Sequence record: NC_055721.1
Reading direction: 5' to 3' (one strand)
DNA length: 64,000 bases
DNA from: Escherichia phage EcS1
Shown here: positions 1-64,000 of the stretch, in pieces
Position numbering within the stretch: position 1 is the stretch's first letter
How the letters are laid out: every line of letters starts with the position of its first letter
Program-made: the position numbers and the translations under genes
Notes under the pieces: generated by a model
What the model was told of the DNA's origin: nothing
What the model saw: only the letters and a program-made list of their open reading frames with translations
Databases searched by the model: none

Positions 1-599
1 CTGGTGAAACAGATAAAGGCATTCTTGATTTAACTACTGTTGAAGACCCGTTAGCTGGACGTAAATTGTATCGTATGGTATGTGAAATCAATTCGCATAT
101 TCAAAGAACAACTTCTTATTCAGGAACTTATGTCGTTGCATCAACTCGTGTCGCTGCTGTATTAGCTTCTTCAGGTTGGTTAAAACATAAGCCAGAAGAT
201 GACCAATATCTGTCACCGGCTGCATATGGATTCTTGGCTAATGGTCTGCCACTTTATTGTGATGCAAGTTCACCATTAGATTATGTTATTGTTGGTGTTA
301 AAGAGGACTTTGGTGAACTAGAAATGGTTGGCTCATTGTTCTATGCGCCGTATACTGAAGGATTGGATTTAGAAGACCCTGAACACGTAGGTGCGTTTAA
401 GGTAATTGTTGACCCGGAATCTTTGCAACCATCTGTTGCATTACTGGTTAGATATGCTCTGTCAGCGAACCCTTATACAGTAGCTAAAAACGAGGCTGAT
501 GCTCGTATTATTGATGCTACTGATATGGATAAAATGGCAGGTCAAAGTGATATGTCTGTATTGCTTGGTGTTAAGTTACCGAAGTTAATTGCAGGCTAA
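1..599 (+). CDS. 24: Capsid protein of gp23/gp24 family, C-terminal fragment (5' end outside window); likely prohead vertex protein gp24
   Basis: Frame is open from window start; stop at 597-599; followed by convergent rnlB as in T4 (24 then rnlB). Cannot distinguish gp23 from gp24 by eye. Confidence 0.55.
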   Translation, partial: GETDKGILDLTTVEDPLAGRKLYRMVCEINSHIQRTTSYSGTYVVASTRVAAVLASSGWLKHKPEDDQYLSPAAYGFLANGLPLYCDASSPLDYVIVGVKEDFGELEMVGSLFYAPYTEGLDLEDPEHVGAFKVIVDPESLQPSVALLVRYALSANPYTVAKNEADARIIDATDMDKMAGQSDMSVLLGVKLPKLIAG

Positions 600-633
600 A
601 AAAAAAAGGGAACCATATGGTTCCCTTTTTTTG
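598..633. terminator. Bidirectional intrinsic terminator (A-run, GGGAACC-ATAT-GGTTCCC, T-run)
   Basis: Perfect 7-bp stem with 4-nt loop flanked by A10 and T8, between convergent genes 24-like and rnlB. Confidence 0.8.
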
Positions 634-636
634 TTT

Positions 637-1641
637 TTATACTACTTCATGCCATTTTTCACGAATGGTAGCCATTACTATTTGCTGAAGTTCTTTCTTA
701 ACTAAGTTCGGTTGGTCAGCATCGATAAGTACGATACCTTCACGTTCTGCTTCGACAAAAATATCTTGCATAGTAAGACCCATTACCTTACCGAAGTCTT
801 TAGCTGTCACTTCACCAATATGACTCAAAACGTTGGACACACGGTTCCAGGTACTATATTCAGCTAATGTAGACAGTGCAACCTTATCTTGGTCGCTTAA
901 TACCGCAGCCGGCTTAATAGGCTTATCAGATTTAGCCTTTTCACTGAACTTAGAGTTCTTACATTTAATAGCAACACGATTACCGTTAGCTAAAATCACT
1001 GGATAACAAGGCTTCAGAACATAGCCTTCTGCGATATTCTTTTCACCATGAGGCAAGAAACCAAAGTGAGCTATGTTAGCATATTCAATACCGTTGGCCA
1101 CAGCAAGTTCATTATAATGATTAACTACAGAATCAAAGTCATTAACTAACTGAGATAATTCTTCGAAAGAGCCACGAGCTATTAGTGGTGCTACTTTAAA
1201 ACCAAAGGTACAGCACATACGTTCAACCATGAAATCATCAGCATAAGTGCCTTCTTGGTCGTGTTCTGACTTAATTAAGATATCGAATACGTAGAAGTCT
1301 TTCTCACCGTAATCCATACCTTTTTGAATTCCACCACCTGCGAACTCGCCGAAAATTTGATACGAAGATGCTGTACCACAGATAGAGTCTTGAAGAAACT
1401 TAATAGACTTATCATATTTCTTCATAATAATTTCATGAGCAAAGAAACTTTCACCGGGCAGAATAGGTCCTGTCCGCTTACACGGAGTGACTGCGTCACG
1501 ACTAATAATTAGAGAGAAGTTTGTACCATGAATCTTTTCACGTGCTACCCATACGCCAGTGTCATTACCAGAGAAACGAATCTTCTCGATGAACTTACCG
1601 TTGTAATGATTCTCTAAAGAGGAGTACTTTTCAAATGTCAT
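637..1641 (-). CDS. rnlB: RNA ligase 2 (Rnl2)
   Basis: 334 aa, same length as T4 Rnl2; N-terminus and KIHGTNFS lysine-adenylation motif closely match T4 gp24.1 as recalled; position after gene 24. Confidence 0.9.
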
Positions 1642-1739
1642 AAATCACCATATTAAAATAATTAATCTTCTAGCCCCAGGCTTATAAATAGGCCTCTGAA
1701 CCATTATATCGAATATATCACATATATTCTTAAAGCATA

Positions 1740-2012
1740 TTAGAACTTAATTTCAACCCATTCGCCATCACGTTGACAACTACGCCATTTGGCTTCAATA
1801 CCTTCATCTTCGAGCCATTTAAGGAAAACGTCTTTATATTTCGAGAATTTTGAAACATTCTTCAAAGGATAATAATGGAATTCTCTGCGTCCTTGTTTAG
1901 CAACATCAGTGATACACTTTTCAAAGTCTTTTTTAAGTTCAGTGTATTCTGAACTTGAAATAGAATCGGCAATAGCACCATAGTAAGTAGCTAATTTAGT
2001 AGTACGTGTCAT
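1740..2012 (-). CDS. Hypothetical small protein (24.2/24.3-like position)
   Basis: ORF in track; probable start at internal Met (MTRTTKL); no recognisable motif. Confidence 0.4.
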   Translation of the reverse strand: MTRTTKLATYYGAIADSISSSEYTELKKDFEKCITDVAKQGRREFHYYPLKNVSKFSKYKDVFLKWLEDEGIEAKWRSCQRDGEWVEIKF

Positions 2013-2013
2013 T

Positions 2014-2265
2014 TTAGGCCTCGGTTTTGGATAAGGTAGCGTGTGCATTGATATTTTTAACCAATTTTTTGTGATGCAAAGTTGATGTAGTCATTCGCTT
2101 GCGATAAACAACTTTCTCGCGTGATTTGAATTTGATTTTAAGCTTTTCACCTTCAGCCCAATGTTTAGCAGCTTCTCGAGCTGAAATACCTAATTTTTCA
2201 GCTACATCACCAAATGTCATTTTTAAATCTTCAATCATTGTATAAATTTGAACAGCAATATTCAT
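2014..2265 (-). CDS. Hypothetical small protein
   Basis: ORF with GAGGTG RBS before internal ATG (MNIAVQ...). Confidence 0.4.
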   Translation of the reverse strand: MNIAVQIYTMIEDLKMTFGDVAEKLGISAREAAKHWAEGEKLKIKFKSREKVVYRKRMTTSTLHHKKLVKNINAHATLSKTEA

Positions 2266-2349
2266 AGTCACCTCATGTTTGTAGGTCAATTATACTCAAT
2301 ATTCTTATAGCATAAATACACTATATTTCATAATAAGAGGACACATCTT

Positions 2350-3687
2350 ATGGCTATTCCTTCAGTAACGATTACCCCAGTTAATGCCTCACCACAACTT
2401 GGTCAGACATTAACTATCAATTCAGTAGTTGAATTCGACCCAACAGATGTTTATACATCGTATAAATGGGAACTTTCTGGCGCAGATACAGGCGTTACTA
2501 CTGCAACATACACTAAAGCCAATATCACAAGTGCTGATGCTGGTTCTTACGTATTAAAAGTTATGCATGGTGTTGATGCAGGTTCTGCAACTGAAACCGC
2601 TTCAAGTCCTGCCGTTATTACTACTTTACCGGCAACAACTGTTTCTATTGTTTCAACCACTACTGACATTTATGTCGGTGATACATTAACTATTACTGCT
2701 ACCCCAACTGGTGTTCCTTCTGGCGCAACAGTAGGCGCATATGAATGGTCTAAAGGTGGTACTGTAGTTTCGGGCCAAACTACTTCTACATTGACTAAAA
2801 CAGTTGCGGCTGGCGATGCCGGTTCTTATACTGCTAAAGTATCTTATACTGTAACAGGCCAAGCACCAATTAAAACTGCTGCATCTAATGCTATCTCTGT
2901 TACTGTTGGACCTGCATTAGCATTTGCTACTAACCTTAATGCAACAGCTTCTGTATCAACAGGCCAAGCTCTTACCCTAACTGTAGCAGCATCCGGTGGT
3001 AAATCTCCATATACATATCAATGGAAGAAAGGAAGTGCTAACATAGGAACTAATTTAAATACATTTATAGTTCCTTCTGCGGATTCAACAACTGCAGGAA
3101 CTTATACTGTTGAAGTGACAGATGCTGCAAGTCATAAAATCACATCAGCTTCTTGTGTTGTTACAGTGGTGCCTGCTTTATCTTTGAGCACCGATTTGTC
3201 TGCGACTAAATCAGTTGTTTCAGGTAAAACTCTTACTCTAACTATTGTTGCAGCTAATGGCAAAACGCCTTATACATATCAATGGAAAAGAGCTGGCGTT
3301 GAAATCCCAAGTGAAACAGCTGCTACATTTACTAAATCTGCGTCACCAGCGGACGCAGGTACGTATACATGTGAAGTGACAGATGATAATAACGATAAAA
3401 TCACATCTAATACATGTGTTGTAACTGTTAGTTTATTGCCTGATTTAGAAGTTCTTTGGACTGTACATCCTATCCCATGGCGAGATACAAGTTTCACTCC
3501 GTTAGGTTATTGGGTATTAGATGAAATCTTACTTCAAAAAGCTGATGGCAAAGACTGGAAAACTGATTACGCTACTTATCATTACACAGAAGAAGTTCAA
3601 ACTATTTTAGAAGCATTTAATGCTATGGGTGAAGTTGAAATTCAAGACTCGCGTAATGGGTATATCCACAAAATGAGTTTAATTTAA
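2350..3687 (+). CDS. hoc: Hoc-like outer capsid decoration protein: four Ig-like repeats plus C-terminal capsid-binding domain
   Basis: Four ~90-aa repeats, the last two ending in AGTYTVEVTD / AGTYTCEVTD with internal YTYQWK (Ig-like signature); C-terminal ~80 aa (HPIPWRDTSF...) non-Ig domain; T4 hoc position. Confidence 0.7.
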   Translation: MAIPSVTITPVNASPQLGQTLTINSVVEFDPTDVYTSYKWELSGADTGVTTATYTKANITSADAGSYVLKVMHGVDAGSATETASSPAVITTLPATTVSIVSTTTDIYVGDTLTITATPTGVPSGATVGAYEWSKGGTVVSGQTTSTLTKTVAAGDAGSYTAKVSYTVTGQAPIKTAASNAISVTVGPALAFATNLNATASVSTGQALTLTVAASGGKSPYTYQWKKGSANIGTNLNTFIVPSADSTTAGTYTVEVTDAASHKITSASCVVTVVPALSLSTDLSATKSVVSGKTLTLTIVAANGKTPYTYQWKRAGVEIPSETAATFTKSASPADAGTYTCEVTDDNNDKITSNTCVVTVSLLPDLEVLWTVHPIPWRDTSFTPLGYWVLDEILLQKADGKDWKTDYATYHYTEEVQTILEAFNAMGEVEIQDSRNGYIHKMSLI

Positions 3688-3696
3688 GAAGGTTTT

Positions 3697-4194
3697 ATGG
3701 CTGATAAATGGACAACAGTTAACCCAATCCCGTGGCGAGATACAAGTTTTACGTATCTCCCTTACTGGCTTTACGATATTATAGTTAAAGCCTTTAAAGA
3801 CGGTAATGATTGGCGTGATTATTCTGAAACGAAATACAAATTAGAATTTGATACCTTGATTCAAGCATTCGAAGACTACGATGACATTTCAGTTATTGAA
3901 TCACGTAATGGTAATCTACATGATTTATCTAATTTTACACCAGTAACAATCACAGCTAAATCACCTGTGCCAGCTTTTAAAGTTGGTGACCCAGATTTAG
4001 TTATCAGCGCATTGTTCACAATTGATCCAGTTAAATTAGGGCAGCATGCAGTGTTATCTGTTGATGCTTCTGGACATGCTGTATTAAGCAGCAGTGCTGT
4101 ACCATCCGTTAAGGCTGTTTCGGCTGGGACAACTGTGGTGACATGTACTATTGGTGATGTATCAGAAACAATTAGTTTAGTTGTAACTGTATAG
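3697..4194 (+). CDS. Hoc-related protein with inverted architecture: N-terminal capsid-binding-like domain plus C-terminal Big_2-like Ig domain
   Basis: N-terminal 80 aa (NPIPWRDTSFTYLPYW...ESRNGNLH) paralogous to Hoc C-terminal domain (HPIPWRDTSFTPLGYW...DSRNGYIH); C-terminal part resembles a bacterial Ig-like group 2 domain. Confidence 0.6.
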   Translation: MADKWTTVNPIPWRDTSFTYLPYWLYDIIVKAFKDGNDWRDYSETKYKLEFDTLIQAFEDYDDISVIESRNGNLHDLSNFTPVTITAKSPVPAFKVGDPDLVISALFTIDPVKLGQHAVLSVDASGHAVLSSSAVPSVKAVSAGTTVVTCTIGDVSETISLVVTV

Positions 4195-4231
4195 CAAAAA
4201 GGGAGAGCTTACGCTCTCCCTTTTTTATTTT
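4195..4231. terminator. Bidirectional intrinsic terminator (GGGAGAGC-TTAC-GCTCTCCC with A/T runs)
   Basis: 8-bp GC-rich stem flanked by A5 and T-run between convergent hoc-related gene and inh-like gene. Confidence 0.8.
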
Positions 4232-4938
4232 ATAACTTGGAAACTTGAATTACGCGTTTCACGAACGCGAACTAACCCATCACGCTTAATGTAATATAAA
4301 AGACTTAATATCGTATCAATACCGTAGTGGTGTGGGAACGAATGCGGATTCACTTTCCATTCTGGGTTCTTTGTAATCCATTCATAAATCCACCAAGGTA
4401 GAGTTACATAAGTTAATCCACGTCCAATTTGAGCTAATGTAGGACTGAAATCTTTTGGAAGCTCAAATACCTTTTCAGATTCAATAATCTGTTCAATAGC
4501 TTTTTCAAGAGCAGGGAGATCTTCTTCAGTCATAGGCTTGGTTGGGATAGTTTCAATGCCTTCGCTATGAATAACTGTAACAACTTCACCAATTGGAGCT
4601 TGAATAGAGTTAATGATTTTAGCTTCAACGGAAGGAGCTCCGATAGAATCGATCAAAAGTGTCTTGGCTTCATCTTTAGCTTCATCTTTAAAAACAGAAG
4701 TGCCAGTGAGTTCATCATCAGCTTGAATCAAATCAGAGATACTCATTCCGCCAATATCTTCAGGCATTGGTTCAGAAGCAAGTTTTTTCATTTCTTCTGA
4801 CAAGTCAGCAACCATGTTATCAAATGACTTAGTTTTCTTTAAAGTTATGTTGAAAGTAAGAGCGTAGTCGGCCAGTTTTTCTTTGGCTTCTTTTTTGTCT
4901 AGCTCACGAAGTTCGTCAATATAAATTTTATCAATCAT
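4225..4938 (-). CDS. Hypothetical protein, possibly Inh (prohead protease inhibitor) by synteny
   Basis: 237 aa acidic protein at the T4 inh position (hoc-inh-uvsW); no motif verified. Confidence 0.4.
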   Translation of the reverse strand: MIDKIYIDELRELDKKEAKEKLADYALTFNITLKKTKSFDNMVADLSEEMKKLASEPMPEDIGGMSISDLIQADDELTGTSVFKDEAKDEAKTLLIDSIGAPSVEAKIINSIQAPIGEVVTVIHSEGIETIPTKPMTEEDLPALEKAIEQIIESEKVFELPKDFSPTLAQIGRGLTYVTLPWWIYEWITKNPEWKVNPHSFPHHYGIDTILSLLYYIKRDGLVRVRETRNSSFQVIK

Positions 4939-4953
4939 AGTATAGCCTCAGTG

Positions 4954-4961
4954 TATAAATA
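4954..4961 (+). promoter_or_regulatory. T4-type late promoter box TATAAATA upstream of uvsW
   Basis: Exact TATAAATA about 30 nt upstream of uvsW start; random matches are expected in AT-rich DNA, so the call rests on position. Confidence 0.5.
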
Positions 4962-4990
4962 TATCTATATTTATTACTTAGGAATCTCTC

Positions 4991-6490
4991 GTGGATATCA
5001 ATGTACATTTTGAAGATTATAGTCATGTTCTGATTGAATGCTCAGAGAGCATCTTCTTTGAACTAAGAGACTACTTTTCATTTGAAGCTGATGGCTTCAA
5101 ATTTAACCCACAATACAAATATGGTCATTGGGATGGACGAATTCGCCTTTTAGGTTATGACCGTCGTTTGCCATTTGGACTAGTTGGATTCATCGATAAA
5201 TTTGCTTCCAATATGGATTACAAAGTAGCAATTGACCCTAAAATCAATGAGAAAGAAGATATCGCTCGTGTTGATTTTGATAATTGGTTGAATGCTCTTG
5301 AAATTTATTCTGGGTCTACCAAGATTGAGCCACATTGGTACCAGAAGGACGCCGTGTACACTGGCCTGATGAATCGTAGAAACATTCTTAATTTACCTAC
5401 TTCCGCAGGTAAGTCATTGATTCAGGCGCTCCTGGCACGTTATTATGTTGAGAACTATGTTGGTAAGATTTTAATCATTGTTCCAACAACAGCTTTAGTT
5501 GATCAAATGATTGACGATTTTGTTGATTATCGTTTGTTCAATCGTAAGAATATGCTAGGCATTCGTGGTGGTACAGCTCGTGATTCTGACGCAGAGATTT
5601 ATGTTGCTACTTGGCAAACTGCTGTTAAACAACCTAAAGAATGGTTCAGTCAGTTTGGTATGATGATGAACGACGAATGTCATCTTGCTACAGGCAAAAG
5701 TATTTCATCTATTATTGCAGGCTTAAATAATTGTGCTTTCAAATATGGTCTTTCTGGTTCTTTAAAAGATGGTAAAGCCAATTTGATGCAATATGTAGGT
5801 ATGTTTGGTAATGTTTTTAAGCCTGTGTCAACATCACAGCTTATGGAAGATGGTCAAGTAACTGATTTGAAAATCAACTCTATTTTCTTACGTTACCCTG
5901 ATGAATTCTGTGCTCAAATGAAAGGCAAAGATTATCAGACAGAAATTAAGGTTATCCAAAAAGCTAAGAAACGAAATCTTTGGGTCTCTAAGCTTGCTGT
6001 TAAATTAGCTAAAAAAGAAGAGAACGTTTTCTTGATGTTCAAGAATGCCGAACATGGTAAAGAACTTTTCCAAATGGTTAAAGACCTTGAGCATAAAGAA
6101 GTATTCTTCGTAAATGGTGAAGTTGATACTGATACTCGTAATGCATTGAAAGTAATGGCTGAAAATGGCAAGGGTATTATTGTTGTCGCTTCATACGGCG
6201 TATTCTCTACCGGCATCAGTGTTAAAAACTTACATCATATTATTTTTGCACACCCGGTAAAATCAAAGATCATTGTGCTTCAGACTATTGGTCGTGTACT
6301 TCGTAAACACGTAAGTAAAACAACGGCTCAAGTCTGGGACATTATAGATGATATGGGTGTTAAACCTAAGTCTGCTAATGCTAAAAAGAAATATGTTCAT
6401 TTGAATTATGCATTAAAACATGCTCTTGAACGTATTCAACGTTATGCAGAAGAAAAATTCAATTATGTAATGAAACAGGTAGACTTATGA
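4991..6490 (+). CDS. uvsW: UvsW RNA-DNA and DNA-DNA helicase
   Basis: Close colinear match to T4 UvsW as recalled, including Walker A LNLPTSAGKS and DECH box; GTG start (VDINVHF vs T4 MDIKVHF). Confidence 0.9.
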   Translation: MDINVHFEDYSHVLIECSESIFFELRDYFSFEADGFKFNPQYKYGHWDGRIRLLGYDRRLPFGLVGFIDKFASNMDYKVAIDPKINEKEDIARVDFDNWLNALEIYSGSTKIEPHWYQKDAVYTGLMNRRNILNLPTSAGKSLIQALLARYYVENYVGKILIIVPTTALVDQMIDDFVDYRLFNRKNMLGIRGGTARDSDAEIYVATWQTAVKQPKEWFSQFGMMMNDECHLATGKSISSIIAGLNNCAFKYGLSGSLKDGKANLMQYVGMFGNVFKPVSTSQLMEDGQVTDLKINSIFLRYPDEFCAQMKGKDYQTEIKVIQKAKKRNLWVSKLAVKLAKKEENVFLMFKNAEHGKELFQMVKDLEHKEVFFVNGEVDTDTRNALKVMAENGKGIIVVASYGVFSTGISVKNLHHIIFAHPVKSKIIVLQTIGRVLRKHVSKTTAQVWDIIDDMGVKPKSANAKKKYVHLNYALKHALERIQRYAEEKFNYVMKQVDL

Positions 6491-6714
6491 TTGACTTCAA
6501 ACAATTTGTTCATGAAGCAGCAATCGAAACCTTTATGTCTAAAATAGGGTCTTGTATGACCCTTGATGGACTTAAAGAACTCGAAGGCTATTACAAGAAA
6601 CGTTCAGGTGAAACTGAATTAGGTGATTCAGACGACATCAGTATTCGTGATGCATTGGCAGGCAAGCGTACAGAGCTTGAGTCGATGGATGATGAAGAAG
6701 ATGAAGATTTTTAA
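6487..6714 (+). CDS. uvsW.1: UvsW.1 small acidic protein
   Basis: 75 aa, overlaps uvsW stop, same size and position as T4 UvsW.1. Confidence 0.7.
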   Translation: MIDFKQFVHEAAIETFMSKIGSCMTLDGLKELEGYYKKRSGETELGDSDDISIRDALAGKRTELESMDDEEDEDF

Positions 6715-6748
6715 TACAAAAAAGCCCCGACCATAAGGAAGGGGCAAA
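6715..6748 (-). terminator. Intrinsic terminator for minus strand (GCCCC...GGGGC stem followed by U-run on minus-strand RNA)
   Basis: 5-bp GC stem with 12-nt loop; T-run on minus strand; downstream of small minus-strand ORF. Confidence 0.5.
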
Positions 6749-6775
6749 ACCAACAAAGTGGCTATCAACACTAGA

Positions 6776-6940
6776 CTAAATTAAAAGTTGCGTTTCGTTC
6801 AATTGCTCTTGTGTGTCTTCAGTGACAGGCAATTCACACGCATAATTATAGCAAGGACCTGGATGAACCAGACCTTTGTCTGATTGAACAACCAATGCCG
6901 AATCGATTGGTGTTTTACAGACGACACAAATCTCAGACAT
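6776..6940 (-). CDS. Small Cys-containing protein (54 aa), not in ORF track
   Basis: ATG with GGAG RBS; MSEICVVCKT...PGPCYNYAC (CxxC...C....C); late promoter box upstream. Confidence 0.4.
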   Translation of the reverse strand: MSEICVVCKTPIDSALVVQSDKGLVHPGPCYNYACELPVTEDTQEQLNETQLLI

Positions 6941-6969
6941 AATTGTCTCCTTGGTTGTCGTTACATATC

Positions 6970-6977
6970 TATTTATA
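6970..6977 (-). promoter_or_regulatory. Late promoter box TATAAATA (minus strand)
   Basis: Plus-strand TATTTATA about 30 nt upstream of the 6940 start. Confidence 0.4.
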
Positions 6978-7188
6978 TTTGCTTTCTGGCTTTAGCTTTA
7001 AAGTCTCGCATATGCATGTCTATGCCCATTTGTGTTTCGTAGAAATACTCATCTATATACCCAGCAAACTTGCCTTTAATATAAAGAACATCTTCACCAC
7101 ACGGATGATCAGGTACAATACGGATATCTGAATCGGAAATTCCATGCTTTTTCTTTAAGAACTTTATCTCTTCTTCAAACTCTTCCAT
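6973..7188 (-). CDS. Hypothetical small protein (uvsY.-2-like position)
   Basis: 71-aa ORF immediately downstream of uvsY. Confidence 0.4.
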   Translation of the reverse strand: MEEFEEEIKFLKKKHGISDSDIRIVPDHPCGEDVLYIKGKFAGYIDEYFYETQMGIDMHMRDFKAKARKQI

Positions 7189-7622
7189 TACTTACCACCA
7201 GCTTCAAATACTCTGATATCAAGAATATGTTTAATGCTGAAACCACGAGCCTTTACAGCGTCCATAGCACTTGAACAGAATTCAAGCAGAATAGCCCAAT
7301 ATTGCAATTGAGTTTCTACTTTCAACACATTGCTGTCTGCCGACAGAACCATTTTCATTTCTGACTTCTCATATTGGTCCATACTCACAGCTTCACCTGG
7401 CTCACCACGACCGGTATAAAAATCCAATCGCTTCTTAAGCGCAGTCTTTTTCTGCGCTTCAATTCTTAATATCTCTTTTCGACAAGTCGAATGCAGACGC
7501 AACCACTTCCCGTATAAAACAGGATTATTAGCAGCTTCATACTGTAACTTGGTTGAATCTATCTTTAAATCCTTATCTAACTCATCTTGAAACGACTCTA
7601 ATTTAAACTCTAATCCACTCAT
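7188..7622 (-). CDS. uvsY: UvsY recombination mediator
   Basis: Strong match to T4 UvsY as recalled (IDSTKLQYEAANN, LRIEAQKK, YEKSEMK, SIKHI). Confidence 0.9.
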   Translation of the reverse strand: MSGLEFKLESFQDELDKDLKIDSTKLQYEAANNPVLYGKWLRLHSTCRKEILRIEAQKKTALKKRLDFYTGRGEPGEAVSMDQYEKSEMKMVLSADSNVLKVETQLQYWAILLEFCSSAMDAVKARGFSIKHILDIRVFEAGGK

Positions 7623-7679
7623 TAATGTTCCTTAGCAATAAACCCGTAACCCATTATACACACCTTCAAAAGAAAGCGT

Positions 7680-8078
7680 TTAACGAGCTGAATTACTAAG
7701 TTGAAGCTTGATTTGTTCAACGGTATCCGGGTTGTCTATAATACTAAATTGAACTGTCACAATAAGCGTATAACTATCATACAACGGTGTAACATCAACT
7801 AATAGTTTATCAATACGAGGTTCAAAGTTACGAATAGCAGATATGATATTACGCTGAGTTGTATCTGCTGTAAGTGGTGTCATGTTTTCAAAAAGCTGAT
7901 CAGACAACTCACATCCAAATTCTGGATTAAAGGGTCGAGACCCTTTACGAGTCGTAATAATGCCTAACAAACTGTTTTTAACTGCACGAGACCCAGTGGC
8001 TTTAGAAATATCGCGATCCCAAGCCATATTCATCTCGGGATCGATATCAGAGTATAATTGATTTATGTTTTTGATCAT
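7680..8078 (-). CDS. 25: Baseplate wedge protein gp25
   Basis: 132 aa, same length as T4 gp25; conserved LYSDIDPEM, LLGIITTRKGSRPF, PEFGC, DQLFENMTPLTAD. Confidence 0.9.
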   Translation of the reverse strand: MIKNINQLYSDIDPEMNMAWDRDISKATGSRAVKNSLLGIITTRKGSRPFNPEFGCELSDQLFENMTPLTADTTQRNIISAIRNFEPRIDKLLVDVTPLYDSYTLIVTVQFSIIDNPDTVEQIKLQLSNSAR

Positions 8079-8707
8079 TATAGTAGCTTAAAGAATTCTT
8101 TAAGTCCTTTAATTACATGAACACTGGTTTCGCCACATTCACATGAAATAGGCACTGCTAATACTACTTGTGGTTTTAATAGCATAGCGGTAATGTCTTT
8201 TAGTGCTTCACTAGAGATAGCAGCATAAAGATCATCTAATTCTAAATCTGAAAGATCATCTACTTTAATGACTGAACCATCAACATCAATGAACTCAATA
8301 CACTTAGCAACCATCATAGCCATATTAGAGTCATCAAAAAGTTTAGGGTATTTGAACTTGACCTTAAAGTTAGTGAATTCCCACACCAGGGGCTCAGAGG
8401 GAGCATCAATTTGTGCATGTGTAAAGTTAAGTGGCACCTCTTGTTCCCGCTTACAGGCACACACCCACGTATGCTCATGATTAACTTCACCTAATGAATG
8501 AGCCCAAAGTTTAATGACAAGCAATTCAGATTCTTGGCGATTAAGGTTATCAGCATCAGTACAGTTTTTAATCAGTTCTACGATGGCTAAGTCTAATGTT
8601 CCCTTAAGCTTTGCATGCATAAGGTCTTTATATTCTCTAAGAGTAAATGCTCGGCAATTAACCACTTTACCTGAGACATGTACTGTAAATTTATATTCAA
8701 AGTTCAT
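8078..8707 (-). CDS. 26: Baseplate hub protein gp26
   Basis: 209 aa at the T4 gene 26 position and size; start codon overlaps gp25 stop. Confidence 0.65.
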   Translation of the reverse strand: MNFEYKFTVHVSGKVVNCRAFTLREYKDLMHAKLKGTLDLAIVELIKNCTDADNLNRQESELLVIKLWAHSLGEVNHEHTWVCACKREQEVPLNFTHAQIDAPSEPLVWEFTNFKVKFKYPKLFDDSNMAMMVAKCIEFIDVDGSVIKVDDLSDLELDDLYAAISSEALKDITAMLLKPQVVLAVPISCECGETSVHVIKGLKEFFKLL

Positions 8708-8729
8708 AAAATAGTTCCTCTTATATGTG

Positions 8730-8741
8730 TATTTATAAATA
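8730..8741. promoter_or_regulatory. Overlapping divergent late promoter boxes (TATTTATAAATA) for gene 26 (minus) and gene 51 (plus)
   Basis: TATAAATA on plus at 8734-8741 and on minus at 8730-8737, in the 50-bp divergent intergenic region. Confidence 0.55.
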
Positions 8742-8757
8742 GATGAAAGGAGATACT

Positions 8758-9510
8758 ATGGCTAATATCGTACGTTGCAATTTGCCTGATGGTACTCATC
8801 GTTTCAAGCCGTTCACAGTCGCAGATTATCGAGATTTCTTGTTAGTTCGAAATGACATGAACACTAAATCAAAAGAAGAACAAATCGAATTGCTTGACGA
8901 TCTCTTAGATGATTATTTCGATGAATATCCTAAATCATGGCGCCCTTACATTTTTATTTCAGTTTTTACTTCATCTATCGGTAAAACAAAAATACCTGTA
9001 GCATATGAATGTTCTAAATGTGGTAACACAAAACGATTCATGATTAACCTGGCCCAACCGCCATTAACAGCTCCAACCATTGAATGCTCAGGTGTCAAAA
9101 TCAAATTCAAATACCCAAATGAATTCACTGATGACTTAGTCCAATTAGTCGCTGACAATATCGATTCAGTCGAAGACAGTGAAGCTGTTTATAAGTGGGA
9201 TGAACTTGATAATGAAACTAAAGTTCAAGTGATTGATTCTATTGATTACAAATCATTTGAAGCTCTTATCAAGAAAATGAAACCACTTTATATAGAAGTT
9301 AATTACGGCTGCTGTACAAAACACCAATATGTTTATGATTCATTAGTAGATGTATTTAAATTATTATTGAACCCAGATGAAGTCTTTTCTTTTTATCAAG
9401 TGAATCATCTTTTAGTTAAAAGTCATTATGACTTAAATTCTGTTATGAGTATGATTCCAATTGAAAGAAGTATTGCTTTATCATTAGTCGAAAAGGACCT
9501 TAAGAAATGA
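8758..9510 (+). CDS. 51: Baseplate hub assembly protein gp51
   Basis: Second ATG with AAAGGAG RBS; ~250 aa as in T4 gp51; synteny. Confidence 0.65.
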   Translation: MANIVRCNLPDGTHRFKPFTVADYRDFLLVRNDMNTKSKEEQIELLDDLLDDYFDEYPKSWRPYIFISVFTSSIGKTKIPVAYECSKCGNTKRFMINLAQPPLTAPTIECSGVKIKFKYPNEFTDDLVQLVADNIDSVEDSEAVYKWDELDNETKVQVIDSIDYKSFEALIKKMKPLYIEVNYGCCTKHQYVYDSLVDVFKLLLNPDEVFSFYQVNHLLVKSHYDLNSVMSMIPIERSIALSLVEKDLKK

Positions 9511-10715
9511 CCAAAACAGTCCAGATGGCTGGGTATCCTAATATTAGTATCAAGCTATATGAAAACTATGATGCTTGGCTTGAAAATAGATTTGTTGAAC
9601 TTGCTGCTACATTCACTACACTCACAATGAGAGATGGACTTTATGGAAACAATGAAGGCCTTCTTCAGTTCTATGATAACAAGAATCTCCATACTAAAAT
9701 GGATGGTGAACAAGTCATTCAGATTTCTGTAGCTAATGCTAACACTCAAAGAACATTATCTCGTATCTATGGATGTAAACACTTTGCTGTAGGTGTTGAC
9801 TCTAAAAGTGATAACATCATTACGATTCAATTAGCACCAATTCATATTTTAGAAGACTTGAAATTCTCAAGAACATTTTTTGCTAATGCCTCACAAAGTA
9901 TTAACGAAATGATTAACGTCATCTATCAAGACCGACCGTTAATTGCACCACCCGTTGAATCACTTAACATATATGTTCCTAAGGTTCCATGGTGTGGCAA
10001 TGTTCCTAAATACTATGACTTCGTTCGCGATACTGGGTTAGCTGTTGATTCTGACCAATTCGTTTTTGTTTGGGAAGATATCCAAGGCATCAGGTTCATG
10101 GATTATCAACAAATGACTGCTCAAGAAGCTAAAACATTTGTTGTTGGTGAACCAAGACTAATTGGACAATATGTTAATCAATTAGAAACACCTATCGCAT
10201 TTGACTTTGAATGGCTAACTAAAGCTAACCAACACACACGTAAGCCAATGACTAACGTTACGATATATGCTCATTCATTTATGGATAAAGAGGTTACTCG
10301 TATTGTTGTTGGTGAAGGACAAAATAGTGTATTAGTTTCACGTTCAGGTGCTTATGCTGAACAGATTTATCGTAACGGTTATGAAGAAGCATTGCGATTA
10401 GGAACAATGGCTCAATACGATGGTTATGCTCACGTGAAGGTATACGGTGACTTTGAATTATGCCCAGGTCAAAAATTAAACTTTGCTGATATTAAGAACC
10501 AATTCGTATCTGATTTTTATATTGATGAAGTGATTCATGAAATAAGCAATAATCAATCAATCACTAACATCTATGCATTTACAAATGGTAAGCCGATTAC
10601 ACCGGTAGAACCAATTAAGGTGAAAAATGAACTTAAAACTTATAATCCCGATGAAGACATTGAAACTGAATGGGAAGGACCTCAAGATCCCGAAACTGGG
10701 ACTGAAACACCATAA
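9507..10715 (+). CDS. 27: Baseplate hub protein gp27
   Basis: 402 aa; position and size as T4 gp27 (391 aa). Confidence 0.7.
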   Translation: MTKTVQMAGYPNISIKLYENYDAWLENRFVELAATFTTLTMRDGLYGNNEGLLQFYDNKNLHTKMDGEQVIQISVANANTQRTLSRIYGCKHFAVGVDSKSDNIITIQLAPIHILEDLKFSRTFFANASQSINEMINVIYQDRPLIAPPVESLNIYVPKVPWCGNVPKYYDFVRDTGLAVDSDQFVFVWEDIQGIRFMDYQQMTAQEAKTFVVGEPRLIGQYVNQLETPIAFDFEWLTKANQHTRKPMTNVTIYAHSFMDKEVTRIVVGEGQNSVLVSRSGAYAEQIYRNGYEEALRLGTMAQYDGYAHVKVYGDFELCPGQKLNFADIKNQFVSDFYIDEVIHEISNNQSITNIYAFTNGKPITPVEPIKVKNELKTYNPDEDIETEWEGPQDPETGTETP

Positions 10716-11169
10716 ACTAGTTCGTGATGTCCGCGGCCCAGATGAGAATCTTAAAATACTAATGGATTCTATATGTCCTGGTTTAACGGCTGCTGAAACA
10801 GATTTCGTTGCTCTTCATGTATTAGCATTTAATAATCGTTTGAAAGATGAAGTCACAATAGATGGCTTCACTTATAAATTGAATGACATTTATATTTGTC
10901 AACGATTAGAACAACAATTTGCTGGTCATACATTCTATTTCAGGTCTAATAAGCCATTTGAACAGTTCGGACCAGTCGATGATGTATTAGAGAAATGTTT
11001 CTTAAAAGTAGATAATTCTACCGAATGCCCTGATTTCATGGGTATGCCTGCATTTGTTTCTAAATGGGCTGATGATATTACTTCGACTGTAGCTATTCCT
11101 GGTCCTAATGGCCCTATCAAAGGAATAATACCTATTATGGACATTTTAAATGATTCAACCAAACAGTGA
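10627..11169 (+). CDS. 28: Baseplate hub distal subunit gp28 (start uncertain; overlaps gp27 3' end in another frame)
   Basis: 180-aa ORF at T4 gene 28 position; 89-nt overlap with gene 27. Confidence 0.55.
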   Translation: MNLKLIIPMKTLKLNGKDLKIPKLGLKHHKLVRDVRGPDENLKILMDSICPGLTAAETDFVALHVLAFNNRLKDEVTIDGFTYKLNDIYICQRLEQQFAGHTFYFRSNKPFEQFGPVDDVLEKCFLKVDNSTECPDFMGMPAFVSKWADDITSTVAIPGPNGPIKGIIPIMDILNDSTKQ

Positions 11170-12916
11170 TAAAACTACATTACGTCGTAAGAAAAAAATA
11201 GAAGATGGCGAACCTGAGCGTAAAGCTCAGGGGGCAGCATCAGATCAAACTGTTGTCCTTAATGATATATCTGCTAAATTAACCGACGTACAAGCAGCAA
11301 CTGAACTAATTTCAGATACGGTTGAAGCTAAAGGTAATCAAATATTAGGAAGCATTGATGGGCTTTCTAAAGGTCTAGAAAATGTAGAAGCGGCCTCAGA
11401 ATTAGCGGCTGAAGCTTCAGAGAAAACAACTGAACAAGTTTCTAAACTCAATGATGTTGCTTCAGCTATTTCAGATAAATTAGCTAAGCTTTCAGAGATG
11501 TTCGAGCATAAGCTTTTTGGTGCATCTGATTTTGTTGGCCCACAACCTTCAGCATCTCCTGATTCATCTTTACTTGAAGCAATTAAAGCTGCAATGCCTC
11601 TTGAAGTAATTCAGCCATCGTTGAATGAATTACTTGAAAAACTATTACCAGGAGGACAACCGCCAGAACCGCCAACTCCTCCACCTGAAGACCCTCCTGC
11701 AGAAGAGAAACCTTCTAAAGAAAAACCAGGTAAGAGTGAAGATTCTAAATTAGATGATTTGATTAAAATCACTAAAGGAGGATTCAAAGCTTCAGTAGGT
11801 GTGTCTGACAAAATTGCTGGTATGTTGTTCAAATATACATTGACAGCAGCAGCCGAAGCAGCTAAATTAGCCGGGATGATGTTTGCACTTATTTTAGGTA
11901 TTGATCTTATTAGAATTCATTTCAAATATTGGAGCGATTTGTTTAATAAGAGTTTTGAAGAGTTCTTTGCTAAAGCTGAAGAATGGGGACCTTTAATTCA
12001 ATCAGTTGTTGAGATGGCTAAAAATATTTCTACAATGTGGGACGAAAAGAATTGGTCTGGTCTTGCAGGTGCTATTATTAAAGGCATCGGTGATATTACT
12101 ATTGCATTAGCTGATTTAATGTTCTTAGGCATCACTAAAATTACGGCTGCAATGCTTCGTGCAATGGGTATGGATGATAAAGCCTTAACTGTAGAAGGTT
12201 ATGGTTTAGAACAATTCCAAAAATCAGGTGCAGTTCTTGATGAACAAGACCAAGATACTTTGGCTCGTTATCAAGATCGTAATATGCAAAAAGATACTAA
12301 GAAAAAAACTGAAACAGCTGAAAGGTACAAAAATAGCAAAGCGGCTCGTGAACAAGCAGTTAATTATGGGTCTCTGACAAAAGAAGAAGCTGCTCAAATC
12401 GAAGCTGGTACTTATGGCAAAGAGAATGAAATTGCTAATCTTCCTGAAGATCAACGTATTAAAGCTATCAAGGCTCGTAATGAAACTCAAGCTGCATTAA
12501 AACGTACTAATGATTTAACAGCGACAACTCGAAGCAGTGATACTTCGCGCATCGAAAATCTCGATAAATCTATTGACTCAATTGGTAAGCGTTTAGCTGA
12601 TCCTGCATTAGCTAAAACACCTAAGCTTCGTAAAGACATGGAAGGCGAATTAGGTAAATTAACGGCTGCAGTAGATAAGCTTAAAGCAGATGCTAAGGTA
12701 GCTCCAGCTCCGGTTGAAGAACAAGAAGATACTCAAAAATCTAATCGTATTGAACAACAGAAACGAGCTAATGAAGCAGCTAAAAATGCTCCAGCATCAA
12801 ATGCTCAAGTCACTAACAATACTGTTGTAAATAAGACTAGTAAAACCAATGTTACTGTGCCACCTACAAGTTCAACTCCTGCTCCAGGCATGGGTGGCTC
12901 ACGAAGGGTTAATTAA
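11150..12916 (+). CDS. 29: Tail tube tape-measure / baseplate hub protein gp29
   Basis: 588 aa (T4 gp29 ~590), Ala/Lys-rich coiled-coil-like composition; synteny. Confidence 0.7.
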   Translation: MIQPNSDKTTLRRKKKIEDGEPERKAQGAASDQTVVLNDISAKLTDVQAATELISDTVEAKGNQILGSIDGLSKGLENVEAASELAAEASEKTTEQVSKLNDVASAISDKLAKLSEMFEHKLFGASDFVGPQPSASPDSSLLEAIKAAMPLEVIQPSLNELLEKLLPGGQPPEPPTPPPEDPPAEEKPSKEKPGKSEDSKLDDLIKITKGGFKASVGVSDKIAGMLFKYTLTAAAEAAKLAGMMFALILGIDLIRIHFKYWSDLFNKSFEEFFAKAEEWGPLIQSVVEMAKNISTMWDEKNWSGLAGAIIKGIGDITIALADLMFLGITKITAAMLRAMGMDDKALTVEGYGLEQFQKSGAVLDEQDQDTLARYQDRNMQKDTKKKTETAERYKNSKAAREQAVNYGSLTKEEAAQIEAGTYGKENEIANLPEDQRIKAIKARNETQAALKRTNDLTATTRSSDTSRIENLDKSIDSIGKRLADPALAKTPKLRKDMEGELGKLTAAVDKLKADAKVAPAPVEEQEDTQKSNRIEQQKRANEAAKNAPASNAQVTNNTVVNKTSKTNVTVPPTSSTPAPGMGGSRRVN

Positions 12917-12924
12917 GGAATATT

Positions 12925-13983
12925 ATGGACATCAAAATTTTAGATGATTTCAAAGATAAGTTTGATTCACTTATTGGCGAAAAAACATCTGCCGGACAAA
13001 GTAAAGTTCAACCAATGAGAAAAACCATTAGCGCTCAATATCCGGCTGAGCGCGCCTCAGGCAATGATGGTATAGACGATTTACGCATTAACGATCTTTA
13101 TAAAAATGGGCTGTTATTTACAGCCTATGATTATAAATCAAGAACAACTCCTGATTTACGTTCAATGCGTTCATCTGTTATTGAAAGTGTTCGTAATAGT
13201 TTTGACCCTGTGAAAGGCACCACTGTTGGTGCCGGAACTCAATTCGATAAGAATCCTATTGCTAATATATTGTTACCACGTTCTAAATCTGACACCGATT
13301 CTATTTCGCATAAGTTCAATGATGTGGGTGAATCACTTATTACTCGTGGTGCAGGGACGGCCACTGGTGTTTTAAGTAATGTCGCTTCTACCACAGTATT
13401 TGGTGCCATTGAATCAATTACTCAAGGTTGGATGTCAGACCATGGTGAACAGATTTATAACACAGCACGTTCAATGTATGCTGGCCCTGATAATAGAAGC
13501 AAAGTATTCACGTGGGACTTAACCCCACGAAATGTTCAAGACTTAATTCAAATCATTAACATCTATGAGACCTTTAACTATTTCTCATATGGTGAAACAG
13601 GCAATAGTAATTTTGCTGCTGATTTGAAAGAACAGATTGACTCATGGTACAAAACCACATTCATTAATAATCTGACACCAACAGGAGCTGACACTTCAAA
13701 TACGATGATGGAACAAGTTACTTCGTTCTTGAGTAATGTCATTGTTGTGAGTAATCCAACAGTTTGGTTTATTCGTAACTTTGGTAAAACATCATCGTTT
13801 GACGGTCGCCCAGATGTGTTTGGGCCTTGTCAAATACAAAGTATAAGATTTGATAAGTCACCAAATGGTAATTTTAATGGATTGGCTATTGCTCCTAACT
13901 TACCAAGTTCATTCGTATTGGAAATCACTTTCCGTGAAATCTTGACATTGAACCGTGGAACTCTTTATAATGGAGCTCTATAA
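12925..13983 (+). CDS. 48: Baseplate tail-tube junction protein gp48
   Basis: 352 aa; synteny 29-48-54. Confidence 0.7.
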   Translation: MDIKILDDFKDKFDSLIGEKTSAGQSKVQPMRKTISAQYPAERASGNDGIDDLRINDLYKNGLLFTAYDYKSRTTPDLRSMRSSVIESVRNSFDPVKGTTVGAGTQFDKNPIANILLPRSKSDTDSISHKFNDVGESLITRGAGTATGVLSNVASTTVFGAIESITQGWMSDHGEQIYNTARSMYAGPDNRSKVFTWDLTPRNVQDLIQIINIYETFNYFSYGETGNSNFAADLKEQIDSWYKTTFINNLTPTGADTSNTMMEQVTSFLSNVIVVSNPTVWFIRNFGKTSSFDGRPDVFGPCQIQSIRFDKSPNGNFNGLAIAPNLPSSFVLEITFREILTLNRGTLYNGAL

Positions 13984-14948
13984 TGTTTACATTAGAAGAA
14001 TTTAAAAACCAAGCTGGGAATATAGATTTTCAGCGTACCAACCTTTTTAGTGTAGTCTTCGCGACTACACCATCAAGTAAATCACAACAACTGCTCGATC
14101 AATTTGGCGGCATGATATTCAACAACATTGCATTAGATTCTGATTGGTTAGGGTTAAAGCCTGGAGATATTACTCAGGCAGTAACGTCTATAGCCGTCGC
14201 TGGCGGTCAGCAATTGATTCGTAAGTCAGGTATAAGTAAATATCTGATTGGTGCGATGTCCAACAGGGTTGTGCAGAGCTTACTAGGTGAGTTCCAAGTA
14301 GGAACTTATCTTTTGGACTTCTTCAATATGGCATTCCCTACTTCAGGTTTAATGGTATCAGCAGTCAAATTGCCTGAGAACCAATTACAACATGAAATGG
14401 ATTTGAATCATAATGCGCCAAACATTAGAATCACTGGTCGTGATTATACTCCTTTGATTCTTACATTCCGTATGGACCCTGAAGCAAGTAACTTTCGTGC
14501 AATGCATGATTGGGTGAATGCAGTCCAAGACCCAGTAACAGGTTTACGAGCTTTACCTGAAGATGTTGAAGCTGATATTCAAGTTAACTTACACGCACGT
14601 AATGGTTTACCACATACCGTAGTAATGATGCAAGGGTGTGTGCCTGTGGGCGTAGGAGCCCCTGAATTAACTTATGATGGTGATAATCAGATAGCTATTT
14701 TCGATGTGACCTTCGCATACAGAGTGATGTCTGTTGGTGCTGTAGGACGTCAAGCCGCATACGATTGGTTAGAAGATAAAGCCATAAACGTTATAACTGG
14801 TATCAATGGCGATATGAGTATGAATTCATTACTTCCAAGATTAAGTCGCTTAGGCGGAGCAGGAGGTGGTATAAGTCAGATAGTTACTGGCGCAGGACGA
14901 GCTACAGGAGCATGGAATACTCAGTCGAGGATTTTAGGCGGGATATAA
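13983..14948 (+). CDS. 54: Baseplate tail-tube initiator gp54
   Basis: 321 aa (T4 gp54 320 aa); synteny. Confidence 0.7.
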   Translation: MFTLEEFKNQAGNIDFQRTNLFSVVFATTPSSKSQQLLDQFGGMIFNNIALDSDWLGLKPGDITQAVTSIAVAGGQQLIRKSGISKYLIGAMSNRVVQSLLGEFQVGTYLLDFFNMAFPTSGLMVSAVKLPENQLQHEMDLNHNAPNIRITGRDYTPLILTFRMDPEASNFRAMHDWVNAVQDPVTGLRALPEDVEADIQVNLHARNGLPHTVVMMQGCVPVGVGAPELTYDGDNQIAIFDVTFAYRVMSVGAVGRQAAYDWLEDKAINVITGINGDMSMNSLLPRLSRLGGAGGGISQIVTGAGRATGAWNTQSRILGGI

Positions 14949-14972
14949 AAAAAGGGAGAGCTAAGCTCTCCC
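14947..14972. terminator. Intrinsic terminator hairpin GGGAGAGC-TAA-GCTCTCCC preceded by A-run
   Basis: 8-bp stem; U-run on minus-strand RNA; between convergent gene 54 and minus-strand gene. Confidence 0.7.
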
Positions 14973-14980
14973 TTCAGGGT

Positions 14981-15292
14981 TTAGTTACGGAAACCAATGA
15001 AAGCTGGAATTTCAAGGAACAAACTTGTGAATTGCTCTTTACCTTCAAGAGATTTATGGAAGAACTTCACTGATACTGGGAATTCACCTTCAATTTTGCC
15101 ATGAAGGATACCGTCAACAATTGTTTCAGATTGTTCTTCTTTACCAAAGATTTCTTGAGGAATCATTAGAACATCATATTGCTCAGGTGATTTAAAAATC
15201 TGAGATGAGGCTTTTAATGCAAACTCATCAGAAATAGGAGTAACATTTTCAACAACGATTTCAGTTTGGTTAATACGTAAGATAGATTTCAT
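14981..15292 (-). CDS. Hypothetical protein (alt-downstream gene)
   Basis: 103-aa ORF with GAGGA RBS; own early-type promoter upstream. Confidence 0.45.
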   Translation of the reverse strand: MKSILRINQTEIVVENVTPISDEFALKASSQIFKSPEQYDVLMIPQEIFGKEEQSETIVDGILHGKIEGEFPVSVKFFHKSLEGKEQFTSLFLEIPAFIGFRN

Positions 15293-15320
15293 AATAAGTT
15301 CCTCATGTGATTGAGGTTCT

Positions 15321-15349
15321 ATAGTACCACATCCTTGTGGTGTTGTAAA
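15321..15349 (-). promoter_or_regulatory. Early sigma70-type promoter (-35 TTTACA, 17 bp, -10 TACTAT)
   Basis: Read on minus strand; matches T4 early promoter pattern; immediately upstream of 14981-15292 gene. Confidence 0.5.
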
Positions 15350-17413
15350 CTACCCTTGAATAAAACGTTCTGGGATTTCTTGGATGTCTATTAAAGAAGC
15401 TAAAAGAGCTAGTCCTTCTTTGTTAGGATTAGGCTTTGAAGCCTTCACAAATGAGGTAAAGTTCAATGGTTCAGAAGTGTCCATAGCAACAAGTTCACCA
15501 TTCTCAAACAATGCATCACCATCATACACTATAGTAGATTCTTCAATTTGTTCTGAAGTCATGATTTCAGCTTGAATGAACTTTTGGTTACTATATTGAA
15601 TACCGTCATTATAAGAAGCATCAGTTATAGAATTAATGGATACCATTGTTCCACGAGGTAAAATGATTTCCATTTCAGAAGGCATATTACTCAAATCACC
15701 AGGGAAGATGACGTTAATTTTATGACCACCATCAATAGCCCAACCAACTGTAACTCTGATATCATTTTCAAATTGGCCTGGCATATCTTTTGCTTCTTCG
15801 GAACCTGCATCAATGTTAAGTTCACTACGAACTTCTTCAGGAGCTAAACCAATAGCCGAATTTCCTTTCCAACCACCAAAGATGATAGGAGCTAATGAAG
15901 TAGAAACATAATTACGGAAATAGAATACACGGTTTTTAATCAATGATTCCCAAATAGGCTTACGTATAGTTTGAGAACGCCATAACGTAATATTTTCTGG
16001 GATGCGGTCACCACGTTCAAAAGCAGCATCAATTCCATCAATAGCTTCTAAGACTTCATAGCGATTCATTATATTGCTACTTTGCTCAGACCAACGGCCA
16101 AGCAAATAATCATTAATATCATGATAACCAGAACCAACATATTCTCTGATACCACGTTGCTCTTTTACTGGATATTGTAAAGGAGTACGAGAGCCAGCTA
16201 TACCATTAATATTATCTGATACGTTTTTGGCATAGTTTTGAAGTGATTCTTTGATGAACTTAGTTCTTAACATAGTCCATTCAGCTTGAGCACGTTCTTT
16301 TGACATGCCATAATTATCATCCAATTGTTTATCTATAAAATCTTCTTTAAAATCTTCAGTCATATCCATGCATAATTTAGCATATTCTTGCATACTTTTA
16401 ACAGAAGTTAAAGGAGCTTGACCTATATTTTTAATTAAAACTTCAGTCATTCGATCTGACATTCTAGCAATAGTATCTTCATCAATAAATCTTAAATTTT
16501 TTAATCTATAACCAATACCGTTGACGGCTCTTTCTGCTGATCTTGTTCTAGCAGCCTTAGAAGTTAGCACCAATTCTAATTCGCGTGCTTCTGGGACTAA
16601 ATTAGCAGTTGCCGGCTTATTAAACTTAGAAGCTCTGGCTTCAATTTCATCCCATTTAGGGTCACTAAATGAATCCGTAGCCATTGATTGGGATGCAGCT
16701 ACTTGTCGGCGCGAAACCTTAGTACGATTAATTACTGAACGATCTGAACGATCTTTTTCAATTTCAGCAATAGAACCAGCAAAAGCTTCATCTTTAGTTA
16801 CATTTTCGCCTGTTTTCTTAGAAACATACACATCGCCGACCTTAGATTCAACCTTAGTGTATAGCTCAGAATTGATTTCAGGGATGCCAGAGATATCCTC
16901 TAGACCACGAGACTTACGATAGATAAGAATATATGCGTGCTTTGAAGTAAATGTATAGAGCGCATCCAGGACTTTAAATTGACCACCTGTACGAGCCATT
17001 ACCAGACGTTGCATGATGCGTTGAACAGTTCGTTCTTGGCCTTTCATTTTCTTGGCCGGGAAACGGAACATCACAGCATCCATACGGTTCTTTTTAACTA
17101 CTGAATACACAGTGTCGAAGATAGTATTCAATGCACCTACAGGATCGGAACCTAATCCACCTTTAAGTTCAGCAGGTGTTCCTTTATCACTTAGTGACAT
17201 CAGAATAACGTGTGCGTATTTGTCGCCTTGTTTAATCTGTTTAGTCGCATCACCTTGAGACAAATATGAAACCATACGAGCAACTAGCTTATCATTACCT
17301 GGAACTTTAATAGACCAGAGTTGTGGAACTTTTGCTTTTGGGTTCAAATCAATGACTGGATATCCATTTTCGGATTCGCTGTCAAAAACTTCAACCAATA
17401 AATTATCAGTCAT
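15350..17413 (-). CDS. alt: Alt ADP-ribosyltransferase (packaged, modifies host RNA polymerase)
   Basis: 687 aa (T4 Alt 682); position between 54 and 30; ART-like STS (YVSTSL) and ExE (SEMEI) motifs. Confidence 0.75.
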   Translation of the reverse strand: MTDNLLVEVFDSESENGYPVIDLNPKAKVPQLWSIKVPGNDKLVARMVSYLSQGDATKQIKQGDKYAHVILMSLSDKGTPAELKGGLGSDPVGALNTIFDTVYSVVKKNRMDAVMFRFPAKKMKGQERTVQRIMQRLVMARTGGQFKVLDALYTFTSKHAYILIYRKSRGLEDISGIPEINSELYTKVESKVGDVYVSKKTGENVTKDEAFAGSIAEIEKDRSDRSVINRTKVSRRQVAASQSMATDSFSDPKWDEIEARASKFNKPATANLVPEARELELVLTSKAARTRSAERAVNGIGYRLKNLRFIDEDTIARMSDRMTEVLIKNIGQAPLTSVKSMQEYAKLCMDMTEDFKEDFIDKQLDDNYGMSKERAQAEWTMLRTKFIKESLQNYAKNVSDNINGIAGSRTPLQYPVKEQRGIREYVGSGYHDINDYLLGRWSEQSSNIMNRYEVLEAIDGIDAAFERGDRIPENITLWRSQTIRKPIWESLIKNRVFYFRNYVSTSLAPIIFGGWKGNSAIGLAPEEVRSELNIDAGSEEAKDMPGQFENDIRVTVGWAIDGGHKINVIFPGDLSNMPSEMEIILPRGTMVSINSITDASYNDGIQYSNQKFIQAEIMTSEQIEESTIVYDGDALFENGELVAMDTSEPLNFTSFVKASKPNPNKEGLALLASLIDIQEIPERFIQG

Positions 17414-17456
17414 AGTGTTACCTTTAGCAGTTTATTATATTCTAGTATTTATGCCC

Positions 17457-17476
17457 AAAAGGAGCCCGAAGGCTCC
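17457..17476 (-). terminator. UUCG-tetraloop hairpin (GGAGCC-UUCG-GGCUCC on minus RNA) with U-run
   Basis: Plus strand GGAGCCCGAAGGCTCC preceded by AAAA. Confidence 0.6.
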
Positions 17477-17671
17477 TTAAGCTGCAGATATTGGCAATAA
17501 CGTACGATAGACTTCAAAATACGGTGCTTTTTCATATGAGTCTAAAGTGTTATCTCTGAATTCACGATAAGCAGTCATATCAAAAAAATCAAGAATAATT
17601 TGAGAACAAGAGGTGGAAACATCTCCACCTTCTTTACGAGCGATAACAACTGTTTCTAAGTAAGCTTTCAT
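17477..17671 (-). CDS. Hypothetical small protein
   Basis: 64-aa ORF between ligase and alt. Confidence 0.35.
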   Translation of the reverse strand: MKAYLETVVIARKEGGDVSTSCSQIILDFFDMTAYREFRDNTLDSYEKAPYFEVYRTLLPISAA

Positions 17672-19182
17672 TTTATACCTGTTGTTTCAGTGAAATTACC
17701 AAACACTTCGTCAAAGGTATCAGCTTTAGTTTTATCAAAACGGAAGCCTTTAATAATCGGTAAGAAGATACCAACAGTACCATCTTTACGACCTTCAGAC
17801 GTTACCCAACCATTACATTCGCAGTCAGCAATACGTCCTACTAATTTACCTTCACGAGCCAGTTTCATTAGATATTCACGGTCCATCTCGTTACGAGCTT
17901 CGATTGGAATATCTACCCAGTCTTTTGTCTTCTTATCACGAACTCTTGTTGTGTCAGTAAAACCAGAACCACAATCAGATGTAATACGTCCACACGCAGA
18001 ACGAAGACGAACACCACCTAATTTGTTAGGCTCTTTAGAGTGCTCATAGTAATCTACTATTTCAAGAGCAATATCAATTACTTCTTTGAACTTAACTAAG
18101 TTCTTAGAGCGCTTGTTTTCCCAATAAGAACCCATGTTCTTCAGGATAATACCTTCAAGCTTCATATCTACATAACGTTTGTAGATTTTAGCTGCTTCGT
18201 CAAGATTATTAACCCAATGGTTCTCAATCAGAATAACAGAATCAAAGCCATGTAATACTAGAGCTTCATTAATCATTAACTCAAGAGCTTTGAAACGTAC
18301 GTCGTATTTGAAGCCTTTAATCTGACCTTCAGAATAAACTTCATCAAGTGGAACAAGGTCCCAAACCTGGAACTTCATGCCAGCAGCTTCATCAGAAGTA
18401 ATAGAACCCTTTAGAGATTTATTTGCTAGCCCATTAGAAGTACTACGGTCGACAACGGCTTCATCTGTTTCTTCATCACCAAATAAGAAGTCAAGAGATG
18501 TGTCAGAAGATTTTTTAGCCGGAGCATGATAAACTAACTCACCATCTACCATTACGCCATTAGGATGTTTCAGGCGTTCGTCTTTAGTCATAATCATCAG
18601 CTCACGAGCAAGCTTATTAAGACCTTGATATTCATTACCTGCACGACTAAAGAAAGTGACACCTTCATCACGAACTTCAGCGAAACAACGCGCACCATCA
18701 GCTTTTAATTGAGCATAAGCAGGGAACTTGATATGCTTTTTAATGAGCTTTTCATCATAAGCTGAAGCCAACATTTGCGGCTGTTCTGGAATTAAATTCT
18801 TCCAGACTTTATTCGCAATAGTAGGACCAGCACCACATTCAAGGTCACGCATCATTACGCGCCGCAATACTTCTTCTTCGCCTGGTTCTTTAAATTGAAT
18901 ATCACTAATAAGCATACCCAATTGACGGATAGCTTCATGACCACTGAATACTCGAGTAGCTAATTTAGTTTCAATGAAATCTAATGCGTCTGCTAAACTA
19001 CGCGAGCCACGACATTCAATAACGTCAGGCCACTTTTTGATACCATAGTTGAATCGTTTAGAATAAGCCATCAAGAATACACGACGCAAGAGGTCATTAT
19101 CTTTATTTGCTTCAATGATAGCTTGTTTTTCTTTAGTTGAATCAGTTGCTTTAACTTTATTGAGGATTGCTAAAATACTCAT
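17668..19182 (-). CDS. 30: ATP-dependent DNA ligase gp30
   Basis: 504 aa; KADGARC adenylation motif I (KxDG); T4 gene 30 position. Confidence 0.9.
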   Translation of the reverse strand: MSILAILNKVKATDSTKEKQAIIEANKDNDLLRRVFLMAYSKRFNYGIKKWPDVIECRGSRSLADALDFIETKLATRVFSGHEAIRQLGMLISDIQFKEPGEEEVLRRVMMRDLECGAGPTIANKVWKNLIPEQPQMLASAYDEKLIKKHIKFPAYAQLKADGARCFAEVRDEGVTFFSRAGNEYQGLNKLARELMIMTKDERLKHPNGVMVDGELVYHAPAKKSSDTSLDFLFGDEETDEAVVDRSTSNGLANKSLKGSITSDEAAGMKFQVWDLVPLDEVYSEGQIKGFKYDVRFKALELMINEALVLHGFDSVILIENHWVNNLDEAAKIYKRYVDMKLEGIILKNMGSYWENKRSKNLVKFKEVIDIALEIVDYYEHSKEPNKLGGVRLRSACGRITSDCGSGFTDTTRVRDKKTKDWVDIPIEARNEMDREYLMKLAREGKLVGRIADCECNGWVTSEGRKDGTVGIFLPIIKGFRFDKTKADTFDEVFGNFTETTGIK

Positions 19183-19402
19183 TAAATTCGTCCATCAGTT
19201 CGTTGAAGGTTTTGTGATATCTTACCATACCATCGATACTGCAAAGCCATAATTCATTCTGAGCTACACAGTCTTTGAATATTGGATTCGCCGAATTCGA
19301 GAATACATGGCTACCTGTTGCTCTTAAAAACTTAATAGGCGTTTGATAATATTCAGTTTCAAGAGTATCTTTTTGTAGACAATAATTATGAACGTTAAAC
19401 AT
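19157..19402 (-). CDS. Hypothetical protein (30.1-like)
   Basis: Small ORF downstream of ligase, start adjusted to avoid overlap. Confidence 0.35.
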   Translation of the reverse strand: MFNVHNYCLQKDTLETEYYQTPIKFLRATGSHVFSNSANPIFKDCVAQNELWLCSIDGMVRYHKTFNELMDEFNEYFSNPQ

Positions 19403-20241
19403 TACCAACGGTCCTTATCAAAAGTATAATGACATTTAAAGGGTCCAATTAATGGTTGAGCAAAGTCATGATCAACTATTTTAGGATGATTATTCATCCA
19501 TTCAGCTCGGAGTATAGAATCACCTTTACCAACATAAGACTTTCTTGCTTCTTCCATGATACCCATTCTCAACATGGCATCTTCCATAGAACTCATGATA
19601 TCCTTTACGGATTTAGAATTAAGTTCTTTAGCTAGATGTTCCCAATCATTAACAGCGTCATAAGATTTAAGATTAGGAGCAGTACGTTGACCACGTGGCA
19701 TGTGATACGAAACAACATCAGTTCCTTCAAATACTTTAACTGCAGATTCGATATGTGAACCAAGATCGTCTACATAGCAAACAACACGATCACCATATTT
19801 TTCTTTTACTTTTTCAAGCAGAACATCTTTTGATTCGTTGAAGTCGCAAACCATGATGTCTTTAAATGCACCTGGGAACAATGCGTTCAAATTGAATTGT
19901 CTATTCAAATGAGCGTCAACACTATTGCCTAATGCAGTCACGGCCACAAAGTCGTATTCTTTCTTAAGTTCATTAACCCATTTCACAGCATCATCATATG
20001 GCGCCAAATAACGAATGAAATCTGAGTTGTTATATTTCAAAAGAAGTTTAACGGCAAACTCTTCATCACATCCGAAGATTTCACCAGGCGGAACAAACTT
20101 ATCATCCACTAAAAAGTCTAAAATACCTTCAATAGGCAATTGATACTTCTGAGCGAAATAAGGCAGACCAGATTGCCATTTAACTAAGATGCCATCAACA
20201 TCTGTAGCAATTACTTTACGTTCTTTTTTCTGAGTCAGCAC
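19402..20241 (-). CDS. HAD-superfamily hydrolase-like protein (30.2-like)
   Basis: N-terminal VIATDVDGIL resembles HAD motif I (DxDG). Confidence 0.45.
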   Translation of the reverse strand: MLTQKKERKVIATDVDGILVKWQSGLPYFAQKYQLPIEGILDFLVDDKFVPPGEIFGCDEEFAVKLLLKYNNSDFIRYLAPYDDAVKWVNELKKEYDFVAVTALGNSVDAHLNRQFNLNALFPGAFKDIMVCDFNESKDVLLEKVKEKYGDRVVCYVDDLGSHIESAVKVFEGTDVVSYHMPRGQRTAPNLKSYDAVNDWEHLAKELNSKSVKDIMSSMEDAMLRMGIMEEARKSYVGKGDSILRAEWMNNHPKIVDHDFAQPLIGPFKCHYTFDKDRW

Positions 20242-20384
20242 GTTTTTGAGCCTCTAAAAAATAAATAGCGAAATTTGTTTTAGGGAAAGGATTGTTAGGA
20301 GCCGCAATCAATGATATCTCACCAAGAGCAAATCCACCTTTAATAGGCATAGTTACTTTTGGCCACACTAATGATGGCCAAGGA

Positions 20385-20585
20385 TTAGGCATCATATTGC
20401 ACCTCAAATACACCATAATTTGAAATGGCAACATTGACATGACAATACTCACCTTCATCAGTAAGAACTAAAGCCATAGCACCATTCGGTGAAACCTTCT
20501 CAATTTGATAAAGCTTCCCTTCAGTGAAAAGTTCATCATATGGAGGGAACACACGTTTAGCAAGCAGGTTCGTAGCAATCATCAT
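20385..20585 (-). CDS. Hypothetical small protein (30.3-like region)
   Basis: ORF only; overlapping alternative ORFs make gene structure uncertain. Confidence 0.3.
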   Translation of the reverse strand: MMIATNLLAKRVFPPYDELFTEGKLYQIEKVSPNGAMALVLTDEGEYCHVNVAISNYGVFEVQYDA

Positions 20586-20781
20586 TTGCAGCCTTTAAAA
20601 GGGTTAATTCTGATTCCATGTGAACAGATTCAGTACCATCTGACCATGAAACTTCATATGCTGGTTCAACCTTGTATTTCAGGATTCCAGGTGTATACAT
20701 TATAACCACACCCGGGATAAATCCTGAAATATGCTGAACTGGGGTTCCTAGTTCAAATTTCACTTTATAACCTTGACCCAT
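20557..20781 (-). CDS. Hypothetical small protein
   Basis: ORF only. Confidence 0.3.
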   Translation of the reverse strand: MGQGYKVKFELGTPVQHISGFIPGVVIMYTPGILKYKVEPAYEVSWSDGTESVHMESELTLLKAANDDCYEPAC

Positions 20782-20926
20782 TCTGGGAATTCGATGAAAT
20801 CAGGAGCGTCAATTTCACAAATCATCATACCTGCATTCACAGTAATATTACCTACTTCAATCATAGGATTTGATTGAAGGCTTTGTGATAAGCGTTTTGC
20901 ATCAGAAACTTGCACGAAAAGAATCA

Positions 20927-21376
20927 TTATTTCACCCCATAAGAAACGAAAGCTTCGCCAGTCTTTTTGACCACAATAACTCGTACACCATCAGAAGCAT
21001 TTCTGAGTTGACTTACCGCAAAGTCTTTAGCTTCTTGTTCAGTAAAAGGACCATTTGGTAGAGGCAGATTGCTTTTGCTTGTAGGAATAGTGATAGTCCA
21101 GAAATCTTGTTCAGTATCAACACGAATAAACTTCTTAGATATTTCATTCTGTAAGAACATACACCAAACGTTGTCGAACTCGCCTTCATTTGCTTTGAAG
21201 GTGCCTTTATCAGTACGAACTGCAATGATGTTTCCATCCTTATCTAGTTCAGCAACTTCAAACTCACCGAAACCTATTAAACGTTTCCATGCAGAAGCAA
21301 AGCCTGCACTACGGTCTTCCATGAATTGTTTACCAGCTTCAGTCCATTTGTAAACGATTTTTTCAGACGTCAACAT
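20927..21376 (-). CDS. Hypothetical protein
   Basis: Start at internal ATG (MLTSEK) preceded by GAGGAAATTG RBS and a UUCG hairpin. Confidence 0.45.
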   Translation of the reverse strand: MLTSEKIVYKWTEAGKQFMEDRSAGFASAWKRLIGFGEFEVAELDKDGNIIAVRTDKGTFKANEGEFDNVWCMFLQNEISKKFIRVDTEQDFWTITIPTSKSNLPLPNGPFTEQEAKDFAVSQLRNASDGVRVIVVKKTGEAFVSYGVK

Positions 21377-21394
21377 AACAATTTCCTCAGAGTA

Positions 21395-21408
21395 GGGCCC
21401 GAAGGCCC
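21395..21408 (-). promoter_or_regulatory. Intercistronic UUCG-tetraloop hairpin (GGGCC-UUCG-GGCCC)
   Basis: Plus strand GGGCCCGAAGGCCC between stop at 21417 and start at 21376. Confidence 0.6.
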
Positions 21409-21416
21409 ATTTTAGA

Positions 21417-21779
21417 TTAGATAGTGAATTCAGATGAAACGATATCCCATAATGCTTCACGCTGCTCATCAGTAGTTTTCATACTTAACACATGACGCAA
21501 CCATAACTTAACTAACATTTTGCGATTAGAACCGTTCCAAGATGGATGAGTACCTAAATCTCGAGTACGAACATCATCATGAAAACCAACTTTAATTACT
21601 GAACCTTTCAAAGAAACATCCAGCGTAATCCCGTTTTCGAAAGCAACATGAACATAGTTATCTTCCCAATACATGTTGATATCACACACTGTACCGTTTT
21701 CATGTTTCCATAAACATACAGTAGAAACATCCCATGCATTAGCTTTAACATATTTACGTTCGAAGTTTAAGTAGTTCAT
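21417..21779 (-). CDS. Hypothetical protein
   Basis: ORF; start placed at Met downstream of the promoter at 21811-21839. Confidence 0.4.
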   Translation of the reverse strand: MNYLNFERKYVKANAWDVSTVCLWKHENGTVCDINMYWEDNYVHVAFENGITLDVSLKGSVIKVGFHDDVRTRDLGTHPSWNGSNRKMLVKLWLRHVLSMKTTDEQREALWDIVSSEFTI

Positions 21780-21810
21780 TTTGTTATCCAAGTTTGCTGA
21801 TTGAGTGTAC

Positions 21811-21839
21811 ATAATACCACACTCAATCAGCGTTGTAAA
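21811..21839 (-). promoter_or_regulatory. Early promoter (-35 TTTACA, 17 bp, -10 TATTAT) embedded in 13-bp inverted repeat
   Basis: Arms GCTGATTGAGTGT (21796-21808) and ACACTCAATCAGC (21819-21831) flank the -10. Confidence 0.5.
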
Positions 21840-21842
21840 CAC

Positions 21843-22346
21843 TTAGAACGAACTTTTTACTACTTGTGGTTCTTTAACGAGTTTGAAACGAGAAATGCCT
21901 TTAAAAACAATAACTTCATCATAAGTATTTTCATGAAGCCATGCTGCAGCCCACTCTTCTGCTTGTTTTTCGCTCAAGTTTTTCGCACGAATCAAGAAAT
22001 CGGTATCTTCTTCTCTAGCAACAAGACAACCATAGTCTAAATCTTCTAGAACTGGTTCAACTTCTTTTTCTGGCTCGTAGTCTTTAACTTCTGTGAAGTA
22101 CTGGTATTCGTTTCCATAAATCCAGCAATCACCATACCCTTGTCTTGAGAACTGTCCAAGTTCATCTAAACGATAAAGCTCTTTCTTACCATCAAAGCTG
22201 ATTTTTAGAACATCAGTGTTATTAACTAGTTCAGTAATCATAAACGGTTTATTGCTGAGATAGTTTGCAACTGCAGTATTGATAGTAGGCGCTTCTTCAA
22301 CAAATTCAGCCGCGTCAGCTAGTTTGTACCAGTGGTTTAATTCCAT
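21843..22346 (-). CDS. Hypothetical protein
   Basis: 167-aa ORF preceded by UUCG hairpin and GAGGAAATT RBS. Confidence 0.45.
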   Translation of the reverse strand: MELNHWYKLADAAEFVEEAPTINTAVANYLSNKPFMITELVNNTDVLKISFDGKKELYRLDELGQFSRQGYGDCWIYGNEYQYFTEVKDYEPEKEVEPVLEDLDYGCLVAREEDTDFLIRAKNLSEKQAEEWAAAWLHENTYDEVIVFKGISRFKLVKEPQVVKSSF

Positions 22347-22361
22347 AATTTCCTCAAAGTA

Positions 22362-22375
22362 GGGCCCGAAGGCCT
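22362..22375 (-). promoter_or_regulatory. Intercistronic UUCG-tetraloop hairpin
   Basis: Plus strand GGGCCCGAAGGCC between adjacent minus-strand genes. Confidence 0.55.
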
Positions 22376-22380
22376 AGTTA

Positions 22381-22746
22381 TTAAGCGATTGTGGTCCAGT
22401 TATCTAAATTGATAACACCTTTATCTTTCATTTGTTGAATCAATGCTTCAGCACGAGTACGACCATTTTCATACCATGTGCAATCTTCATCATCATAAGT
22501 CTCAGAACGAATGCGACCTAAGATGACAGTTTTCAGAACATATTCTTCACCAGTAAACCAGTTAGTCAAACGAATTTTCCAAGAGAAATCATCTGACTGA
22601 CCATCAGGAGTCATGCAATAAACCAGTTCAAATTGCTCCATAGATAATCCCCACTGAAGTTCTTTAACTGATTGAGCTTTGTAGCCATCATGATCTTTGC
22701 ATTTGATGAAAGCGTTCAGATTAATAGTTTTCATTTTATTCTCCAT
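22381..22746 (-). CDS. Hypothetical protein
   Basis: ORF; start at ATG 22746 or 22734 (GGAG RBS); promoter upstream. Confidence 0.4.
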   Translation of the reverse strand: MENKMKTINLNAFIKCKDHDGYKAQSVKELQWGLSMEQFELVYCMTPDGQSDDFSWKIRLTNWFTGEEYVLKTVILGRIRSETYDDEDCTWYENGRTRAEALIQQMKDKGVINLDNWTTIA

Positions 22747-22763
22747 TTGTTGATTGAGTGTAC

Positions 22764-22791
22764 ATCTTAACACAATCCTAGGAGAAGTAAA
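22764..22791 (-). promoter_or_regulatory. Early promoter (-35 TTTACT, 16 bp, -10 TAAGAT)
   Basis: Minus-strand reading; initial transcribed sequence shares TGATTGAGTGTACA with promoter at 21811. Confidence 0.45.
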
Positions 22792-22795
22792 CACC

Positions 22796-22990
22796 TTATT
22801 TTACATGACTGAATTCTACATCAGACCAGATGCCGAAAGGCGGAAGATTAGGTTCTTCTTTAAAGGCTAACTTTTTGACATCAGTCCAAGGCCAACAGCA
22901 AACTTCGTGCTCGTATAACCAGCATGTTCCTTGCAAAGGACTCTCAGGATGCATTTCTATAATTTTATAAACCAAAGTTTTCTTGAACAT
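22796..22990 (-). CDS. Hypothetical small protein
   Basis: Start moved to internal ATG with GAGGTG RBS; the track start lies inside the terminator hairpin. Confidence 0.35.
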   Translation of the reverse strand: MFKKTLVYKIIEMHPESPLQGTCWLYEHEVCCWPWTDVKKLAFKEEPNLPPFGIWSDVEFSHVK

Positions 22991-23015
22991 ATTCACCTCA
23001 TACAGATACAAAAAT

Positions 23016-23033
23016 GGGAGACCGAAGTCTCCC
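23016..23033 (-). terminator. UUCG-tetraloop terminator (GGGAGAC-UUCG-GUCUCCC then AUUUUUGU)
   Basis: Plus GGGAGACCGAAGTCTCCC; member of a dispersed repeat family. Confidence 0.7.
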
Positions 23034-23038
23034 ATAAC

Positions 23039-23218
23039 TTATGCTACAGCTCGCGGCTTTCCAAAACGAGAAGCATCGTCGCGTAACACGGCTCGTGCAC
23101 GACGCATAATCTTCTCAACTGTCTGATTAATACGCTTGTTCGACCCACGCTTATATTTCGCGCGTTTAGAGGTACCAACTACTTCTTTAACTGCTTGTTT
23201 CTTAGCTTGCTTAGCCAT
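23039..23218 (-). CDS. Small highly basic protein (59 aa; MAKQAKKQAVKEVVGTSKRAKYKRGSNKR...), not in ORF track
   Basis: ATG to TAA ORF verified by manual translation; Lys/Arg-rich; followed by terminator. Confidence 0.4.
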   Translation of the reverse strand: MAKQAKKQAVKEVVGTSKRAKYKRGSNKRINQTVEKIMRRARAVLRDDASRFGKPRAVA

Positions 23219-23539
23219 TTTATTCTTCCAATCTTGGAGTAAAGTTAGCTCTATGACTTACGGTTTCCCTGCATAGAGCCGTTTTCTGTTTGGTCATTTC
23301 ATGGCAGACCTACCAGAAGGTTTCGTTTATTTTACGTCTAGATAACCTACAACTACGACATCATACTACTTCTATCTGTTGCACACCGTTAGCTGGCCAT
23401 AGGCTGGGTCCGGGTCAGATTTCTCTGGGATAGAATATACATCAATGACTGTATAGGCCATGAGGTCACTCGGATTGTGAATCATTGTCCATCCGGTAAC
23501 ATGCCCTTGCCGTAATATGAACAAGTCCTCAAGGGGTAC

Positions 23540-23788
23540 TTATTTCAAAGTCACGATGAAGTGACGGACTGCTTTACGAGCTGCAGAACACAATGGCTTA
23601 GCATATTTCAGTTCATCTTGAATAGCCAGTTCAGTAGCCAAAGCTTTCTGAGAAGGATTCAGATGTTTGAAATATTCCAGGATGTCGAGAGCTTCAGCTT
23701 TAACATCAATGGAAGCACCATAGTTATCATGGCCTGCATTCCAGGATTTACGTTGGATGTCGAGAATAGATTTGATTAGTTCTTGCAT
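23540..23788 (-). CDS. Hypothetical 82-aa protein, possibly RIII (lysis inhibition accessory) by size and position next to gene 31
   Basis: 82 aa as T4 RIII; adjacent to 31; sequence identity not verified. Confidence 0.4.
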   Translation of the reverse strand: MQELIKSILDIQRKSWNAGHDNYGASIDVKAEALDILEYFKHLNPSQKALATELAIQDELKYAKPLCSAARKAVRHFIVTLK

Positions 23789-23901
23789 TATAGAGCCTCA
23801 ATATGAGGTAAAAATTAGGAGACAATCATCGGTTAACTAAGGTCCGACTGCCATTATCTCCACATAGAAGTGATCCTGTTAATGGTCACCACTTCATAAA
23901 T

Positions 23902-24255
23902 TTATTTATACACTACGCCTAACGACTTATAATGCGCAGCTACAAATTTTTGTTTTACTTCTTTAGGTTGTTTAATACCTAAAGCAACAAGTGGATGAAT
24001 CACGTTTTTAAACGTTGGGTTACTTGCAAGATAAGGAACCAAATCACCTACTTCAATGAAACCAGTTGGAACTTCATCGCCAATGGAATGAACTTCCATT
24101 ACTTCTGGTAATTGACCTTGTGTTTCTTTGCCTAAAAAGATTCCAGATTCAGATGTTTTATCATCACCTGCTTGGGACGGTTCAGAGACAAAAATAATGT
24201 GCTCACCTAGAGCTTTAATTGGGAGTTCCATTTTATTACCTGTTTGGTAGACCAT
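23902..24255 (-). CDS. 31: Co-chaperonin gp31 (GroES-like, capsid folding)
   Basis: Matches T4 gp31 as recalled (LPIKALGE, VSEPSQAGD, HPLVALGIKQPKEVKQKFV, HYK). Confidence 0.85.
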   Translation of the reverse strand: MVYQTGNKMELPIKALGEHIIFVSEPSQAGDDKTSESGIFLGKETQGQLPEVMEVHSIGDEVPTGFIEVGDLVPYLASNPTFKNVIHPLVALGIKQPKEVKQKFVAAHYKSLGVVYK

Positions 24256-24287
24256 GAGTAAATAATATCACTCATGGTCTAAAGCAT

Positions 24288-24611
24288 TTAACCAACAAAC
24301 TTAACCAGATGTTCCATCTTCATTCCATTAAAGGAAACCAGTTTGTCGATGCTAAAGCCACGCCATTGTTTGATTTCAGTATCAAATGCTGGAACCATAT
24401 CTACAGCTTCTTTACGAGGCTTACTAGGATTCACATAGCTTTCATAGATTGCAGGGTCAACCAGTTTACCAATTACATCTTTATCACGAGAAGCTTTCAT
24501 TACACGCATGGTGCCATCAGCTTTTTCAAAGACTACTTCAGAAGTACCCATTGCCAGTTTAGTTTTCAAGACTTCACGCAGAGCTACTTTTTGATCTTCA
24601 GTTAATTTCAT
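24288..24611 (-). CDS. Hypothetical protein (31.1-like)
   Basis: 107-aa ORF between cd and 31. Confidence 0.4.
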   Translation of the reverse strand: MKLTEDQKVALREVLKTKLAMGTSEVVFEKADGTMRVMKASRDKDVIGKLVDPAIYESYVNPSKPRKEAVDMVPAFDTEIKQWRGFSIDKLVSFNGMKMEHLVKFVG

Positions 24612-25163
24612 TTATTCGATTCCACAAAAGTTTTCAATTCGATTCCAGTCAAGAGACTTCAAATTAGTACGAGAATATTCGATGACTTCAAGACCTGAAT
24701 CACGTAAGATGTCATCCCAATTATCAGGAGAACGATCATATTTTTCAGCATAAACAACTTTCTTAATACCTGACTGAGCAATAGCTTTAGAACAATCAGG
24801 ACAAGGAGAAGCTGTTACGTACATCGTGGCGCCATCAATAGACGAGCCATTACGAGCAGCAAACAAAATAGCATTCAATTCAGCATGGATTTCATTACGA
24901 GCAGACCAAGAACTATGGGCTACTCGATGTTCTGCTTTAAGACCTACTCGATGATGGCGTTCACCTGGAATAAGTTTACCTTTACCTAACCAACCTTGTT
25001 CTGCAGCATGGTCACAACAGTTTACACCACCAGATGGAGTGCCATTATAGCCAGTAGAAATGATGCGACCATTCTTTTCAATGACCGCACCTACCTTCCA
25101 AGAACAACATTTAGATTCTTGAGAAATCAGATATGCAATCTGAAGATAAGTGCTAGATTTCAT
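24612..25163 (-). CDS. cd: dCMP deaminase
   Basis: Zinc-binding cytidine/dCMP deaminase motifs HAE (VHAELNAI) and PCPDC. Confidence 0.85.
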   Translation of the reverse strand: MKSSTYLQIAYLISQESKCCSWKVGAVIEKNGRIISTGYNGTPSGGVNCCDHAAEQGWLGKGKLIPGERHHRVGLKAEHRVAHSSWSARNEIHAELNAILFAARNGSSIDGATMYVTASPCPDCSKAIAQSGIKKVVYAEKYDRSPDNWDDILRDSGLEVIEYSRTNLKSLDWNRIENFCGIE

Positions 25164-25507
25164 TAAATCACCAAGTAAGTTGAGCGTTTAGTAGAAACCA
25201 ATTTTAGTCCTTCAATTGGTTCGACAATATTCTTTACAGTACCAATTGTGATGAATTCTGCATCTTTAAAACGATTCTTTTTATCGTTAAAGACTGTACC
25301 CATGTATTGGTAACCTAATTCTACGCCATGATTGTTTACAGCAATCAATACTGCATCATATTCTTCATCAGGGACCATTGAGACTGCGTGGTCCATACGC
25401 AGTTCGGTTAACACTTCATCGATGCCTTTTTGAGATACTTCACCACGTATACCAATCAAGTTCGCACGAAGAATTTTATCAATCTTTTCTTTTAGCATAT
25501 TGATCAA
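25163..25507 (-). CDS. Hypothetical protein downstream of and overlapping DAHP synthase gene
   Basis: 114-aa ORF overlapping the DAHPS 3' end by 29 nt; no confident motif. Confidence 0.4.
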   Translation of the reverse strand: MINMLKEKIDKILRANLIGIRGEVSQKGIDEVLTELRMDHAVSMVPDEEYDAVLIAVNNHGVELGYQYMGTVFNDKKNRFKDAEFITIGTVKNIVEPIEGLKLVSTKRSTYLVI

Positions 25508-26489
25508 TCTCTGTTAGAGTTTTAACTGTTTGTTCCCAGCCGATGCAAGCATCAGTCACTGAAACACCATACTTCATGTCACGAGAAATTTTCTGAGAAC
25601 CTTCGTTCAGATGAGATTCTATCATAAAACCTTTAACTAATTGGAAACCTGCTTTCAATACTTCTTTAGCTACGCCTGGTTGACGCGTGAAGTCTTTTTC
25701 ACTGTTCGAGTGTGAGCAGTCAACCATAACTGATTGGTTCACACCTGCGTGATACAGGTCGTCTAAGACATCAACAATATCGTCTTCATGATAGTTAGGA
25801 CCCTTATCACCGCCACGTAGAACGATGTGAGTGTTCTTATTGCCTACGGCATGAACGATACCTACGTTTCCGTTGTTATCCATACCTAAGTAACGGTGTG
25901 GGAACGCAGCAGATTTCATAGCATCAATAGCTACTTGAGCAGAACCATTTGTTCCATTCTTGAAGCCAACACACATAGGCAGACCTGAAGCGATTTCACG
26001 GTGTGTCTGTGATTCAGTCGTACGAGCGCCGATAGCAACCCATGAGAAAATACCACTAAGATACTTAATCGTGAATGGGTCAAGCACTTCAGTCGCTAAT
26101 GGAAGGCCAATATCTAAAAGGTCTAAACATAAACGACGAGCACAATGAAGACCATAGTTCAAGTCAAATGTGTCGTTCAAATGTGGGTCATTTACATAAC
26201 CTTTCCAACCTACAGTCGTACGAGGCTTTTCAAAATAAACACGCATAACTAACAATACGTCAGGCAATTGTTTTTGCAATTCAGCCAGACGTTGGCCATA
26301 TTCTAAAGCAGCTTTAGGGTCATGAATAGAACATGGACCCACTACAACAAGCTTACGATGGTTTTCGCCACACATAATGCGATTAACTTCTTCGCGATGT
26401 TTTTCTACTTGTTCTTTATGTCCTGCATGAAATGGAAGTTCACGAGCAAGTTCATTAGGCGAATACAACTGTTCTACAACCAAATTCAT
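25479..26489 (-). CDS. 3-deoxy-D-arabino-heptulosonate-7-phosphate (DAHP) synthase, class I (AroG/AroF/AroH-like)
   Basis: Colinear with E. coli AroG as recalled: GPCSIHD, MRVYFEKPRTTVGWKG, GARTTESQTHRE, GFKNGT, ILRGG, ESHLNEG, TDACIGWE. Confidence 0.9.
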   Translation of the reverse strand: MNLVVEQLYSPNELARELPFHAGHKEQVEKHREEVNRIMCGENHRKLVVVGPCSIHDPKAALEYGQRLAELQKQLPDVLLVMRVYFEKPRTTVGWKGYVNDPHLNDTFDLNYGLHCARRLCLDLLDIGLPLATEVLDPFTIKYLSGIFSWVAIGARTTESQTHREIASGLPMCVGFKNGTNGSAQVAIDAMKSAAFPHRYLGMDNNGNVGIVHAVGNKNTHIVLRGGDKGPNYHEDDIVDVLDDLYHAGVNQSVMVDCSHSNSEKDFTRQPGVAKEVLKAGFQLVKGFMIESHLNEGSQKISRDMKYGVSVTDACIGWEQTVKTLTEIDQYAKRKD

Positions 26490-26719
26490 TAAATTTCCCC
26501 AAAGATATTATGCATTTCTACAAGCCCGTCACGAGCATGTAATAATTGTGTGTGTTTAGACTTATGACCTTGCTGAACAGAAATAATTACAGCACTAGGC
26601 ACTAATGGGTCCTGGCGAAGAACTACTTCTGCACCAGGGATACGATTCGCAATTTCTTGAGCAAAGTTCTGAACTTTAGTCATGAACTCTTCACGAGTAA
26701 TAGGAGTATCTGAAATCAT
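26489..26719 (-). CDS. Hypothetical small protein
   Basis: ORF, start adjusted to internal Met. Confidence 0.35.
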   Translation of the reverse strand: MISDTPITREEFMTKVQNFAQEIANRIPGAEVVLRQDPLVPSAVIISVQQGHKSKHTQLLHARDGLVEMHNIFGEI

Positions 26720-26720
26720 T

Positions 26721-27182
26721 TTAACCCCAGTAGAACGAATAGCGTACAAAGAGCTTTTCACTTAAATCAAGTTCAAGATCAAAGTCTACTTTAAAGGAGG
26801 AATAAGTAACATCTAATTTAAAGTTAGTATCTTTAAGCAGAATATTCAGTACACCTGCAACTTCACCATGAATTTGTGCCTGAGTTCCAGGCTCATTAAT
26901 GTTTTCATAGAGATGATTAGAAATAACCTGTTTAACAACCAGTTCTAAGACTTCAGTGTAACGTGGGAACTGAGAAGACTTATCTTCATCCATAAAGCTA
27001 TTAATGAATTCCAGAGCTTGGTTTAAATTCACATGACCTGAATAAAAGCGTTCACGTGTTGTACGGTTAATAGCTACAATATAAGCTTTATCAACTGATG
27101 CTGTTTCATCAATATTAAAAGCAAATTTATTTTGCTTTTCTACAAGTGATTTAGCACCATATAAGGTTTCAAAGGTAATCAT
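26721..27182 (-). CDS. Hypothetical protein
   Basis: 153-aa ORF in the cd.x-like variable region. Confidence 0.4.
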   Translation of the reverse strand: MITFETLYGAKSLVEKQNKFAFNIDETASVDKAYIVAINRTTRERFYSGHVNLNQALEFINSFMDEDKSSQFPRYTEVLELVVKQVISNHLYENINEPGTQAQIHGEVAGVLNILLKDTNFKLDVTYSSFKVDFDLELDLSEKLFVRYSFYWG

Positions 27183-27382
27183 AGGTAATTTTCCTCTACG
27201 TATTTGAATACGCTTTTGTGTGTAAAGTGTCCACCATCAACAGTCTCTTCAGTATCGTAATCACGAATATCTAAAGCAACACCGTCTTCATTATGATGGA
27301 CAACAAAGATGAAACATTTACGTTCTTCGATTTCTTCAATCAAATCGTAGAGCTCACTAATATCTTCTAAATAGTCACACAT
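27179..27382 (-). CDS. Hypothetical acidic small protein
   Basis: 67-aa ORF overlapping pseT stop. Confidence 0.35.
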   Translation of the reverse strand: MCDYLEDISELYDLIEEIEERKCFIFVVHHNEDGVALDIRDYDTEETVDGGHFTHKSVFKYVEENYL

Positions 27383-28281
27383 TAAAAGTCACCATGAGCC
27401 ACTTGCCAACATTCAACACCGATACGACGCCACATTTCTACTACCTGTGCACGGTCATCGACAGCCAGAACTACATCATAATCTTGGACAATATCGTTCC
27501 AGAAGATTTCTTCTTTCACAACGTCATCTTTACGTGGGTCGCCTTGCTTGCGCTGGAAATGCTTTTCAGTCTGAATCATGTTTTCGTTTAGCCAATTGAT
27601 AGTAGCCACACGATGTTTCAGAGGCTCATCTTTGTTACCTGATTCACGTCCAGAGACGGTAAGGATTTTAAACCCTTGTTGTTGCAGCAATTTAAGAAGC
27701 AGTACAACCATCTCACGAGGAGTATCGTCACAGAGCTTATCAAGGTCGTAAGGAGAGCGGTGTTCGTTATCGGCTAATGTTCCATCAAGGTCAAAGATAA
27801 CCGCTTGAGGGCGCCCTTCAGGATAATCAGCGGATACATATTTCATTGGAACAGACATCTTAGCGTACATAGAACGTAAGACATCAATTGGAACAGCCTT
27901 TTCACCACGATACTGGTTACGTTTCAGAAGCTCGGTCCATGGAATATCAAAACGTTCGATTTCAAGCTTAGTTTCATGTTTAACAGAGAATTCTTGCCAC
28001 ACTTTCAGAGTAGTAGGGTTCAAGTTCGTATCGGCAATGATTACGCCTTTACATCCATCAAGAGCTAACAATGTTTGAGCTGAAGAGAATTGTACTTTAG
28101 AGACAGCTTTCTCTTTTTGCTTTGTATATTTGTATTGGTTACGATATTCGAGCCCAAACAACTTTTCACGGAAGTCATCACGTGACAGGATATAGAAGCC
28201 AGGGTTCTTAGCAACATATTCATTAGCCCAAGTAGTTTTACCTGAACCTGGAGCACCTTGAGTCAAAATAATCTTTTTCAT
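27382..28281 (-). CDS. pseT: Polynucleotide kinase / 3'-phosphatase
   Basis: Near-colinear with T4 Pnk as recalled: P-loop GAPGSGKTT, phosphatase DLDGTLA, C-terminal VVEMWRRIGVECWQVA. Confidence 0.9.
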   Translation of the reverse strand: MKKIILTQGAPGSGKTTWANEYVAKNPGFYILSRDDFREKLFGLEYRNQYKYTKQKEKAVSKVQFSSAQTLLALDGCKGVIIADTNLNPTTLKVWQEFSVKHETKLEIERFDIPWTELLKRNQYRGEKAVPIDVLRSMYAKMSVPMKYVSADYPEGRPQAVIFDLDGTLADNEHRSPYDLDKLCDDTPREMVVLLLKLLQQQGFKILTVSGRESGNKDEPLKHRVATINWLNENMIQTEKHFQRKQGDPRKDDVVKEEIFWNDIVQDYDVVLAVDDRAQVVEMWRRIGVECWQVAHGDF

Positions 28282-28490
28282 TCTTTCACCAATGATTTAA
28301 TAAAGTCTTGGAGTTCTTTAGAAGCACGACCCCAGTTTTCATGATATCTTAAAGTATGCGCTTCTAAAATAGAAGCCATTTTATGAGAATCACATGATTG
28401 CTGTCGTTCTAGGTGCCGGCCATAAATTGTTGCTCTGACTTCTGATTCATAAATCAGCCCACGAAGTTGCTCTAGATGTTCAAGAGTCAT
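28278..28490 (-). CDS. Small protein, member of a tandem paralogous family (P3)
   Basis: Shares MTLE.., GL(F/I).(A/E), G.H.., MAS with 28480-28662 ORF. Confidence 0.4.
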   Translation of the reverse strand: MTLEHLEQLRGLIYESEVRATIYGRHLERQQSCDSHKMASILEAHTLRYHENWGRASKELQDFIKSLVKE

Positions 28491-28662
28491 TAGTCACCTG
28501 TAGCTCTACAAAAGTCATTAAGGCGGTTCTAGCCGAGCTTGCCATGCCGTATAGCTCTTGAACACGTGAGCTACGCATATGCAAACCTAAATTCAAAGCG
28601 CGTTGTGCCTGTTCATAAGCTTCAAACAGCCCTTTCCATACGTTATATTGTTCAAGAGTCAT
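28480..28662 (-). CDS. Small protein, tandem paralog (P2)
   Basis: See P3; overlapping start/stop arrangement. Confidence 0.4.
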   Translation of the reverse strand: MTLEQYNVWKGLFEAYEQAQRALNLGLHMRSSRVQELYGMASSARTALMTFVELQVTNDS

Positions 28663-28898
28663 AGTTTGTCAATCTCATTGAATATATTAAGCAAAGTTTT
28701 GTTAAGTTCGTATTCACTTAAATCGATTTCTTCAATTCCGTCTTTACGGCTAATAGACCCAGACCGAATACGATTAGTGGTTATCTGATTAACCCCGCCT
28801 GTGCATTTTGCACTTTCACATAAAGAGTACATCTTTGCTTTTAATTGAGTTTTTAGGTCCGGCGAATTAATCATATGTACAAAATCAAGACCAGTCAT
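28659..28898 (-). CDS. Hypothetical small protein
   Basis: 79-aa ORF. Confidence 0.35.
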   Translation of the reverse strand: MTGLDFVHMINSPDLKTQLKAKMYSLCESAKCTGGVNQITTNRIRSGSISRKDGIEEIDLSEYELNKTLLNIFNEIDKL

Positions 28899-29064
28899 AA
28901 CTTAATTCCTTATACAAAGCTTCGCGAGCAGCCTTAAGTTCTTTGGCTGATTCATATGCACATTTATCGTCGATTAATGACATTGCAACTTGTGTCTGAC
29001 GTTGACCATGTAGTTTGGCTTTGAGTTCATAAGCTGCAAACAAATCTTTCAATTTATCATTCAT
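28885..29064 (-). CDS. Small protein, tandem paralog (P1; 59 aa, not in ORF track)
   Basis: Manually translated: MNDKLKDLFAAYELKAKLHGQRQTQVAMSLIDDKCAYESAKELKAAREALYKELSYDWS; resembles P2/P3. Confidence 0.4.
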   Translation of the reverse strand: MNDKLKDLFAAYELKAKLHGQRQTQVAMSLIDDKCAYESAKELKAAREALYKELSYDWS

Positions 29065-29558
29065 ACGTCAAGTTCCTTATACAAGTCTTCACGAGCTTCT
29101 TTCAGAATTTTACCTGTTTCGCGTAAGAATGGTTCTACTTTTTCACCAGTAACGCGTCCAGAATTAACTAATGATAAATGACGACCATGACGTAAAGCAG
29201 CTTGTTCAAAGGCATGAACAATACTACGCTTACGGTCTCGTTCAAGGACTTCTTCTTCGAAGATAGGATAGTCATTAACAGAAGACATAATGGAGTACCA
29301 ATCGCGTAAAGGAATCTGAGTTTCTTCGTTCAGTTCAAATGTACGATCTACTGTATCACTATTAGGCGAATAGTATTCTACACGATGGACCATATCGCCA
29401 CCGTCTGTGAGATGCCAGATATAACAAAATGTTGCTTTCTTTTCAAGAGGTGTACGAATACAAGAACCAAGCTGCATAAGCTTACGAAGCTCAGCATTTT
29501 TGATTTTGGTAAGACGTTCAGGTGAAGAGACAAAACTGTTATAACGTGGAGCAGCCAT
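29061..29558 (-). CDS. Hypothetical protein (pseT.1-like position)
   Basis: 165-aa ORF; GAGGA RBS; preceded by UUCG hairpin. Confidence 0.4.
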   Translation of the reverse strand: MAAPRYNSFVSSPERLTKIKNAELRKLMQLGSCIRTPLEKKATFCYIWHLTDGGDMVHRVEYYSPNSDTVDRTFELNEETQIPLRDWYSIMSSVNDYPIFEEEVLERDRKRSIVHAFEQAALRHGRHLSLVNSGRVTGEKVEPFLRETGKILKEAREDLYKELDV

Positions 29559-29587
29559 AATAATATCCTCAAATTTAATTATCCCAT

Positions 29588-29603
29588 AGAGCCCGAAGGC
29601 TCT
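29588..29603 (-). promoter_or_regulatory. Intercistronic UUCG-tetraloop hairpin (AGAGCC-UUCG-GGCUCU)
   Basis: Plus AGAGCCCGAAGGCTCT. Confidence 0.55.
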
Positions 29604-29760
29604 AAGATTTTAAAATCAGTTTAATAGCTTTATATGCAAAGATTAATATCATACCAAATGCTATTAAGCCAGTCATACCACTAGCACAACCAACGCTGCA
29701 ACGCATGCAAGCAGAGCAACAACCAATCCTGCACAAAACAATGTAGCGCCTAAAGTCATT

Positions 29761-30057
29761 TTACTTTTCACACTTCACTTCCTTCAAAGGAGCTCGATAA
29801 TAACAAATGACACCGTTAGCATCTTTTACATAACGATTAACGTCATTCAACCATACTCTAAATTCCTGTGATTCATTATATGGCATTCCTACGAAAGCAA
29901 CACCATCAATCACTTTAACTTGCCATTGACCTGTCCAAGGTTTAATCGGGTCAGGCCAACTTGGGTCAACACGTTGCACAGGTTGTAGCTCAGGGACACT
30001 CTGGGAGCATCCAACCAAAAAGATAGATAAACATATGGCTAGAGATTTAAGTTTCAT
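29761..30057 (-). CDS. Outer-membrane spanin lipoprotein (o-spanin; T4 pseT.3 equivalent)
   Basis: Signal peptide with lipobox LVGC; overlaps the upstream i-spanin gene; position next to pseT. Confidence 0.7.
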   Translation of the reverse strand: MKLKSLAICLSIFLVGCSQSVPELQPVQRVDPSWPDPIKPWTGQWQVKVIDGVAFVGMPYNESQEFRVWLNDVNRYVKDANGVICYYRAPLKEVKCEK

Positions 30058-30410
30058 CTGGTCGCCTCCTGCATATCCTGAGCGAACTTATTGAAGCTGT
30101 CATTGATTTGTTTCTCAACCAATTTAGGCTTCTTAGCTACTGTATCACTTCTTTTTGCGTCTGTAAACATCTTAGCATCAGACGTATCTCTTGCTAGACG
30201 ATTTGCCTTACGTTCATCATCTAAAGCACTAAGACGAGTGAATCCATCTTTCAAATCTGTTATCTGCTTATCTTGTTCTTTAACAGTTTGTTCAACATGA
30301 GTTAAAGATTCTTTTAAGTTATCGATACGGGCTTCTTGAATCTTTACAAAAGCAAAGACACTAAGAACACCTAGTATCAACAACATGTATCCACCATTTA
30401 TAGTAGGCAT
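30054..30410 (-). CDS. Inner-membrane spanin (i-spanin; T4 pseT.2 equivalent)
   Basis: N-terminal TM helix followed by charged coiled-coil-like region; 4-nt overlap with the o-spanin gene. Confidence 0.7.
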   Translation of the reverse strand: MPTINGGYMLLILGVLSVFAFVKIQEARIDNLKESLTHVEQTVKEQDKQITDLKDGFTRLSALDDERKANRLARDTSDAKMFTDAKRSDTVAKKPKLVEKQINDSFNKFAQDMQEATR

Positions 30411-30904
30411 AATTTAACGATTGTCTCAAAGATATCGTCTTGAGTCATATTGTTGATAAGAATATGATGGGGTGAATCAGAAGCTGAAATCTTAAAGCAA
30501 GTTTCAACCATTGAAGCCATTTCGTCAGCAGTTAAACGAGAATGCTGGATTCCAAGACGATGATTACCATAGATTGGGTCAACAATAATGTAACATTTGT
30601 TGCCACTCAGATGGACATTAGGCTGGCTGATGTTAATGAACACTTCAGCGCCATATTTACCCAACTGGTTTTCAAGGAAGCTCTTCATTTCTTCTACTGC
30701 GTCAGGCATAGCATCACGACGAGCTTCAGTGACTTTGTTGTTGTATTCTTTTTGCTTTTTACGTTTAGAAAGATTACGTGCCATGGCAATACGAAGATCG
30801 GTGATGTAACCAATAGTCTTAGAACCTTTAAAGATACTGATTCCATCATGACGATCACCGTATTGAGCCATAACCATTTCATTTGTAATAAGTTGCATAT
30901 TCAT
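30398..30904 (-). CDS. alc: Probable Alc (host transcription shutoff protein) by synteny and size
   Basis: 168 aa from ATG 30904 (T4 Alc 167 aa); between rnlA and spanins as in T4; sequence not verified. Confidence 0.45.
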   Translation of the reverse strand: MNMQLITNEMVMAQYGDRHDGISIFKGSKTIGYITDLRIAMARNLSKRKKQKEYNNKVTEARRDAMPDAVEEMKSFLENQLGKYGAEVFINISQPNVHLSGNKCYIIVDPIYGNHRLGIQHSRLTADEMASMVETCFKISASDSPHHILINNMTQDDIFETIVKLCLL

Positions 30905-30933
30905 TTTAATATCCTCATTTTGTTGGTAGGAGA

Positions 30934-30962
30934 ATCTTATCACAACAAAATGAGGATGTAAA
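30934..30962 (-). promoter_or_regulatory. Early promoter (-35 TTTACA, 17 bp, -10 TAAGAT) inside 13-bp inverted repeat
   Basis: Arms CCTCATTTTGTTG (30913-30925) and CAACAAAATGAGG (30943-30955); the downstream arm contains the alc SD (GAGG). Confidence 0.55.
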
Positions 30963-32135
30963 CTACTCTTGTTCGATTACAATTTCTTTCTTATATTCGT
31001 CTGGAACGAAGAACTTGTGATTCTTGTTAAAAGCTTCGTTAAGCTGTGGAATTAACTTATCTAGGTCTAAACCACCTGTGAACGCTTTCATCAGAATTGG
31101 GAACAGATAAGAACGGTCTGCATCTTTAAAGATTGTTTGAGCAGAGATAGCGAAGTCTTTACGGTCACGACCAGCTAGTTGCTTATAAGTTGTTTGAACT
31201 AAGTCTAATGCATGACGCAAGAACTCTAAATGAATAGTTTCAAACTTATCAATCTTAGTGATAGCCCATTCATCGCCTGCGAACATAGAACGAAGGTCAT
31301 CAGAACCACCAGACACGACAGATTCGAAGAGAGCTTCGTTTTTAGTGATGGAATCTTTAGTACGATGCAAAGCAACATACCAATCAGTTTTGAGCTTAAA
31401 GTTCAAACCGTTTTCCATTACAAAAACATAACCTTCTACACCTTCTTTGGCGCGAATGCCAGGCACAAATCGTTCATCGGCAGGAACATTAAATGCTTCT
31501 ACCAAATGAGGACGAAGCATTGCATCTTTAAACAATTCTTCATATGGAACATATTCACCAGTCTTATTTTCACGAACATTCAGAAGAATCAGGTCACGTT
31601 TACTATAAGCCAGAACGATACGGTTATCTGGTGCAACGTATTCCATGTTACAAGTGAAGCCATCTTTAGTAAGTTGAGTCACACGTTTCAAGAATTTTTC
31701 ATAACGTGGACCATTGATAACTTGTAGTGCTGCATAAGCTTGTTCAGAAGAAATAGAAGCCTTAGACTTCAAGAACAGTTGGTCGTTATCTACAAAGCTA
31801 GAGATTAGAGAACCATCAGCCTTATCCATCATCAATTTGATTTTAGTAAGGTCCAAGTTCATGGTAAATGGAGTTTCATCTAAGTTAAAGAATTTTTCCA
31901 TCGGACGAGCTGCAATACGAGTAGGCTTACCATCGACCATTTCAAACATAATGCCGCGGCACTCTAGAGCGTCAGGCAGAAGCCAATCAGAGTAAGATGC
32001 ATAGTTATAACTGAAGATACGATACTCACCACCAAACGGCGTCTGGTAGTCACGGAAATAGAATTTAGACTGGTCTTTTGGGTCAGTCAATTTCATCAGG
32101 TTTTTGTACAAATCATGTTCTTGTTTAGTAATCAT
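30963..32135 (-). CDS. rnlA: RNA ligase 1 (tRNA repair)
   Basis: Matches T4 gp63 as recalled: YRIFSYNYASYSDWLLPDALECRGIMFEM, RPMEKFFNL, adenylation motif KADGSL. Confidence 0.9.
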   Translation of the reverse strand: MITKQEHDLYKNLMKLTDPKDQSKFYFRDYQTPFGGEYRIFSYNYASYSDWLLPDALECRGIMFEMVDGKPTRIAARPMEKFFNLDETPFTMNLDLTKIKLMMDKADGSLISSFVDNDQLFLKSKASISSEQAYAALQVINGPRYEKFLKRVTQLTKDGFTCNMEYVAPDNRIVLAYSKRDLILLNVRENKTGEYVPYEELFKDAMLRPHLVEAFNVPADERFVPGIRAKEGVEGYVFVMENGLNFKLKTDWYVALHRTKDSITKNEALFESVVSGGSDDLRSMFAGDEWAITKIDKFETIHLEFLRHALDLVQTTYKQLAGRDRKDFAISAQTIFKDADRSYLFPILMKAFTGGLDLDKLIPQLNEAFNKNHKFFVPDEYKKEIVIEQE

Positions 32136-32545
32136 TTCTTAACCTTGTGCTGGACATTCCAGGGTGGATTGAATAGTTTAATGAACATCGGTTCTTCAAG
32201 GTCCATAGTGGCAACGGACATTGTGCCTAATTCGTTTGTCATGCTCAAATTAAAACATTGACGTGCGTAGAAGTCTACTTTCTTGTTATCCATCAAAGCT
32301 TCATGAATAAACACTGATTTAGTAGAATCACTAGTTGGATTGCTTCGATTTATAGCTGTACGATAATAATTGATTCGTTTACGTAAGTTTTTTGTCTTAC
32401 CAATATACACTAATTCATCATCTACAGCAATTGCATAGATTACGTTTGATTTATTTGGAACTGAAAGTAGTTCAATTTCTCCATTATTATTCATTTCGAG
32501 TGAAGCATATTTTATAAAAGAAAATTCATCTGCGAATGGTTTCAT
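32132..32545 (-). CDS. denA: Endonuclease II
   Basis: Near-colinear with T4 DenA as recalled (VIYAIA..DELVYIGKTKNLRKRINYYRTAINR, YARQCFNLSMTNELGT, FIKLFNPPWN). Confidence 0.85.
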   Translation of the reverse strand: MKPFADEFSFIKYASLEMNNNGEIELLSVPNKSNVIYAIAVDDELVYIGKTKNLRKRINYYRTAINRSNPTSDSTKSVFIHEALMDNKKVDFYARQCFNLSMTNELGTMSVATMDLEEPMFIKLFNPPWNVQHKVKK

Positions 32546-32554
32546 TACGATAAA

Positions 32555-32568
32555 GGGGCCGAAGCCCC
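32555..32568 (-). promoter_or_regulatory. Intercistronic UUCG-tetraloop hairpin (GGGGC-UUCG-GCCCC) between nrdB and denA
   Basis: Plus GGGGCCGAAGCCCC. Confidence 0.55.
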
Positions 32569-32573
32569 ATCCT

Positions 32574-33752
32574 TTAGAGATATTTACGGAAGTCGGTTAG
32601 AACGCTCTCGTCTACGTCGTTATCAATCTGTGCTACAAGATAAGAAGACAAATCGACTTCTTGTGGAGCAGACTGAACCATATCACTATTTAAGTATTCG
32701 CGAATCCAAGATAATGGATGACGTACAGGAGCATCCTTAATTGGACAAGGGAGTCCACAAGAATTCATACGTGATACTGTGAGGTAGTCAATAAAGTCGC
32801 TCAGGATTTTAACGTTTAACCCAGGCATACCACCATTACGGAACAAGTGGACGGCCCACTCTTTTTCCTGGCGGTTGACTTCCATGAAAATATCTACTGC
32901 TTCTTGTTCACACTCTTTAGCAATTTCTACCCATTCATCACCGTCAGTACCCATCTGCCATTGACGAATAATGAATTGGGTCCCTTTAAGGTGAAGCTGT
33001 TCATCACGGGCAATGAACTTCATAATCTTACTGTTGCCTTCCATGATTTCCATATTCTTATGGAAGTTGAAAGTACAAGCGAAAGATACATAAAAACGTA
33101 TTGCTTCAAGGGCATTGATAACATGCATGCACAAATAGAGCGCTTTCATCAAGTTGTGTTTAGCAATTTCTTCAGATTGTTCAGCAACACAGTATGAATC
33201 ATAATCGTTACCTTGGACTTTATACCACTTTGTTTCTTCTTTAGCATTTTCCCACAAGCGGGTTTTAGTCAGAACATCATCATAATAAACACCAATAGAT
33301 TCTGCACGTTTCATGATGGCTTCATCAAGAACGATTTCATCAAAAATCTTAGTTGGATCATTAAACAGGTTACGCATTATGTGTGTATATGAACGAGAGT
33401 GAATTGTTTCACTGAACGTCCAGGTCTGGTTCCAAGTATCAAGACTTGGGTCAGAAATCAGAGCAGATAATACTGCTGCTGGTGCACGACCTTGGATGGT
33501 ATCAAGCAATGATTGATACTTCAGGTTGTTGATGAATATTTCTTTTTGGTGTTCTGGGAGCTTTTCATATTGAGCACGGTCCATCATCAGGTTAACTTCT
33601 TCAGGCCGCCAAAAAAACGATAACTGCTTTTCAATTAGGTCTTCAAATGTTTTATGATGCTGGATGTCATAACGGGCAATACTTAGTCCTGAACCCAAGA
33701 ACATTGGTTCATTCAAGACATCTACTTGTTCTTTATTAAAAACTGTACTCAT
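32574..33752 (-). CDS. nrdB: Ribonucleotide reductase small subunit (class Ia), uninterrupted
   Basis: 392 aa (T4 NrdB 388); ferritin-like composition; adjacent to nrdA; no intron gap. Confidence 0.85.
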   Translation of the reverse strand: MSTVFNKEQVDVLNEPMFLGSGLSIARYDIQHHKTFEDLIEKQLSFFWRPEEVNLMMDRAQYEKLPEHQKEIFINNLKYQSLLDTIQGRAPAAVLSALISDPSLDTWNQTWTFSETIHSRSYTHIMRNLFNDPTKIFDEIVLDEAIMKRAESIGVYYDDVLTKTRLWENAKEETKWYKVQGNDYDSYCVAEQSEEIAKHNLMKALYLCMHVINALEAIRFYVSFACTFNFHKNMEIMEGNSKIMKFIARDEQLHLKGTQFIIRQWQMGTDGDEWVEIAKECEQEAVDIFMEVNRQEKEWAVHLFRNGGMPGLNVKILSDFIDYLTVSRMNSCGLPCPIKDAPVRHPLSWIREYLNSDMVQSAPQEVDLSSYLVAQIDNDVDESVLTDFRKYL

Positions 33753-33937
33753 AAGGTGTAAGTCCTGTTTAGCATTTCAGGTGTCATTATTTGGGCTTTG
33801 CGTTCTTGTTCCATCTTTTCAGACAATTTAGCAAACGAGCGTTTTAATCGTTTAGTATATTCAGCTTTAAATTCAGGGTCTTTTAAAAGAAGATGATATG
33901 CTTCAATATCATAGTCAATCATTTTTAACTTCCTCAT
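33749..33937 (-). CDS. Hypothetical small protein between nrdA and nrdB
   Basis: 62-aa ORF. Confidence 0.35.
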   Translation of the reverse strand: MRKLKMIDYDIEAYHLLLKDPEFKAEYTKRLKRSFAKLSEKMEQERKAQIMTPEMLNRTYTL

Positions 33938-34118
33938 ATCTGAAATCTACGCTAGTGTATTCTTTAGGTGCAAAGGCTGTACCAATCCTGATACCTTCTA
34001 GCATATTGTATAATGCAGAATGTTCGTTACGTTTGATTGGTACAGATTTTAATTTTGCTATGGTAAATAAACGCTCATTTTGTCGTGAAAATTTGATATA
34101 GATTTTGTATTCTTTCAT
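33915..34118 (-). CDS. Hypothetical small protein between nrdA and nrdB
   Basis: 67-aa ORF. Confidence 0.35.
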   Translation of the reverse strand: MKEYKIYIKFSRQNERLFTIAKLKSVPIKRNEHSALYNMLEGIRIGTAFAPKEYTSVDFRYEEVKND

Positions 34119-34156
34119 TTTGTTTTTCTCAGAAGGACATCCGTGTCCTCATTATA

Positions 34157-36418
34157 TCAAAGTTTACAAGAAGAGCAATCTTCTTCTTTTGGAACTTCGA
34201 TTTCATAATCATCAGTACCAGAACCATCACGAGTATTATGATAGTAAGCTGTCTTACCACCGAAGTACCACAGATGAAGCATATCATCCATCATGACTGA
34301 CATCGGAACCTTACCTTTAGGGTAGTTCTGTGGGTCATAGTACATGTTAGTAGAAATAGACTGACATACGAATTTCTGCATAATTGCTACTTGATTCAAG
34401 TAACCTTTATTACCAGATTTCGCTAACTTCCAAGCATAATCATAAAGATCAACATTAGTATCAACATTAGGCACAACTTGGTTAAAGGAACCTTCTTTCG
34501 ATTCTTTAACACTTACAGGCCCACGTGGCGGCTCGATACCATTAGTGCTATTTGATACCTGGCTCGAAGATTCACAAGGCATGAGCGCGGATAAGGTACT
34601 GTTACGGATACCGTAACTTCTGAGGTCTTCCCGCAACTGTTCCCAGTCACAAACGTACGATGGGGCTGCGAGTTGGTCAATCTTTTTATTGTACCAGTCG
34701 ATAGGTAACTCGCCTCTAGACCAACGAGTGTCTGAATAATACTCGCAATGGCCTTTTTCTTTCGCTAATTTGACTGATGCTCTGATGAGTGCATATTGAA
34801 GTCTTTCCATCATTTCGTGAGTTAAATCGTTTGCATCATTATATGATGCAAAGTTATCAGCTAACCAAGCAGCATAGTTCGTGATACCAACACCGAGTGC
34901 ACGACGTTTTTTAGCTTTCAAAGCTTCCGGGACAGGATAACCTTGATAGTCTAATAAATTATCTAAAGCACGAACTTGTACTTCGGCTAATTCGTTAATT
35001 TCGTCTTGGTTCTGCCAATCGAAGTTACCGAGTACATAAGCAGATAAAGTGCAAAGTGCGATTTCTGGGTCTTCACCACCAACGTCTTTAGTAGGAAGCG
35101 CGATTTCACAGCACAAGTTTGATTGCTTAACCGTAGCCACATCACGAATAAAAGGACCATACTCACCGACGTTATCTACAAAGTAAGGGTAAATACGAGC
35201 CGTACCTGAACGTTCAGTAAAGAACAATTCGAAGAGCTCGCGAGCTTTAATTCGTTTCTTACGAACCGTAGGATCTTTTTCTAAAGCTTCATAGAAATTA
35301 CGGAACTTCAGAGGGTCAGCAAAATACGCTTCGTAAAGTTCGCCTTTCATGATGTCAGGACTGAACAACGTGATGTAATCATTTTTAACCAAACGTTCAA
35401 ACATCAGGTCATTAATCTGAACACCATAGTCTAGATGACGAATACGGTTTTCATCTACACCTTTGTTGTTCTTCAGAACTAACAGGTTTTCCACTTCAAG
35501 ATGCCATATCGGATAATACAACGTTGCTGCACCACCACGTACGCCACCTTGTGAACAACTCTTCACTGCGGTTTGGAAATGTTTCCAGAATGGAATCACC
35601 CCAGTATGTTTGACTTCACCATGACCAATCTTAGAACCTTCAGCACGAATCATACCACCATTAATACCAATACCAGCACGTTTACTGATATAACGAATAA
35701 TAGCTTCTGCACCTTTGTTAATTGATGTCAGTGAATCACCACTTTCAATAACAACACAAGAACTAAACTGACGAGTTGGAGTACGAACACCTGCCATAAT
35801 AGGAGTAGGCAACGAAACCTTACGAGTTGAAACAGCATCATAAAAACGAACTACGTTCTTAATACGATGTTCACCATCATCTTGGTGCAAACACATACCG
35901 ATAAGCATGAATGCAAATTGAGGCGTTTCATAAATCTTGCCAGTTGAACGATCTTTGACTAGGTATTTTTCGATTAACTGCATCGTACCAGCATAAGTGA
36001 ATTCAAAGTCACGGTCGTGTTTGATTTGAGATTCAAACAACTGGATTTCTTCTGCAGACCATTTGCTTAGGATTTCGGTGTCATAAAGACCTGCGTTAAC
36101 TACTGAAGAGATGTGGTCGATAAACCGAGGTGGTTCGAATTGATTGAAAACATCTTTACGAAGACCAAACATAGCTAGATTACTTGCTACATATTGATAA
36201 TCTGGTTCGTCAACTGTAATACGGTTAGCAGCAACTTTAATAACTGCTTTATGAATTTCTTTAGTGGTCATTCCATCACGCAGATGACTTTTAACTTCTT
36301 CATAAAGGTCATAAGGGTTAACGGCTATAGATGTACTTGCGCACGACCATTCAAGGACTTGGATGATTTTACTTGGTGTAAAATCTTGACTAACGCCTGA
36401 ACTTTTTATTACTTGCAT
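34157..36418 (-). CDS. nrdA: Ribonucleotide reductase large subunit (class Ia)
   Basis: Start at MQVIKSSGVSQ (T4 NrdA starts MQLINVIKSSG); active-site NLCCEI; ~753 aa. Confidence 0.9.
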   Translation of the reverse strand: MQVIKSSGVSQDFTPSKIIQVLEWSCASTSIAVNPYDLYEEVKSHLRDGMTTKEIHKAVIKVAANRITVDEPDYQYVASNLAMFGLRKDVFNQFEPPRFIDHISSVVNAGLYDTEILSKWSAEEIQLFESQIKHDRDFEFTYAGTMQLIEKYLVKDRSTGKIYETPQFAFMLIGMCLHQDDGEHRIKNVVRFYDAVSTRKVSLPTPIMAGVRTPTRQFSSCVVIESGDSLTSINKGAEAIIRYISKRAGIGINGGMIRAEGSKIGHGEVKHTGVIPFWKHFQTAVKSCSQGGVRGGAATLYYPIWHLEVENLLVLKNNKGVDENRIRHLDYGVQINDLMFERLVKNDYITLFSPDIMKGELYEAYFADPLKFRNFYEALEKDPTVRKKRIKARELFELFFTERSGTARIYPYFVDNVGEYGPFIRDVATVKQSNLCCEIALPTKDVGGEDPEIALCTLSAYVLGNFDWQNQDEINELAEVQVRALDNLLDYQGYPVPEALKAKKRRALGVGITNYAAWLADNFASYNDANDLTHEMMERLQYALIRASVKLAKEKGHCEYYSDTRWSRGELPIDWYNKKIDQLAAPSYVCDWEQLREDLRSYGIRNSTLSALMPCESSSQVSNSTNGIEPPRGPVSVKESKEGSFNQVVPNVDTNVDLYDYAWKLAKSGNKGYLNQVAIMQKFVCQSISTNMYYDPQNYPKGKVPMSVMMDDMLHLWYFGGKTAYYHNTRDGSGTDDYEIEVPKEEDCSSCKL

Positions 36419-36437
36419 TTTTGTCCCATATTGTGAA

Positions 36438-36445
36438 TATAAATA
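36438..36445 (+). promoter_or_regulatory. Late promoter box TATAAATA upstream of GIY-YIG endonuclease gene
   Basis: Exact box 26 nt upstream of ATG 36471, followed by GAGGAG RBS. Confidence 0.5.
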
Positions 36446-36470
36446 CCAAAATATAGAGGAGTTACCCCAC

Positions 36471-37229
36471 ATGAAATCAGGCATTTATAGAATAATTAAC
36501 ATTAATAATAACAAATCTTACGTTGGCAGCACTATAGACTTCCAAGCAAGATGGAAACGACATTTTTCGGATTTGAAGAACGGGTGTCATTCTTCAATCA
36601 AACTCCAACGTTCATACGATAAACATGGTAAAGATTCATTCGTTTGTGAAATAGTTGAGCAGACTCCATATGATGAATCTATAATTTCATTAGAAGATTA
36701 TTATATCATCTATTTTGATTCAAAACAAAACGGATATAATATTGCTAACGCAGCATTTGGCGACACTTTATCGCACCACCCTAACAAAGAAGAAATATTT
36801 AAGAAAATAAGCATTTCTCTTAGAGAAAACAATGAAAAACTTTCTGAAGAAGAAAGGAAAAATAAATTTGGAAGTAAAAGTTGTAAGAAAGGTAAAAGCT
36901 ACGAAGAATTTTACGGAGCTAAAAAGGCTCAAGAAATAGGTCTTAAACTTTCAGAAAGCAATTATAATAGACAAATGTCTGGAACTAATAATCCATTCTT
37001 TGGTAAGACACATAGTGACGAAGTTAGAAAGAGAATTTCTGCCACACAGAAAGGACGTAAGAAACCTCATGTTAAATTAAGTATAGAAGGAACTATTTAT
37101 CAATCAGTGGCAGAAGCAATGAAAGCCACAAATCTTTCTCGTAAAGTTATAGAAAGACGTTGTGGCTCTGAATTATTCATAGATTGGTTTAGACTTCATA
37201 TAGCCATTTTACCTTTAATTGGAGGGTGA
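36471..37229 (+). CDS. Free-standing GIY-YIG homing endonuclease (I-TevI/Seg-like)
   Basis: N-terminal GIYRIININNNKSYVGST...RWKRH GIY-YIG module; repeated basic NUMOD-like linker (GKTHSDEVRKRIS); opposite strand to flanking td and nrdA; 3' end overlaps td 3' end. Confidence 0.85.
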   Translation: MKSGIYRIININNNKSYVGSTIDFQARWKRHFSDLKNGCHSSIKLQRSYDKHGKDSFVCEIVEQTPYDESIISLEDYYIIYFDSKQNGYNIANAAFGDTLSHHPNKEEIFKKISISLRENNEKLSEEERKNKFGSKSCKKGKSYEEFYGAKKAQEIGLKLSESNYNRQMSGTNNPFFGKTHSDEVRKRISATQKGRKKPHVKLSIEGTIYQSVAEAMKATNLSRKVIERRCGSELFIDWFRLHIAILPLIGG

Positions 37230-38059
37230 CTTTCATAATTTTTCAAAACAAAGTCTTCATGCATTGTCATTTCAGTTACCCAAGTCAATTGAGCATGAGT
37301 TGTAGACACGTCAAAGTTAGAAGGTAGACCTTTGATTTCTAACTGACACAGCTCTTTAGGTTCACGTCGTAGAATTTCTTTACACTGTTCTACATGGTTC
37401 AAATAGATGTGTGTATTGCCGCCTGAGAACACTAAGTCACCTGGAATAAGATTACACATCTTCGCTACGATATGCACAAGAGCGGCGTATGACGCAATAT
37501 TAAATGGCAATCCTAAGAACACGTCAACACTTCGTTGATACCATTGCAAGTCTAGGTGGCCTTCACGCACGTTGAACTGATAGAACATATGACAAGGTGG
37601 AAGAGCCATCTTATCAATTTCAGCTGGGTTCCATGCTGAAACAATTTGACGACGATCATTAGGCATAGCCTTGATACGCTCAATTGTTTTAATTACCTGG
37701 TCGACGCCACCGAAATCTCGCCATTGCTTCCCATAAACAGGACCAAGTTCGCCACCAGAATAGCCAAGGTCTTTTGCTTGGTTTTCATAGTTATCGTCCC
37801 AAATAGTGTTACCGTCAAGATAAGAACCATGTGTACGGAATCGAAGGTCATTGACATTTGTAGAACCAGACAAGAACCACAGAAGCTCAGAGATACAGGC
37901 TTTCCATGCTAATTTCTTAGTCGTTACAGCTGGAAAACCTTTAGTCAGGTCCCAGCGTAGTTTAGTACCGAACAATGCTATCGTACCAGTTCCAGTACGA
38001 TCATCAGTTTCATAACCATTAGTCAAAATGTGTTGAATCAGATGTTGATATTGCTTCAT
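37196..38059 (-). CDS. td: Thymidylate synthase, uninterrupted
   Basis: 287 aa (T4 Td 286); conserved active-site region LPPCHMFYQF; no intron. Confidence 0.9.
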   Translation of the reverse strand: MKQYQHLIQHILTNGYETDDRTGTGTIALFGTKLRWDLTKGFPAVTTKKLAWKACISELLWFLSGSTNVNDLRFRTHGSYLDGNTIWDDNYENQAKDLGYSGGELGPVYGKQWRDFGGVDQVIKTIERIKAMPNDRRQIVSAWNPAEIDKMALPPCHMFYQFNVREGHLDLQWYQRSVDVFLGLPFNIASYAALVHIVAKMCNLIPGDLVFSGGNTHIYLNHVEQCKEILRREPKELCQLEIKGLPSNFDVSTTHAQLTWVTEMTMHEDFVLKNYESHPPIKGKMAI

Positions 38060-38469
38060 TAATAATTCTCTTGTAAAGGATAAAAGAGGATTTCACGTCC
38101 ATTCTTTTCGAATCGACCAATCATGATAACAGAATCAGAAGTATACTCTATATTTCCTAAAGCAGAGGCCTTTACAAGTTGTCCGTAATGAGGACAAACT
38201 TTCATACGTCCTTGGTCGAATACACCTGGACCACCTGCATAACAATAGAAATAGTCAGAACCACCACGAATAGCTTCTACGGCTACTTCTATTTTGTAGA
38301 TTCCATGTTCAAAAATATCAGCGGCATATCGTTGTGGGTCTTTTTTATATTCAGCAATTGTTGGTGCTGAAATCAAAGGACATAATGGCCAGTTCTTTTG
38401 TTCTTCACGTTTAAGTAATGTTAGGAGCATAATGTTCTTCCAGTGGATTGATATAAACTTCTGAGCCAA
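38059..38469 (-). CDS. Hypothetical protein, tandem paralog of 38411-38758 (frd.x-like); start uncertain
   Basis: C-terminal 80 aa align with upstream paralog (HGIYKIEV...IGRFEKNGREILFYPLQENY vs HGIYRVEI...TGRFYKIGSEVYINPLEEHY). Confidence 0.45.
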   Translation of the reverse strand: MAQKFISIHWKNIMLLTLLKREEQKNWPLCPLISAPTIAEYKKDPQRYAADIFEHGIYKIEVAVEAIRGGSDYFYCYAGGPGVFDQGRMKVCPHYGQLVKASALGNIEYTSDSVIMIGRFEKNGREILFYPLQENY

Positions 38470-38758
38470 TTTTGTAGAATCGACCAGTGATAACCATCAC
38501 AGGACCATTCTCTGAATCATTATAAGTCACATTACCTGCAGCATGACCTAAGAACCATGTTTTAGTAGAAGTGCCGATATAAACAGGCTCATTGCCTTTA
38601 TTGTTATACATGCAGCAGTCTTTAGACCATTGGTACAATTCATTGACTGGAATTTCTACACGATAGATTCCATGCTCGTGACGCCAATTCTTCCAGACTT
38701 TTTGTTTCTTGTCTGCTTCAAGAAGAGTTAAGTTATACCCCAGTTTTGACATATACAT
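38411..38758 (-). CDS. Hypothetical protein, tandem paralog (frd.x-like)
   Basis: See above. Confidence 0.45.
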   Translation of the reverse strand: MYMSKLGYNLTLLEADKKQKVWKNWRHEHGIYRVEIPVNELYQWSKDCCMYNNKGNEPVYIGTSTKTWFLGHAAGNVTYNDSENGPVMVITGRFYKIGSEVYINPLEEHYAPNIT

Positions 38759-39341
38759 CCTCGCTGATATTTGTTACTGCATCAATATGATAATAGTGAG
38801 ATTCTTTAAACAAGAAACCAGAGTCTTCGCGCGCTGGAGCAACAATAAAGCTCATTGGCAATTGAGTGTCAGAGTTCACCCTGTGACGTTTACGGATAGA
38901 GGTTTGTATTACCTTATCTGAGAATGGATAAGCTTGCTGAAGTAGTCCTGCACCACCTATCACTGAATATACACCTTCTTCACGACTAAAGATAGCATTG
39001 AAATCAGCATTAGGGCTAGAAACTTGAAGTTCATGACCGTTCAGGAATTTATCGAATTGATAGTCACTTATATAAAAGTGAGCCAATGAGCCATCTTGAG
39101 TTGTAGGATAGTCACGAGACAAATCGCAAACAACTACATGAGGGCGTCCTACTAGTGGCTTAGGGAAACTAGAAAACGTCTTAGCTCCCATAATTAAAGT
39201 AGTGCCTTCAGTACGAGCTTTAAAGTTTTTAAGGTCTTGAGGAATATGGCCCCATGGTAACCCACCATTTATTCCAAATGCAAATTCATTTTCGCCTGAA
39301 ACAGTTTTAGTCCCAGCATAAGCATAAATTAATTGAATCAT
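38733..39341 (-). CDS. frd: Dihydrofolate reductase
   Basis: DHFR signature GINGGLPW; start at MIQLIYAYA; position upstream of td. Confidence 0.85.
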   Translation of the reverse strand: MIQLIYAYAGTKTVSGENEFAFGINGGLPWGHIPQDLKNFKARTEGTTLIMGAKTFSSFPKPLVGRPHVVVCDLSRDYPTTQDGSLAHFYISDYQFDKFLNGHELQVSSPNADFNAIFSREEGVYSVIGGAGLLQQAYPFSDKVIQTSIRKRHRVNSDTQLPMSFIVAPAREDSGFLFKESHYYHIDAVTNISEDVYVKTGV

Positions 39342-39574
39342 TGATTTTCCCACCATTCAATAGCTTTTTTAACATCACAAAAATAATCAGAATTAATGCA
39401 ACCACCGAATTCATCGTATAGGCACACTTCAATGAAACTAAGGCGTAAATGACAATCTGATTCATGCATAGCTTGTTCTGCATGCATCTCAAAAATAGAT
39501 AAATCTGATGATGTGAATGCACAATGGAGAAGATAATTATGGTCTTCGCCTTTGTATGAAATTGTTGTAATCAT
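39338..39574 (-). CDS. Hypothetical small protein
   Basis: 78-aa ORF. Confidence 0.35.
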   Translation of the reverse strand: MITTISYKGEDHNYLLHCAFTSSDLSIFEMHAEQAMHESDCHLRLSFIEVCLYDEFGGCINSDYFCDVKKAIEWWENQ

Positions 39575-39774
39575 CGACGTACCTCTTCAGCCATTTCTTC
39601 GAGAGCAGGGATTAGTTTGCGGGAGAATTCAATATTAGGGCCGCGGCCTATACGAGAAAAGAAGCCTGAAGTCATTTCTTTATGAGCCTGACGCATTGCA
39701 TCGCGTACCAATAAGACTCCTTCAGCACGAGCATCTTTAAGCAGTTTATCAAGTTCTTCTTTACTAATTTCCAT
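39571..39774 (-). CDS. Hypothetical small protein
   Basis: 67-aa ORF. Confidence 0.35.
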   Translation of the reverse strand: MEISKEELDKLLKDARAEGVLLVRDAMRQAHKEMTSGFFSRIGRGPNIEFSRKLIPALEEMAEEVRR

Positions 39775-39868
39775 AGCCTTGCCTCATTCCACATTGAATA
39801 CACTTGCCACCAGCGAACATAAGTCCACACCCACAATACTTACATTCCCAATCAGTCAGAATTCTCAT
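39764..39868 (-). CDS. Candidate zinc-ribbon mini-protein (34 aa; CxxC-x10-CxxC), not in ORF track
   Basis: Manually translated MRILTDWECKYCGCGLMFAGGKCIQCGMRQGYGN; ATGA overlap with upstream stop and 11-nt overlap with downstream start. Confidence 0.3.
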   Translation of the reverse strand: MRILTDWECKYCGCGLMFAGGKCIQCGMRQGYGN

Positions 39869-40143
39869 TTTGTTTTCTTAGCAATTTTCCAGGCAGCTTT
39901 GAAAGCTTCGACTTCTTCAATTTCAATCCAAAAACCAGAACCAAAGCCATCGTCATAACAAGGACAGCCGTCGCAATAGTCTTCCCAAGTAAGATCACGA
40001 CCGCCAAGAGAAGAACCAGTTTCCATTGCACGCAGACGAATTTCAGCAGCTTCAATAGCTTCAGGGTCGTTACCTTCAATAGTGAAGTACCATTTTCCAC
40101 GATATTCATTACCTAAGTTGATTGAGTTACGTTTAAGTTTCAT
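39865..40143 (-). CDS. Hypothetical small protein
   Basis: Start at ATG 40143 with GGAG RBS downstream of promoter 40170-40198. Confidence 0.4.
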   Translation of the reverse strand: MKLKRNSINLGNEYRGKWYFTIEGNDPEAIEAAEIRLRAMETGSSLGGRDLTWEDYCDGCPCYDDGFGSGFWIEIEEVEAFKAAWKIAKKTK

Positions 40144-40169
40144 TTTATTCTCCTTGTTGGTGTAGAAGC

Positions 40170-40198
40170 ATAATACCATACCTCTACACCGTTGTACA
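40170..40198 (-). promoter_or_regulatory. Early-type promoter (-10 TATTAT, -35-like TGTACA) flanked by inverted repeat GGTGTAG/CTACACC
   Basis: Cassette nearly identical over ~45 bp to the one at 58003-58042. Confidence 0.45.
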
Positions 40199-40537
40199 CT
40201 ACTTATTGAAAGTCTTTTTGATCAATGCAATCATTTCTTCTGCATTGCCTTCGTAGACAGTCAAAGTTATCGACTCATCTTTTATTTTTTCAAAGTATTT
40301 GAATTCACCTTGTGCTAGTTCAAAGTAAGGGACAAAACCACCTGAACCTGCAACTTGCCCATTGGCAAACTCGATTTCATCTACATAAAGGTCATAATCA
40401 CATTTACTAACATTTCGAACAGTGAACCAACCACCATTCTTATCGATCAAACGAACCATTTCATTGTTACAATGAGCATTTTCCATGAAAGCTGAGGTGC
40501 ACTCTTCTTTCAAGCGATATTTTTTATCAACTTGCAT
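40199..40537 (-). CDS. Hypothetical protein
   Basis: 112-aa ORF. Confidence 0.4.
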   Translation of the reverse strand: MQVDKKYRLKEECTSAFMENAHCNNEMVRLIDKNGGWFTVRNVSKCDYDLYVDEIEFANGQVAGSGGFVPYFELAQGEFKYFEKIKDESITLTVYEGNAEEMIALIKKTFNK

Positions 40538-40539
40538 TT

Positions 40540-40770
40540 TTATTCACCTGATTCAACAATTGTATCAAAAAGTTCTTCAATCATTTCTGGGTACATGCCA
40601 ACACAGTACTCACGGTTTAGATAAAGATTGATAGTACGACGGTCACCTTCAATAGTGATTTCCATACTGTAACCATTAGTAACACATTCAACTTCTTTAA
40701 GATTGTACTTATCAAGACAAGTCTCTTTGAAATAAGCATAATCGTAGATATCAATAGTTACTTTAGCCAT
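40540..40770 (-). CDS. Hypothetical small protein
   Basis: 76-aa ORF with GAGGAAAAC RBS; early promoter upstream. Confidence 0.4.
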   Translation of the reverse strand: MAKVTIDIYDYAYFKETCLDKYNLKEVECVTNGYSMEITIEGDRRTINLYLNREYCVGMYPEMIEELFDTIVESGE

Positions 40771-40800
40771 TTTGTTTTCCTCACTTGTTTGTAGGAAAAC

Positions 40801-40829
40801 ATCTTACCACATCTAAATGAGGTTGTAAA
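40801..40829 (-). promoter_or_regulatory. Early promoter (-35 TTTACA, 17 bp, -10 TAAGAT)
   Basis: Immediately downstream of gene 32 terminator. Confidence 0.5.
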
Positions 40830-40842
40830 CAGATACAAAAAT

Positions 40843-40860
40843 GGGAGACCGAAGTCTCCC
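40843..40860 (-). terminator. UUCG-tetraloop terminator after gene 32 (GGGAGAC-UUCG-GUCUCCC then AUUUUUGU)
   Basis: 34-bp sequence identical to the element at 23002-23035. Confidence 0.7.
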
Positions 40861-40867
40861 ATCATTA

Positions 40868-41773
40868 TTACATACCTGCTAACAGAGCATCTAAGTCGTC
40901 TTCATCAGCACCACTTGGTGTGGTATCACGAGATTGGACATTAGTACGAGCTGTATCAGTAAAGTCTTTCATATCTTGGTCGAAGGCATCAAGTGAATCA
41001 CCGATTGCATCAGCCTGAGCAGAAGCTTTAGCGGCAGCACCACCAAGTGCAGCGATACCAAATACTTGTTCAAATTTCTTCTGGTTTACATCCAGAGTTT
41101 TGAACTTATCTTTAGAAGTCAGTTCGCTCAAATCAGACATATTGTCATTGAGGAATGTCTGGAACGTTTCGTCGTTGATATTAGGGATTTCAGATTGACC
41201 TAAGAATTTAGAGTCATCATAGTTCTTGAAATCACCGACTTTCTTAGTTTTCAGTACGAAGTTCGCACCATCGAAAGGACATGTCACATCGACTGGAGTT
41301 TCACCGATAGAGGTATCAACTTCAACCATTGCTGTGATTTTGTCGTATACTTTCTGACCAAAACGGAACTTGAATACTTTACCTTCTGTTTCTGGGTTAG
41401 CTTTATCTTGAACAACCAAGATGTTAGCCCAGTATGAAGTCTTACGCTTCAGGAGTTGGTATTCAGGCTTATTCGTATTGTACGAATCATTTTTAGACAG
41501 ATATTGGCAAACTGGACAGTTATCAAAGTCACCATGAGTAGAAGTACAGTTTTCGATGTACCATTTACCATTTTTCTTGAAACCGTGATTCACCAGCTTA
41601 GCAAACGGAAGACCTTCATCACCTTTACCTGGAAGGAAACGAATAACAGCCATGCCATTACCGTTGTCGTCTTTCAATTTCCATTCATTCTTATCGTCAG
41701 AAGAGAAACCTTGACCACCTTTCAGAGAAGCCAGTTGTGCTTGAAGAGCTGCAGGATCTTTACGCTTGAACAT
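40868..41773 (-). CDS. 32: Single-stranded DNA-binding protein gp32
   Basis: 301 aa as T4 gp32; near-colinear ([45 protein letters not shown]). Confidence 0.9.
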
Positions 41774-41849
41774 ATTTTATTACCTTATTTAAATTAACAG
41801 TTTATTTTATTAGTTGATGTGACATAATGCCTCACATCTGGCATACTGA

Positions 41850-41857
41850 TATTTATA
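41850..41857 (-). promoter_or_regulatory. Possible late promoter box TATAAATA (minus) upstream of gene 32
   Basis: Exact 8-mer ~77 nt upstream of start; could be chance. Confidence 0.3.
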
Positions 41858-41858
41858 A

Positions 41859-42512
41859 TCAGATTTTGCAACTCTTGATAGTTTGTATAAAGAGCGTTTT
41901 AGCTTCCAAGGGATTAATATTCAAAATCTTCTTGTAAGCTTTCAATTTAATCGAATAATTCGACCAAACTAAATCAGTAGACAGTTCGTCATGTTTATCT
42001 ATTATATCCAAAAAAGAATCAAGCAAAATAAACGTTTCAAAACTGATAACGTTTGATTGGAGAAGCTTGAAGATATAACTCGAGCTGACGTTCTTATTAT
42101 ACACAAATAATTCGTTAAGCGAATTGGTTTCAACTTTCTGAGCGAAGTAATACATGTTCTTAATATCATCTTCGAACACGGTTTTAACTCGTTTCAGTTT
42201 ACCAATATATTCACGATAAAATACTAACGCGTCAGCATCACTGATGTCGCCAATCCATGCATCTTGGTTAGCAACCAAGTTACTCATGAATATTAATGTT
42301 AGTTCTTTAAGAGTGTATTTGTCAGCTAGTTTTTCAAAGAAATACTTGTCACGACGTTTGTTATAGGCTGCGTCAGAAATTCGCATGGTCCAATTATACT
42401 TTATAACGTCGTAACGACCATTAAAGTGCTGTTTGAGCATCAAATACAACATATAAACTGATTTACCATTTATATGTCGTGTATTATTAGGAGGCATGCG
42501 AATTTGAATCAT
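41859..42512 (-). CDS. 59: Helicase loader gp59
   Basis: 217 aa as T4 gp59; strong match (GKSVY.LYLM.KQH.NG.YDVIKYNW, ANQDAWIGDISDADALVFYREYIG). Confidence 0.9.
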   Translation of the reverse strand: MIQIRMPPNNTRHINGKSVYMLYLMLKQHFNGRYDVIKYNWTMRISDAAYNKRRDKYFFEKLADKYTLKELTLIFMSNLVANQDAWIGDISDADALVFYREYIGKLKRVKTVFEDDIKNMYYFAQKVETNSLNELFVYNKNVSSSYIFKLLQSNVISFETFILLDSFLDIIDKHDELSTDLVWSNYSIKLKAYKKILNINPLEAKTLFIQTIKSCKI

Positions 42513-42817
42513 AGCAAGAAATCCAGGGTATTTGTTCGTTGAGTACGAGCCATAGATGGACGAAGAAGATTATCGTCAATGGCTTCGCTCATAATTTTAT
42601 CAATTATACCAGTCGGAATGAATCGAGCAAATTGACCTTCTGGAACAGAGTTTTCTTCAAGCCAGGCAGTCGTTACTTCAAGATAAGAAGAACCGGTTTT
42701 AGCAACCAGTTTTTCAATATCGAAGCCATTTTGTTGTTTATCTAAAGAAGTATTGATATCATCTTTAGTAATAGGGGCGCCAGCCCCATCATCATTTAGC
42801 AGGGAAAATTGAGTCAT
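42509..42817 (-). CDS. 33: Late transcription co-activator gp33
   Basis: Start at MTQFSL as in T4 gp33; conserved C-terminus (LEENS.PE.QFA.FIP.GII.KI.SEAID.NLLRPS...TNTLDFLL). Confidence 0.8.
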   Translation of the reverse strand: MTQFSLLNDDGAGAPITKDDINTSLDKQQNGFDIEKLVAKTGSSYLEVTTAWLEENSVPEGQFARFIPTGIIDKIMSEAIDDNLLRPSMARTQRTNTLDFLL

Positions 42818-43082
42818 ACAGTTCAACAACCTCTTCTTTCTCAGATTCAAAACGATCACGTGTACCTTTGTGATGCAGAGAGAACACTTGGCCAAACATT
42901 TTACCGTCTACACCAAGTTCTTTCTTAGCTCGAGTTTTGATTTCTTTAATTTGGTCGCCATAAGCTTCCATTTTCAATTTAATATCAGAAGCTTCTTTAA
43001 CCATTTTAGCCAAGTCAGCACCATGGACAGCTTCGTCAAATTCAACTTTAAATTCTTTCTTTTCTTTAACTTCTTTAGACAT
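42792..43082 (-). CDS. dsbA: Double-stranded DNA-binding protein DsbA
   Basis: Matches T4 DsbA as recalled (EFDEA.HG.DLAK..KEASD.KLK, ELGVDGKMF, EEVVELYD). Confidence 0.8.
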   Translation of the reverse strand: MSKEVKEKKEFKVEFDEAVHGADLAKMVKEASDIKLKMEAYGDQIKEIKTRAKKELGVDGKMFGQVFSLHHKGTRDRFESEKEEVVELYDSIFPAK

Positions 43083-43090
43083 TATTCACC

Positions 43091-44032
43091 TCAAAAATCA
43101 TTCAGATTATTCATTAATTTAGATAGACCAGATTTCACGAAGTAAGAATAAATTCGTGAACGTGGTGGGACCTTGTAGCTATTATAACGTTCCATAATTA
43201 AAGCTTTAATGTCAGGACGAATGAAATCCATATCGATAAGAATACGGTTTTCTTTAAATCGTTCGAACTGAACAGGAGTCAATAGAGATTCAATTTTTTC
43301 TAAGTCATAATAATGTTCAGCGATATCTTCAAGTTCTTTTTGCTTAGTAGGAGGAGTACGTTCACCTTCCACTTTAGTCAACCAGAAATCACCACGAACT
43401 TTGATACTTGCGACGTTATCTTTCTTATCGCCTTTAACTACTTTAGTTACACAATCGAGTAATGGAGAACCAGTTTTAGATTTTACCCATTTCTTGAACA
43501 TTGGTGCCCATTGCTTCAGATTAGGCAATTTATGTAACTGAGTGAAGTCACCATCTGATGAACAAACTACAACTGGATGGCCAAGGAAAGTCAAATATTG
43601 AGACAAGATAGCAATATGATCATCAGCCTCTATTGTGTCAATATTCATGACAATATAAGGCATATATTTTTCAAGTTCATCAACTACTATATGTAGAGCT
43701 TCAAATAAACCAGCCCAATCAAACATGGACTCTTCACGGTCCAATGCGCGGTTTTTCTTATAGTAGTGAGCTTCTTGACGGCGCCAATACCCTGATTTAG
43801 AGTTATCAACACACACAATAAGATGTTCATAGCCTTGTTTACGGAACATCATTTTATTCTTACGCATAGATTGCAGAACTAAATGACGTAACATAGGAAC
43901 AGTTACTTTTGGAAATTTATTAGCTTCACCAAATTCAGTGAATGCAGCAGCCATAATAATCTGACTGAAGTCCATAAGGACAAAACCTTCTTTAGGACGA
44001 TCTTCTTCAGGAAGTAAAAAATCTAAACTCAT
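43091..44032 (-). CDS. rnh: RNase H / 5'-3' flap exonuclease
   Basis: 313 aa (T4 Rnh 305); position between dsbA and 34. Confidence 0.75.
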   Translation of the reverse strand: MSLDFLLPEEDRPKEGFVLMDFSQIIMAAAFTEFGEANKFPKVTVPMLRHLVLQSMRKNKMMFRKQGYEHLIVCVDNSKSGYWRRQEAHYYKKNRALDREESMFDWAGLFEALHIVVDELEKYMPYIVMNIDTIEADDHIAILSQYLTFLGHPVVVCSSDGDFTQLHKLPNLKQWAPMFKKWVKSKTGSPLLDCVTKVVKGDKKDNVASIKVRGDFWLTKVEGERTPPTKQKELEDIAEHYYDLEKIESLLTPVQFERFKENRILIDMDFIRPDIKALIMERYNSYKVPPRSRIYSYFVKSGLSKLMNNLNDF

Positions 44033-44093
44033 TTCAATGAACCCTGTTCAATTAGTCAACTCAGTTATTCTAACATGTCATATGGACAGCGTT

Positions 44094-44101
44094 TATAAAT
44101 A
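44094..44101 (+). promoter_or_regulatory. Late promoter box TATAAATA for gene 34
   Basis: Exact box ~32 nt upstream of ATG 44133. Confidence 0.55.
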
Positions 44102-44132
44102 ACTCTATACTCTAGACCTAAGGAAAATTAAT

Positions 44133-47100
44133 ATGGCCGATATTTTAAAACCTGCTTTCCGTGCCACATCCGGCCTTGATGCAGGTGGCGATAAAGTTAT
44201 CAACGTTGCGAAAGCTGATTTCGACGTTTTAAGTGATGGTGTTAACGTTGATTTCTTCATTGAAGAAAACACCATCCAAGAATATATTGAAACACGTGCA
44301 TACCGTCAAAACTTTGCTGTTATGTTTGATGGACGTATCTGGACTGCTAAAGCTGATATTGCTTCACCTTCAGGGCCATTCCAAGAAGCACGTTGGACTG
44401 CATTACGTACTGACCCAAAATGGAAATATGTTACTTCAGGGGCGAACAATGCTCTTAATTCAGGCGATACCATTTCTGTTACTACTGAATTAGGCGATGT
44501 TGGATTCATTTTACCAAATGATCCACAAGATGGCGACACCATTGTAATTAAAGATGTCGGTGCGAAGGTTGGTTACAATTCACTTAAAGTAAAAGTATCA
44601 AACCAACAGATCGTTAATTTAGGTAACAAAGTAAATGAACTTCTGATTACCAAACCACGTTCAGAAAACGTGTTTATTTTTAGTAATCGTTTATGGTATT
44701 TTTATGCTGCTGAAGAAAGTATTCATGCAACTCAAATCACTGTAGCAAATAACGAATATCGTGCATCGGCTAGTGAACGTATCTTCCGTACTCACTCAGC
44801 GCCAGGTGCAATCATTGTTGTTCTGCCTAAATACGCAAACAATGGTGATATCATTTATTTCACTGACCTTGATGGGTTAGCTCCGTTACAACATTTAATT
44901 GTTAAGACATTTGATAACACTTCAAGTATTGGTAAAGCTGGACAATATCAGATTGAATCACGTACTTCGGCCGATGGCTTAGTTATCTACGATGCATCTA
45001 CTAAAGTATGGAAGATTTGGGACGGCGATATCAGACAACGTCTTCGTATTATTCGTGATGACGTAAATCTGTTAGCCAATGAAAGTGTCATGGTTTTTGG
45101 TGTTAATAACTCAGTTCAAAAAACAATTAACATTAAATTACCTGCTGGCGTTGCGATCGGTGATAAAGAACGTATCGCAATGAACTATATGCGTAAAGGT
45201 CAGAAAGTAATTATTACCGCTGCAACTGGCGATAAAATTGCTACTTCTAAAACTTTGCTTCAGTTCCCTAAACGTTCTCAGTATCCACCTGATGTTGAAT
45301 GGGTTAAAGTCGATTCATTAGAATTTGATGGTACCATTGATTATGTTCCTATTATGGAATTATCTTATGTGGAAGATGGTGCTGAAAAGTATTGGGTTGT
45401 TTCTACTAATGATCCGACAGTAGAACGTGTTGATGCAACTAGTGATGCTAATAGACAACGTTTAGGTGTTATTGCTCTGGCAAGCCAGGCGCAAGCTAAT
45501 GCGAACCATGAACAGACTCCTGAAAAAGAATTAGCTATTACTCCAGAGACTTTAGCTAACAGAACAGCTACTGAAACTCGTCGTGGTATAGCACGTGTAG
45601 CAACAACAGCTGAAGTTAATAAATTAACGACTGACACTTATGCTGATGATACTATTATTACACCTAGAAAGTTAAATGAACGTTCAGCTACTGAAACTCG
45701 TCGTGGACTTGCTGAAATTGCAACTCAGCCTGAAACTAATGCCGGAACAGATGATACAGTCATTATAACGCCGAAAAAACTAGAAGCACGTCGTGCAACT
45801 GAAACTATGGCTGGTATTGCGCCTTTAGTTGTTTCAGGTGGTATTCCAGGTATTGACCGTGATACTGTAGGAACTGGCATTTACGAACGTACTGAACATA
45901 CTCGTCAAGTAACGCCTAAGACCTTGTTTGAAAATAAGGCTACTCAGACGGCGCAAGGTGGTGTTTGGATGGCAACTGGCAATGAAACTATTGCTGGGGT
46001 AGTTGATACTCCTGCGATGCCTCTAGCTGTGTCTCCTGAACAACTACATAAAAAGACTGCTACTGAAACTCGTATTGGTTTTACCGAAATTGCTACACAA
46101 CCGGAAACTGATGCTGGGACTGATGACTTCAGATTCATTACGCCTAAGAAATTAAATAACCGTAATGCTACCGAAACTTTGACAGGTATATCGCGTGTCG
46201 CGACACAAGTGGAATTTGATGCTGGTACTTTAGATAATGTTATTTCAACTCCGTTGAAAATTAAAACTAGATTTAATGATACCGCTCGTACTTCTGTTAT
46301 CCCAGCCAGTGGTTTAACTGAATCAGGAACTCTCTGGAACCATTATACACTGGATATTCGAGAAGCATCTGAAACACAACGTGGTACAGCTCGTTTAGCG
46401 ACTCAACTTGAAGTAAATACTGGTACAGATGATAAAACAATTGTTACTCCTTTAAAACTTCATAGCAAAAAAGCTACTGAATCTTCTGAAGGTATTATCC
46501 AAGTAGCAACTCAGGCTGAAACAGTTACAGGCACATCTCCAACTAAAGCAATATCGCCTAAGAACTTCAAATATGTTGTTCAACAAGAAACGACTTGGGA
46601 AGCAAGTCCAACCACTCGTGGTTTTGTTAAGATTTCTGAAAATGCTATTACTTGGGTAGGTAATAATACAGCTGGGTCTACTAAACCATTAGACCAATAT
46701 GTGAAATCTGGGTATGCTATTTCTCCATATGAGTTGAATAAAACTCTGGCTAATTATTTGCCATTAATGGCTCAAGCTGAAGATTCACGTAATTTAGATG
46801 GACTTGATTCACTTCAATTCATCCGTCGTGATATCGACCAAACTGTGAATGGCAAATTAACTCTGACCAAAGAGTTAGTGACTTCTGCTGCTATTACTTC
46901 AACTGCCGCTGCAACATTTGATTCAGTATTAAGTATCAAAACAGTGACAATTGGTAATAATACAGGTAATGCTATTTTCAATATGGCTGGGACCACGAAC
47001 CCATGGGCTATTTCTGCATTATCATCTAAAGATACTATTGAATTCAAGTCTGGTACTTCAGCTAATGCTTTAGTATTGAATAAGAATGGTGATACAACAA

Positions 47101-47909
47101 TTGCTGGACAAATTACTGCACCGAATATCAATATAACTTCAGCATATAAAATGAATGGTGTTAACATCATTGCTGCTGAAACAATTGGTTCAACTCCAGT
47201 AGTTGCAATTGGTTCGACTACCCAAAAGATGGCTGTTAAAAGTGTTGATGCTGCTAATATCGATGTATACGATAAAGACTCACCATCTGCGCCGTATAAG
47301 ATATTAACATCTAAAAATGCTGTGGATATTGTAGGTCAAAACTTCGTTAAGAAGATTGGCGATACAATGTCTGGACGTTTAACTATTAATGCCGCGATGT
47401 CTGTTATCATGGACCAAGACAAAGCTATGGGTGCATTGACTGCCGAAACAATAGGTACTTGGTCAACCGAAATAACTAAACAAGCATTGTATAACACTTT
47501 GCCTGGTTATGTCGTTCCAGTATTTGTTAAAGATGACCAAGGACAAAGCACTCCTATTGTAGAAAGTTATACCGAAGTTAAGTCAATCGGTACAATGTCT
47601 CAATTTGGTGTATCGTCAGCTTACACGTATCGTATTTGGACTCCTCGTCCTCAAACGGTTCAAGCTAACCATAGTCCAGTTTCAATGTATACTCAGATTT
47701 GGGATTCAGCTCGTAACGTATGGGGTCAATGGTCTCGTATGTTCACCTCTGAAGCGCCTCCAACGGCTGCTGACATTGGTGCTGTTTCTACTGCTGGTTC
47801 TGCATTCGATAACCTGACAATACATAAGTGGCTTCAGATTGGCAATGTTCGTATTGAGCCAGATGATGTTACTCGTACAGTTAAATTCACTTGGATTGAT
47901 ACTCCATAA
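44133..47909 (+). CDS. 34: Long tail fibre proximal subunit gp34
   Basis: 1258 aa; N-terminus (RATSGLDAGGDKVINVAKAD) and repeated RxATETxxG(I/V)A motifs match T4 gp34. Confidence 0.9.
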   Translation: MADILKPAFRATSGLDAGGDKVINVAKADFDVLSDGVNVDFFIEENTIQEYIETRAYRQNFAVMFDGRIWTAKADIASPSGPFQEARWTALRTDPKWKYVTSGANNALNSGDTISVTTELGDVGFILPNDPQDGDTIVIKDVGAKVGYNSLKVKVSNQQIVNLGNKVNELLITKPRSENVFIFSNRLWYFYAAEESIHATQITVANNEYRASASERIFRTHSAPGAIIVVLPKYANNGDIIYFTDLDGLAPLQHLIVKTFDNTSSIGKAGQYQIESRTSADGLVIYDASTKVWKIWDGDIRQRLRIIRDDVNLLANESVMVFGVNNSVQKTINIKLPAGVAIGDKERIAMNYMRKGQKVIITAATGDKIATSKTLLQFPKRSQYPPDVEWVKVDSLEFDGTIDYVPIMELSYVEDGAEKYWVVSTNDPTVERVDATSDANRQRLGVIALASQAQANANHEQTPEKELAITPETLANRTATETRRGIARVATTAEVNKLTTDTYADDTIITPRKLNERSATETRRGLAEIATQPETNAGTDDTVIITPKKLEARRATETMAGIAPLVVSGGIPGIDRDTVGTGIYERTEHTRQVTPKTLFENKATQTAQGGVWMATGNETIAGVVDTPAMPLAVSPEQLHKKTATETRIGFTEIATQPETDAGTDDFRFITPKKLNNRNATETLTGISRVATQVEFDAGTLDNVISTPLKIKTRFNDTARTSVIPASGLTESGTLWNHYTLDIREASETQRGTARLATQLEVNTGTDDKTIVTPLKLHSKKATESSEGIIQVATQAETVTGTSPTKAISPKNFKYVVQQETTWEASPTTRGFVKISENAITWVGNNTAGSTKPLDQYVKSGYAISPYELNKTLANYLPLMAQAEDSRNLDGLDSLQFIRRDIDQTVNGKLTLTKELVTSAAITSTAAATFDSVLSIKTVTIGNNTGNAIFNMAGTTNPWAISALSSKDTIEFKSGTSANALVLNKNGDTTIAGQITAPNINITSAYKMNGVNIIAAETIGSTPVVAIGSTTQKMAVKSVDAANIDVYDKDSPSAPYKILTSKNAVDIVGQNFVKKIGDTMSGRLTINAAMSVIMDQDKAMGALTAETIGTWSTEITKQALYNTLPGYVVPVFVKDDQGQSTPIVESYTEVKSIGTMSQFGVSSAYTYRIWTPRPQTVQANHSPVSMYTQIWDSARNVWGQWSRMFTSEAPPTAADIGAVSTAGSAFDNLTIHKWLQIGNVRIEPDDVTRTVKFTWIDTP

Positions 47910-47917
47910 GAGGTATT

Positions 47918-49066
47918 ATGTCTAATATTATGGCTGGTTTCGGTAATGGATTTGTCGAAACCCAAATCATATCAGAAAATAATGCTGTAAGATATAAACT
48001 GTCAATAGCGGCCGGACTTAAAAAGTCCGTGCCTGCTATAGGTTATGTTTTATTGCAAGATAAACCGTTAGGCCCGCAAGAGAGTCCTCCTGGATTAACC
48101 GTTAGAGAATTTAATGTTGCAACAAATACAATTGCATCATCTAAATTATTTGAATTTAAAAATGGTGAAGCAGGCGGAGCTTCTCAAGCATTTGTGGATT
48201 ATATTACGGCCTTATCTTCTAAACCTAATGTAATTGTTATTCTTACATCAGGTGATAGATTATATTCTAATGCGGCAATTGATACATGGTTTTTAAATGC
48301 ATCAGCAACAAGTTGGCCAGGCACATGGAGGTGTTCTAAATTCCCATGCTCTTACGTTGCTTTTTATTCTCCACTTTATAAAAAGATAGTTCAAGAACAT
48401 GCTACTTATAGCGATGATATTTTAAGACAGGAAGATGTCAGAGCTCAATTAGAAATTGTTTATGATAAGTTCAATGATATAGGCGCTACTGGATTTTCTA
48501 AACGTTCTATAGAAGACCCTACTGAATATTCAAGTAGCACTGAGTTTGACTTTGTACGATATCCTATCGGTGCGCCTATTATCGCACCAATGGCTGACTA
48601 TTCATTGAGAGCTGGTTCAAAGGTAAAGGTATCGTTTGAATTATATGCTTCAGCCGATTTATTAGCTACAGGTCAAACAGTCCGTATTAGTTTTCGTTGG
48701 TTTAAAGATACCGCTATTCTTACGTCTCAGACGAATGAGGTGGCACTCGGACAAGCCGATAGATGGATAAAGTACGAACGGGTTCTAGATGTCCCTGCCA
48801 CCGCTGACGGCTTCACAATCATTGTTTCTAGATATCCTCGACAACCTGAACCTGGGCTTGGAGCTATCAAGAATTTAATTATGACAGAAGTCTCAAGACA
48901 AGATGAAGCATTAACTCGTCCTGCTGAATTTGGTGTCAATGGTATAAGAATGAACAAAGCTATAGATGGAACTGTGTCTGAATTGTTGATTCTTGCTGAT
49001 ACTAGCGATGATCCGTCAGGACAAGTTGAATCAGTTGAGTTCAGAGAACTTAAGAAAGATGTATAA
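47918..49066 (+). CDS. 35: Long tail fibre hinge protein gp35
   Basis: 382 aa; synteny 34-35-36-37. Confidence 0.7.
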   Translation: MSNIMAGFGNGFVETQIISENNAVRYKLSIAAGLKKSVPAIGYVLLQDKPLGPQESPPGLTVREFNVATNTIASSKLFEFKNGEAGGASQAFVDYITALSSKPNVIVILTSGDRLYSNAAIDTWFLNASATSWPGTWRCSKFPCSYVAFYSPLYKKIVQEHATYSDDILRQEDVRAQLEIVYDKFNDIGATGFSKRSIEDPTEYSSSTEFDFVRYPIGAPIIAPMADYSLRAGSKVKVSFELYASADLLATGQTVRISFRWFKDTAILTSQTNEVALGQADRWIKYERVLDVPATADGFTIIVSRYPRQPEPGLGAIKNLIMTEVSRQDEALTRPAEFGVNGIRMNKAIDGTVSELLILADTSDDPSGQVESVEFRELKKDV

Positions 49067-49070
49067 TATT

Positions 49071-49088
49071 GGGAGACTTCGGTCTCCC
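49071..49088 (+). terminator. UUCG-tetraloop hairpin (GGGAGAC-UUCG-GUCUCCC then AUUUUAG) after gene 35
   Basis: Same repeat family as 54632; directly followed by late promoter box. Confidence 0.6.
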
Positions 49089-49095
49089 ATTTTAG

Positions 49096-49103
49096 TATAA
49101 ATA
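49096..49103 (+). promoter_or_regulatory. Late promoter box TATAAATA for gene 36
   Basis: Exact box ~25 nt upstream of ATG 49128. Confidence 0.55.
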
Positions 49104-49127
49104 CGCTTATTAATAAGGGGACCCAAT

Positions 49128-49775
49128 ATGGCCGATTTAAAAGCTAGTTCTACAGTTGGAGGAGCCGTTATTTGGCACCAAGGAAACTTCCCGTTGTTCC
49201 CAACTGGTGACTCTCTTCTCTACAAAACATATAAAGTTTATTCTGAAAAGGATAAGCCGCAAGCAGTAGATAATGACTTTGTTTCAAAAGCAAACGGAGG
49301 CGATTATCTTAAAAGTGTTAACTACACTGAAGGTTTAACATTAAATGATTCTGCTGGGTATAAAGTTAAATTTGGCAAGCCTATTTCTACAGACCCAAAT
49401 ATAATCTATACAGCTTCACTTCAAATCCAATCTCCATTTGGGTTAGAAACCGCGGCTGGGCAGCCATTCATTATATTTGACCCAACAACTGAACCGACTA
49501 CACCTCGTTTAACTGTAATGGGTAAAGTAATTGCTGGGCAATTGTGGGATACTAATACACGTGTATACTCACCTATAAACCCGCCAAAACCAGTTGATGT
49601 TGGATTAGGCAATGTAACTAATGATGCTCAAGTTAAAAAAGCTGGTGATACAATGACAGGTCTTTTAACTGCACCCAATTTTATTTCATCAAATATTGCA
49701 TCTCGTTCTGATCATGTGCCTCAATATGGACAAGTAATTGCTAAAAACACTGAAATAGATTTTGGCACTTATTGA
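49128..49775 (+). CDS. 36: Long tail fibre distal subunit gp36
   Basis: 215 aa (T4 gp36 221); synteny. Confidence 0.7.
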   Translation: MADLKASSTVGGAVIWHQGNFPLFPTGDSLLYKTYKVYSEKDKPQAVDNDFVSKANGGDYLKSVNYTEGLTLNDSAGYKVKFGKPISTDPNIIYTASLQIQSPFGLETAAGQPFIIFDPTTEPTTPRLTVMGKVIAGQLWDTNTRVYSPINPPKPVDVGLGNVTNDAQVKKAGDTMTGLLTAPNFISSNIASRSDHVPQYGQVIAKNTEIDFGTY

Positions 49776-49807
49776 TCATAAATAAAGATATCGAATAAGG
49801 AAAAACT

Positions 49808-52741
49808 ATGGCCGATTTATCAAGAATTAAATTTAAACGCTCTTCTGTCGCAGGTAAACGTCCATTACCTGCCGATATCGCTGAAGGCGAATTAGCGATT
49901 AACTTAAAAGATCGTATGATCTTTACAAAAGATGACCAGAATATGATTGTCGATTTAGGCTTTGCTAAAGGCGGCAATGTTGATGGCAATATTAACCAAG
50001 TTTCTGGTAACTTTAAAACAGCAGGTAATGTTGAAGGTAAAAACTTTGATATCACAGATACTGCTAAATTTAATAATTCGACAAAAACAAAATATCTTAC
50101 TATTGGAACAGAAAGTGAACCTGTTTTAAATGGTGTATATCGTTATTGGGGTTCAGCTACCCGTGGTTCTGTCCATGAATTTGGCTTCGCTGATTCCACA
50201 TATGGTATGTATGTTCAGAAGTCTCCTACAGGTGATGTAGATGCTGCTATAAATGGTAAACTTAATGTTGCAAGTACTATAACAGGTAAATGGGACCTTA
50301 AATTAGAAGGTCCAACACAACATGTAGTTCATACCAACTGGGGCGACATGACATCTAGATCGATGTTTATTGATGCTCGTGGTACAGTTGCTGATAATGT
50401 GAATTATTCATTTTCTACAGGAACTTCTGCAGGTGCCTCTAAGAATGTTATTCTTACAATGCGTGAAGTTAAAACAACTGGTGCCTTGAGAACACAAATC
50501 AATGGTCAAACATACATCAATGGTAATGGTACCCAAGATTTTAACCCATTAATTTTTGTGGGACCAAATAATAAATCAATCATTAACCGAATTGCCGACG
50601 GTAAATATTATATGTTGGCTGGCGAAGGTGATGCCTTCGGTGCAGACCGCCCATTTGTTTACGATTATGCGACTGGTTTAGTTTCAAGTGGAACTAATTT
50701 CTCTATTAATAAAACAGGGACTAGAATAACAGTTGGGACCATTGATACAACTGCCATAGGAACTGGTATTTCAATAGGTGACGGCGGTACAGGTATCACA
50801 TATAATGGCACCGGTAATATGGCATTAATGTCTGCTGGTAATGAATTTTTAAATATTGGTTTCAGTAATAGAATAACATCATTACGCCAATTCCGTTTAG
50901 TCGTTCCTTTAGATAATATCCCTACAAATAATTCTATTTTAACTGTTGATACTTCTCTTGATGGTAATGCTAATCAAGGTGATGGTATGACTCATATCGG
51001 ATATCTTGATGTAGACAAAAAGTTTAGTCATTTTTTCAGAGGAACTGGTACAACATATGTTAGTTCTGATGGTGGTCTTTATGTCCAGAAATTAACTACA
51101 TTAGCAGGTGCATTAAATGTTTCAGGCATAACTAATATTGGTGTTGCAGGAAATGCAAATTTAAACATTGGTGATAATGATACTGGATTCACTTCAGGTG
51201 GCGATGGTATCTTGAATTTAAGAGCCAATAGTGTGAATACAATGCAATTCCAGTATAATGTTATTACAGCTCACCAACAATTTAGACTTAATCAAGGTAG
51301 CGAAACTTCATATAAAGCTTATGGAGTTTACGATTCTACAAGTTTAGCCCAGTGGGCTGCTACTCCTGAAACAGCTAATGGTGTAAACCATTTACGTAAA
51401 ATGCGTGGACATAGTGCAGCAACTATTTTCCATGAAATTGCTGCTGGTAATGAAATATCTTGGTGGCATGGTAATGGACCTGAAAATAAAATATTTTCAT
51501 TTAATGGTGCTAATGGCGGTACTCTTTATGTGGGTGGAGAAAGTAGCTTTTCTCAATATCGTGCTGATGGTAATATCTTAGGTCCTACTTGGACCAATGG
51601 AAATCTGAAAGTTCATATTGATACCTTTGTGCCTAAATCTGGCGCTATAATGATCGGGGACTTAGCTTCTCCTTCATTTATTTCTATGAATGGTTCTTTA
51701 ATTACTAAAGGAGCTAATACTGCTAGTAATTGTCATGTTTGGTTCCAAAATTCAGATGGTACTGAACGCGGTGTTCTTTGGGGATCCCCTGATGGCATGA
51801 TGAATCTTAGAGCTAACAATGTAAGCCAGACCACATGGAAAATTGGTGCTGGCATGATTCTGATGCAAGATACTGTTACCGGTTCTGAACGTGCTTTGAT
51901 TCGTGGTACTGTTGATGGTGGTGGTCATGTAGATTGGAGAAACCGCTCTTCAGGACTTCAATTAGATTGCCCTAATTCAGATACATCAGCATATAACGTT
52001 TGGAAAGCTACTAAATGGGGTGCAAACCATTTAGCCGCAATGGATGTTCATGCAGCTAATGGTGACATGAATGGTGTTACTACTCGTTTAATAAATGGTA
52101 ATCATGTATTCACTTTTGGTGGACCTTCATTTACAGCCCCAGGAACTATATCAGCACCTAATGTTACTTCAACAGGCAGCCTTTATGCAGCTGATCATGT
52201 TTACGCAGGCAACACATCATCTTATCTTCGTAATGATGGCATGATTGCTGGTCCTGTATGGGGTGGGCAGATAGATAATTGGATTTCTAGTAACTTTGCT
52301 CGTAAAAACCAGGCAGAAACATTCCAAGGTAATGTAAACGTAAATGGTGACTTGAACCAGGCTTCAGATTCGTTCTCATTATATTGTCGTGACCTTTATG
52401 TACGTTCTGATATAAGAGTTAAAAAAGACCTGAAACGTTTTATCAAACCTTCTGAAACCTTATCTAAACTTGGTGGATACTTGTATCTCCAGAAGAAAGG
52501 ACAAAATGAAGATGGTTCTGATAAATATATCCAGTCAGCTGGTTTAATTGCTCAGGAAGTTCAAGACGTATTACCTGAATTAATTTCAGTAGATGATACA
52601 GATGAAGCTCTTCTTCGTTTGAACTATAATGGTATCATTGCTTTAAATACAGCAACCATTAATGAACATACTGAAACAATAGCTACTCTGACAGCATTAG
52701 TTGAAAAACTAACAGCTCGTTTAGAAAAATTGGAAAAATAA
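49808..52741 (+). CDS. 37: Long tail fibre distal subunit gp37 with C-terminal intramolecular chaperone (peptidase S74-like) domain
   Basis: N-terminus matches T4 gp37 (KRS.AG.RP....AEGELAINLKDR.IFTKDD...I.DLGFAKGG); C-terminal ~111 aa begin with SDIRVKKD autoprocessing-like motif. Confidence 0.85.
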   Translation: MADLSRIKFKRSSVAGKRPLPADIAEGELAINLKDRMIFTKDDQNMIVDLGFAKGGNVDGNINQVSGNFKTAGNVEGKNFDITDTAKFNNSTKTKYLTIGTESEPVLNGVYRYWGSATRGSVHEFGFADSTYGMYVQKSPTGDVDAAINGKLNVASTITGKWDLKLEGPTQHVVHTNWGDMTSRSMFIDARGTVADNVNYSFSTGTSAGASKNVILTMREVKTTGALRTQINGQTYINGNGTQDFNPLIFVGPNNKSIINRIADGKYYMLAGEGDAFGADRPFVYDYATGLVSSGTNFSINKTGTRITVGTIDTTAIGTGISIGDGGTGITYNGTGNMALMSAGNEFLNIGFSNRITSLRQFRLVVPLDNIPTNNSILTVDTSLDGNANQGDGMTHIGYLDVDKKFSHFFRGTGTTYVSSDGGLYVQKLTTLAGALNVSGITNIGVAGNANLNIGDNDTGFTSGGDGILNLRANSVNTMQFQYNVITAHQQFRLNQGSETSYKAYGVYDSTSLAQWAATPETANGVNHLRKMRGHSAATIFHEIAAGNEISWWHGNGPENKIFSFNGANGGTLYVGGESSFSQYRADGNILGPTWTNGNLKVHIDTFVPKSGAIMIGDLASPSFISMNGSLITKGANTASNCHVWFQNSDGTERGVLWGSPDGMMNLRANNVSQTTWKIGAGMILMQDTVTGSERALIRGTVDGGGHVDWRNRSSGLQLDCPNSDTSAYNVWKATKWGANHLAAMDVHAANGDMNGVTTRLINGNHVFTFGGPSFTAPGTISAPNVTSTGSLYAADHVYAGNTSSYLRNDGMIAGPVWGGQIDNWISSNFARKNQAETFQGNVNVNGDLNQASDSFSLYCRDLYVRSDIRVKKDLKRFIKPSETLSKLGGYLYLQKKGQNEDGSDKYIQSAGLIAQEVQDVLPELISVDDTDEALLRLNYNGIIALNTATINEHTETIATLTALVEKLTARLEKLEK

Positions 52742-52746
52742 GAGAA

Positions 52747-52760
52747 GGGGCTTCGGCCCC
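52747..52760 (+). promoter_or_regulatory. UUCG-tetraloop hairpin (GGGGC-UUCG-GCCCC) between gene 37 and first gp38-like gene
   Basis: Plus GGGGCTTCGGCCCC. Confidence 0.55.
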
Positions 52761-52772
52761 TTAAGGATTAAT

Positions 52773-53273
52773 ATGGCAGTAACAGGTCCTTGGATAGGTA
52801 GTTCAGCCGTAGCTGAAACAGGCCAAAGATGGTTAATTAATGCAGCAACAGCATTAAGATTAGGAACTCCGTTTTGGGCTTCTTCATTATCTGGAAGATC
52901 ACGATCATTCTTTATAACAGTAGGTCAATATACAGCTTATGCTATATTAGCTGGTGAACCTGATTATAGAGGTGCCGGTGGTGTCATGTATAATAACAAA
53001 AACACTAGCCTACAAAATAGCCCTTTTGGTGCTCTTGATGCAAATGGTATATGGGGTGGTGCGACTCGAATAGAAGTAGTAAGAAGTAGAGTTTCAACGT
53101 TTGGACAAATCATTGGTAATCTTGAACAAAGAAATCTCATTTTAAATATAGGCGGAACTAATTTTCAATTCAATTATACAAATGGGTATTGGGAATGTAC
53201 AGACCCTAATGGATTATATGATTTTTTAGGAGCAAGAATTGGTTGGCGATTAGAATGTATTCCTCAAAACTAA
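52773..53273 (+). CDS. 38: gp38-like tail fibre adhesin (T2-type), paralog A
   Basis: N-terminus MAVTGPWIGSSAVAETGQRW resembles the conserved gp37-attachment N-terminus of T2-type gp38 as recalled; immediately downstream of 37. Confidence 0.6.
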   Translation: MAVTGPWIGSSAVAETGQRWLINAATALRLGTPFWASSLSGRSRSFFITVGQYTAYAILAGEPDYRGAGGVMYNNKNTSLQNSPFGALDANGIWGGATRIEVVRSRVSTFGQIIGNLEQRNLILNIGGTNFQFNYTNGYWECTDPNGLYDFLGARIGWRLECIPQN

Positions 53274-53415
53274 GTTATTAATTTATCCTTTTAATAAATA
53301 AACCTATACCACATTTTGGGTTTCATCAAAATGGGACAATTTTTTATTTATTACGCCGCGCGCAACGATGCTCACACATCGCCGCTACCGTGGCCTTTTA
53401 AAAGAGGCTAAATCA

Positions 53416-53934
53416 ATGGCAATTGCAGGTCCGTGGATAGGAAGCTCTGGTGTCGCAGAGACTGGTAAAAGATGGATGCAAGAAATTGGTGCTGCAGTAA
53501 GAATGCCGGCTCCATTCTGGGCATCTAATTTAGGTGGTAGAAGTGTTTATAATATATCATTTGGTGTCTATGAACGTATGTATAATAATGTGCGTTATAG
53601 AGGTCAATGGGGCGTTGGTTGGAGTTATCCTTTTTCTAAACCTTCTGGGTATGGTAATGTCGGGGGTAGTTTTGAAGGTAATGCATTTGGGACACTTGTT
53701 GCAATAGGCTCATCACTAGCTGATAACAGGGGTGGTAACGTATTATCTATCCAAAATGGGCCTGTAACTAATTTAACCCTTACTACAGATGACGGCGCTG
53801 TGTTTTATTTTAATAACACAGAGCGTTTTGATAGTGGTTATCGACAATATGATTGTACTGACAGGGCTGCATTATATAATTATCTAAATGCTCGTGTAGG
53901 ACAAACCCGACAAGGATTAGTTACTAGACGATAA
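53416..53934 (+). CDS. gp38-like tail fibre adhesin, paralog B
   Basis: Start at MAIAGPWIGSSGVAETGKRW with AAGAGG RBS; shares N-terminal ~45 aa and C-terminal CTD...LY.(F/Y)L.AR(I/V)G with paralog A; central region divergent. Confidence 0.55.
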   Translation: MAIAGPWIGSSGVAETGKRWMQEIGAAVRMPAPFWASNLGGRSVYNISFGVYERMYNNVRYRGQWGVGWSYPFSKPSGYGNVGGSFEGNAFGTLVAIGSSLADNRGGNVLSIQNGPVTNLTLTTDDGAVFYFNNTERFDSGYRQYDCTDRAALYNYLNARVGQTRQGLVTRR

Positions 53935-53966
53935 GCATAAATACCTCAGTAAAAAGAGGAATTTAT

Positions 53967-54626
53967 ATGGCCACTCCAAGAACACCAATCCCAATAGCAG
54001 ATATTCTATTTGGTGTTCTGGACAGACTCTTCAAAGACAACGCCACAGGACGAGTTCTAGCTTCTAGAGTTCTAACTGTGATTATCTTATTCATTTTATG
54101 CCTAATTTGGTACAGAGGCGATGCGTTCATGCAGACTTATAAAGAGTCTCGTTATGATACGTATTCTGAAGTACTTCAAAAGGATCGTGATGTTAAATTT
54201 GAGACTTCTGCTCTAGAACAACTTCAAATAGTGCATGTATCAAGCGGTGCTGATTTTTCAGCGATATATTCATTTAGACCTAAAAATTTAAATTACTTTG
54301 TGGATTTAATAGCGTACGAAGGGAGACTTCCATCTACAGTTAATGAAAAAAACTTAGGTGGATATCCAGTAGATAAGACTTCAGGGGAGTATTCAGCTCA
54401 TTTGAATGGTGCGTATTTTACATCATCAATAGAGTATGTTTTCTTGCCAACGAAGAAGAAAAATGAAGAATTAAAATATATGTTTTCTTGCCCATATTTT
54501 AATTTAGATAACGTTTATTCAGGAACTGTTTCAATGTACTGGTATTCTGGTAAACCACACATCGTTGATTCAAGATTAAACGCTATCTGTCAACAGGCTG
54601 CTCGTACTTTAGGCAGAGCTAGATAA
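53967..54626 (+). CDS. t: Holin T
   Basis: 219 aa; near-colinear with T4 holin T as recalled (DILFGVLDRLFKDNATG.VLASRV, LEQLQIVH.SS.ADFSA.YSFRPKNLNYFVD.IAYEG.LPST, CPYFNLDN.Y.GT..MYWY). Confidence 0.9.
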   Translation: MATPRTPIPIADILFGVLDRLFKDNATGRVLASRVLTVIILFILCLIWYRGDAFMQTYKESRYDTYSEVLQKDRDVKFETSALEQLQIVHVSSGADFSAIYSFRPKNLNYFVDLIAYEGRLPSTVNEKNLGGYPVDKTSGEYSAHLNGAYFTSSIEYVFLPTKKKNEELKYMFSCPYFNLDNVYSGTVSMYWYSGKPHIVDSRLNAICQQAARTLGRAR

Positions 54627-54631
54627 TATTT

Positions 54632-54649
54632 GGGAGACTTCGGTCTCCC
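54632..54649. terminator. UUCG-tetraloop terminator between convergent t and asiA
   Basis: GGGAGACTTCGGTCTCCC followed by ATTTTAG. Confidence 0.65.
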
Positions 54650-54652
54650 ATT

Positions 54653-54925
54653 TTAGTTTGCATTATGCATCGCTAGATGGCGATAAATGTCTTCGAAACC
54701 TTCATTAAACTCTTCAACTAGACTCAAACGTTCTTCATCAGTGAGTCCATCAATCATCTTCTTAAAGTTAGCAAGATTCAATTCACGTCCATGCTCATTA
54801 CGCAACCCAAGTTCATTCAAAAATGCAATAAATGTTTCACGTTTCTCGAGAATGTCTTCACAAGAAGTTTTAATCAGAATAGAAGCAACAGTAATAATTT
54901 CACGAACGATTTCAATTTTCAACAT
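54653..54925 (-). CDS. asiA: Anti-sigma70 factor AsiA
   Basis: 90 aa as T4 AsiA; matches (VREIITVASILIK, FIAFLNE.G, L..EFNEGFE..YR.L). Confidence 0.9.
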   Translation of the reverse strand: MLKIEIVREIITVASILIKTSCEDILEKRETFIAFLNELGLRNEHGRELNLANFKKMIDGLTDEERLSLVEEFNEGFEDIYRHLAMHNAN

Positions 54926-54965
54926 TATTTTTCCTACGACTTAAATGGAGTATTTCAATAGAACT

Positions 54966-54994
54966 ATTCTATCATGTTATAATTGGATTGTAAA
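54966..54994 (-). promoter_or_regulatory. Early promoter for asiA (-35 TTTACA, 17 bp, -10 TAGAAT)
   Basis: Minus-strand reading upstream of asiA start. Confidence 0.5.
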
Positions 54995-55315
54995 CCCGTT
55001 ATCTTGAACTACCGCTTCAATGAATCGCATCGCGTTCAGAAGTTCCGATGCTGTTTCTGATTTAATTTCAAAGTCAGTGTTAATCTTGCCTAGAAGAACA
55101 TTTTTGTATTCACCAATAGACTTCATACAATTAAACCGATTGATGACATCATTAGCTGCTACGTACGCAGGAACGTTGGCTGCGACAGTTTTCTTTAGAC
55201 TGAATACAATACTATATGTCGTCTTAATAGCTTCAAAGGTGCGGCAATAGTGCTCGTAGACATTACGTTCTAATTCGAGTTTAGACTCGAGGACATTCTC
55301 AAGATTATGACTCAT
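54977..55315 (-). CDS. Hypothetical protein (arn region of T4 map)
   Basis: 112-aa ORF. Confidence 0.35.
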   Translation of the reverse strand: MSHNLENVLESKLELERNVYEHYCRTFEAIKTTYSIVFSLKKTVAANVPAYVAANDVINRFNCMKSIGEYKNVLLGKINTDFEIKSETASELLNAMRFIEAVVQDNGFTIQL

Positions 55316-55590
55316 AGATAATCCTCAAAATCGCAGACTTGAATTTCATGTTCAATCATAGCAACAACTTCAGCTTCACTTATTGTTGATGTGGTTATCA
55401 CGACAGTAATTGTGCCATTATCCCACAAGTAGACTAACCAATCAGGTCCAGCAGAATCTTTTAAACGCGCATCGAGTTCATCCATTAAACCAGACATAGT
55501 ATAACTATTAATGTCGTTTTTCTCAATGACTTTCTTTATAAGTTCACATTCATAAATGAATGCTTGTGCTTGATATCGTTGTTTAATCAT
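55312..55590 (-). CDS. Hypothetical small protein
   Basis: 92-aa ORF, overlapping start/stop with neighbours. Confidence 0.35.
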   Translation of the reverse strand: MIKQRYQAQAFIYECELIKKVIEKNDINSYTMSGLMDELDARLKDSAGPDWLVYLWDNGTITVVITTSTISEAEVVAMIEHEIQVCDFEDYL

Positions 55591-55853
55591 TTCAAGTTAT
55601 CCTTCAAGTATTGGTTAAATTCGTTAAACGCTACTTCAAGTGAAGATGAATCACGAGAAATGAAACGAAAACCACCTGCTGTAAACTCTAGTTCTTCAAT
55701 AAAGACATGATGGTCATCCCAGACCTTTTTGCGAGCATTAGCAACAACACTTGTGTTATGGAAGATGCTAGAGCGAGCATAGCCAGCAATAACTTCTTTA
55801 GATGTAAAATTGTAGACATATTCTACTTTAACTTCTTCAGGATTAAATTTCAT
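55587..55853 (-). CDS. Hypothetical small protein
   Basis: 88-aa ORF. Confidence 0.35.
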   Translation of the reverse strand: MKFNPEEVKVEYVYNFTSKEVIAGYARSSIFHNTSVVANARKKVWDDHHVFIEELEFTAGGFRFISRDSSSLEVAFNEFNQYLKDNLK

Positions 55854-55960
55854 TTAATTTACCTTTGTGCTTCTGTTTACGTTTAGATTCTTCTTGTGTT
55901 TTCTTTTTATTTTTATGAACAGAAGCACGATTAAAATCATTTTTAGCAACCCAGTTTCTT

Positions 55961-56248
55961 TCATTCATTTTCAATTTTCTCAAGTTTTTGTTCAAGGCGT
56001 TTAATCATATCAGCAGTCATTTGGATATAAAGTTCCATAAGCAAAGGCTTTAACTGACCGTTAATAGGTGGAGTAAATGGACAAACATAATCAGTTTCTA
56101 ATAATTGTTTAGCTAAGCTCGAATCACAGAATTGGAACCCAGCTTGATTAGCATATTCACCCCAACCTTCTTTCATCATTTCAATAGCTCGTTTCAGAGC
56201 ATTGATTTGATTGTTCAGAGCATCGATTTGAAGAAGTTTAATGTTCAT
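55961..56248 (-). CDS. Hypothetical small protein
   Basis: 95-aa ORF. Confidence 0.35.
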   Translation of the reverse strand: MNIKLLQIDALNNQINALKRAIEMMKEGWGEYANQAGFQFCDSSLAKQLLETDYVCPFTPPINGQLKPLLMELYIQMTADMIKRLEQKLEKIENE

Positions 56249-56589
56249 TAGTAAAGGTCCTCGCTGAATAACATTGTTTCAGGTCCGCATCGATCAATTT
56301 TAACCTGACCTGCGTGTGTAGCAATAACCATAGCTTCTTCACGAGTCCAATAGTTTGAATATTGGTCAATGAAACCTTGATTAGGTTCAACAACATGACG
56401 TGTCTTGATAATACCTTTCAAAGCAGTCAAAATAGGATGATGTTCTTTAGAGTAATGTCTGACACATGGTATAACTAAAGGCTCACCATTTTGAAGTTCA
56501 TAACGGTTTGCAGCGCTTACAATACGACGTTGATATTTCTCATCATTGTTCCAATGAGCTACTTGCCAACAGATTTCAGGGATACTCAT
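56248..56589 (-). CDS. Hypothetical protein
   Basis: 113-aa ORF. Confidence 0.35.
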
Positions 56590-56945
56590 TTAAACCAACC
56601 TTTAATTTTCTGCCACATAGACTTAGGTTCGCGAATACCAATCTGCTTAATGTCAGGAGTATTGTTCAATGCTTCACGCATCACAATAGTAAGTTTCTCA
56701 TTATGAATTTTTATAGCACCTGAAACGAATGAAGAAATAGCAGCCATGAAGTTATCACGTCGCCCAATTAATGAATCGCATTTAGTACTACGAATACAAG
56801 CATAAGAATTGTCTAAGTTCTTCATACGAGTAATTTCACCAAGATATTCACCTTTATACCAAATATCCCAGACTTTATCACCCCATTTATCGATACGAGT
56901 TTCAGCACAGCGACGAAGTTCGTTAATGATTTCAAGTTTATTCAT
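56586..56945 (-). CDS. Hypothetical protein
   Basis: 119-aa ORF. Confidence 0.35.
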
Positions 56946-56959
56946 GATATTTTCCTCAA

Positions 56960-57595
56960 TTAAGCCAGAACTTTAAGCATAGTTTGAACTTCAACCAATG
57001 AAGCAGTAGAAGTTGTGTCGATGTAAACGTTTTTGCCACCAATTTTAGTTGCAAAACCTGCATCAGAGAAAGCTTTAACCAGAGCTTCATCCATATTGTA
57101 ACCAAAGATACGAACCTTACCATCACGACGAACTTCGATCTGACGAATACCTTTAGTACGTTTGACCAAGCGAACTTCTAAGTTACTACGGTTTTCAGCG
57201 ATTTCTTTAACTTCAAATTCAGCGGCTTCCATTGCAACTTTAACTTCATCAGCCATTTTAGTCATTTCTGAAGTCACACCACGAGCACTACGTGTTTTAC
57301 GTACTTTAGTTAACTCAGGTTTTTCTTCGGCTGCATAGATGTCAGCAGCTTTGTTGATGATATCCATACCATCTTCAGTTACCATCAAACCATCAGCCGA
57401 TTTTTCGATGAAACCTTTTTTAATCAGAACACCAATGTTAGAGTTCACTGAAGAAGCATTAATTGTTTCAGCCAGGTTTTCACGGATTTCAGCTGAAGTG
57501 ATGAAGTTCTGCTTAACAACTTGAGTCAAGATTGCAGCAGTTTTTTCGTTCAGAGAATCTTCGGAAGCTTTGATGATATAAGTAATTTTAGACAT
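56960..57595 (-). CDS. motA: Middle-transcription activator MotA
   Basis: Start MSKITYIIKAS (T4 MSKVTYIIKAS); conserved NSNIGVLIKKG and C-terminal IFGY.M region. Confidence 0.9.
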   Translation of the reverse strand: MSKITYIIKASEDSLNEKTAAILTQVVKQNFITSAEIRENLAETINASSVNSNIGVLIKKGFIEKSADGLMVTEDGMDIINKAADIYAAEEKPELTKVRKTRSARGVTSEMTKMADEVKVAMEAAEFEVKEIAENRSNLEVRLVKRTKGIRQIEVRRDGKVRIFGYNMDEALVKAFSDAGFATKIGGKNVYIDTTSTASLVEVQTMLKVLA

Positions 57596-57638
57596 TTGAA
57601 ACTCCATTATGTTTTAATCAATTTGTTGGTGTAGGAGT

Positions 57639-57667
57639 ACTATACCATGTTTTGATGCTGTTGTAAA
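57639..57667 (-). promoter_or_regulatory. Early promoter for motA (-35 TTTACA, 17 bp, -10 TATAGT)
   Basis: Minus-strand reading; preceded by GAGCTCTT/AAGAGCTC hairpin at 57679-57698. Confidence 0.55.
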
Positions 57668-57709
57668 CACTTTATTTTGAGCTCTTTTTCAAGAGCTCTG
57701 GTAAAATGC

Positions 57710-57973
57710 TTATGCGTTATACTGTTTTGTTACTTCGTTTTGAATCGCTTTATGGTTTACTCTGAATTGTTCAGCTGTATTAACTGCAAAACCTGCAAGT
57801 GATGAAATGTTAGAACGAAGACCGGTTACTTCAAGAGAAATCATATCTTTTGAAACTGATTTGCTTTCACCAAATGTAAGTGTGAAGTTTTCAGCAGTGT
57901 CTGAATTAATTTTTTTGCAAAGAACCAGTAAAGTAACAGTGATTTCGTTTACGTTATCGTTAAAAGTATTCAT
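57710..57973 (-). CDS. Hypothetical small protein
   Basis: Start at internal ATG with GGAG RBS downstream of promoter. Confidence 0.35.
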   Translation of the reverse strand: MNTFNDNVNEITVTLLVLCKKINSDTAENFTLTFGESKSVSKDMISLEVTGLRSNISSLAGFAVNTAEQFRVNHKAIQNEVTKQYNA

Positions 57974-58013
57974 TTTGTATCTCCAGTTTGTTTCATTTTG
58001 TTGGTGTAGAAGC

Positions 58014-58042
58014 ATAATACCATGTTCCTACACCGTTGTACA
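58014..58042 (-). promoter_or_regulatory. Early-type promoter cassette (duplicate of 40170-40198) with GGTGTAG/CTACACC inverted repeat
   Basis: ~45 bp near-identical to 40151-40198. Confidence 0.45.
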
Positions 58043-58044
58043 TA

Positions 58045-58698
58045 CTAAAGTGAAAAAGATTTGCAAAGTTTCCACTGAATTTCTGCATAAGCATATTTGT
58101 AGCCTAAATCCATCATTTCACTGATGAAGTAAGACTTGTTATCACGATTCAATGTATAAAGTCCTACAGCCAATTTAGTAGGCTTAGCAACACGTTTCAC
58201 TTCACCGCCAAAGTTAGGTGAAGAAGGCTTTTGAGAACGTGGTAGTTCTTGGTTAGTGAAAGCAGCTACATCGAATTCTGATTCTTGACGAGTATGGCCA
58301 GCATTAATCATCCAAGATTCATTGAACCCAAAACGACCTTTTATTGGCAGTTTAGCACGAGCATGTTTGTCACCAAGCTCAAGAGCTTTAGCACGCCATA
58401 CTTTATCGTGTCCATGACCTTCAGTTAATGCATGAGCTAGTTCATGAAGAATAATTTCTTCAACACATTCAGCTGGGATAGCAAAGAACCAATGCGCTTG
58501 AAAAGCAATTAGCTTTTTGCGATAGCTGCAATGAGCAATTTCATGTTTACGAGTAGAAGAAACTATTTTGAAGTCCCATCCATCTAAACCGTGTTGCTTA
58601 CACTTGGCTTCAAAGAAACCTTTAGCTGAATCCACTGAGTGGAATAAAACTCCATTGTGATAAAAAGCTTTGGAAGCGATACGTTCGATAAGATTCAT
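58045..58698 (-). CDS. Putative zinc metallopeptidase-like protein (HExxH motif; SprT/Wss1-like)
   Basis: ILHELAHALTEGHGHD contains HExxH plus downstream His; family assignment tentative. Confidence 0.4.
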   Translation of the reverse strand: MNLIERIASKAFYHNGVLFHSVDSAKGFFEAKCKQHGLDGWDFKIVSSTRKHEIAHCSYRKKLIAFQAHWFFAIPAECVEEIILHELAHALTEGHGHDKVWRAKALELGDKHARAKLPIKGRFGFNESWMINAGHTRQESEFDVAAFTNQELPRSQKPSSPNFGGEVKRVAKPTKLAVGLYTLNRDNKSYFISEMMDLGYKYAYAEIQWKLCKSFSL

Positions 58699-58726
58699 TT
58701 TGTTTCTCCATGTTGGTAGGATTGCT

Positions 58727-58754
58727 ATCTTATCATGTCTAGAGCAAAAGTAAA
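58727..58754 (-). promoter_or_regulatory. Early promoter (-35 TTTACT, 16 bp, -10 TAAGAT)
   Basis: Upstream of ATG 58698 (GGAG RBS). Confidence 0.45.
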
Positions 58755-58869
58755 CAGCCAATAAAAATATTTTTGGATGCGTAGGACAACGCCAGGGAGA
58801 TTTAATTTGAGAGGATGTAGAAACATAAAAGGGGCCCCTTTCGGAGTCCCTGCGCGTATCTGGCTAACC

Positions 58870-60243
58870 TTATTTGATTTCTTTAAGGTCTTTGGTGTAT
58901 TCAGTAACGACATCAGTCGTCTTCCAATACTCATGTTCTTCTTTTTTAGCTTTAGCTTCAAGTGCAAGCTTCTTGGCTTCATCAGAAGTAATATGATAGA
59001 TGTTCATTGCAACAAGTTTATCAGCATAATCAGGCCAAGTCTGAGAGACTTCTTCTAACAACTCTTTACGAGTCTTGCCTTGTAATACGATCTTACCATC
59101 AATAACTGTTTTAATGAATTGAGCCTTAGCCAAAGCTAATTTAAAGGCTTCTTCAGTTTCACAGATTTTAAGGTCAATACGTTTTTGAATATAAACTTTA
59201 CGAACATCGACGAATCGACGAATCAAATCAGAAGCACATGTGAATTCTTCTAATTTACCCTTCTCATTAATTACTGTAATGTTCTGGGTACGTCGTTCAA
59301 CAAGCCCAAAGTCTTTCATGATTTTTTCATGTCGTTGTTCTTCATCTTCACTAAGAATATATTCTTTACGAAGTTTAACCTTGAAGCCAAAACCGGTTTT
59401 AGAACAATCATCATCATATGTAATGAAACCAGCATCTTCAAGTGGGTCAAGAATCTTGGTTACATATTTTTCACGGTCCCACTTATATGGAACTTCACTG
59501 ATATAAAGCTGAGTTCGTGAAGTGAATTTATACTTACCACGAATTTCATATTTACCTGGCTCAGTTGTAATAACTTCACCTTCGAATCGTGGGAAAACCA
59601 CATCAGGTTCTTTATTCAACTTACCTTTAAGAGCTAGTTTAGTACACTCAACAACAGATGCTAAACCATGCGGCATGATGTTAGTAGCATACCCTGTAGC
59701 GATACCAGACACACCATTCAAAAGAACAGTTGGAATCACAGGCAAATAAAAACGTGGTGGGATATGTTCTTTATCTTCGTGTTCAGGAGCATATTCAGAG
59801 TCTTTATAAATGTGATAGAAGTTCTCTGAAACTCGCCCGAAAATATAACGTGATGCTGCCGCTTCTTGAACTAATCGAGAACCAAAGTTACCTTCGCCAT
59901 CTAGCATTGGAAGATTATTGTTCCAATCGTTCGCCATTAATGCGCCTGCATCTTGGGCTGAACCTTCGCCATGGTGATAACCCAAGTCGGCTACGCCACC
60001 TGCAATAGAAGCAAGTTTATGGAACTTAGTTTTATTACCACGAGCTAAATCTAATGCACGATGGACCACAAATCGTTGGACTGGTTTAAAGCCATCAATC
60101 ATATTAGGAATGGCCCGGTTTTCAACCGTATACATTGCATAAGCTAAGGCTTCGTTATCGATAATACTTTTTAGACCACGAATATTCAATGAATCTAAAG
60201 TATCTGTTGTTTGCTTAAAAACAATATCTAAAATATCTGCCAT
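58870..60243 (-). CDS. 52: DNA topoisomerase II medium subunit gp52
   Basis: 457 aa (T4 gp52 442); GyrA/ParC-like N-terminal region; position after motA. Confidence 0.8.
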   Translation of the reverse strand: MADILDIVFKQTTDTLDSLNIRGLKSIIDNEALAYAMYTVENRAIPNMIDGFKPVQRFVVHRALDLARGNKTKFHKLASIAGGVADLGYHHGEGSAQDAGALMANDWNNNLPMLDGEGNFGSRLVQEAAASRYIFGRVSENFYHIYKDSEYAPEHEDKEHIPPRFYLPVIPTVLLNGVSGIATGYATNIMPHGLASVVECTKLALKGKLNKEPDVVFPRFEGEVITTEPGKYEIRGKYKFTSRTQLYISEVPYKWDREKYVTKILDPLEDAGFITYDDDCSKTGFGFKVKLRKEYILSEDEEQRHEKIMKDFGLVERRTQNITVINEKGKLEEFTCASDLIRRFVDVRKVYIQKRIDLKICETEEAFKLALAKAQFIKTVIDGKIVLQGKTRKELLEEVSQTWPDYADKLVAMNIYHITSDEAKKLALEAKAKKEEHEYWKTTDVVTEYTKDLKEIK

Positions 60244-60378
60244 TTTAAAATCCTAGTAATGAACCGATGTTTAGTATAACATCAAATAAGAATAGCATAA
60301 TAGAAATAACTCCATAAGATATCCCTATACATATTGCCAAAAAGAGCACCACAAGGGTGTCCATAATAGTTGTTAGTT

Positions 60379-60537
60379 TCATGAATTAGCGTGTCTAATC
60401 CAACCACAGAAAGAAGAAATAACCCAAACGATTAAGAATCCACCAATTGCAAAGGCCGAAGGAACCCATGCACCAGCGAAATACATTGTTGTCATAATGA
60501 TAGCTAAAATAAATTCAAGAAAATAAATTAAGACCAT
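60379..60537 (-). CDS. Small hydrophobic membrane peptide (52 aa), one of four tandem tiny ORFs (ac-like region)
   Basis: Manually translated MVLIYFLEFILAIIMTTMYFAGAWVPSAFAIGGFLIVWVISSFCGWIRHANS; not in ORF track. Confidence 0.3.
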   Translation of the reverse strand: MVLIYFLEFILAIIMTTMYFAGAWVPSAFAIGGFLIVWVISSFCGWIRHANS

Positions 60538-60661
60538 GATTAATCCTTGATACTTAGTAAGAGAATCAATGCCAAAGAACCTTGAGCTACACTTTGCGAA
60601 ATTACAGTAGCTTCACCAGTATGAAGAGTCCAGAAACATAGACCAGCCCAAATGCAAGCAC

Positions 60662-60825
60662 AAATACCTTTTACCATTTAATCACCCCACAGAGAATAGC
60701 TAGACGTTCGAAGCCGATAAATGCAACACTAAAACAAATAACGGCAACAACGGTAGAAGTAACTGGGAGACCTGCCCATAAGAAGGTTCCCATACAAGTC
60801 ATAACGGCTGTCATAAAAAGATAGC
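60662..60825 (-). CDS. Small hydrophobic membrane peptide (~54 aa)
   Basis: Manually translated MLLGYLFMTAVMTCMGTFLWAGLPVTSTVVAVICFSVAFIGFERLAILCGVIKW; coordinates approximate. Confidence 0.3.
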
Positions 60826-60848
60826 CTAATAGCATTATATCTCGCATA

Positions 60849-61310
60849 TTAACTCTGCAGAATAAAGTTAAAATTATCGCCTAACATCAAGTTCATTTCT
60901 GTGATGTTCTGATATTCTTCATTATGGCGACGAGTGAAAGCTAAAGCCAATTGACCTTTGCCAAAACCAGTAGTCAATGGTTTCATTTTTTCGATTGGTA
61001 GATAAAGCACTTCATACAGAACACCATTGTAGTGCATGGTACGGTTTGCTTGGCTACGGTCAGAACGAATGTTACTAAGTACACCACGGAAGCCATGACC
61101 AGAACGTTGACGACCAATTGCAAAACGAGCAGCAACTTGACGATAACCCATAGCGCCTTTAACAACAAAATAAAAACCAGGCTGAGCTAGCACTTCATTA
61201 TCTACATAACCAACTGTTTCGCCATTACGGATAAAACAAACAGTAGTAGCGCCAACATCTTTCAGAATATCACGGGTCATATTTGTACGGGTCATATTTG
61301 TACGGGTCAT
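60849..61310 (-). CDS. ndd: Nucleoid disruption protein Ndd
   Basis: Matches T4 Ndd as recalled (PGFYF, KMKPLTTGFGKGQLALAFTR identical, NFKF.LQ); start at first ATG after GAGGAA RBS, inside a 15-bp tandem repeat. Confidence 0.85.
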   Translation of the reverse strand: MTRTNMTRTNMTRDILKDVGATTVCFIRNGETVGYVDNEVLAQPGFYFVVKGAMGYRQVAARFAIGRQRSGHGFRGVLSNIRSDRSQANRTMHYNGVLYEVLYLPIEKMKPLTTGFGKGQLALAFTRRHNEEYQNITEMNLMLGDNFNFILQS

Positions 61311-61313
61311 ATT
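61272..61313 (-). repeat. In-frame 15-bp tandem repeat (ACGGGTCATATTTGT x2.8) encoding MTRTN-MTRTN-MTRD at the ndd 5' end
   Basis: Two perfect copies plus 12-bp partial copy; each unit carries an ATG on the coding strand. Confidence 0.85.
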
Positions 61314-61452
61314 AATTTCCTCAATAAGTTTAAGTTTTATACTCCACGGACATTTTAACATGTCCGGTTTAAAGCTTACCACCATCCAAAGTACTGTGGA
61401 GCCATTAGTCCAATTAAAAAGAAACCAATCATCATTAAAATACGGTCATAAT

Positions 61453-61641
61453 TCATTTGTTAGCCCCATTCCAGATAACTTCTACGACTGATTTTAAACC
61501 TTCTTTTTGAACAGCATCAACAAGATTGTATGCAACCCAACCTTGGAAAGCCCATGAAGCCAAAATCGCTACAAGTACAAAACCAAAGAACCACGGGAAC
61601 ACTTTAGAAATCCATGAACCTTGACGATTAAGTTTACGCAT
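61453..61641 (-). CDS. Small membrane protein (ndd.x-like)
   Basis: 62-aa ORF with central hydrophobic helix (WFFGFVLVAILASWAF). Confidence 0.35.
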   Translation of the reverse strand: MRKLNRQGSWISKVFPWFFGFVLVAILASWAFQGWVAYNLVDAVQKEGLKSVVEVIWNGANK

Positions 61642-61791
61642 ATTTTCCTCAGAAATAGTAATTAAAAGTTATCCAGAATAAATCCCAACACAACACTGTA
61701 ACAGCAGTTAAAGATAGTGCTAAGCAAACTAAGATGTTTCGAAGCCAAATCTTTAAAGTTTTCATAAGTACTCCCATGTTTGTGTAGGAGT

Positions 61792-61820
61792 ACTATACCA
61801 TGTTAATCAGACGTTGTAAA
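61792..61820 (-). promoter_or_regulatory. Early promoter (-35 TTTACA, 17 bp, -10 TATAGT) overlapping 3' end of denB-like gene
   Basis: Cassette similar to motA promoter; drives tiny TM ORF at ~61649-61765. Confidence 0.45.
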
Positions 61821-62444
61821 CACCTTACATGCACATGAGTCTTCCCAGCCCCAATCAACACGTCCTGAGATATACCAACCAGTGAAATTACTCTTTGCAA
61901 CTAATCCGGCTTCCTTTTTGAATGCCATCTTGTCTGCAAGTACGTAAGGGATAAGCCTGTACGCGCCAGGACCCATCTTCTCAACACGGAATATAATTAT
62001 AACGTCTGATACAGAGAATTCAATGAACGGCCCCAGGTTAATCCCATAACCACCTGGATATCGTCCGAACTGACCAGTTGTACATCCTACCCACTGTTTC
62101 TGACCTATACGTTCAGGGTTCAACATACTTGTCTTAACTTCAACTCGCAATCCAGAATACTTAGGATGAGCCAGCACATCGTATGCATACGTGTAAGGGT
62201 CTTTGAGATTTTCGCCACCATGATTAATGTAGCCATCAAGATGGTCAGCTACATAACGTTCGGCAATGATAGCTGGGATACAACGATCAGTAACTTCTTC
62301 GAGGTCTTGTTCAGGGTCTTGAGACATCGAATAACGAACAGTGTCTTTAATCTTTACTTTATCTTCAGGACTCAAATCCTTGACCGTGAAAGTCTGTGTC
62401 TTCAATTCGCTCAATCGGACCCAGCCCGGATTCGTCAGTTCCAT
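61803..62444 (-). CDS. Hypothetical protein, possibly endonuclease IV (DenB) by synteny; start uncertain
   Basis: Position between ndd and rIIB as T4 denB; N-terminal 80 nt overlap with upstream ORF. Confidence 0.35.
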   Translation of the reverse strand: MELTNPGWVRLSELKTQTFTVKDLSPEDKVKIKDTVRYSMSQDPEQDLEEVTDRCIPAIIAERYVADHLDGYINHGGENLKDPYTYAYDVLAHPKYSGLRVEVKTSMLNPERIGQKQWVGCTTGQFGRYPGGYGINLGPFIEFSVSDVIIIFRVEKMGPGAYRLIPYVLADKMAFKKEAGLVAKSNFTGWYISGRVDWGWEDSCACKVFTTSD

Positions 62445-62706
62445 AAGTTACTTCACCTGTATCAAGTTTAACACATTTAACATAGATAACGCCGTAATAG
62501 ATTCGGTCGTCATGATTTAGTTTGTTACGATCTAATGCATCGATTTCTTCATCAGTTAAACCAACAAATAAATCTTTAACTACAAGAATACCATCATACT
62601 TCTCATCAAAAATCACATCTTTACAATATACGATATCTGCTTTATGATTACCATGAAGGAAAATCTTATTGATTTTCTTATCGCCTTCATTCATATAATT
62701 AATCAT
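62365..62706 (-). CDS. Hypothetical protein
   Basis: 113-aa ORF. Confidence 0.35.
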   Translation of the reverse strand: MINYMNEGDKKINKIFLHGNHKADIVYCKDVIFDEKYDGILVVKDLFVGLTDEEIDALDRNKLNHDDRIYYGVIYVKCVKLDTGEVTYGTDESGLGPIERIEDTDFHGQGFES

Positions 62707-62736
62707 TTGACCTCAATAAGGGCCGAAGCCCTTTAT

Positions 62737-62937
62737 TTAGAAATTTGCAATACGATCATCAAGACAATTTTCGTAAGCTTGCATTGCATCAAGCTGTAGC
62801 TGCATACGAATTCGTTCTTGTGGATTAACATTATCAAATGCAGCTGAAGCTACAAAGGTCATCAGTGCACGAACTTTAATATTAAGTTCATCACGTTCTT
62901 CTACTACACGCTGTTGATATGGAGCAAACATAAACAC
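62737..62937 (-). CDS. Hypothetical small protein
   Basis: 66-aa ORF flanked by UUCG hairpins. Confidence 0.3.
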   Translation of the reverse strand: MFMFAPYQQRVVEERDELNIKVRALMTFVASAAFDNVNPQERIRMQLQLDAMQAYENCLDDRIANF

Positions 62938-62974
62938 CTCTAAATGAAGAAGGAGACCGAAGTCTCCTTATGAA

Positions 62975-63976
62975 TTATAATGAACCAGCTTTGAAAGCTT
63001 CTGTTTTATCTTCAAGAACCAGATAACCCGTGGTACGCATTTTAGCATTGTGGTAATCAATGGGGATACTTACAACATCACGTGGGTGGACTTTAACAGA
63101 CACGACTTTGTTATTCGCACAGCCACCATAACTACCAAGGTAAGATTTAGAACAAACATGCAGACCATGAGAACAAGTACGGTTATCGTCTTCATCAACT
63201 TGGTTACGTGGAACGCTCAGAGTTTTACCTGGGCTATTGTCCATCTTACCGGTGTAGATATCTTTATAGTCTTCAGCTACTTTCTTCCAAGCGATGAAGT
63301 AACCATCAGCAGTGATTTGAATATCATTAGCTTCTAGGAAATCGTACAGACGATAAACAGCTTTACGGCTTGGGTTCAACATCAAGTTTTCAAGGAATGG
63401 CAACAAGAAGGTGAATTCTTTGCCTTCTTCCATCAGAGTCAGAATACGCTTAGTCAGACCAGAATCGATAGCTAGATCTTTATAAGTCAGTTCACCATCT
63501 TCAATTTTAACGTTACCTTTAACGAAGGCCTTTACAGCGCGTTCAACGTTAATCAGGTCAAGTGCAGCTTGAATATCACCATCAACCAGTTTCTGTAGAG
63601 CTTGTTTGAAATTAGGATGATCTTTATCTGCGTTCCAAGTTTCACGACCCTGAGAGATAGAGATGAACTTAGAGTTAGCATTCCAGATGAATTCAGGAGC
63701 ACGAGTAGCTAGATGATTTTTAAGTTTAGTTATGTCAACAGAACCATTCAAATAAACTGTGGTTGAAGCCGCTTTAGTCAAGGCTTCTTTAATCAAAGTT
63801 TTACCCGATTTGATTTCTACTTTAGTCAGAGTAGGTTCAACTTCTTTAATAACACGACGAATAGTGTCAGGCGATACACCATAATCACGAGCCAATTCAG
63901 ATTTATTTTTCAGACCTGACTTAAAGGTCTTCACGATTTTTGCTTTTTCGGTTTTAGAAAGAATTGATACAGCCAT
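62975..63976 (-). CDS. rIIB: rIIB lysis-inhibition / rapid-lysis protein
   Basis: Matches T4 rIIB as recalled (VSPDTIRRV, FLENL..NPS.KAV.RL.DFL.ANDI.IT.DGYF.AWK, CS.GLHVCSKSY, VKVHPRDVVSIPIDY..AKMRT). Confidence 0.85.
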   Translation of the reverse strand: MAVSILSKTEKAKIVKTFKSGLKNKSELARDYGVSPDTIRRVIKEVEPTLTKVEIKSGKTLIKEALTKAASTTVYLNGSVDITKLKNHLATRAPEFIWNANSKFISISQGRETWNADKDHPNFKQALQKLVDGDIQAALDLINVERAVKAFVKGNVKIEDGELTYKDLAIDSGLTKRILTLMEEGKEFTFLLPFLENLMLNPSRKAVYRLYDFLEANDIQITADGYFIAWKKVAEDYKDIYTGKMDNSPGKTLSVPRNQVDEDDNRTCSHGLHVCSKSYLGSYGGCANNKVVSVKVHPRDVVSIPIDYHNAKMRTTGYLVLEDKTEAFKAGSL

Positions 63977-64000
63977 TATATTTACCTTTAGTAGGGGCTC

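Follow-up and report, generated by a model that had tools for sequence, protein, structure and literature searches.

Orthologues of the T4 RNA end-healing and end-sealing enzymes in Escherichia phage EcS1

The T4 enzymes and the corresponding EcS1 loci

In phage T4, Rnl1 is identical with gp63, the tail-fibre attachment catalyst, and attachment by gp63 is not known to need the ligase chemistry. The all-helical C-terminal domain of T4 Rnl1 confers tRNA specificity, and the C-terminal domain of Rnl2 is required for nick sealing; for Rnl2 we know of no established in vivo role and of no demonstrated anti-nuclease function. Pnk and Rnl1 together reverse the cut made by PrrC in tRNA-Lys (PMC3014915; Amitsur et al. 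1987, as cited elsewhere), and Pnk also acts in the decay of RegB-cut phage mRNAs (PMC3014915).

The window analyzed here is a stretch of 64,000 nucleotides of Escherichia phage EcS1 (NC_055721.1). The three RNA-repair ORFs are present exactly where the initial annotation had placed them, all on the minus strand and with an ATG start (Table 1). The same annotation had presented the span 27382-32135 as RNA repair, which holds for its two ends (it runs from the stop codon of pnk to the start codon of rnl1) but not for its interior: RNA-repair coding takes up 2,073 of the 4,754 bases (44%), and the remainder comprises Alc, the i-spanin, the o-spanin, and seven small ORFs with no assigned function.

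The gene order nrdA-nrdB-denA-rnlA-alc-spanins-small ORFs-pseT is that of T4 and of the annotated phages X20 and Vettismorki, and the order gp24-rnlB-hoc is also found in T4. The closest genomes are the Winklervirus phages, namely Serratia phages X20 and CHI14 and Erwinia phage Vettismorki, which share the gene order at both loci. The amino-acid identity is 85% (X20) and 86% (Vettismorki) for Pnk, 83% for Rnl2 (X20 RNA ligase 2), 71% for Rnl1 (X20/CHI14), and 90% for gp32, whereas the DNA identity is only ~79% over 57% of the span. From these comparisons, the three genes are very probably vertically inherited, functional orthologues of the T4 end-healing and end-sealing enzymes, arranged in the ancestral Tevenvirinae order.

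Table 1. Features of the two EcS1 loci (window coordinates)
Feature	Coordinates	Strand	Description
palindromic hairpin	601..632	.	A-run and T-run flanks; between convergent gp24-like ORF (+) and rnlB (-)
rnlB (Rnl2)	637..1641	-	334 aa; T4 Rnl2 orthologue
pseT (Pnk)	27382..28281	-	299 aa; T4 Pnk orthologue
small ORFs, no assigned function	28278..29759	-	70 aa (phrog_2347); 60, 79, 59 aa; 165 aa (phrog_4482); 28 aa
28-aa hydrophobic peptide	29673-29759	-	small ORF
o-spanin lipoprotein	29761-30057	-	phrog_812 'Rz-like spanin', E=4e-39
i-spanin	30054-30410	-	phrog_739 'Rz-like spanin', E=2e-31
alc (host transcription inhibitor)	30398..30904	-	PF17527 ALC, E=2e-49, residues 14-179
rnlA / gene 63 (Rnl1)	30963..32135	-	390 aa; T4 Rnl1 orthologue

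Domains and catalytic residues

Full-length matches to the solved T4 structures (E values of 1e-103 to 1e-123) confirm the identities of Pnk, Rnl1 and Rnl2 given by the initial annotation, and its description of the catalytic motifs as intact holds as well, with no disruption seen in the alignments to the T4 enzymes and a degree of conservation well past anything expected by chance. The functional assignment rests on homology, at 50-61% identity to T4, and the residues inspected are those that we take to be essential from T4 mutational studies.

The pseT orthologue is, judged from its sequence, a bifunctional polynucleotide 5'-kinase and 3'-phosphatase. Its alignment with T4 Pnk (1LTQ; 301 residues) spans both proteins in full (E=2e-103, 55% identity), and the kinase precedes the HAD phosphatase in both proteins. 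The kinase part (residues 1-~150; Pfam AAA_33, PF13671, residues 5-144, E=7e-20) contains the P-loop GAPGSGKT at positions 9-16, which fits GxxGxGK[ST], and keeps K15, D35, R38 and R126 in T4 numbering (the last is R125 in the window). The phosphatase part (residues ~158-299) has the HAD fold, with DLDGT at residues 164-168, and matches HAD_PNKP (PF25109) over residues 158-299 and 143/143 model positions (E=6e-54); D165, D167, R176, R213, D254, K258, D277 and D278 (T4 numbering) are all kept. The window protein differs from T4 PseT by two single-residue deletions and by a threonine in place of S16 in the P-loop, all functionally unremarkable. The threonine, also present in X20, is a conservative variant, serine and threonine being standard alternatives in the Walker A motif. 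The gene lies downstream of alc and the spanins, as in T4.

Rnl1 matches the T4 structures 2C5U and 5TT6 with E of about 1e-121 and 50% identity, aligned up to the end of 2C5U. The nucleotidyltransferase domain (RNA_lig_T4_1, PF09511, residues 58-253, E=2e-22) and the Rnl1-specific C-terminal domain (T4_Rnl1_C, PF20819, residues 260-381, E=6e-48) cover their models completely (227/227 and 122/122 positions). Motif I is KADG, with window K105 corresponding to T4 K99; motifs III, IV and V are represented by E165, E234-G235, and K247 with K249, and the residues kept in T4 numbering are R54, K75, F77, D101, G102, K119, E159, E227, G228, K240 and K242. The protein is longer than T4 Rnl1 (374 aa), being extended by ~6 residues at the N-terminus and 9 at the C-terminus, as is its X20 counterpart. 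The gene is directly downstream of denA, as in T4; in the window the rnlA start overlaps the denA stop (ATGA). A literature search by code for PDB 9DO4, a newer entry with a chain named 'RNA ligase 1', gave nothing relevant.

Rnl2 has the same length as T4 Rnl2 (2HVQ; E=2e-123, 61% identity) and consists of the adenylyltransferase domain (RNA_ligase, residues 31-227, E=3e-22) and the C-terminal domain (T4_Rnl2_C, PF18043, residues 249-323, E=7e-17). Motif I is KIHGTN, in which window K36 corresponds to T4 K35. All the Rnl2/REL signature residues are kept, as the catalytic set (T4 numbering) of H37, T39, N40, R55, F65, F66, E99, F119, D120, E204, K225 and K227 and the further positions Y5, R33, K54, Q106, D135, R155, S170 and K209; in window numbering, they include R56, E99, F119, D120, E205, K226 and K228. 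The C-terminal residues R266 and D292 are present as R267 and D293. K189 was rejected as a catalytic site, as this position is variable (isoleucine in the window, threonine in X20).

The T4 enzymes are known in biochemical and structural detail, and by orthology with them the substrate would be RNA cut by a metal-independent ribonuclease, which leaves a 2',3'-cyclic phosphate and a 5'-OH. The C-terminal HAD domain of Pnk would strip off the 3'-phosphate or 2',3'-cyclic phosphate, with the first aspartate of DLDGT carrying an aspartyl-phosphate intermediate, and the N-terminal P-loop domain would phosphorylate the 5'-OH. In Rnl1, the motif-I lysine (K105) would be adenylylated and AMP transferred to the 5'-phosphate, after which the break would be sealed, with the C-terminal domain predicted to target the enzyme to broken tRNA anticodon loops. 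Rnl2 would follow the same three-step chemistry via K36, presumably with a preference for nicks in double-stranded RNA.

Selection, distribution and reasons for retention

The dN/dS values are 0.12 for pnk, 0.15 for rnl1 and 0.13 for rnl2; these come from pairwise comparison against X20 only, with dS of 0.8-1.3, near saturation, and are rough. They are close to those of nrdB (0.11) and denA (0.10), and below those of alc (0.26) and the small ORFs (0.35-0.66), so that the retention asserted in the initial annotation is seen as purifying selection. The idea that the trio includes at least one degenerate gene, either inactive or a chance ORF misannotated, deserves practically no credence and is already effectively refuted by these values, by the full length and colinearity of all three ORFs with the T4 proteins, and by the nature of the sole changes at the examined positions (S16T in Pnk, a standard alternative, and K189I in Rnl2, a variable site).

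Within the three enzymes, the C-terminal domain of Rnl1 evolves fastest. Its identity to X20 is 60%, whereas the rest of the protein reaches 73% in one part and 84% in another, and to T4 it is 38.5%, against 53% for the catalytic domain. The dN/dS is 0.20, with 0.14 and 0.08 for the other parts; the domain is clearly under purifying selection, and no sign of positive selection on it is seen at pairwise resolution.

Homologues in phage records number 2,542 for Pnk, 1,825 for Rnl1 and 1,429 for Rnl2. Expressed as summary counts by organism name, and not as presence or absence per genome, the Pnk/Rnl1/Rnl2 records are 756/635/555 in Escherichia phages (gp32, 631), 91/83/79 in Shigella phages (gp32, 89), and 69/69/92 in Acinetobacter phages (gp32, 71). 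The trio is about as frequent as gp32 in enterobacterial, Acinetobacter and Aeromonas T4-like phages, and the per-genus counts match gp32 except for the cyanophages, absent from the top-ten organism tallies. Since the homologue counts track gp32 across host genera, the trio is a lineage-wide trait, nearly uninformative on the phage's own host, and most probably characterizes the T4-like group as a whole, the cyanobacterial phages apart. The label 'not novel' in the initial annotation is apt.

The inference drawn there, that the trio implies selection by hosts carrying PrrC/RloC-type anticodon nucleases and so reports the defences met, does not follow from a set of genes that is near-universal in T4-like phages of many host genera and is thus neither phage- nor host-specific; we consider it unlikely. 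Of the T4 anti-PrrC circuit, a predicted healing enzyme (Pnk) and a predicted tRNA-specific sealing enzyme (Rnl1) are both encoded, purifying selection acts on the whole trio, and T4 mutated in pnk or rli is restricted on prr+ hosts alone (PMC3014915). In uropathogenic E. coli isolates, phage Bas37 loses fitness relative to K-12 when any of a set of genes is disrupted, its PseT orthologue among them, and many tRNA-cutting defences are known, among them PrrC, Cas13a, Retron-Eco7, PARIS and RemAIN (PMC12409363). Against it, the established answer to PrrC is Pnk with Rnl1 and does not include Rnl2, and both Pnk and Rnl1 might be retained for their other functions. A tblastn search of the window with T4 Stp, the activator peptide, gave no convincing match (the best, at E=0.04, falls inside a large ORF), a weak negative for a peptide of only 26 aa whose gene may lie elsewhere in the genome. 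The toolkit was also overstated as 'complete': the wobble nucleotide is excised by RloC, a nuclease called 'tRNA repair-defying' (PMC7824862), a Pfam scan of 33 ORFs of the window revealed no nucleotide-restoring enzyme, and a search of the window for tRNA genes yielded none. In the same 33 ORFs, RtcB, RlaP-type nucleotidyltransferase, 2H and KptA-type domains were not detected. The use of RloC-type hosts to test this repair set is questionable.

It is possible, though less likely than not, that housekeeping roles are the main ones and tRNA repair is secondary, with Rnl1/gp63 serving tail-fibre attachment and Pnk preparing RegB-cut early mRNAs for decay by RNase E/G and PNPase. The ligase catalytic residues are nevertheless all kept, although attachment is not known to need ligase chemistry, and the Rnl1 C-terminal domain is under purifying selection (0.20) with a full Pfam match. 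In favor of such roles are the mRNA-decay function described for Pnk (PMC3014915), the annotation of Rnl1 in the relatives as 'RNA ligase and tail fiber protein attachment catalyst', and the finding that on E. coli K-12 the N-terminal domain of T4 rnlA is intolerant of transposon insertions and the C-terminal domain tolerates them (bioRxiv 10.1101/2025.11.20.689424); the window Rnl1 likewise has its least constrained part at the C-terminus. These roles are compatible with repair and do not exclude it, and retention of the trio probably reflects several uses, namely tRNA repair, phage mRNA turnover and tail-fibre attachment.

The fast evolution of the Rnl1 C-terminal domain is the reason for considering also that it may have been retuned to other broken host tRNAs, cut by another defence in hosts of the Erwinia/Serratia type, Serratia and Erwinia being the hosts of the closest relatives. 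Alternatively, the insertion at 28480-29064 might add a novel accessory or anti-defence activity to the early transcription unit that includes pseT. Taken jointly, these two proposals seem very improbable, and relaxed constraint fits the Rnl1 C-terminal dN/dS equally well.

Under the preferred reading of inherited T4 orthologues with several uses, EcS1 is a Winklervirus-like phage whose standard T4 heal-and-seal enzymes are apparently functional, a useful point for annotators. Known enzymes in their usual places, normal for the T4-like group, carry little weight alone; pnk, rnl1 and rnl2 cannot serve as a marker of a particular host's defences, being group-wide and, in two cases, having other jobs.

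Neighboring genes and intergenic sequence

The alc gene is found at the same place in X20 and Vettismorki, and it likely begins at an internal ATG, codon 14 of the ORF that is listed with a GTG start. The i-spanin and o-spanin are the equivalents of T4 pseT.3 and pseT.2, respectively, and the 98-aa o-spanin ORF carries the lipobox LVGCS. Next to pseT, the three small ORFs of 60, 79 and 59 aa form the insertion that is missing from the Winklervirus relatives and had no match among 50,697 phage records. Scanning for sigma-70-like promoters gave no excess over shuffled sequences, with 23 against 23.1 in 27000-34300 and 8 against 7.8 in 1-2500, and no Rfam families, including group I introns, were found in the window.

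At the rnlB locus, X20 has a gene for a 183-aa hypothetical protein between rnlB and gp24, whereas only a hairpin is present there in the window. Its 14-pair stem, AAAAAAAGGGAACC-ATAT-GGTTCCCTTTTTTT (consensus scan), is likely a bidirectional terminator that ends the rnlB transcript.

The three repair enzymes and their catalytic residues

The initial annotation is borne out as an observation, and its interpretation is supported in part. The gene set is ordinary and already well understood, and the phage that carries it is a newcomer to a known group; only an orphan insertion of three ORFs beside pseT and the fast-evolving C-terminal domain of Rnl1 are mildly unusual. The ORFs of Pnk (polynucleotide kinase/phosphatase, pseT), Rnl1 (rnlA) and Rnl2 (rnlB) have the exact coordinates named in the initial annotation; all lie on the minus strand and start with ATG. 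In each of them the Pfam scan found two domains, those of the T4 counterpart. The top matches among all solved structures are the T4 enzymes, with near end-to-end alignments: 1LTQ for Pnk (E=2e-103, global identity 55%), 2C5U/5TT6 for Rnl1 (E about 1e-121, 50%), and 2HVQ for Rnl2 (E=2e-123, 61%).

Coordinates of the features in the window (nt) and their main characteristics
Feature	Coordinates	Strand	Length	Characteristics
Palindromic hairpin	601-632			14 perfect pairs, A7/T7 flanks
Rnl2	637-1641	-	334 aa	RNA_ligase, residues 31-227, E=3e-22; T4_Rnl2_C, residues 249-323, E=7e-17
WYL_2 ORF	24288-24611	-	107 aa	Sm-like SH3 barrel, E=1e-12
DAHP synthase	25479-26489	-	336 aa	PF00793, E=4e-80
Pnk	27382-28281	-	299 aa	AAA_33 kinase, residues 5-144, E=7e-20; HAD_PNKP, residues 158-299, E=6e-54
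Three small ORFs	28480-29064	-	60, 79, 59 aa	start/stop overlaps of 4-14 nt
UUCG hairpin	about 29586-29601
TTG ORF	29602-29736		44 aa	probably spurious
Hydrophobic peptide	29673-29759	-	28 aa	MTLGATLFCAGLVVALLACVAALVVLVV
Rnl1	30963-32135	-	390 aa	RNA_lig_T4_1, residues 58-253, E=2e-22; T4_Rnl1_C, residues 260-381, E=6e-48
UUCG hairpin and T-run	32555-32568	-
Homing-endonuclease-like ORF	36471-37229	+	252 aa	GIY-YIG, NUMOD3, I-TevI DNA-binding
Hydrophobic ORFs	60245-60847	-	45, 52, 45, 58 aa

The residues which we take to be essential in the T4 enzymes, from mutational and structural work, were mapped onto the three proteins. The P-loop of Pnk (GAPGSGKT) retains K15 and has T16 in place of the T4 S16; threonine is the standard Walker-A alternative to serine, and the Pnk of X20 (Serratia phage, genus Winklervirus) also carries it. 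On the kinase side D35, R38 and R125 (T4 R126) are conserved, and on the phosphatase side the DLDGT motif (D164/D166, T4 D165/D167) as well as R176, R213, D254, K258, D277 and D278 in T4 numbering. Rnl1 has the K105-A-D-G motif (K105 is T4 K99) and, in T4 numbering, R54, K75, F77, K119, E159, E227, G228, K240 and K242. Rnl2 has the K36-I-H-G-T-N motif (K36 is T4 K35) and, in T4 numbering, R55, F65, F66, E99, F119, D120, E204, K209, K225, K227, R266 and D292, along with Y5, R33, K54, Q106, D135, R155 and S170. Besides S16T of Pnk, the one listed position that differs is K189I of Rnl2, which is simply variable, since X20 has threonine there. With all other mapped residues conserved, the alignment therefore reveals no disruption, and the catalytic motifs are intact, as had been claimed.

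Selection, distribution and the proposed link to host nucleases

The three genes are retained in the plain sense of purifying selection, with pairwise Nei-Gojobori dN/dS against X20 of 0.12 (pnk), 0.15 (rnl1) and 0.13 (rnl2), next to 0.11 for nrdB, 0.10 for denA, 0.26 for alc, 0.35 for the 165-aa ORF and 0.66 for the 70-aa ORF between pseT and rnlA, all of them approximate because dS (0.8–1.3) is close to saturation. The initial annotation took this retention to imply selection by hosts carrying anticodon nucleases, a step that does not follow from the distribution of the genes. A tblastn search of 50,697 phage records returned homologues of Pnk in 2,542, of Rnl1 in 1,825 and of Rnl2 in 1,429, and the counts per organism name, which are summary counts and not a matched genome-by-genome table, lie near those for gp32, a core protein.

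Phage records with homologues, by organism name
Organism	Pnk	Rnl1	Rnl2	gp32
Escherichia	756	635	555	631
Klebsiella	409	287	278	324
Shigella	91	83	79	89
Acinetobacter	69	69	92	71
Enterobacter	62	56	55	59
Aeromonas	80	77	46	80

Synechococcus, with 378 gp32 records, is missing from the top-ten organism tallies of Pnk, Rnl1 and Rnl2. By these summary counts the trio is the norm in non-cyanobacterial T4-like phages, regardless of host genus, and its retention informs hardly at all on host defences.

The antinuclease role itself is well documented for T4, where tRNA-Lys cut by PrrC is healed by Pnk and sealed by Rnl1, and where mutants of this pathway are restricted only in prr+ strains (PMC3014915). 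Loss of the PseT orthologue of phage Bas37 is harmful in some uropathogenic isolates (bioRxiv 10.1101/2025.11.20.689424); a host-dependent role is therefore real, and one that mere presence of the gene cannot reveal. Both enzymes also have other documented uses. The two activities of T4 Pnk aid the degradation of RegB-cut phage mRNAs (PMC3014915), and in relatives Rnl1 is annotated as "RNA ligase and tail fiber protein attachment catalyst". The C-terminal domain of T4 Rnl1 confers its tRNA specificity. On E. coli K-12, T4 reportedly can do without it, since transposon insertions in rnlA are tolerated C-terminally and not N-terminally (bioRxiv 10.1101/2025.11.20.689424), a pattern that points to a need for Rnl1 independent of tRNA repair. 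Such a need fits the uneven constraint seen here against X20: the N-terminal leader has dN/dS 0.08 (84% identity), the catalytic domain 0.14 (73%, and 53% to T4), and the C-terminal domain 0.20 (60%, and 38.5% to T4). The latter is the most divergent portion of all three enzymes, which parallels its reported dispensability in T4.

The description of the toolkit as complete is likewise overstated. We know of no established role of Rnl2 against anticodon nucleases, and its inclusion in such a kit is not supported. Comparative work tentatively links separate kinds of RNase damage to separate ligases, cites RloC, which excises the wobble base, as "tRNA repair-defying", and proposes that RlaP nucleotidyltransferases restore the nucleotides lost to RloC-type cuts (PMC7824862). 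Pfam scans of 33 ORFs of the window found no RlaP-type enzyme. The window holds no tRNA genes and no Rfam matches, and a search of it for an Stp-like peptide found none, although this negative is weak.

Gene order and the region between pseT and rnlA

The window is a T4-like segment (Straboviridae, Tevenvirinae) with the gene order of T4: the gp24 C-terminus, rnlB, a Hoc-like protein, UvsW, an Alt-like ADP-ribosyltransferase, DNA ligase, gp30.7/30.8, dCMP deaminase, DAHP synthase, pseT, small ORFs, spanins, alc, rnlA, denA, nrdB, nrdA, td, frd and gp32. The closest records are the Winklervirus phages X20 and Vettismorki (Erwinia phage), whose annotated gene order is identical. Amino-acid identity to the closest relatives is 86% for Pnk, 83% for Rnl2, 71.5% for Rnl1 and 90% for gp32, and on this sequence comparison the phage is absent from the August 2025 phage collection and is a new relative of the genus.

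The span 27382-32135, designated initially as RNA-repair DNA, has 4,754 bases, of which no more than 2,073 encode Pnk or Rnl1; most of it codes for other genes. The DNA of the span is 79% identical to X20 over 57%. Between pseT and rnlA lie a 70-aa ORF (phrog_2347), a 165-aa ORF (phrog_4482), o-spanin (phrog_812) and i-spanin (phrog_739), equivalent to T4 pseT.2 and pseT.3, and alc (PF17527). The three small, tightly packed ORFs are flanked by the 70-aa and 165-aa ORFs and are absent from X20 and Vettismorki; their DNA has zero matches in the 50,697 phage records, nor has the 79-aa ORF a tblastn match there. The 59-aa ORF is similar to the C-terminal end of the 165-aa protein beside it (34% over 56 aa; phrog_4482 positions 107-161, E=3e-8), and the 60-aa ORF the start of the 70-aa ORF (36% over 42 aa). 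The insertion looks like a local duplication with an orphan gene at a variable spot.

The 28-aa hydrophobic peptide begins 2 nt past the o-spanin stop and is conserved in X20, its Vettismorki counterpart being annotated as a 33-aa hypothetical protein. The TTG ORF lies in another frame.

Side features and transcription signals

DAHP synthase, an enzyme of the aromatic amino-acid pathway, is encoded between dCMP deaminase and pseT, and also occurs in X20 and Vettismorki. The WYL_2 ORF adjoins dCMP deaminase. The homing-endonuclease-like ORF, between nrdA and td on the opposite strand, shares 14 nt with the start of nrdA and 34 nt with the end of td; td is uninterrupted, and the Rfam search of the window found no group I intron. 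The four successive, very hydrophobic ORFs directly downstream of the gp52-like topoisomerase subunit might be a small membrane protein cluster at the position of T4 ac/52.1.

The genes from nrdB to pseT are tightly packed on a single strand, with frequent ATGA overlaps. Promoter-like sites around both repair loci occur at chance level, and transcription starts are therefore left unclaimed. Between nrdB and denA there is a UUCG-loop hairpin with a T-run after it, and a similar UUCG hairpin is at about 29586-29601. The perfect palindrome separates the convergent gp24-like ORF and rnlB, and is a plausible two-way terminator; in its place X20 has an extra 183-aa gene.

Follow-up and report, generated by a model that had tools for sequence, protein, structure and literature searches.

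An expanded set of putative two-helix hairpin proteins between the spanin genes and pseT of Escherichia phage EcS1

On balance, and with moderate confidence, we favor the explanation that the interval between the spanin genes and pseT of Escherichia phage EcS1 carries an expanded set of one antiparallel two-helix hairpin module of ~60–70 amino acids (aa), in four copies, and that the proteins are non-catalytic binding modules. The interval lies in the 64,000-nucleotide stretch of sequence record NC_055721.1 that was analyzed here (the window). Judged by sequence comparison, the paralogy of the hairpin ORFs is real at the superfamily level. The array is an ordinary T4-like accessory-gene cluster and not a new kind of system, that is, an enlarged case of catalogued, uncharacterized families. 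New here are the unification of PseT.1 with the C-terminal domain (C-domain) of phrog_4482 proteins and one unannotated gene, o60.

Gene map of the pseT–spanin interval

EcS1 belongs to the genus Kagamiyamavirus, the closest outgroup of Winklervirus (PMC10132071). The top DNA matches in an annotated phage collection were Winklervirus phages, which cover 44% of the region at ~82% identity. The genes o165, o59, o79, o60, o70, and pseT form one minus-strand series, whose transcription order starts with i-spanin and o-spanin. The o-spanin (29761–30057) and i-spanin (30054–30410) genes, which are on the minus strand and belong to phrog_812 and phrog_739, anchor the interval upstream (29761–30410). 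The downstream anchor is pseT (27382–28281, minus strand), encoding polynucleotide kinase/phosphatase (phrog_505, E = 2e-114), whose product is 86% identical to its counterpart in Serratia phage CHI14.

Between these anchors, all on the minus strand, lie five ORFs. The first, o165 (gp203; 29061–29558), encodes a two-domain phrog_4482 protein of 165 aa, and its hairpin domain (aa 94–165; 29064–29279) is a fourth family member within the window. It is followed by o59 (gp204; 28885–29064), a free-standing phrog_4482 C-terminal hairpin domain, and by o79 (gp205; 28659–28898), an orphan ORF that is inside the array and outside the hairpin family. The unannotated o60 (28480–28662) encodes a diverged short PseT.1-like paralog of 60 aa that has lost the [YH]G motif described below. 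The last, o70 (EcS1 gp206; 28278–28490), encodes the ortholog of T4 PseT.1, 70 aa long and predicted to be a helical hairpin; it adjoins pseT immediately upstream in the same orientation, with o60 one gene further upstream.

The sequence-only reading had listed o70, o60, and o59 as ORFs with overlapping start and stop codons, and this was borne out on the minus strand, with overlaps of 4–14 nt. There is no intergenic space between the array genes: o165/o59 overlap by 4 nt (ATGA), o59/o79 by 14 nt, o79/o60 by 4 nt, o60/o70 by 11 nt, and o70/pseT by 4 nt (ATGA). A plausible Shine-Dalgarno sequence was found for every gene from o165 to pseT other than o60, where the site is weak; the o70 site is AGGTGA. 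The AAGGA sites of o59 and o79 are made by the ...LYKEL codons of the gene before. A 48-nt direct repeat (28906–28953 at the 3′ end of o59, with its partner at 29073–29120 at the 3′ end of o165; 73% identical, no strand assigned) encodes ...AREALYKE and provides the AAGGA Shine-Dalgarno sequence of the next gene. The array genes would form an early/middle-strand operon with pseT, translationally coupled through these stop/start overlaps. A promoter and terminator scan gave nothing exceeding the shuffle expectation, and an Rfam scan of 27000–31000 gave no match.

The array proteins are mildly acidic (pI 5.6–6.5), and no transmembrane segment or signal peptide was seen on reading the hairpin protein sequences. 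The o70 and o165 products are 100% identical to KNT65_gp206 and gp203 of the EcS1 genome (175,437 bp). The exact sequence of o60 is missing from the public protein collection, in which its neighbors are present as gp205 and gp206. Two membrane micro-ORFs are likewise missing from the public EcS1 record, and these together with o60 make up the annotation gain.

Relationships and predicted structure of the hairpin proteins

Pairwise similarity was evaluated by Smith-Waterman scores against 2000 shuffles. The pair o70–o60 was significant (z = 5.2, p = 0.001), as was o59 with the C-terminus of o165 (z = 10.1, p < 0.0005); o59–o60 (p = 0.06) and o59–o70 (p = 0.12) were not significant by themselves, and o79 was unrelated to the other array ORFs (p 0.2–0.8). 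Because a word-indexed protein search gave only 2–11 close relatives per query, the families were rebuilt, locally, from all ORFs of 80 pseT-anchored IMG/VR loci and of annotated reference-phage regions, and from a search of 1.84 billion representatives. In this last search, the superfamily profile found 24 clusters, nearly all of stand-alone proteins of 57–73 aa.

Comparison of profiles with hhalign joined the short PseT.1-like family to the long PseT.1 family (P = 2e-5, 57 columns; P = 5e-6, 57 columns, with the EcS1 sequences removed), and the long PseT.1 family to the phrog_4482 C-domain (P = 7.8e-5, 54 columns; P = 9.5e-5, 54 columns, with EcS1 removed). For o59 alone, the match to a C-domain profile from which EcS1 was left out had P = 8e-15 (53 columns). 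The control was 52 unrelated small-ORF families of the same loci, among which the best P was 0.027–0.039. Single-sequence hhalign was weak (o60 vs PseT.1, P = 0.016; o70 vs C-domain, P = 0.029; across subfamilies, P 0.02–0.2), and a strict PseT.1 HMM run against single sequences failed to reach o60, o59, and o165, so that profile-profile comparison was needed. At the DNA level, a 29-nt segment of o60 helix 1 (28611–28639, no strand assigned) is 83% identical, in frame, to 29025–29053 in o59 (24 of 29 nt), and the 3′ ends of o59 and o165, encoding the C-terminal helix, match at 35 of 48 nt; 0 of 300 codon shuffles reached either level. In addition, the first 14 nt of o60 and o70 are identical (ATGACTCTTGAACA).

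The non-significant direct scores of o59 with o60 and o70 (p 0.06 and 0.12) are what would be expected if the resemblance of the three ORFs were a chance similarity of unrelated helical peptides. We regard that explanation as scarcely credible, given the o70–o60 score, profile-profile P values 100–1000 times better than any of the 52 control families, and an in-frame DNA identity (24/29 nt) that was never attained by shuffles. The claim of the sequence-only reading that three tandem ORFs are related and interleaved with an unrelated 79-aa ORF is therefore upheld by the o70–o60 score, the chain of profiles (P from 8e-15 to 9.5e-5), and the scores of o79. What did not survive is the idea of a single tight family: by the profile evidence, o70, o60, o59, and the o165 C-domain are two diverged subfamilies in one hairpin superfamily, with paralog identity across the array of 19–35%. 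The ORFs thus sort into two pairs, o70 with o60 and o59 with the o165 domain. The count of three members was also one short, since a fourth copy, the C-terminal domain of o165, lies just outside the span then considered.

The link between PseT.1 and the phrog_4482 C-domain is statistical, at P ~1e-4 between short helical sequences. We propose it as a modest new unification; PHROGs keeps the two as separate families. A relation to T4 RIII, a small helical protein, was ruled out (P 0.006–0.2), as was phrog_2364 (95–117 aa, frequent in the interval) as a hairpin relative (P ~0.07–0.08).

In PHROGs, o70 matched phrog_2347 with E = 4.9e-24 (positions 1–69 of 72), and T4 PseT.1 matched it with E = 1.4e-42. 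The comparison with T4 in the sequence-only reading thus needs correcting: because the pseT-adjacent ORF o70 is the ortholog of T4 PseT.1, the array is an expansion of something already in T4. PF26888 is on record for o70; it is known from the precomputed record, and a local Pfam search found no model matching PseT.1. The o70 protein carries YG[RK] in helix 1 (Y23-G24-R25) and the helix-2 pattern W..A...L..FI..L (W53, A56, L60, F63-I64). In o60, L23-N24 stand at the YG-equivalent positions, the Trp is absent, and compared with PseT.1 the invariant Gly and ~13 residues around the turn are missing. The phrog_2347 HMM gave no match to o60 or o59 even at E ≤ 10, and o60 and o79 had no significant PHROGs match. 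Profiles compared with each other (P 5e-6 to 2e-5) place o60 with PseT.1 at the superfamily level only. Its homologs, found by tblastn (E = 7e-4) and HMM iteration, are gp242 of Yersinia phage fHe-Yen9-01 and an ORF of 57 aa that lies directly upstream of pseT in both Citrobacter phages, Moon and CF1. The short PseT.1-like family is 57–60 aa in length and recurs in three genera, and Virsaitis27 ORF234 (60 aa) is an intermediate form.

In the other subfamily, o165 is a full-length phrog_4482 member (E = 1.9e-58 over 3–162 of 162). The match of o59 is limited to profile positions 107–161 of 162 (PHROGs, E = 2.8e-8), which makes it a domain-level member. It shares 46% identity with the Dhakavirus copy and 34% with that of its own neighbor o165, and it keeps all motif residues in spite of being at least 54% diverged from the nearest known allele. 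No homolog of o79 was found in the phage collection, IMG/VR, PHROGs, Pfam, or NCBIfam, and it formed a singleton cluster.

Both subfamilies have in common the helix-1 motif φxxφφxxxExxAxx[YH]G, in the register φ(-15)φ(-12)φ(-11)E(-7)A(-4)[YH](-1)G(0), with the Gly invariant in the PseT.1 and phrog_4482-C families. On inspection, the full register is present in o70, o59, and the o165 C-domain; o60 retains the three φ positions and the E, and its A, [YH], and G are gone. Several motifs had been pointed out before the profiles were available. MTLE at the N-terminus of two ORFs is correct for o70 and o60, and the LF.AYE/GLI.E.E box holds up, its positions being in register. The proposed G.H box exists as well, truly being [YH]G, and o60 has lost it. 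The M(A/S)S box does not occupy equivalent positions in the profile alignment and is therefore probably a coincidence.

AlphaFold2, run with the family alignment, predicted o70 as a two-helix hairpin (helices 3–32 and 36–69; mean pLDDT 93.3), and o165 as an alpha/beta domain (aa 1–93) followed by hairpin helices 94–132 and 138–163 (pLDDT 93.7). The [YH]G is ten residues ahead of the turn in both models. Helix 1 has conserved hydrophobic residues outside the a/d stripe (L12, V18, and φ21), which in these monomer predictions may hint at homodimerization of the hairpin into an antiparallel four-helix bundle. The structural neighbors are generic hairpins and four-helix bundles only, e.g., Rop, and no sequence or fold match to a characterized protein was found in PHROGs, Pfam, NCBIfam, PDB sequences, PDB folds, or BFVD.

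Variation and putative origin of the array

The o-spanin–pseT interval is a mosaic over ~45 T4-like loci, with 0–4 hairpin modules and with contents including phrog_4482 (full-length, truncated, or split), PseT.1, short PseT.1-like proteins, a Karamvirus-type 70-aa form, phrog_2364, and orphans. There is a single hairpin in T4, and there are one or two in most genera; Virsaitis27 and Pectobacterium phage PM2 carry three each, and EcS1, with four, is the maximum of the sample. In a related metagenomic contig, the interval holds phrog_4482 only. PseT.1 is also adjacent to pseT in T4, CHI14, X20, Virsaitis27, and L010/L012; in Marfa, a 58-aa ORF intervenes between the PseT.1-type gene and pseT. 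Among the phrog_4482 variants are a 104-aa form in fHe-Yen9-01 and a frameshifted pair of 89 + 92 aa in L011. The gene order in Moon is phrog_4482, an ORF of unknown function, the short form, and pseT. PM2 independently combines a free C-domain of 71 aa with a PseT.1-like ORF and a full-length protein, arranged in another order, and its free C-domain is 55% identical to full-length proteins in other genera and 31% identical to the copy in its own genome.

The array had been described as rapidly diversifying, which is not evident for the orthologs. Identity to CHI14 is 61% for both o70 and o165, compared with 52% for alc, 50% for i-spanin, and 66% for rnlA, and by this resemblance o70 and o165 are not unusually fast-evolving. 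The position of o59, nearer to the copies of foreign genera than to that of its own neighbor, suggests inter-allele recombination and not a recent in situ duplication; on these identities, o59 has the look of a gene that is either imported or ancient.

Judging from present-day arrangements, the array most likely arose by unequal recombination between two alleles of the mosaic interval. One allele would have been Winklervirus-like (phrog_4482 – PseT.1 – pseT) and the other Moon-like (phrog_4482′ – X – short PseT.1-like – pseT), with crossovers where genes end in the conserved ...LYKEL (3′) or start with MT.EQ (5′), and o59 would be the 3′ hairpin left over from the second allele. The 3′-end repeats of o165 and o59, the identical 5′ starts of o60 and o70, and the arrangement in Moon support this scheme; no close donor for o59, o79, or o60 was located.

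Such an origin raises the question of whether o59 (and perhaps o60) is debris of recombination with no function, an allele having been replaced and a 3′ or 5′ piece of it having stayed open by chance. Truncated and split phrog_4482 genes do occur elsewhere (the 104-aa form of fHe-Yen9-01 and the 89 + 92 aa pair of L011), o59 resembles foreign alleles, the depositors called no gene at o60, and the related contig is without hairpin ORFs apart from phrog_4482. However, o59 and o60 each span exactly one whole hairpin with the heptad pattern kept, the motif residues of o59 are all preserved despite its divergence, the starts of both genes sit on the upstream stop, that of o59 with an AAGGA Shine-Dalgarno sequence, and both forms recur, the short one in three genera at 57–60 aa and the free C-domain in PM2. 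We therefore consider the leftover explanation unlikely, being disfavored by domain boundaries, motifs, coupled starts, and recurrence elsewhere.

Possible function and comparison with known systems

In the HIDEN-SEQ transposon screen, insertions in T4 pseT.1 were obtained at 17/17 sites, and the gene is classed as non-essential; in the same screen, the spanin gene pseT.2 showed a "strong fitness defect" and pseT.3 was "essential" (supplement, bioRxiv 10.1101/2025.11.20.689424). No paper naming pseT.1 in its main text was found in the searchable literature. In the explanation that we favor, the hairpin proteins would be dispensable cytoplasmic accessory proteins working by binding and not by catalysis. 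Helix 1 would bear a conserved surface, through which the hairpin may pack on a second hairpin, as a homo- or heterodimeric four-helix bundle, or on a partner protein, and the separate copies may give separate specificities for host or phage targets. We infer the binding function from the size, the fold, the conserved helix-1 surface, the dispensability, and the modular shuffling.

A specific version of this explanation, compatible with it, is the host-takeover or anti-defense role suggested by the sequence-only reading, in which each hairpin paralog would neutralize its own target among host immunity or housekeeping proteins, copy number and type following the host range. Of the results obtained, the one that bears on such a role is the non-essential status of T4 pseT.1. 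This fits the accessory status of pseT.1 in T4, an interval content that varies by lineage among genera with different hosts, and the location of small early proteins beside two host-interaction genes, alc and pseT. However, orthologs diverge no more than the neighboring genes, sequence and fold searches revealed no likeness to a characterized inhibitor, and the searchable literature, with pseT.1 absent from main texts, offers no experimental link. A check for membership among phage anti-defense proteins likewise found no homology to any characterized protein in the databases named above. We take this to be a genuine possibility, if not the expected outcome. In its boldest form, the PseT.1-type hairpins would be a recombination-shuffled set of inhibitors, each copy, free or fused to phrog_4482, directed against a different host defense or stress protein, and the interval would be an anti-defense island; a variant would make them Rop-like RNA-binding helpers of PseT/RnlA in the repair of anticodon-nuclease damage. 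That form, with its variant, we hold to be rather doubtful.

The hairpins could also serve their neighbors, o59 pairing with the o165 C-domain to regulate o165, or the PseT.1-type proteins acting as Rop-like RNA-loop binders that aid PseT/RnlA tRNA repair. It is in line with this that o59 and o165 have the same domain, that the structural neighbors include Rop and other dimeric antiparallel hairpins, and that PseT.1 invariably lies directly before pseT, with which it is coupled (but see Marfa, with its 58-aa ORF between). Yet in many T4-like phages pseT occurs in the absence of PseT.1, or phrog_4482 in the absence of free hairpins; moreover, the array proteins are mildly acidic and the fold matches are generic. 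A service to neighboring genes is on these grounds very unlikely.

PseT.1, conserved beside the RNA-repair gene pseT, is among the many T4 genes that still lack an assigned function. A predicted two-helix hairpin that recurs as the C-terminal domain of a second family unifies several groups of "hypothetical protein," including the short and free-standing variants, and the spread in copy number, one in T4 against four in EcS1, is a natural experiment that provides a concrete module for testing. The biological importance will be modest until a target is found.

Rop/ROM of ColE1 is a 63-aa helical hairpin that dimerizes to a four-helix bundle; the EcS1 hairpins have no sequence similarity to it, and the match is generic. 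The closest known relative is T4 PseT.1 itself (NP_049835; phrog_2347; PF26888), an uncharacterized conserved hypothetical protein, with which o70 shares the position upstream of pseT, the length class, the predicted hairpin, and the motifs LKGLIxExE...YGR...WGxAS...L, and of which o60 is a shortened relative. PseT.1 is present as a single copy in T4, in contrast to the two PseT.1-type genes and two related C-domain copies of EcS1. Genes for phrog_4482 proteins (~160 aa) adjoin that of the o-spanin in Winklervirus, Dhakavirus, Karamvirus, and Marfavirus, among others; in EcS1, o165 encodes a full-length member, and o59 corresponds to the C-terminal 55 residues without the N-terminal alpha/beta domain. 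At the level of genome organization, T4-type genomes reportedly contain plastic (hyperplastic) regions, said to have been described by Comeau et al. in 2007 and Arbiol et al. in 2010. The EcS1 interval resembles these regions in having small, non-essential, lineage-variable early ORFs that lie between conserved anchors and are shuffled through recombination at short conserved sequences, but its junction homologies are inside coding sequence, at gene ends and starts, and not in promoter-stem-loop cassettes.

Hydrophobic micro-ORFs beside the o-spanin gene

Directly 3' of the o-spanin gene (29761-30057, minus strand) lies a tandem pair of micro-ORFs on the same strand. The first (window 29673-29771) begins with GTG, is preceded by an AAGGAAG Shine-Dalgarno sequence, overlaps the o-spanin stop and encodes the 32-aa hydrophobic peptide MKSKMTLGATLFCAGLVVALLACVAALVVLVV. 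The second (29602-29676), joined to it by an ATGA overlap, encodes the 24-aa hydrophobic peptide MTGLIAFGMILIFAYKAIKLILKS. Because they adjoin the spanins, both peptides may be membrane micro-proteins. Both are missing from the public EcS1 protein set. The pattern of the 32-aa peptide (M+K.TLGA.LFC.GL...) is kept in Winklervirus, in Karamvirus-type loci and in the T4-like phage locus L042, and its sole annotated counterpart is ORF236 of Virsaitis27.

A second hydrophobic micro-ORF family of ~35 aa (...GWD..RFG..CFCFGI.FS.C..GLFGK) was observed in other phages; its members are EcWhh1_45 (L005 2012-2119, plus strand), Virsaitis27 ORF233 (L002 2614-2721, minus strand) and ORFs at loci L022 and L033-L040. 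This family is present in the o-spanin to pseT interval in Dhakavirus-type phages and, at another position, in Virsaitis27, which suggests that the ~35-aa micro-ORFs are mobile.

Toward pseT: hairpin, phrog_4482 gene and annotation gap

Between the micro-ORFs and o165, the gene for the 165-aa phrog_4482 protein (29061-29558, minus strand), is a hairpin UAGAGCCUUCGGGCUCUA (29587-29604, minus strand) with a 7-bp stem and a UUCG tetraloop, and the 66 nt around it gave a fold z-score of -2.4. Similar stable CUUCGG hairpins are known between the cistrons of T4 mRNAs.

The phrog_4482 gene has undergone decay or remodelling in some lineages: a frameshift splits it into ORFs of 89 and 92 aa in one IMG/VR genome (L011 2803-3287, plus strand), and in Yersinia phage fHe-Yen9-01 (L004 2187-2501, plus strand) its product has lost N-terminal sequence and is 104 aa long.

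The public protein collection lacks the 60-aa PseT.1-like ORF o60 (28480-28662, minus strand), and the locus tags of the two genes that flank it run directly from gp205 to gp206, so that 180 nt at this point are left unannotated in the EcS1 record as deposited.

Downstream side of pseT

ORFs of 67 and 153 aa (26721-27382, minus strand) form a second variable block beside pseT, between it and a DAHP synthase gene; part of the 153-aa product matches the 88-aa cd.3-like protein of Serratia phage CHI14, at only 33% identity. The DAHP synthase (phospho-2-dehydro-3-deoxyheptonate aldolase) ORF of 336 aa (25479-26489, minus strand), whose counterparts are so annotated in Winklervirus and Marfa, is an auxiliary metabolic gene that EcS1 carries near pseT, on its downstream (cd) side, and that is absent from this region of T4.

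Follow-up and report, generated by a model that had tools for sequence, protein, structure and literature searches.

A promoter-embedded hairpin predicted to mask the Shine-Dalgarno sequence of alc on read-through transcripts of Escherichia phage EcS1 and other T4-like phages

Genes and Sequence Elements Between rnlA and alc

The window analyzed here is a stretch of 64,000 nucleotides from the genome of Escherichia phage EcS1 (NC_055721.1), and all coordinates are counted from its first nucleotide. The phage is T4-like; the window is identical to the IMG/VR contig UViG_2974737508, and among named phages it is closest to Serratia phage X20 (Winklervirus), with approximately 75% nucleotide identity, and to Erwinia phage Cronus. 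The genes of interest lie on the minus strand in the order nrdB (33752-32574), denA (32545-32132), rnlA (30963-32135, RNA ligase 1 / tail-fibre attachment, Pfam domains T4_Rnl1_C and RNA_lig_T4_1), alc (30398-30904, 168 aa, start codon ATG at 30904-30902), and two spanin genes, the first of which, encoding the i-spanin (30410-30054), overlaps the 3' end of alc.

The gene called alc-like in the initial annotation of this region encodes a true Alc homologue (Pfam ALC, PF17527, 168 bits with the cut-off at 25, E = 1.6e-49). It is 57% identical to T4 Alc over the full length, the synteny is also equal to that of T4, and tblastn matches it to 1131 phage records that carry the annotation inhibitor of host transcription. 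The order rnlA–alc–spanins is kept at nearly all loci examined. In T4, Alc is the factor that stops host transcription on DNA containing cytosine, and early in infection, within the first minutes, both its amount and its timing are important.

Read along the minus strand, the gap between the two genes has the structure TAG(rnlA stop)–TTTACA–TCCTCATTTTGTTGTGA–TAAGAT–TCTCCTAC–CAACAAAATGAGGAT–ATTAAA–ATG. The rnlA stop codon (TAG, 30965-30963) directly adjoins the –35 hexamer TTTACA (30957-30962, minus strand), which together with G30963 makes up GTTTACA, the form seen in T4 early promoters. Both the –35 hexamer and the –10 hexamer TAAGAT within the 17-nt spacer of the repeat, as described initially, were found by the promoter scan, which also identified the –10 element as an extended one (TG-A-TAAGAT, 30934-30942, minus strand, with TG at 30942-30941 and TAAGAT at 30939-30934) and set its distance from the –35 hexamer at 17 nt. 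From the promoter geometry, the transcription start region is predicted at 30925-30929 (minus strand), and the predicted +1 nucleotide is A30927, the seventh past the –10 hexamer, situated within a conserved TCCTAC motif.

This promoter is embedded in an inverted repeat. The initial annotation had reported a perfect repeat of 13 bp, which is exact and understates the element: the perfect match reaches 15 bp (30911-30925 / 30943-30957) with a loop of 17 nt (30926-30942), and it is the longest perfect inverted repeat of the 64-kb window at loops of up to 60 nt. The 5' arm of the hairpin, AUCCUCAUUUUGUUG (30943-30957, minus strand), touches the –35 hexamer, lies within the promoter spacer and carries the anti-SD (Shine-Dalgarno) tetranucleotide CCUC, while the extended –10 element is within the loop. 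The 3' arm, CAACAAAAUGAGGAU (30911-30925, minus strand), contains the SD sequence GAGG, which had been assigned to the downstream arm from the outset and which we locate at 30916-30913, 8 nt ahead of the alc start codon. In the predicted fold of the leader, the 5'-arm segment AUUUUGUUG pairs in the stem with its 3'-arm partner CAACAAAAU. As the 5' arm is situated in the promoter spacer, it should be missing from transcripts started at the embedded promoter, given the predicted start.

As the rnlA stop codon abuts the –35 hexamer, rnlA transcripts would enter the hairpin element directly. The terminator scan called no intrinsic terminator between rnlA and alc; as, in addition, the rnlA stop codon is followed at once by the –35 hexamer, read-through into alc is to be expected. 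No T4 late promoter (TATAAATA) is present on the minus strand within 30900-33800. No Rfam family matches the alc leader, the only hit being RNA-OUT on the opposite strand at the chance level (21.7 bits against the gathering threshold of 41, E = 0.86).

Predicted Folding of Read-Through and Promoter-Proximal Leaders

As sense-strand RNA, the sequence folds into the stem in the MFE and centroid structures alike, in the 111-nt context (z = –3.15) as well as in the 251-nt context, and the local energy of the hairpin is approximately –19.5 kcal/mol. On the contrary, the RNA beginning at the predicted start A30927 has an MFE of just –2.4 kcal/mol and is less stable than its shuffles. Folding of the read-through and the promoter-proximal leaders had been proposed as a check on the initial interpretation, and the outcome agrees with it: in the partition function, the probability that the alc SD is unpaired, P(unpaired SD), equals 0.000 on the read-through RNA, where it is buried, and 0.38 on the proximal transcript, where it is open. 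In the conserved class of leaders described below, the same values are 0.000–0.008 for read-through RNA vs. 0.3–0.75 for promoter-proximal RNA.

Of the features of hairpins that mask ribosome-binding sites (RBS), one is seen in the predicted folds of alc: the SD is within a stable helix, the 15-bp stem, on the longer transcript. As to a second, the promoter consensus and its conservation put the predicted +1 at approximately 30927, downstream of the 5' arm, so that the arm would probably be absent from the shorter transcript. The third feature, an internal late promoter, is absent from alc.

Conservation and Co-variation of alc Leaders

The same layout, comprising GTTTACA, an anti-SD arm, the –10 element, an SD arm and ATG, is common to T4 and at least eight other T4-like genera. 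It is found in X20 and Gravdalen (Winklervirus), Cronus (Roskildevirus), CkP1 and myPSH1140 (Karamvirus), STP4-a (Gelderlandvirus), KLB2 (Jiaodavirus), EcoM_005 (Dhakavirus), phiP4-3 (Bragavirus), and, in a weaker form, in P545 (Marfavirus). The T4 alc leader (AF158101, 136276-136339) reads GTTTACA–AGTCCCTCGTGTTGTGT–TATAGT–...–ATAACATGAGGACT–TTATG, the spacer between its –35 and –10 elements being AGTCCCTCGTG. A scan of IMG/VR enlarged the set to 44 distinct alc upstream sequences, and the layout was found in these contigs, too.

The promoter is conserved in the alc upstream regions examined. GTTTACA is invariant in all 27 aligned masked-SD alc leaders and is present in 40 of 45 distinct alc upstream sequences, the others having GTGTACA, GTTTACT or CTTGACA; the –10 element is placed 16–18 nt downstream of the –35. 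The distance from the –35 to ATG is 56–60 nt in the masked-SD class and 57–66 nt in other alc sequences. The whole SD core is paired with an arm starting 0–3 nt past the –35 in approximately 29 of the 44 distinct sequences. A strong hairpin spanning the –10 element and ending short of the SD is seen in seven more (L034, L050, L040, L061, L062, Berthold and L064, where Berthold, L061 and L062 are Acinetobacter phage sequences and the hairpin of L064 resembles a true terminator), and in the remaining eight the hairpin is absent or weak.

The arms vary between clades with complementarity retained (CCUCAUUUUGUUG, UCUCCGUUUUUG, UCUCCAUUUGGUUG, AACCUCUCAUUUUUA, AUCCUCAUCAG, UCUCCUCAG). The structural evidence was obtained from an alignment-free comparison of self and cross-phage duplexes and from an in-register subset of 11 sequences. 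These were used instead of RNAalifold, which returned no structure on the MAFFT alignment of the 27 alc leaders, since the register of the 3' arms differs from clade to clade. The covariance-model alignment was also excluded from the pair counts, as antisense hits and promoters of genes other than alc had entered it and distant clades had been forced to fit the seed sequence. The energy of the duplex between the spacer and the leader averages –16.0 kcal/mol within a phage vs. –9.3 kcal/mol between phages, and cross-phage values equal self values only among close relatives. In the 11-sequence alignment, 92.7% of cells pair in register, compared to 30–51% when the partners are slid, and both sides have changed in four pairs, including the change of the SD from GAGG to GGAG accompanied by the change of CCUC to CUCC. 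In the fixed register of the same alignment, G.U cells outnumber A.C cells 10 to 3, which points to sense-strand RNA and not to DNA.

These data bear on the reading of the repeat as a DNA palindrome, either an operator of a dimeric protein or a cruciform, or else as a chance repeat. The repeat does overlap the promoter, a frequent location of operators. However, an operator would conserve its sequence, whereas the arms vary by genus and keep complementarity; G.U is tolerated far above A.C, indicating sense-strand RNA; and extrusion of a cruciform is disfavoured by a 17-nt loop. As for chance, seven perfect 13-mer inverted repeats are observed at four sites of the window, compared to 0.16 expected per window in first-order Markov simulations, and the layout recurs in at least nine genera. 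Hence we regard a DNA-level or accidental origin of the repeat as barely credible.

At six loci (L034, L050, L040, L014, L061 and L062) strong, perfect hairpins of 11–17 bp begin just past the –35, enclose the –10 element and end 12–21 nt before ATG, leaving the SD free, with no U-tract following. Such SD-free hairpins spanning the –10 element at some alc loci imply that the link between hairpin and promoter is broader than SD masking. They would also fit an SD-independent role of the hairpin in RNA processing or stability, where it would shield the 3' end of the rnlA mRNA from exonucleases, or where a cleavage would separate the messages; the position of a stable stem immediately past the rnlA stop codon suits this role as well. 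Still, a 3' protector has no reason to maintain the span from the –35 to the SD in about ten independent families of arm sequences, and RNase III typically acts on longer substrates than a stem of 15 bp closed by a loop of 17 nt, so that a processing element appears improbable.

Three further loci (L035, L037 and L059) were considered as another masking geometry, and this was rejected: the promoter cassette is followed there by a truncated duplicate of alc, so these loci are no clean data points. In L035 (598-1345; the same is seen in L037 and L059) the duplicate of the alc N-terminus comes after the cassette, its ORF ending at 831, and the full-length alc begins at 843 without a GTTTACA promoter of its own, which looks like a trace of recombination at the cassette. 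Rfam revealed no intron there.

Comparison With Known RBS-Masking Hairpins and the Proposed Mechanism

Hairpins masking ribosome-binding sites have been reviewed for genes e, soc, 49 and I-TevI, plus I-TevII, I-TevIII, mobE of Aeh1 and segB of T4 (Uzan and Miller, 2010; PMC3014915). In this class, the SD and/or AUG is within a helix on the RNA transcribed from an upstream promoter, and a promoter in or near the 5' arm yields a shorter RNA, devoid of this arm, that is translated (PMC3014915). The name alc has zero occurrences in this review. Among the searchable papers, none links the alc leader to a hairpin, and an earlier mention in older T4 papers of subscription journals is possible.

The alc leader is like e, soc, 49 and I-TevI in that the SD is within a predicted helix on the long RNA; if the predicted start holds, the transcript of the internal promoter would also omit the 5' arm. 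Unlike these genes, which have the late promoter TATAAATA and whose translation is therefore delayed until late infection, alc has an internal early promoter of the sigma-70 type, GTTTACA–17–TGaTAAGAT. The logic is thus predicted to be reversed compared to the late-promoter class, translation of alc being confined to the period when the early promoter fires, or insulated from read-through. The description given initially, that of the known T4 mechanism with an early-type promoter, is accurate, as the published list centres on late promoters and omits alc. As a positive control we used the T4 I-TevII leader CCTCGTATAAATATGAATACGAGG, whose anatomy is that of the alc leader, except that the loop holds a late promoter. 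Its stem, CCTCG–TATAAATA–...CGAGG, comprises 8 bp, and the alc stem is more stable than this known functional example. The hairpin of alc corresponds to those of T4 e, soc, 49 and I-TevI, with an early promoter in place of the late one.

Taken together, the anatomy, thermodynamics and phylogenetic co-variation support the masking interpretation offered in the initial annotation. We propose, with a probability of about 0.6, that the hairpin acts as a cis-acting RNA switch that reads the origin of the transcript and masks the alc SD on read-through RNA. Transcripts started upstream and passing through rnlA, whose existence and amount, as well as the size of the translational effect, we infer, would hold both arms and form the hairpin, so that the alc SD would be buried and alc poorly translated. 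RNA polymerase acting at the embedded early promoter of the sigma-70 type would begin at approximately 30927, the predicted start, past the 5' arm, leaving the leader open to the ribosome. Synthesis of Alc would then be tied to its own immediate-early promoter and insulated from nrdB–denA–rnlA read-through. Alc production would probably be restricted to the time when early promoters fire, independently of the nrdB–denA–rnlA transcripts, and the selective reason may be a short early pulse of Alc.

A different relation between the two genes would be translational coupling, in which the stem keeps alc shut until it is melted by a ribosome that completes rnlA, so that the output of alc on long transcripts is proportional to that of rnlA. 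In favour of coupling, the stop codon TAG and GTTTACA overlap at the locus of the window, in X20, in Gravdalen and in several others, and the arm follows 5–6 nt downstream. However, the footprint of a terminating ribosome would reach just the first 2–4 of the 15 pairs; moreover, the distance between the stop codon and the arm is not constant, as it is approximately 10 nt in T4 but exceeds 20 nt in Cronus, and the T4 Alc and RnlA proteins belong to different timing classes. We therefore see coupling as a highly improbable basis of alc regulation. One point against masking is the short distance in the window, 5 nt, between the rnlA stop codon and the 5' arm: a terminating rnlA ribosome could open the bottom 2–4 bp and allow for some coupled initiation.

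In time-resolved T4 omics data (PMC9697503, supplement), the alc and rnlA RNAs are both classified as 'early', but at the protein level Alc falls into the early class and RnlA into the late one. This split in protein timing is consistent with the uncoupled translation expected under SD masking. If masking operates as proposed, adjacent genes on one read-through RNA (rnlA, alc and the spanin genes) could acquire different protein timing, and the paradigm of a late promoter within a masking hairpin would extend to early promoters with the temporal logic reversed. The presence of the element in T4 makes it open to existing T4 genetics.

Terminators, Attenuation and PeSL Cassettes

A stable hairpin right after a stop codon is also what an intrinsic terminator would look like. 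Unlike intrinsic terminators, the alc stem is not G+C-rich (G-C pairs make up 6 of the 16 predicted pairs, the stem being AU-rich), its loop is 17 nt long, and it has no U-tract: there are three U in the 8 nt past the stem of the window, and zero to four of eight across the masked-SD class. An intrinsic terminator as the main reading was rejected, given the lack of a U-tract and of a terminator call. For comparison, a terminator present in the window has the form GGGGCTTCGGCCCC–TTTAT (32568-32555). This G+C-rich hairpin, called as a terminator after nrdB (32545-32580, minus strand), is situated between AAGGA and the ATG codon of denA. The latter gene lacks an SD at the normal spacing, and the hairpin GGGGCTTCGGCCCC could bring AAGGA nearer to ATG, as in the split ribosome sites of T4 genes 38/25.

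A closer relative of the alc element is the promoter-early stem-loop (PeSL), a cassette of T4-type phages composed of an early promoter, a stem-loop, an SD and ATG (Arbiol et al., 2010; Comeau et al., 2014). The PeSL promoter of T4 and PST has the consensus TTTACW–N17–TAYWAT, and the intergenic cassette includes the stop codon of the upstream gene; in all five subclasses the stem is upstream of the start site. The stems have been interpreted as terminators or attenuators and as recombination sites, one of them lowered lacZ expression like a strong terminator, and translation was not discussed (Arbiol et al., 2010; Comeau et al., 2014). The alc element resembles these cassettes in its sigma-70-like early promoter with a spacing of approximately 17 nt and SD and ATG at the 3' end, in a stable stem overlapping the promoter spacer and enclosing the –10 element, and in the recurrence of sequence-related copies in the genome. 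It differs from the five PeSL subclasses in that the 3' arm of alc is past the predicted start, in the leader, and includes the SD. The location differs as well, as the alc locus is syntenic (rnlA–alc–spanins), unlike PeSLs in hyperplastic ORFan regions.

The stem could be an attenuator or insulator of the PeSL type, stopping or reducing the polymerase arriving from rnlA, with transcription restarted at the embedded promoter and the cover of the SD incidental. The published cassettes share the anatomy, including the one with a terminator-like effect on lacZ; related cassettes are found elsewhere in the window with the covariance model built from alc loci; and hairpins that span the –10 element but leave the SD uncovered occur at some alc loci as well as at the window promoters 21839, 58042 and 40198. 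On the other hand, the stem is not followed by a U-tract (zero to four U in the next 8 nt) and the terminator scan is silent, the stem is AU-rich, unlike the tested G(n)/C(n) PeSL stems, and the 3' arm of alc belongs to the leader that is predicted to be transcribed and changes in step with the SD as the sequence varies. Attenuation with incidental cover of the SD thus seems rather unlikely, while attenuation as such and SD masking are compatible, and both may hold. If SD masking is true, the widespread PeSL stems gain a testable translational role.

Other Promoters of the Window and of T4

The covariance model built from alc loci has hits at 40768-40830 (44 bits), 21785-21840, 22732-22792, 40141-40199 and 58696-58755. 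An anti-SD arm before the predicted start is found at the window –35 elements 61820, 40829 and 22791 and, weakly, at 15349 and 57667. Complementarity between the segments before and after the start is promoter-specific, with the permutation p = 0.001 for the window and p = 0.007 for 63 kb of T4, where alc, motB.2 and modB stand out. In an annotation-free comparison over 70 window genes, promoter-proximal genes show no significant excess of masked SDs (8 vs. 62 genes, p = 0.086). SD masking as a general rule of early promoters is not established; alc itself is, judging by the sequence and the predicted folds, a clear, conserved case of early-promoter SD masking.

A tentative generalization, which we hold possible and no likelier than that, is that PeSL stems may be sensors of transcript origin, the arm before the start pairing with the leader or the SD, and not primarily terminators or recombination sites. 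Translation of immediate-early genes (alc; motB.2 and modB of T4; the window genes at 22734, 40770 and 61760) would then need initiation at their own promoters. If true, this would provide a general post-transcriptional basis for the distinction between immediate-early and delayed-early genes.

The site near alt, cited in the initial annotation as a 5-bp version of the repeat, is weak. The 687-aa ORF at 15350-17413 (minus strand) encodes an Alt-like ADP-ribosyltransferase (PF03496), and its stop codon TAG overlaps the G of the next GTTTACA, as in rnlA; the following gene (14981-15292, minus strand) encodes a DUF5498 protein. The 5-bp repeat CCTCA/TGAGG does exist downstream of the Alt-like gene (15316-15312 / 15305-15301). 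As a second masking site it is marginal, as the predicted start is inside the 5' arm and P(unpaired SD) is 0.20.

The hit of the model at 40768-40830 (minus strand) is a paralogous cassette approximately 75% identical to that of alc, GTTTACAACCTCATTTAGATGTGGTAAGAT...AAGTGAGGAAAAC...ATG, ahead of a 76-aa gene; it has two alternative anti-SD arms, CCTCATTT and GTTTTCCT. At 22732-22792 (minus strand), TTCTCC directly past the –35 pairs with GGAGAA, and the SD of the gene at 22734 is predicted to be almost always paired (P(unpaired SD) = 0.001). The early promoter at 61760-61820 (minus strand) has the anti-SD pairing AGTACTCC/GGGAGTACT, overlapping the region from –10 to +1 (predicted start). A second perfect 13-bp repeat, GCTGATTGAGTGT/ACACTCAATCAGC (21796-21808 / 21819-21831, minus strand), is situated within 21785-21840; it starts 3 nt past the –35 of GTTTACA–17–TATTAT, encloses the –10 element and stops short of the weak SD that precedes the next gene, that is, the hairpin is promoter-embedded without SD masking. 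The promoters 58042 and 40198 (minus strand) share a near-identical cassette of approximately 45 nt, (A/G)TGTACAACGGTGTAG..ATGGTATTATGCTTCTACACCAAC, whose stem GGTGTAG/CTACACC spans the –10 element; these look like repeated PeSL-type cassettes.

Two sequence features recur among these promoters. The motif TCCTAC(A/C)(A/C)AAC, probably the start-site region, comes right after the –10 element at 61820, 58754, 57667, 40829 and 30962 (minus strand). TAAGAT with an upstream TG is a recurrent form of the –10 element, TAAGAT being present at three other early-type promoters of the window.

In T4 (AF158101), the arms before the start at the motB.2 (–35 at 8217) and modB (–35 at 13185) promoters are complementary to the SD regions, with duplex energies of –17.2 and –15.3 kcal/mol, respectively. 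The dmd promoter of the same genome (–35 at 20611) has a 10-bp perfect repeat, GACAAGACTA/TAGTCTTGTC, across the –10 element.

Follow-up and report, generated by a model that had tools for sequence, protein, structure and literature searches.

How a gene for a GIY-YIG homing endonuclease comes to lie outside any intron, between the thymidylate synthase gene (td) and the gene for the large subunit of ribonucleotide reductase (nrdA), on the strand opposite to both, is the question raised by one locus of Escherichia phage EcS1. The analysis dealt with a stretch of 64,000 nucleotides, referred to as the window, the backbone of which is ~80% identical to that of Winklervirus phages (Serratia phages CHI14 and X20; Erwinia phages Virsaitis27, Gravdalen, and Vettismorki). 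The answer considered the most probable, at roughly 0.75, is an intact gene for a free-standing homing endonuclease of the I-TevI lineage, carried on a late-promoter cassette of ~0.78 kb that homes into the slot held by a DUF4326 gene in phages lacking it (HEG-minus phages, those carrying it being HEG-plus). The features of the locus are as follows:

32574-33752, minus strand: nrdB, continuous
34157-36418, minus strand: nrdA (ribonucleotide reductase large subunit); its start codon is the left boundary of the cassette
36419-36470, plus strand: 5' end of the cassette, the 52-bp gap from the nrdA start to the endonuclease ATG, with promoter box and ribosome-binding site (RBS)
36438-36445, plus strand: TATAAATA, T4-type late-promoter -10 box, 25 nt upstream of the endonuclease ATG
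36456-36461, plus strand: GAGGAG, Shine-Dalgarno sequence, 9 nt before the ATG at 36471, read from the sequence
36471-37229, plus strand: endonuclease ORF, 252 aa, starting MKSGIYRI...YVGS; full-length I-TevI homologue
36471-36761, plus strand: GIY-YIG catalytic domain, aa 1-97 (PDB 1mk0/1ln0, E 5e-32)
36762-36977, plus strand: linker without a four-cysteine zinc finger, aa 98-169 (alignment and regex scan)
36978-37040, plus strand: NUMOD3 motif, aa 170-190 (Pfam PF07460, E 1.6e-7; aligned to PDB 1i3j)
37068-37196, plus strand: C-terminal helix-turn-helix DNA-binding domain, aa 200-242 (Pfam PF20987, PDB 1i3j)
37197-37229, plus strand: ten-codon read-through extension (HIAILPLIGG) and stop, antisense to the last td codons; absent from all homologues
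37196-38059, minus strand: td (thymidylate synthase), intronless, 287 aa; its stop codon is the right boundary of the cassette
38733-39356, minus strand: frd, continuous

The left boundary depends on where nrdA begins. The mechanical ORF extends to 36484; homologues begin MQVIKSSG, which sets the true start at 36418 and leaves 52 bp (36419-36470) before the endonuclease ATG. All features named in a first-pass annotation of this DNA were found where it had placed them. This annotation had located a promoter box and an RBS in the gap upstream of nrdA, and both are found there (TATAAATA and GAGGAG). It had correctly placed the gene antisense between td and nrdA, which are both on the minus strand, and had described td and nrdB as intronless. 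Indeed, td, nrdA, and nrdB are all uninterrupted, td matches the whole Pfam thymidylate synthase model (1-266 of 266), and an Rfam search over 32000-40000 returned no group I intron nor any other family, even at E<=1. With td continuous and no Rfam hit in that interval, an intron-encoded gene is ruled out. The comparison with T4 made in the same annotation also holds, as in record M12742 the I-TevI ORF is seen inside the td intron, in the sense orientation. The cassette itself is compact, being made up of the late promoter, the RBS, and the ORF. Homology to HEG-minus relatives ends directly after the nrdA ATG. What is left of the 3' end of DUF4326, in decayed form, makes up the left end of the cassette (in reverse complement, ..TATGGGACAAAA followed by ATG), and this remnant provides nrdA with its Shine-Dalgarno sequence.

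The protein was recognized from the letters as a free-standing GIY-YIG homing endonuclease, and HMM searches agree, returning GIY-YIG, NUMOD3, and I-TevI DNA-binding domains. In Pfam, the 252-aa protein matches GIY-YIG (PF01541) with E 2e-15, NUMOD3 with E 1.6e-7, SegE_GIY-YIG with E 2e-3, and I-TevI_DNA-bd (PF20987) with E 4e-5, the last at 23.8 bits and, hence, under the 27-bit cutoff. Among PDB entries, the I-TevI catalytic domain (1mk0/1ln0) is matched by residues 1-97 (E 5e-32), and the I-TevI DNA-binding domain (1i3j) by residues 157-242 (E 5.7e-8), while tblastn gives 44% identity to I-TevI over the full length. The GIY-YIG catalytic residues all align, Y6, Y17, R27, H31, H40, E75, and N90 (I-TevI numbering) being invariant in a six-sequence alignment. 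Two other elements of I-TevI are relevant: NUMOD3, the minor-groove-binding helix of I-TevI-type enzymes, and the four-cysteine zinc finger in the linker, which is the distance determinant of I-TevI. According to the alignment and a regex scan, this zinc finger is missing from the endonuclease and its whole clade, and present in the intron clade.

The protein thus has the catalytic core and the NUMOD3 and helix-turn-helix module of the I-TevI subfamily, and lacks its zinc finger and its residence in a td intron, orthologues in five genera being free-standing as well. For lack of these two features, it should be classed not as I-TevI itself but among the free-standing members of the I-TevI family. 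At 51-97% identity, the orthologues are never intron-borne; only I-TevI, a paralogue at 44%, is. GenBank records already label homologues ‘homing endonuclease’ or ‘I-TevI homing endonuclease’. A literature search found no described or tested free-standing I-TevI homologue at td/nrdA, which is absence of evidence only, and no cleavage, expression, or homing data for the endonuclease or any orthologue.

The existence of hundreds of homologues, together with the dN/dS values (0.056 against the nearest relative, Gravdalen, and 0.12 for Ozark against KP179), rules out a chance ORF, and these ratios show that the gene is under strong purifying selection. The only other Winklervirus copy, in Gravdalen, has its ORF split by a 1-nt deletion (corresponding to window position 36926), which the intact window copy does not have. 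This deletion may be a sign of decay, or possibly a sequencing error.

At the other end of the cassette, the ORF does overlap td by the 34 nt that had been annotated (37196-37229), a length that is not conserved. In Gravdalen, phiR1-RT, and Klebsiella phages, the stop codons of the endonuclease gene and td overlap by 4 nt (TTAA or CTAA). The window td ends in TGA (TCA on the plus strand), as in HEG-minus relatives; this removes the endonuclease stop, so that the frame continues for 10 codons (HIAILPLIGG) to the next TGA. With the overlap in relatives limited to 4 nt, the idea of a conserved regulatory overlap with td was rejected. Judged from these stop codons, the 34-nt overlap is evidently a junction accident peculiar to the window genome and not a conserved regulatory device. 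The 10-aa C-terminal extension of the window copy sits on the DNA-binding domain, which is unusual.

What the slot contains in other phages indicates how the cassette entered it. HEG-minus relatives fill the space between td and nrdA with a DUF4326 gene (identified by Pfam; nrdA.1 in some records) of 79-109 aa, which lies on the td/nrdA strand and overlaps the nrdA start by 4-10 nt. By the same nrdA start, and in the same antisense orientation as in the window, the endonuclease gene is found in Erwinia phage Gravdalen (97% amino acid identity), Yersinia phage phiR1-RT (65%), several Escherichia/Shigella Tequatrovirus phages, e.g., Ozark and sutha (57%), about 18 Klebsiella Jiaodavirus phages (about 56%), and Acinetobacter phages, e.g., AbTZA1 (51%). 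Among collinear close relatives, its presence or absence is polymorphic in five genera. In Winklervirus, the window and Gravdalen are HEG-plus, and CHI14, Virsaitis27, Kc304, LC53, Vettismorki, and X20 are HEG-minus. In Jiaodavirus, KP179-type phages are HEG-plus (18 of 154 records, about 12%) and JD18-type phages HEG-minus. The corresponding pairs are Ozark/sutha (HEG-plus) versus ECML-134 (HEG-minus) in Tequatrovirus, phiR1-RT (HEG-plus) versus TG1, and AbTZA1 (HEG-plus) versus Bhz15.

The breakpoints vary by genus, and DUF4326 is lost every time. They fall two codons into DUF4326 and at the nrdA RBS in Winklervirus, three codons into DUF4326 and 8 nt before nrdA in Tequatrovirus, and exactly around DUF4326 in Hadassahvirus; in Jiaodavirus, the breakpoint is 7 nt before the td stop, and a 68-aa ORF is also removed. 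On this comparison of junctions, the cassette is a substitution for DUF4326, not a simple insertion: the plain insertion described in the first-pass annotation has to be replaced by the loss of a gene that overlaps the nrdA start. Two distant relatives at 40% identity, L029 and L033, carry the endonuclease alongside DUF4326.

The cassette had been proposed as a candidate mobile element, and the proposal is now favoured by the presence/absence polymorphism and by a rise in identity that is limited to the cassette. The window and Gravdalen cassettes agree at 753 of 778 positions (96.8%), versus 88.8% for nrdA, 80.3% for td, and about 80% for the backbone, the 300 nt on either side of the cassette being 85% and 78% identical. 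The flanks of the Gravdalen cassette are 99-100% identical to HEG-minus CHI14 up to the junctions. Similarly, Ozark (Tequatrovirus) and KP179 (Jiaodavirus) share 92.3% identity in the endonuclease gene and 71% in nrdA and td. Since high identity between otherwise diverged phages is confined to the cassette, the latter is apparently mobile, having passed from phage to phage across lineages and across genera.

Expression from a late promoter, another element of the annotation, is supported by the conservation of the box and by its position in the window. TATAAATA is kept upstream of homologues in Winklervirus, Tegunavirus, Jiaodavirus, Tequatrovirus, and Hadassahvirus, with a box-ATG spacing of 21-28 nt. 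The number of copies in the window is not significant (10 versus 5.9 expected), and the reading as a late promoter is, therefore, founded on placement and conservation, not on the count. All 10 copies fall outside real ORFs, and copies lie 1-31 nt upstream of tail-fibre and baseplate-hub genes, namely the genes for the long-tail-fibre proximal subunit (box at 44094) and the tail-fibre hinge (49096), and two baseplate-hub genes (8730/8734). As the box is conserved in orthologues and precedes structural genes in the window, late, promoter-specific transcription of the endonuclease may soundly be inferred.

Because the endonuclease gene is antisense to the early/middle td-nrdA operon, read-through cannot express it. 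I-TevI is expressed only late, by means of a late promoter and RBS sequestration (PMC2988022); the same restriction of expression would be obtained here by antisense placement. No terminator-like site was found in 36000-38300 on either strand, and, with none between the cassette and td, sense and antisense RNAs probably overlap. A minus-strand nrdA promoter within the cassette was also considered and rejected: no site matches the MotA-box/-10 pattern strictly, and sigma-70-like sites number only two, both weak, against a larger number in shuffled sequences.

According to the homing reading, the endonuclease would be transcribed only late, from its own gp55-type promoter, and, in a mixed infection, the enzyme would cut the HEG-minus allele. 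Recombinational repair from the HEG-plus genome would then swap DUF4326 for the cassette (intronless homing), and HEG-plus genomes would be immune to cutting because the target is missing from them. T4 free-standing endonucleases spread by double-strand-break repair in mixed infections, and the same would be expected of the cassette (PMC2988022).

Two readings dispense with homing. In one of them, the gene no longer homes and is either a decaying passenger or co-opted, for example as a late transcriptional repressor or as a nuclease excluding competing phages without its own spread. The frameshift in the Gravdalen copy, the loss of the original stop and the 10 added residues in the window copy, the documented autorepression by I-TevI (PMC2988022), and the low share of HEG-plus phages among Jiaodavirus records (only about 12%) all fit this proposal. 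It is nevertheless judged improbable, given the strong purifying selection seen in two independent comparisons, the intact catalytic residues, the recent cross-lineage and cross-genus transfer limited to the cassette, and a presence/absence polymorphism that recurs in five genera. The other reading, put forward in the first-pass annotation as mutual antisense regulation, makes antisense RNA the key function, late transcription of the cassette shutting off td/nrdA mRNA and early td-to-nrdA read-through silencing the endonuclease. The cassette is indeed convergent with td and inside the td-nrdA transcription path, the lack of a terminator-like site in 36000-38300 means that transcripts of both senses should overlap, and oppositely oriented endonuclease promoters could yield antisense transcripts (PMC2988022). 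Nevertheless, the 34-nt coding overlap is not conserved, another ORF stands between the endonuclease gene and td in Ozark/sutha and AbTZA1, the L029 gene lies between td and frd, and some related family members are on the td strand. With orientation so variable and no conserved antisense target evident, and with early/middle versus late timing already accounting for the expression logic, this reading is very improbable.

If the cassette homes, the question becomes where its enzyme cuts, and td is the obvious rival to the DUF4326 slot. Among relatives in IMG/VR with at least 35% identity and near full length, 15 of the 16 other loci are td-linked; of these 15, four are intron-borne within td (codon 183/184 or 176), six follow the td stop directly in the same orientation, four are tail-to-tail with td, and one is head-to-head with it. 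The weaker relatives in IMG/VR are td-linked in 1 case out of about 60. SegF, like SegG, co-converts from a distant cleavage site. A target in td at or near the I-TevI/I-BmoI site (the active-site region, td nt 549, about 37510 in the window), with obligatory co-conversion of the td 3' end, would be in keeping with the adjacency of those 15 loci to td. It would also agree with the fact that I-TevI, the nearest characterized relative, cuts td, and that I-BmoI cuts the homologous site in thyA (PMC12774661), as well as with co-conversion from a distant site by SegG (referenced in PMC2993671).

Population data, nonetheless, make this target unlikely. In a comparison of four HEG-plus with four HEG-minus Jiaodavirus phages, fixed differences in td are restricted to the last 7 nt, and there is none in 1200 nt of nrdA. 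Among HEG-plus Jiaodavirus phages, the td 3' region occurs in no fewer than two strongly divergent haplotypes, and each of these is also found in HEG-minus phages, up to 7 nt from the stop. The td gene of Gravdalen is that of HEG-minus CHI14/Kc304 save for 4 private changes in the last 44 nt, its 3' half being 99-100% identical to CHI14. Natural haplotypes, thus, display no co-conversion beyond about 7-44 nt of td. The window td keeps CAACG at I-TevI-site spacing, and 17 of 17 nt (TTTAATATTGCGTCATA) are identical to the T4 homing site, which means that an enzyme of I-TevI-like specificity would cut its own genome. Phage sutha has both a td intron with I-TevI and the free-standing endonuclease in one genome, suggesting non-redundant targets, and the zinc-finger distance determinant is missing from the enzyme. 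Substitutions immunizing td at the intron-insertion site were considered as well, since CGA AGT in the window corresponds to CG(C/T) TCA in HEG-minus relatives. They were rejected, because the density of differences equals the background divergence and Gravdalen is identical to CHI14 there.

Since td and nrdA haplotypes are unlinked to the cassette and DUF4326 is lost recurrently, the target is better sought in or beside the replaced segment. The proposal that the cut site lies inside this segment or at its edges (DUF4326, or the td-stop or nrdA-start junction), and not at the I-TevI site ~310 nt inside td, is put at slightly under even odds on these comparisons. Within DUF4326, a block CATGG(T/C)GATATAATAGC, also given as CATGGTGATATAATAGC, does not vary across five or six lineages, synonymous sites included, and is a candidate recognition site. 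An extended -10 element can also be read in this block, which precedes nrdA by about 60-65 nt. The argument for a target in the DUF4326 segment is indirect, and three points count against it: boundaries could also be sharpened, and co-conversion tracts erased, if HEG-minus phages later recombined with these genomes up to the edge of heterology; the endonuclease coexists with DUF4326 in L029 and L033; and it is td, not DUF4326, to which the family in general is linked.

The operator offers another approach to the target, as the I-TevI operator resembles the I-TevI homing site. I-TevI is a documented autorepressor, acting on its own late promoter (PMC2988022). The 52-nt promoter region of the window and those of phiR1-RT, Ozark, and AbTZA1 were compared with td, nrdA, and the HEG-minus cassette. 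With ungapped 20-mers, no similarity exceeded that of shuffled sequences, and this search also missed the T4 positive control; gapped local alignment recovered only ATAAGTCCTCTAAT, the nrdA RBS remnant that the cassette retains. The T4 I-TevI homing site, for its part, has no similarity to DUF4326 (p 0.4-0.65 versus shuffles).

Compared with known systems, the endonuclease is closest to I-TevI, with 252 versus 245 aa, 44% identity from end to end, shared catalytic residues, the same order of GIY-YIG domain, linker, NUMOD3 helix, and helix-turn-helix, a late-type promoter, and physical linkage to td. Unlike I-TevI, it is located outside an intron, on the strand opposite to td, in the DUF4326 slot by nrdA, its linker has no zinc finger, and its DNA-binding domain is only weakly similar. 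The population data argue against the same cleavage site, and both genes can coexist in one genome (sutha).

As a GIY-YIG gene between conserved nucleotide-metabolism genes, with a patchy distribution among close relatives, it also resembles the Seg and Mob endonucleases of T4 (SegA-G and MobA-E, among which SegF, SegG, SegE, and MobE perform intronless homing). It is, nevertheless, much closer in sequence to I-TevI than to the Seg proteins, SegE_GIY-YIG being matched at no better than E 2e-3, and, unlike Seg/Mob genes, it has its own late promoter, is antisense to its neighbours, and replaces a gene rather than filling an intergenic gap. Among the 15 T4 endonucleases, only segD is described as antisense, and without a promoter (PMC2988022).

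Alternative cassettes sharing one slot in otherwise collinear genomes are a further point of resemblance, in this case to SegH and Hef. Sandegren, Nord and Sjoberg reportedly found in 2005 that these two replace mobC and mobE in some T-even phages. In that case, genes that themselves encode endonucleases are displaced, whereas here, it is the conserved non-endonuclease gene DUF4326. The ‘collaborative homing’ of F-CphI and psbA (Zeng, Bonocora and Shub 2009) likewise involves a free-standing endonuclease beside a gene that, in other phages, has a group I intron with a related endonuclease. The F-CphI target was mapped to the intron-insertion site, and configurations of this type are the proposed precursor of mobile introns (discussed in PMC3984707). 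The nuclease family is different, and the haplotype data obtained here argue against the intron-insertion site.

This is a known kind of element, the points of interest being the substitution of DUF4326, the cross-genus mobility, and the series of td-linked configurations. A wider scenario, tentative and rather doubtful at present, would make the antisense td/nrdA endonucleases a sister lineage of I-TevI that kept an ancestral td-side position and switched its target to DUF4326, homing then destroying DUF4326 along with any nrdA promoter that this gene may contain; the td-linked members, whether intron-borne or in sense or antisense orientation, would represent surviving stages on the way to the I-TevI of the td intron. 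In the neighbour-joining (NJ) tree, the deep nodes, on which the nesting of the intron clade within free-standing clades depends, have only 21-54% bootstrap.

I-TevI is the textbook GIY-YIG homing endonuclease and a scaffold for genome editing. The cassette and its orthologues constitute natural variants of it, having the same nuclease domain, a linker free of the zinc finger, and a diverged DNA-binding domain. Close HEG-plus/HEG-minus pairs, such as AbTZA1/Bhz15 (flanks 99.6% identical), Gravdalen/CHI14, and KP179/KpnM6E1, could make the search for their target a quick one. How endonuclease genes entered group I introns is a long-standing question, on which the three td-linked arrangements bear (intron-borne, or past the td stop in either sense or antisense orientation). 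For the phages themselves, being HEG-plus means that DUF4326 is lost and, with it, its translational coupling to nrdA, and this substitution explains one hyperplastic spot of the T4-like core genome.

Variability in the nrd cluster of EcS1 extends beyond the endonuclease cassette between td and nrdA. The stretch between nrdB and nrdA (window ~33810-34118) is without counterpart in the Winklervirus phages Gravdalen, CHI14, Virsaitis27 and Vettismorki, and is a second variable slot of the cluster, at the position that mobE fills in T4. The relevant features of the window are as follows.

33915-34118, minus strand: 67-aa ORF inside the nrdB-nrdA segment, matching phrog_20564 (unknown function)
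38059-38469 and 38411-38758, minus strand: tandem overlapping ORFs of 136 and 115 aa between frd and td
38140-38164, minus strand: TGCTTTAGGAAATATAGAGTATACT, which strictly matches a pattern of MotA box plus -10, ~80 nt ahead of the td start

The two frd-td ORFs are paralogues (27% identity, E 2e-8) that both match phrog_1928 (unknown function), and both are kept by the Winklervirus relatives.

Among phages carrying the cassette (HEG-plus), the endonuclease and its junctions take several forms. Escherichia phage sutha (PV245934, 3501-5686) holds both a td-intron I-TevI and an antisense free-standing paralogue in one genome; the two genes converge at a distance of 0.7 kb, and DUF5496 lies in between. 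In Gravdalen (locus L001, 3922-3970), the endonuclease is split into two annotated ORFs by a 1-nt deletion (AAAAAGG to AAAAAG, equivalent to window 36926), the result of recent decay or else of an error in sequencing. The Klebsiella Jiaodavirus phage KP179 (locus L006, 2700-2945) has ~245 bp extra between the nrdA start and the endonuclease promoter, possibly a small minus-strand ORF when read by eye; this stretch is missing from other HEG-plus Jiaodavirus phages, e.g., KpV477, Roth16 and Merci.

The HEG-plus phage AbTZA1 (locus L008, ~2918-2920) seems to start nrdA with GTG at the cassette junction, and Bhz15 (locus L112, ~1417-1419), a HEG-minus relative carrying DUF4326 instead, with ATG. 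For BRC001 and PhT2-v2, Acinetobacter phages related to AbTZA1, two or three homing endonuclease genes are annotated in this region. In the window, the mechanical nrdA ORF reaches an ATG at 36484, 22 codons upstream and across the endonuclease start, an extension (36419-36484) that is spurious because homologues begin at 36418.

As a candidate middle promoter, the TGCTTTAGGAAATATAGAGTATACT site would serve td and, through read-through transcription, nrdA too. A further block lies inside DUF4326, ~60-65 nt before the nrdA ATG.

CHI14 (locus L004) 3470-3490: CATGG(T/C)GATATAATAGC, also in loci L107, L010, L111, L112 and L027

Six synonymous sites of this block are invariant across 5-6 phage lineages, and its sequence can be read as an extended -10 (TGnTATAAT). 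The block may be an nrdA promoter embedded in DUF4326; if so, HEG-plus genomes, the window included, would have lost that promoter.
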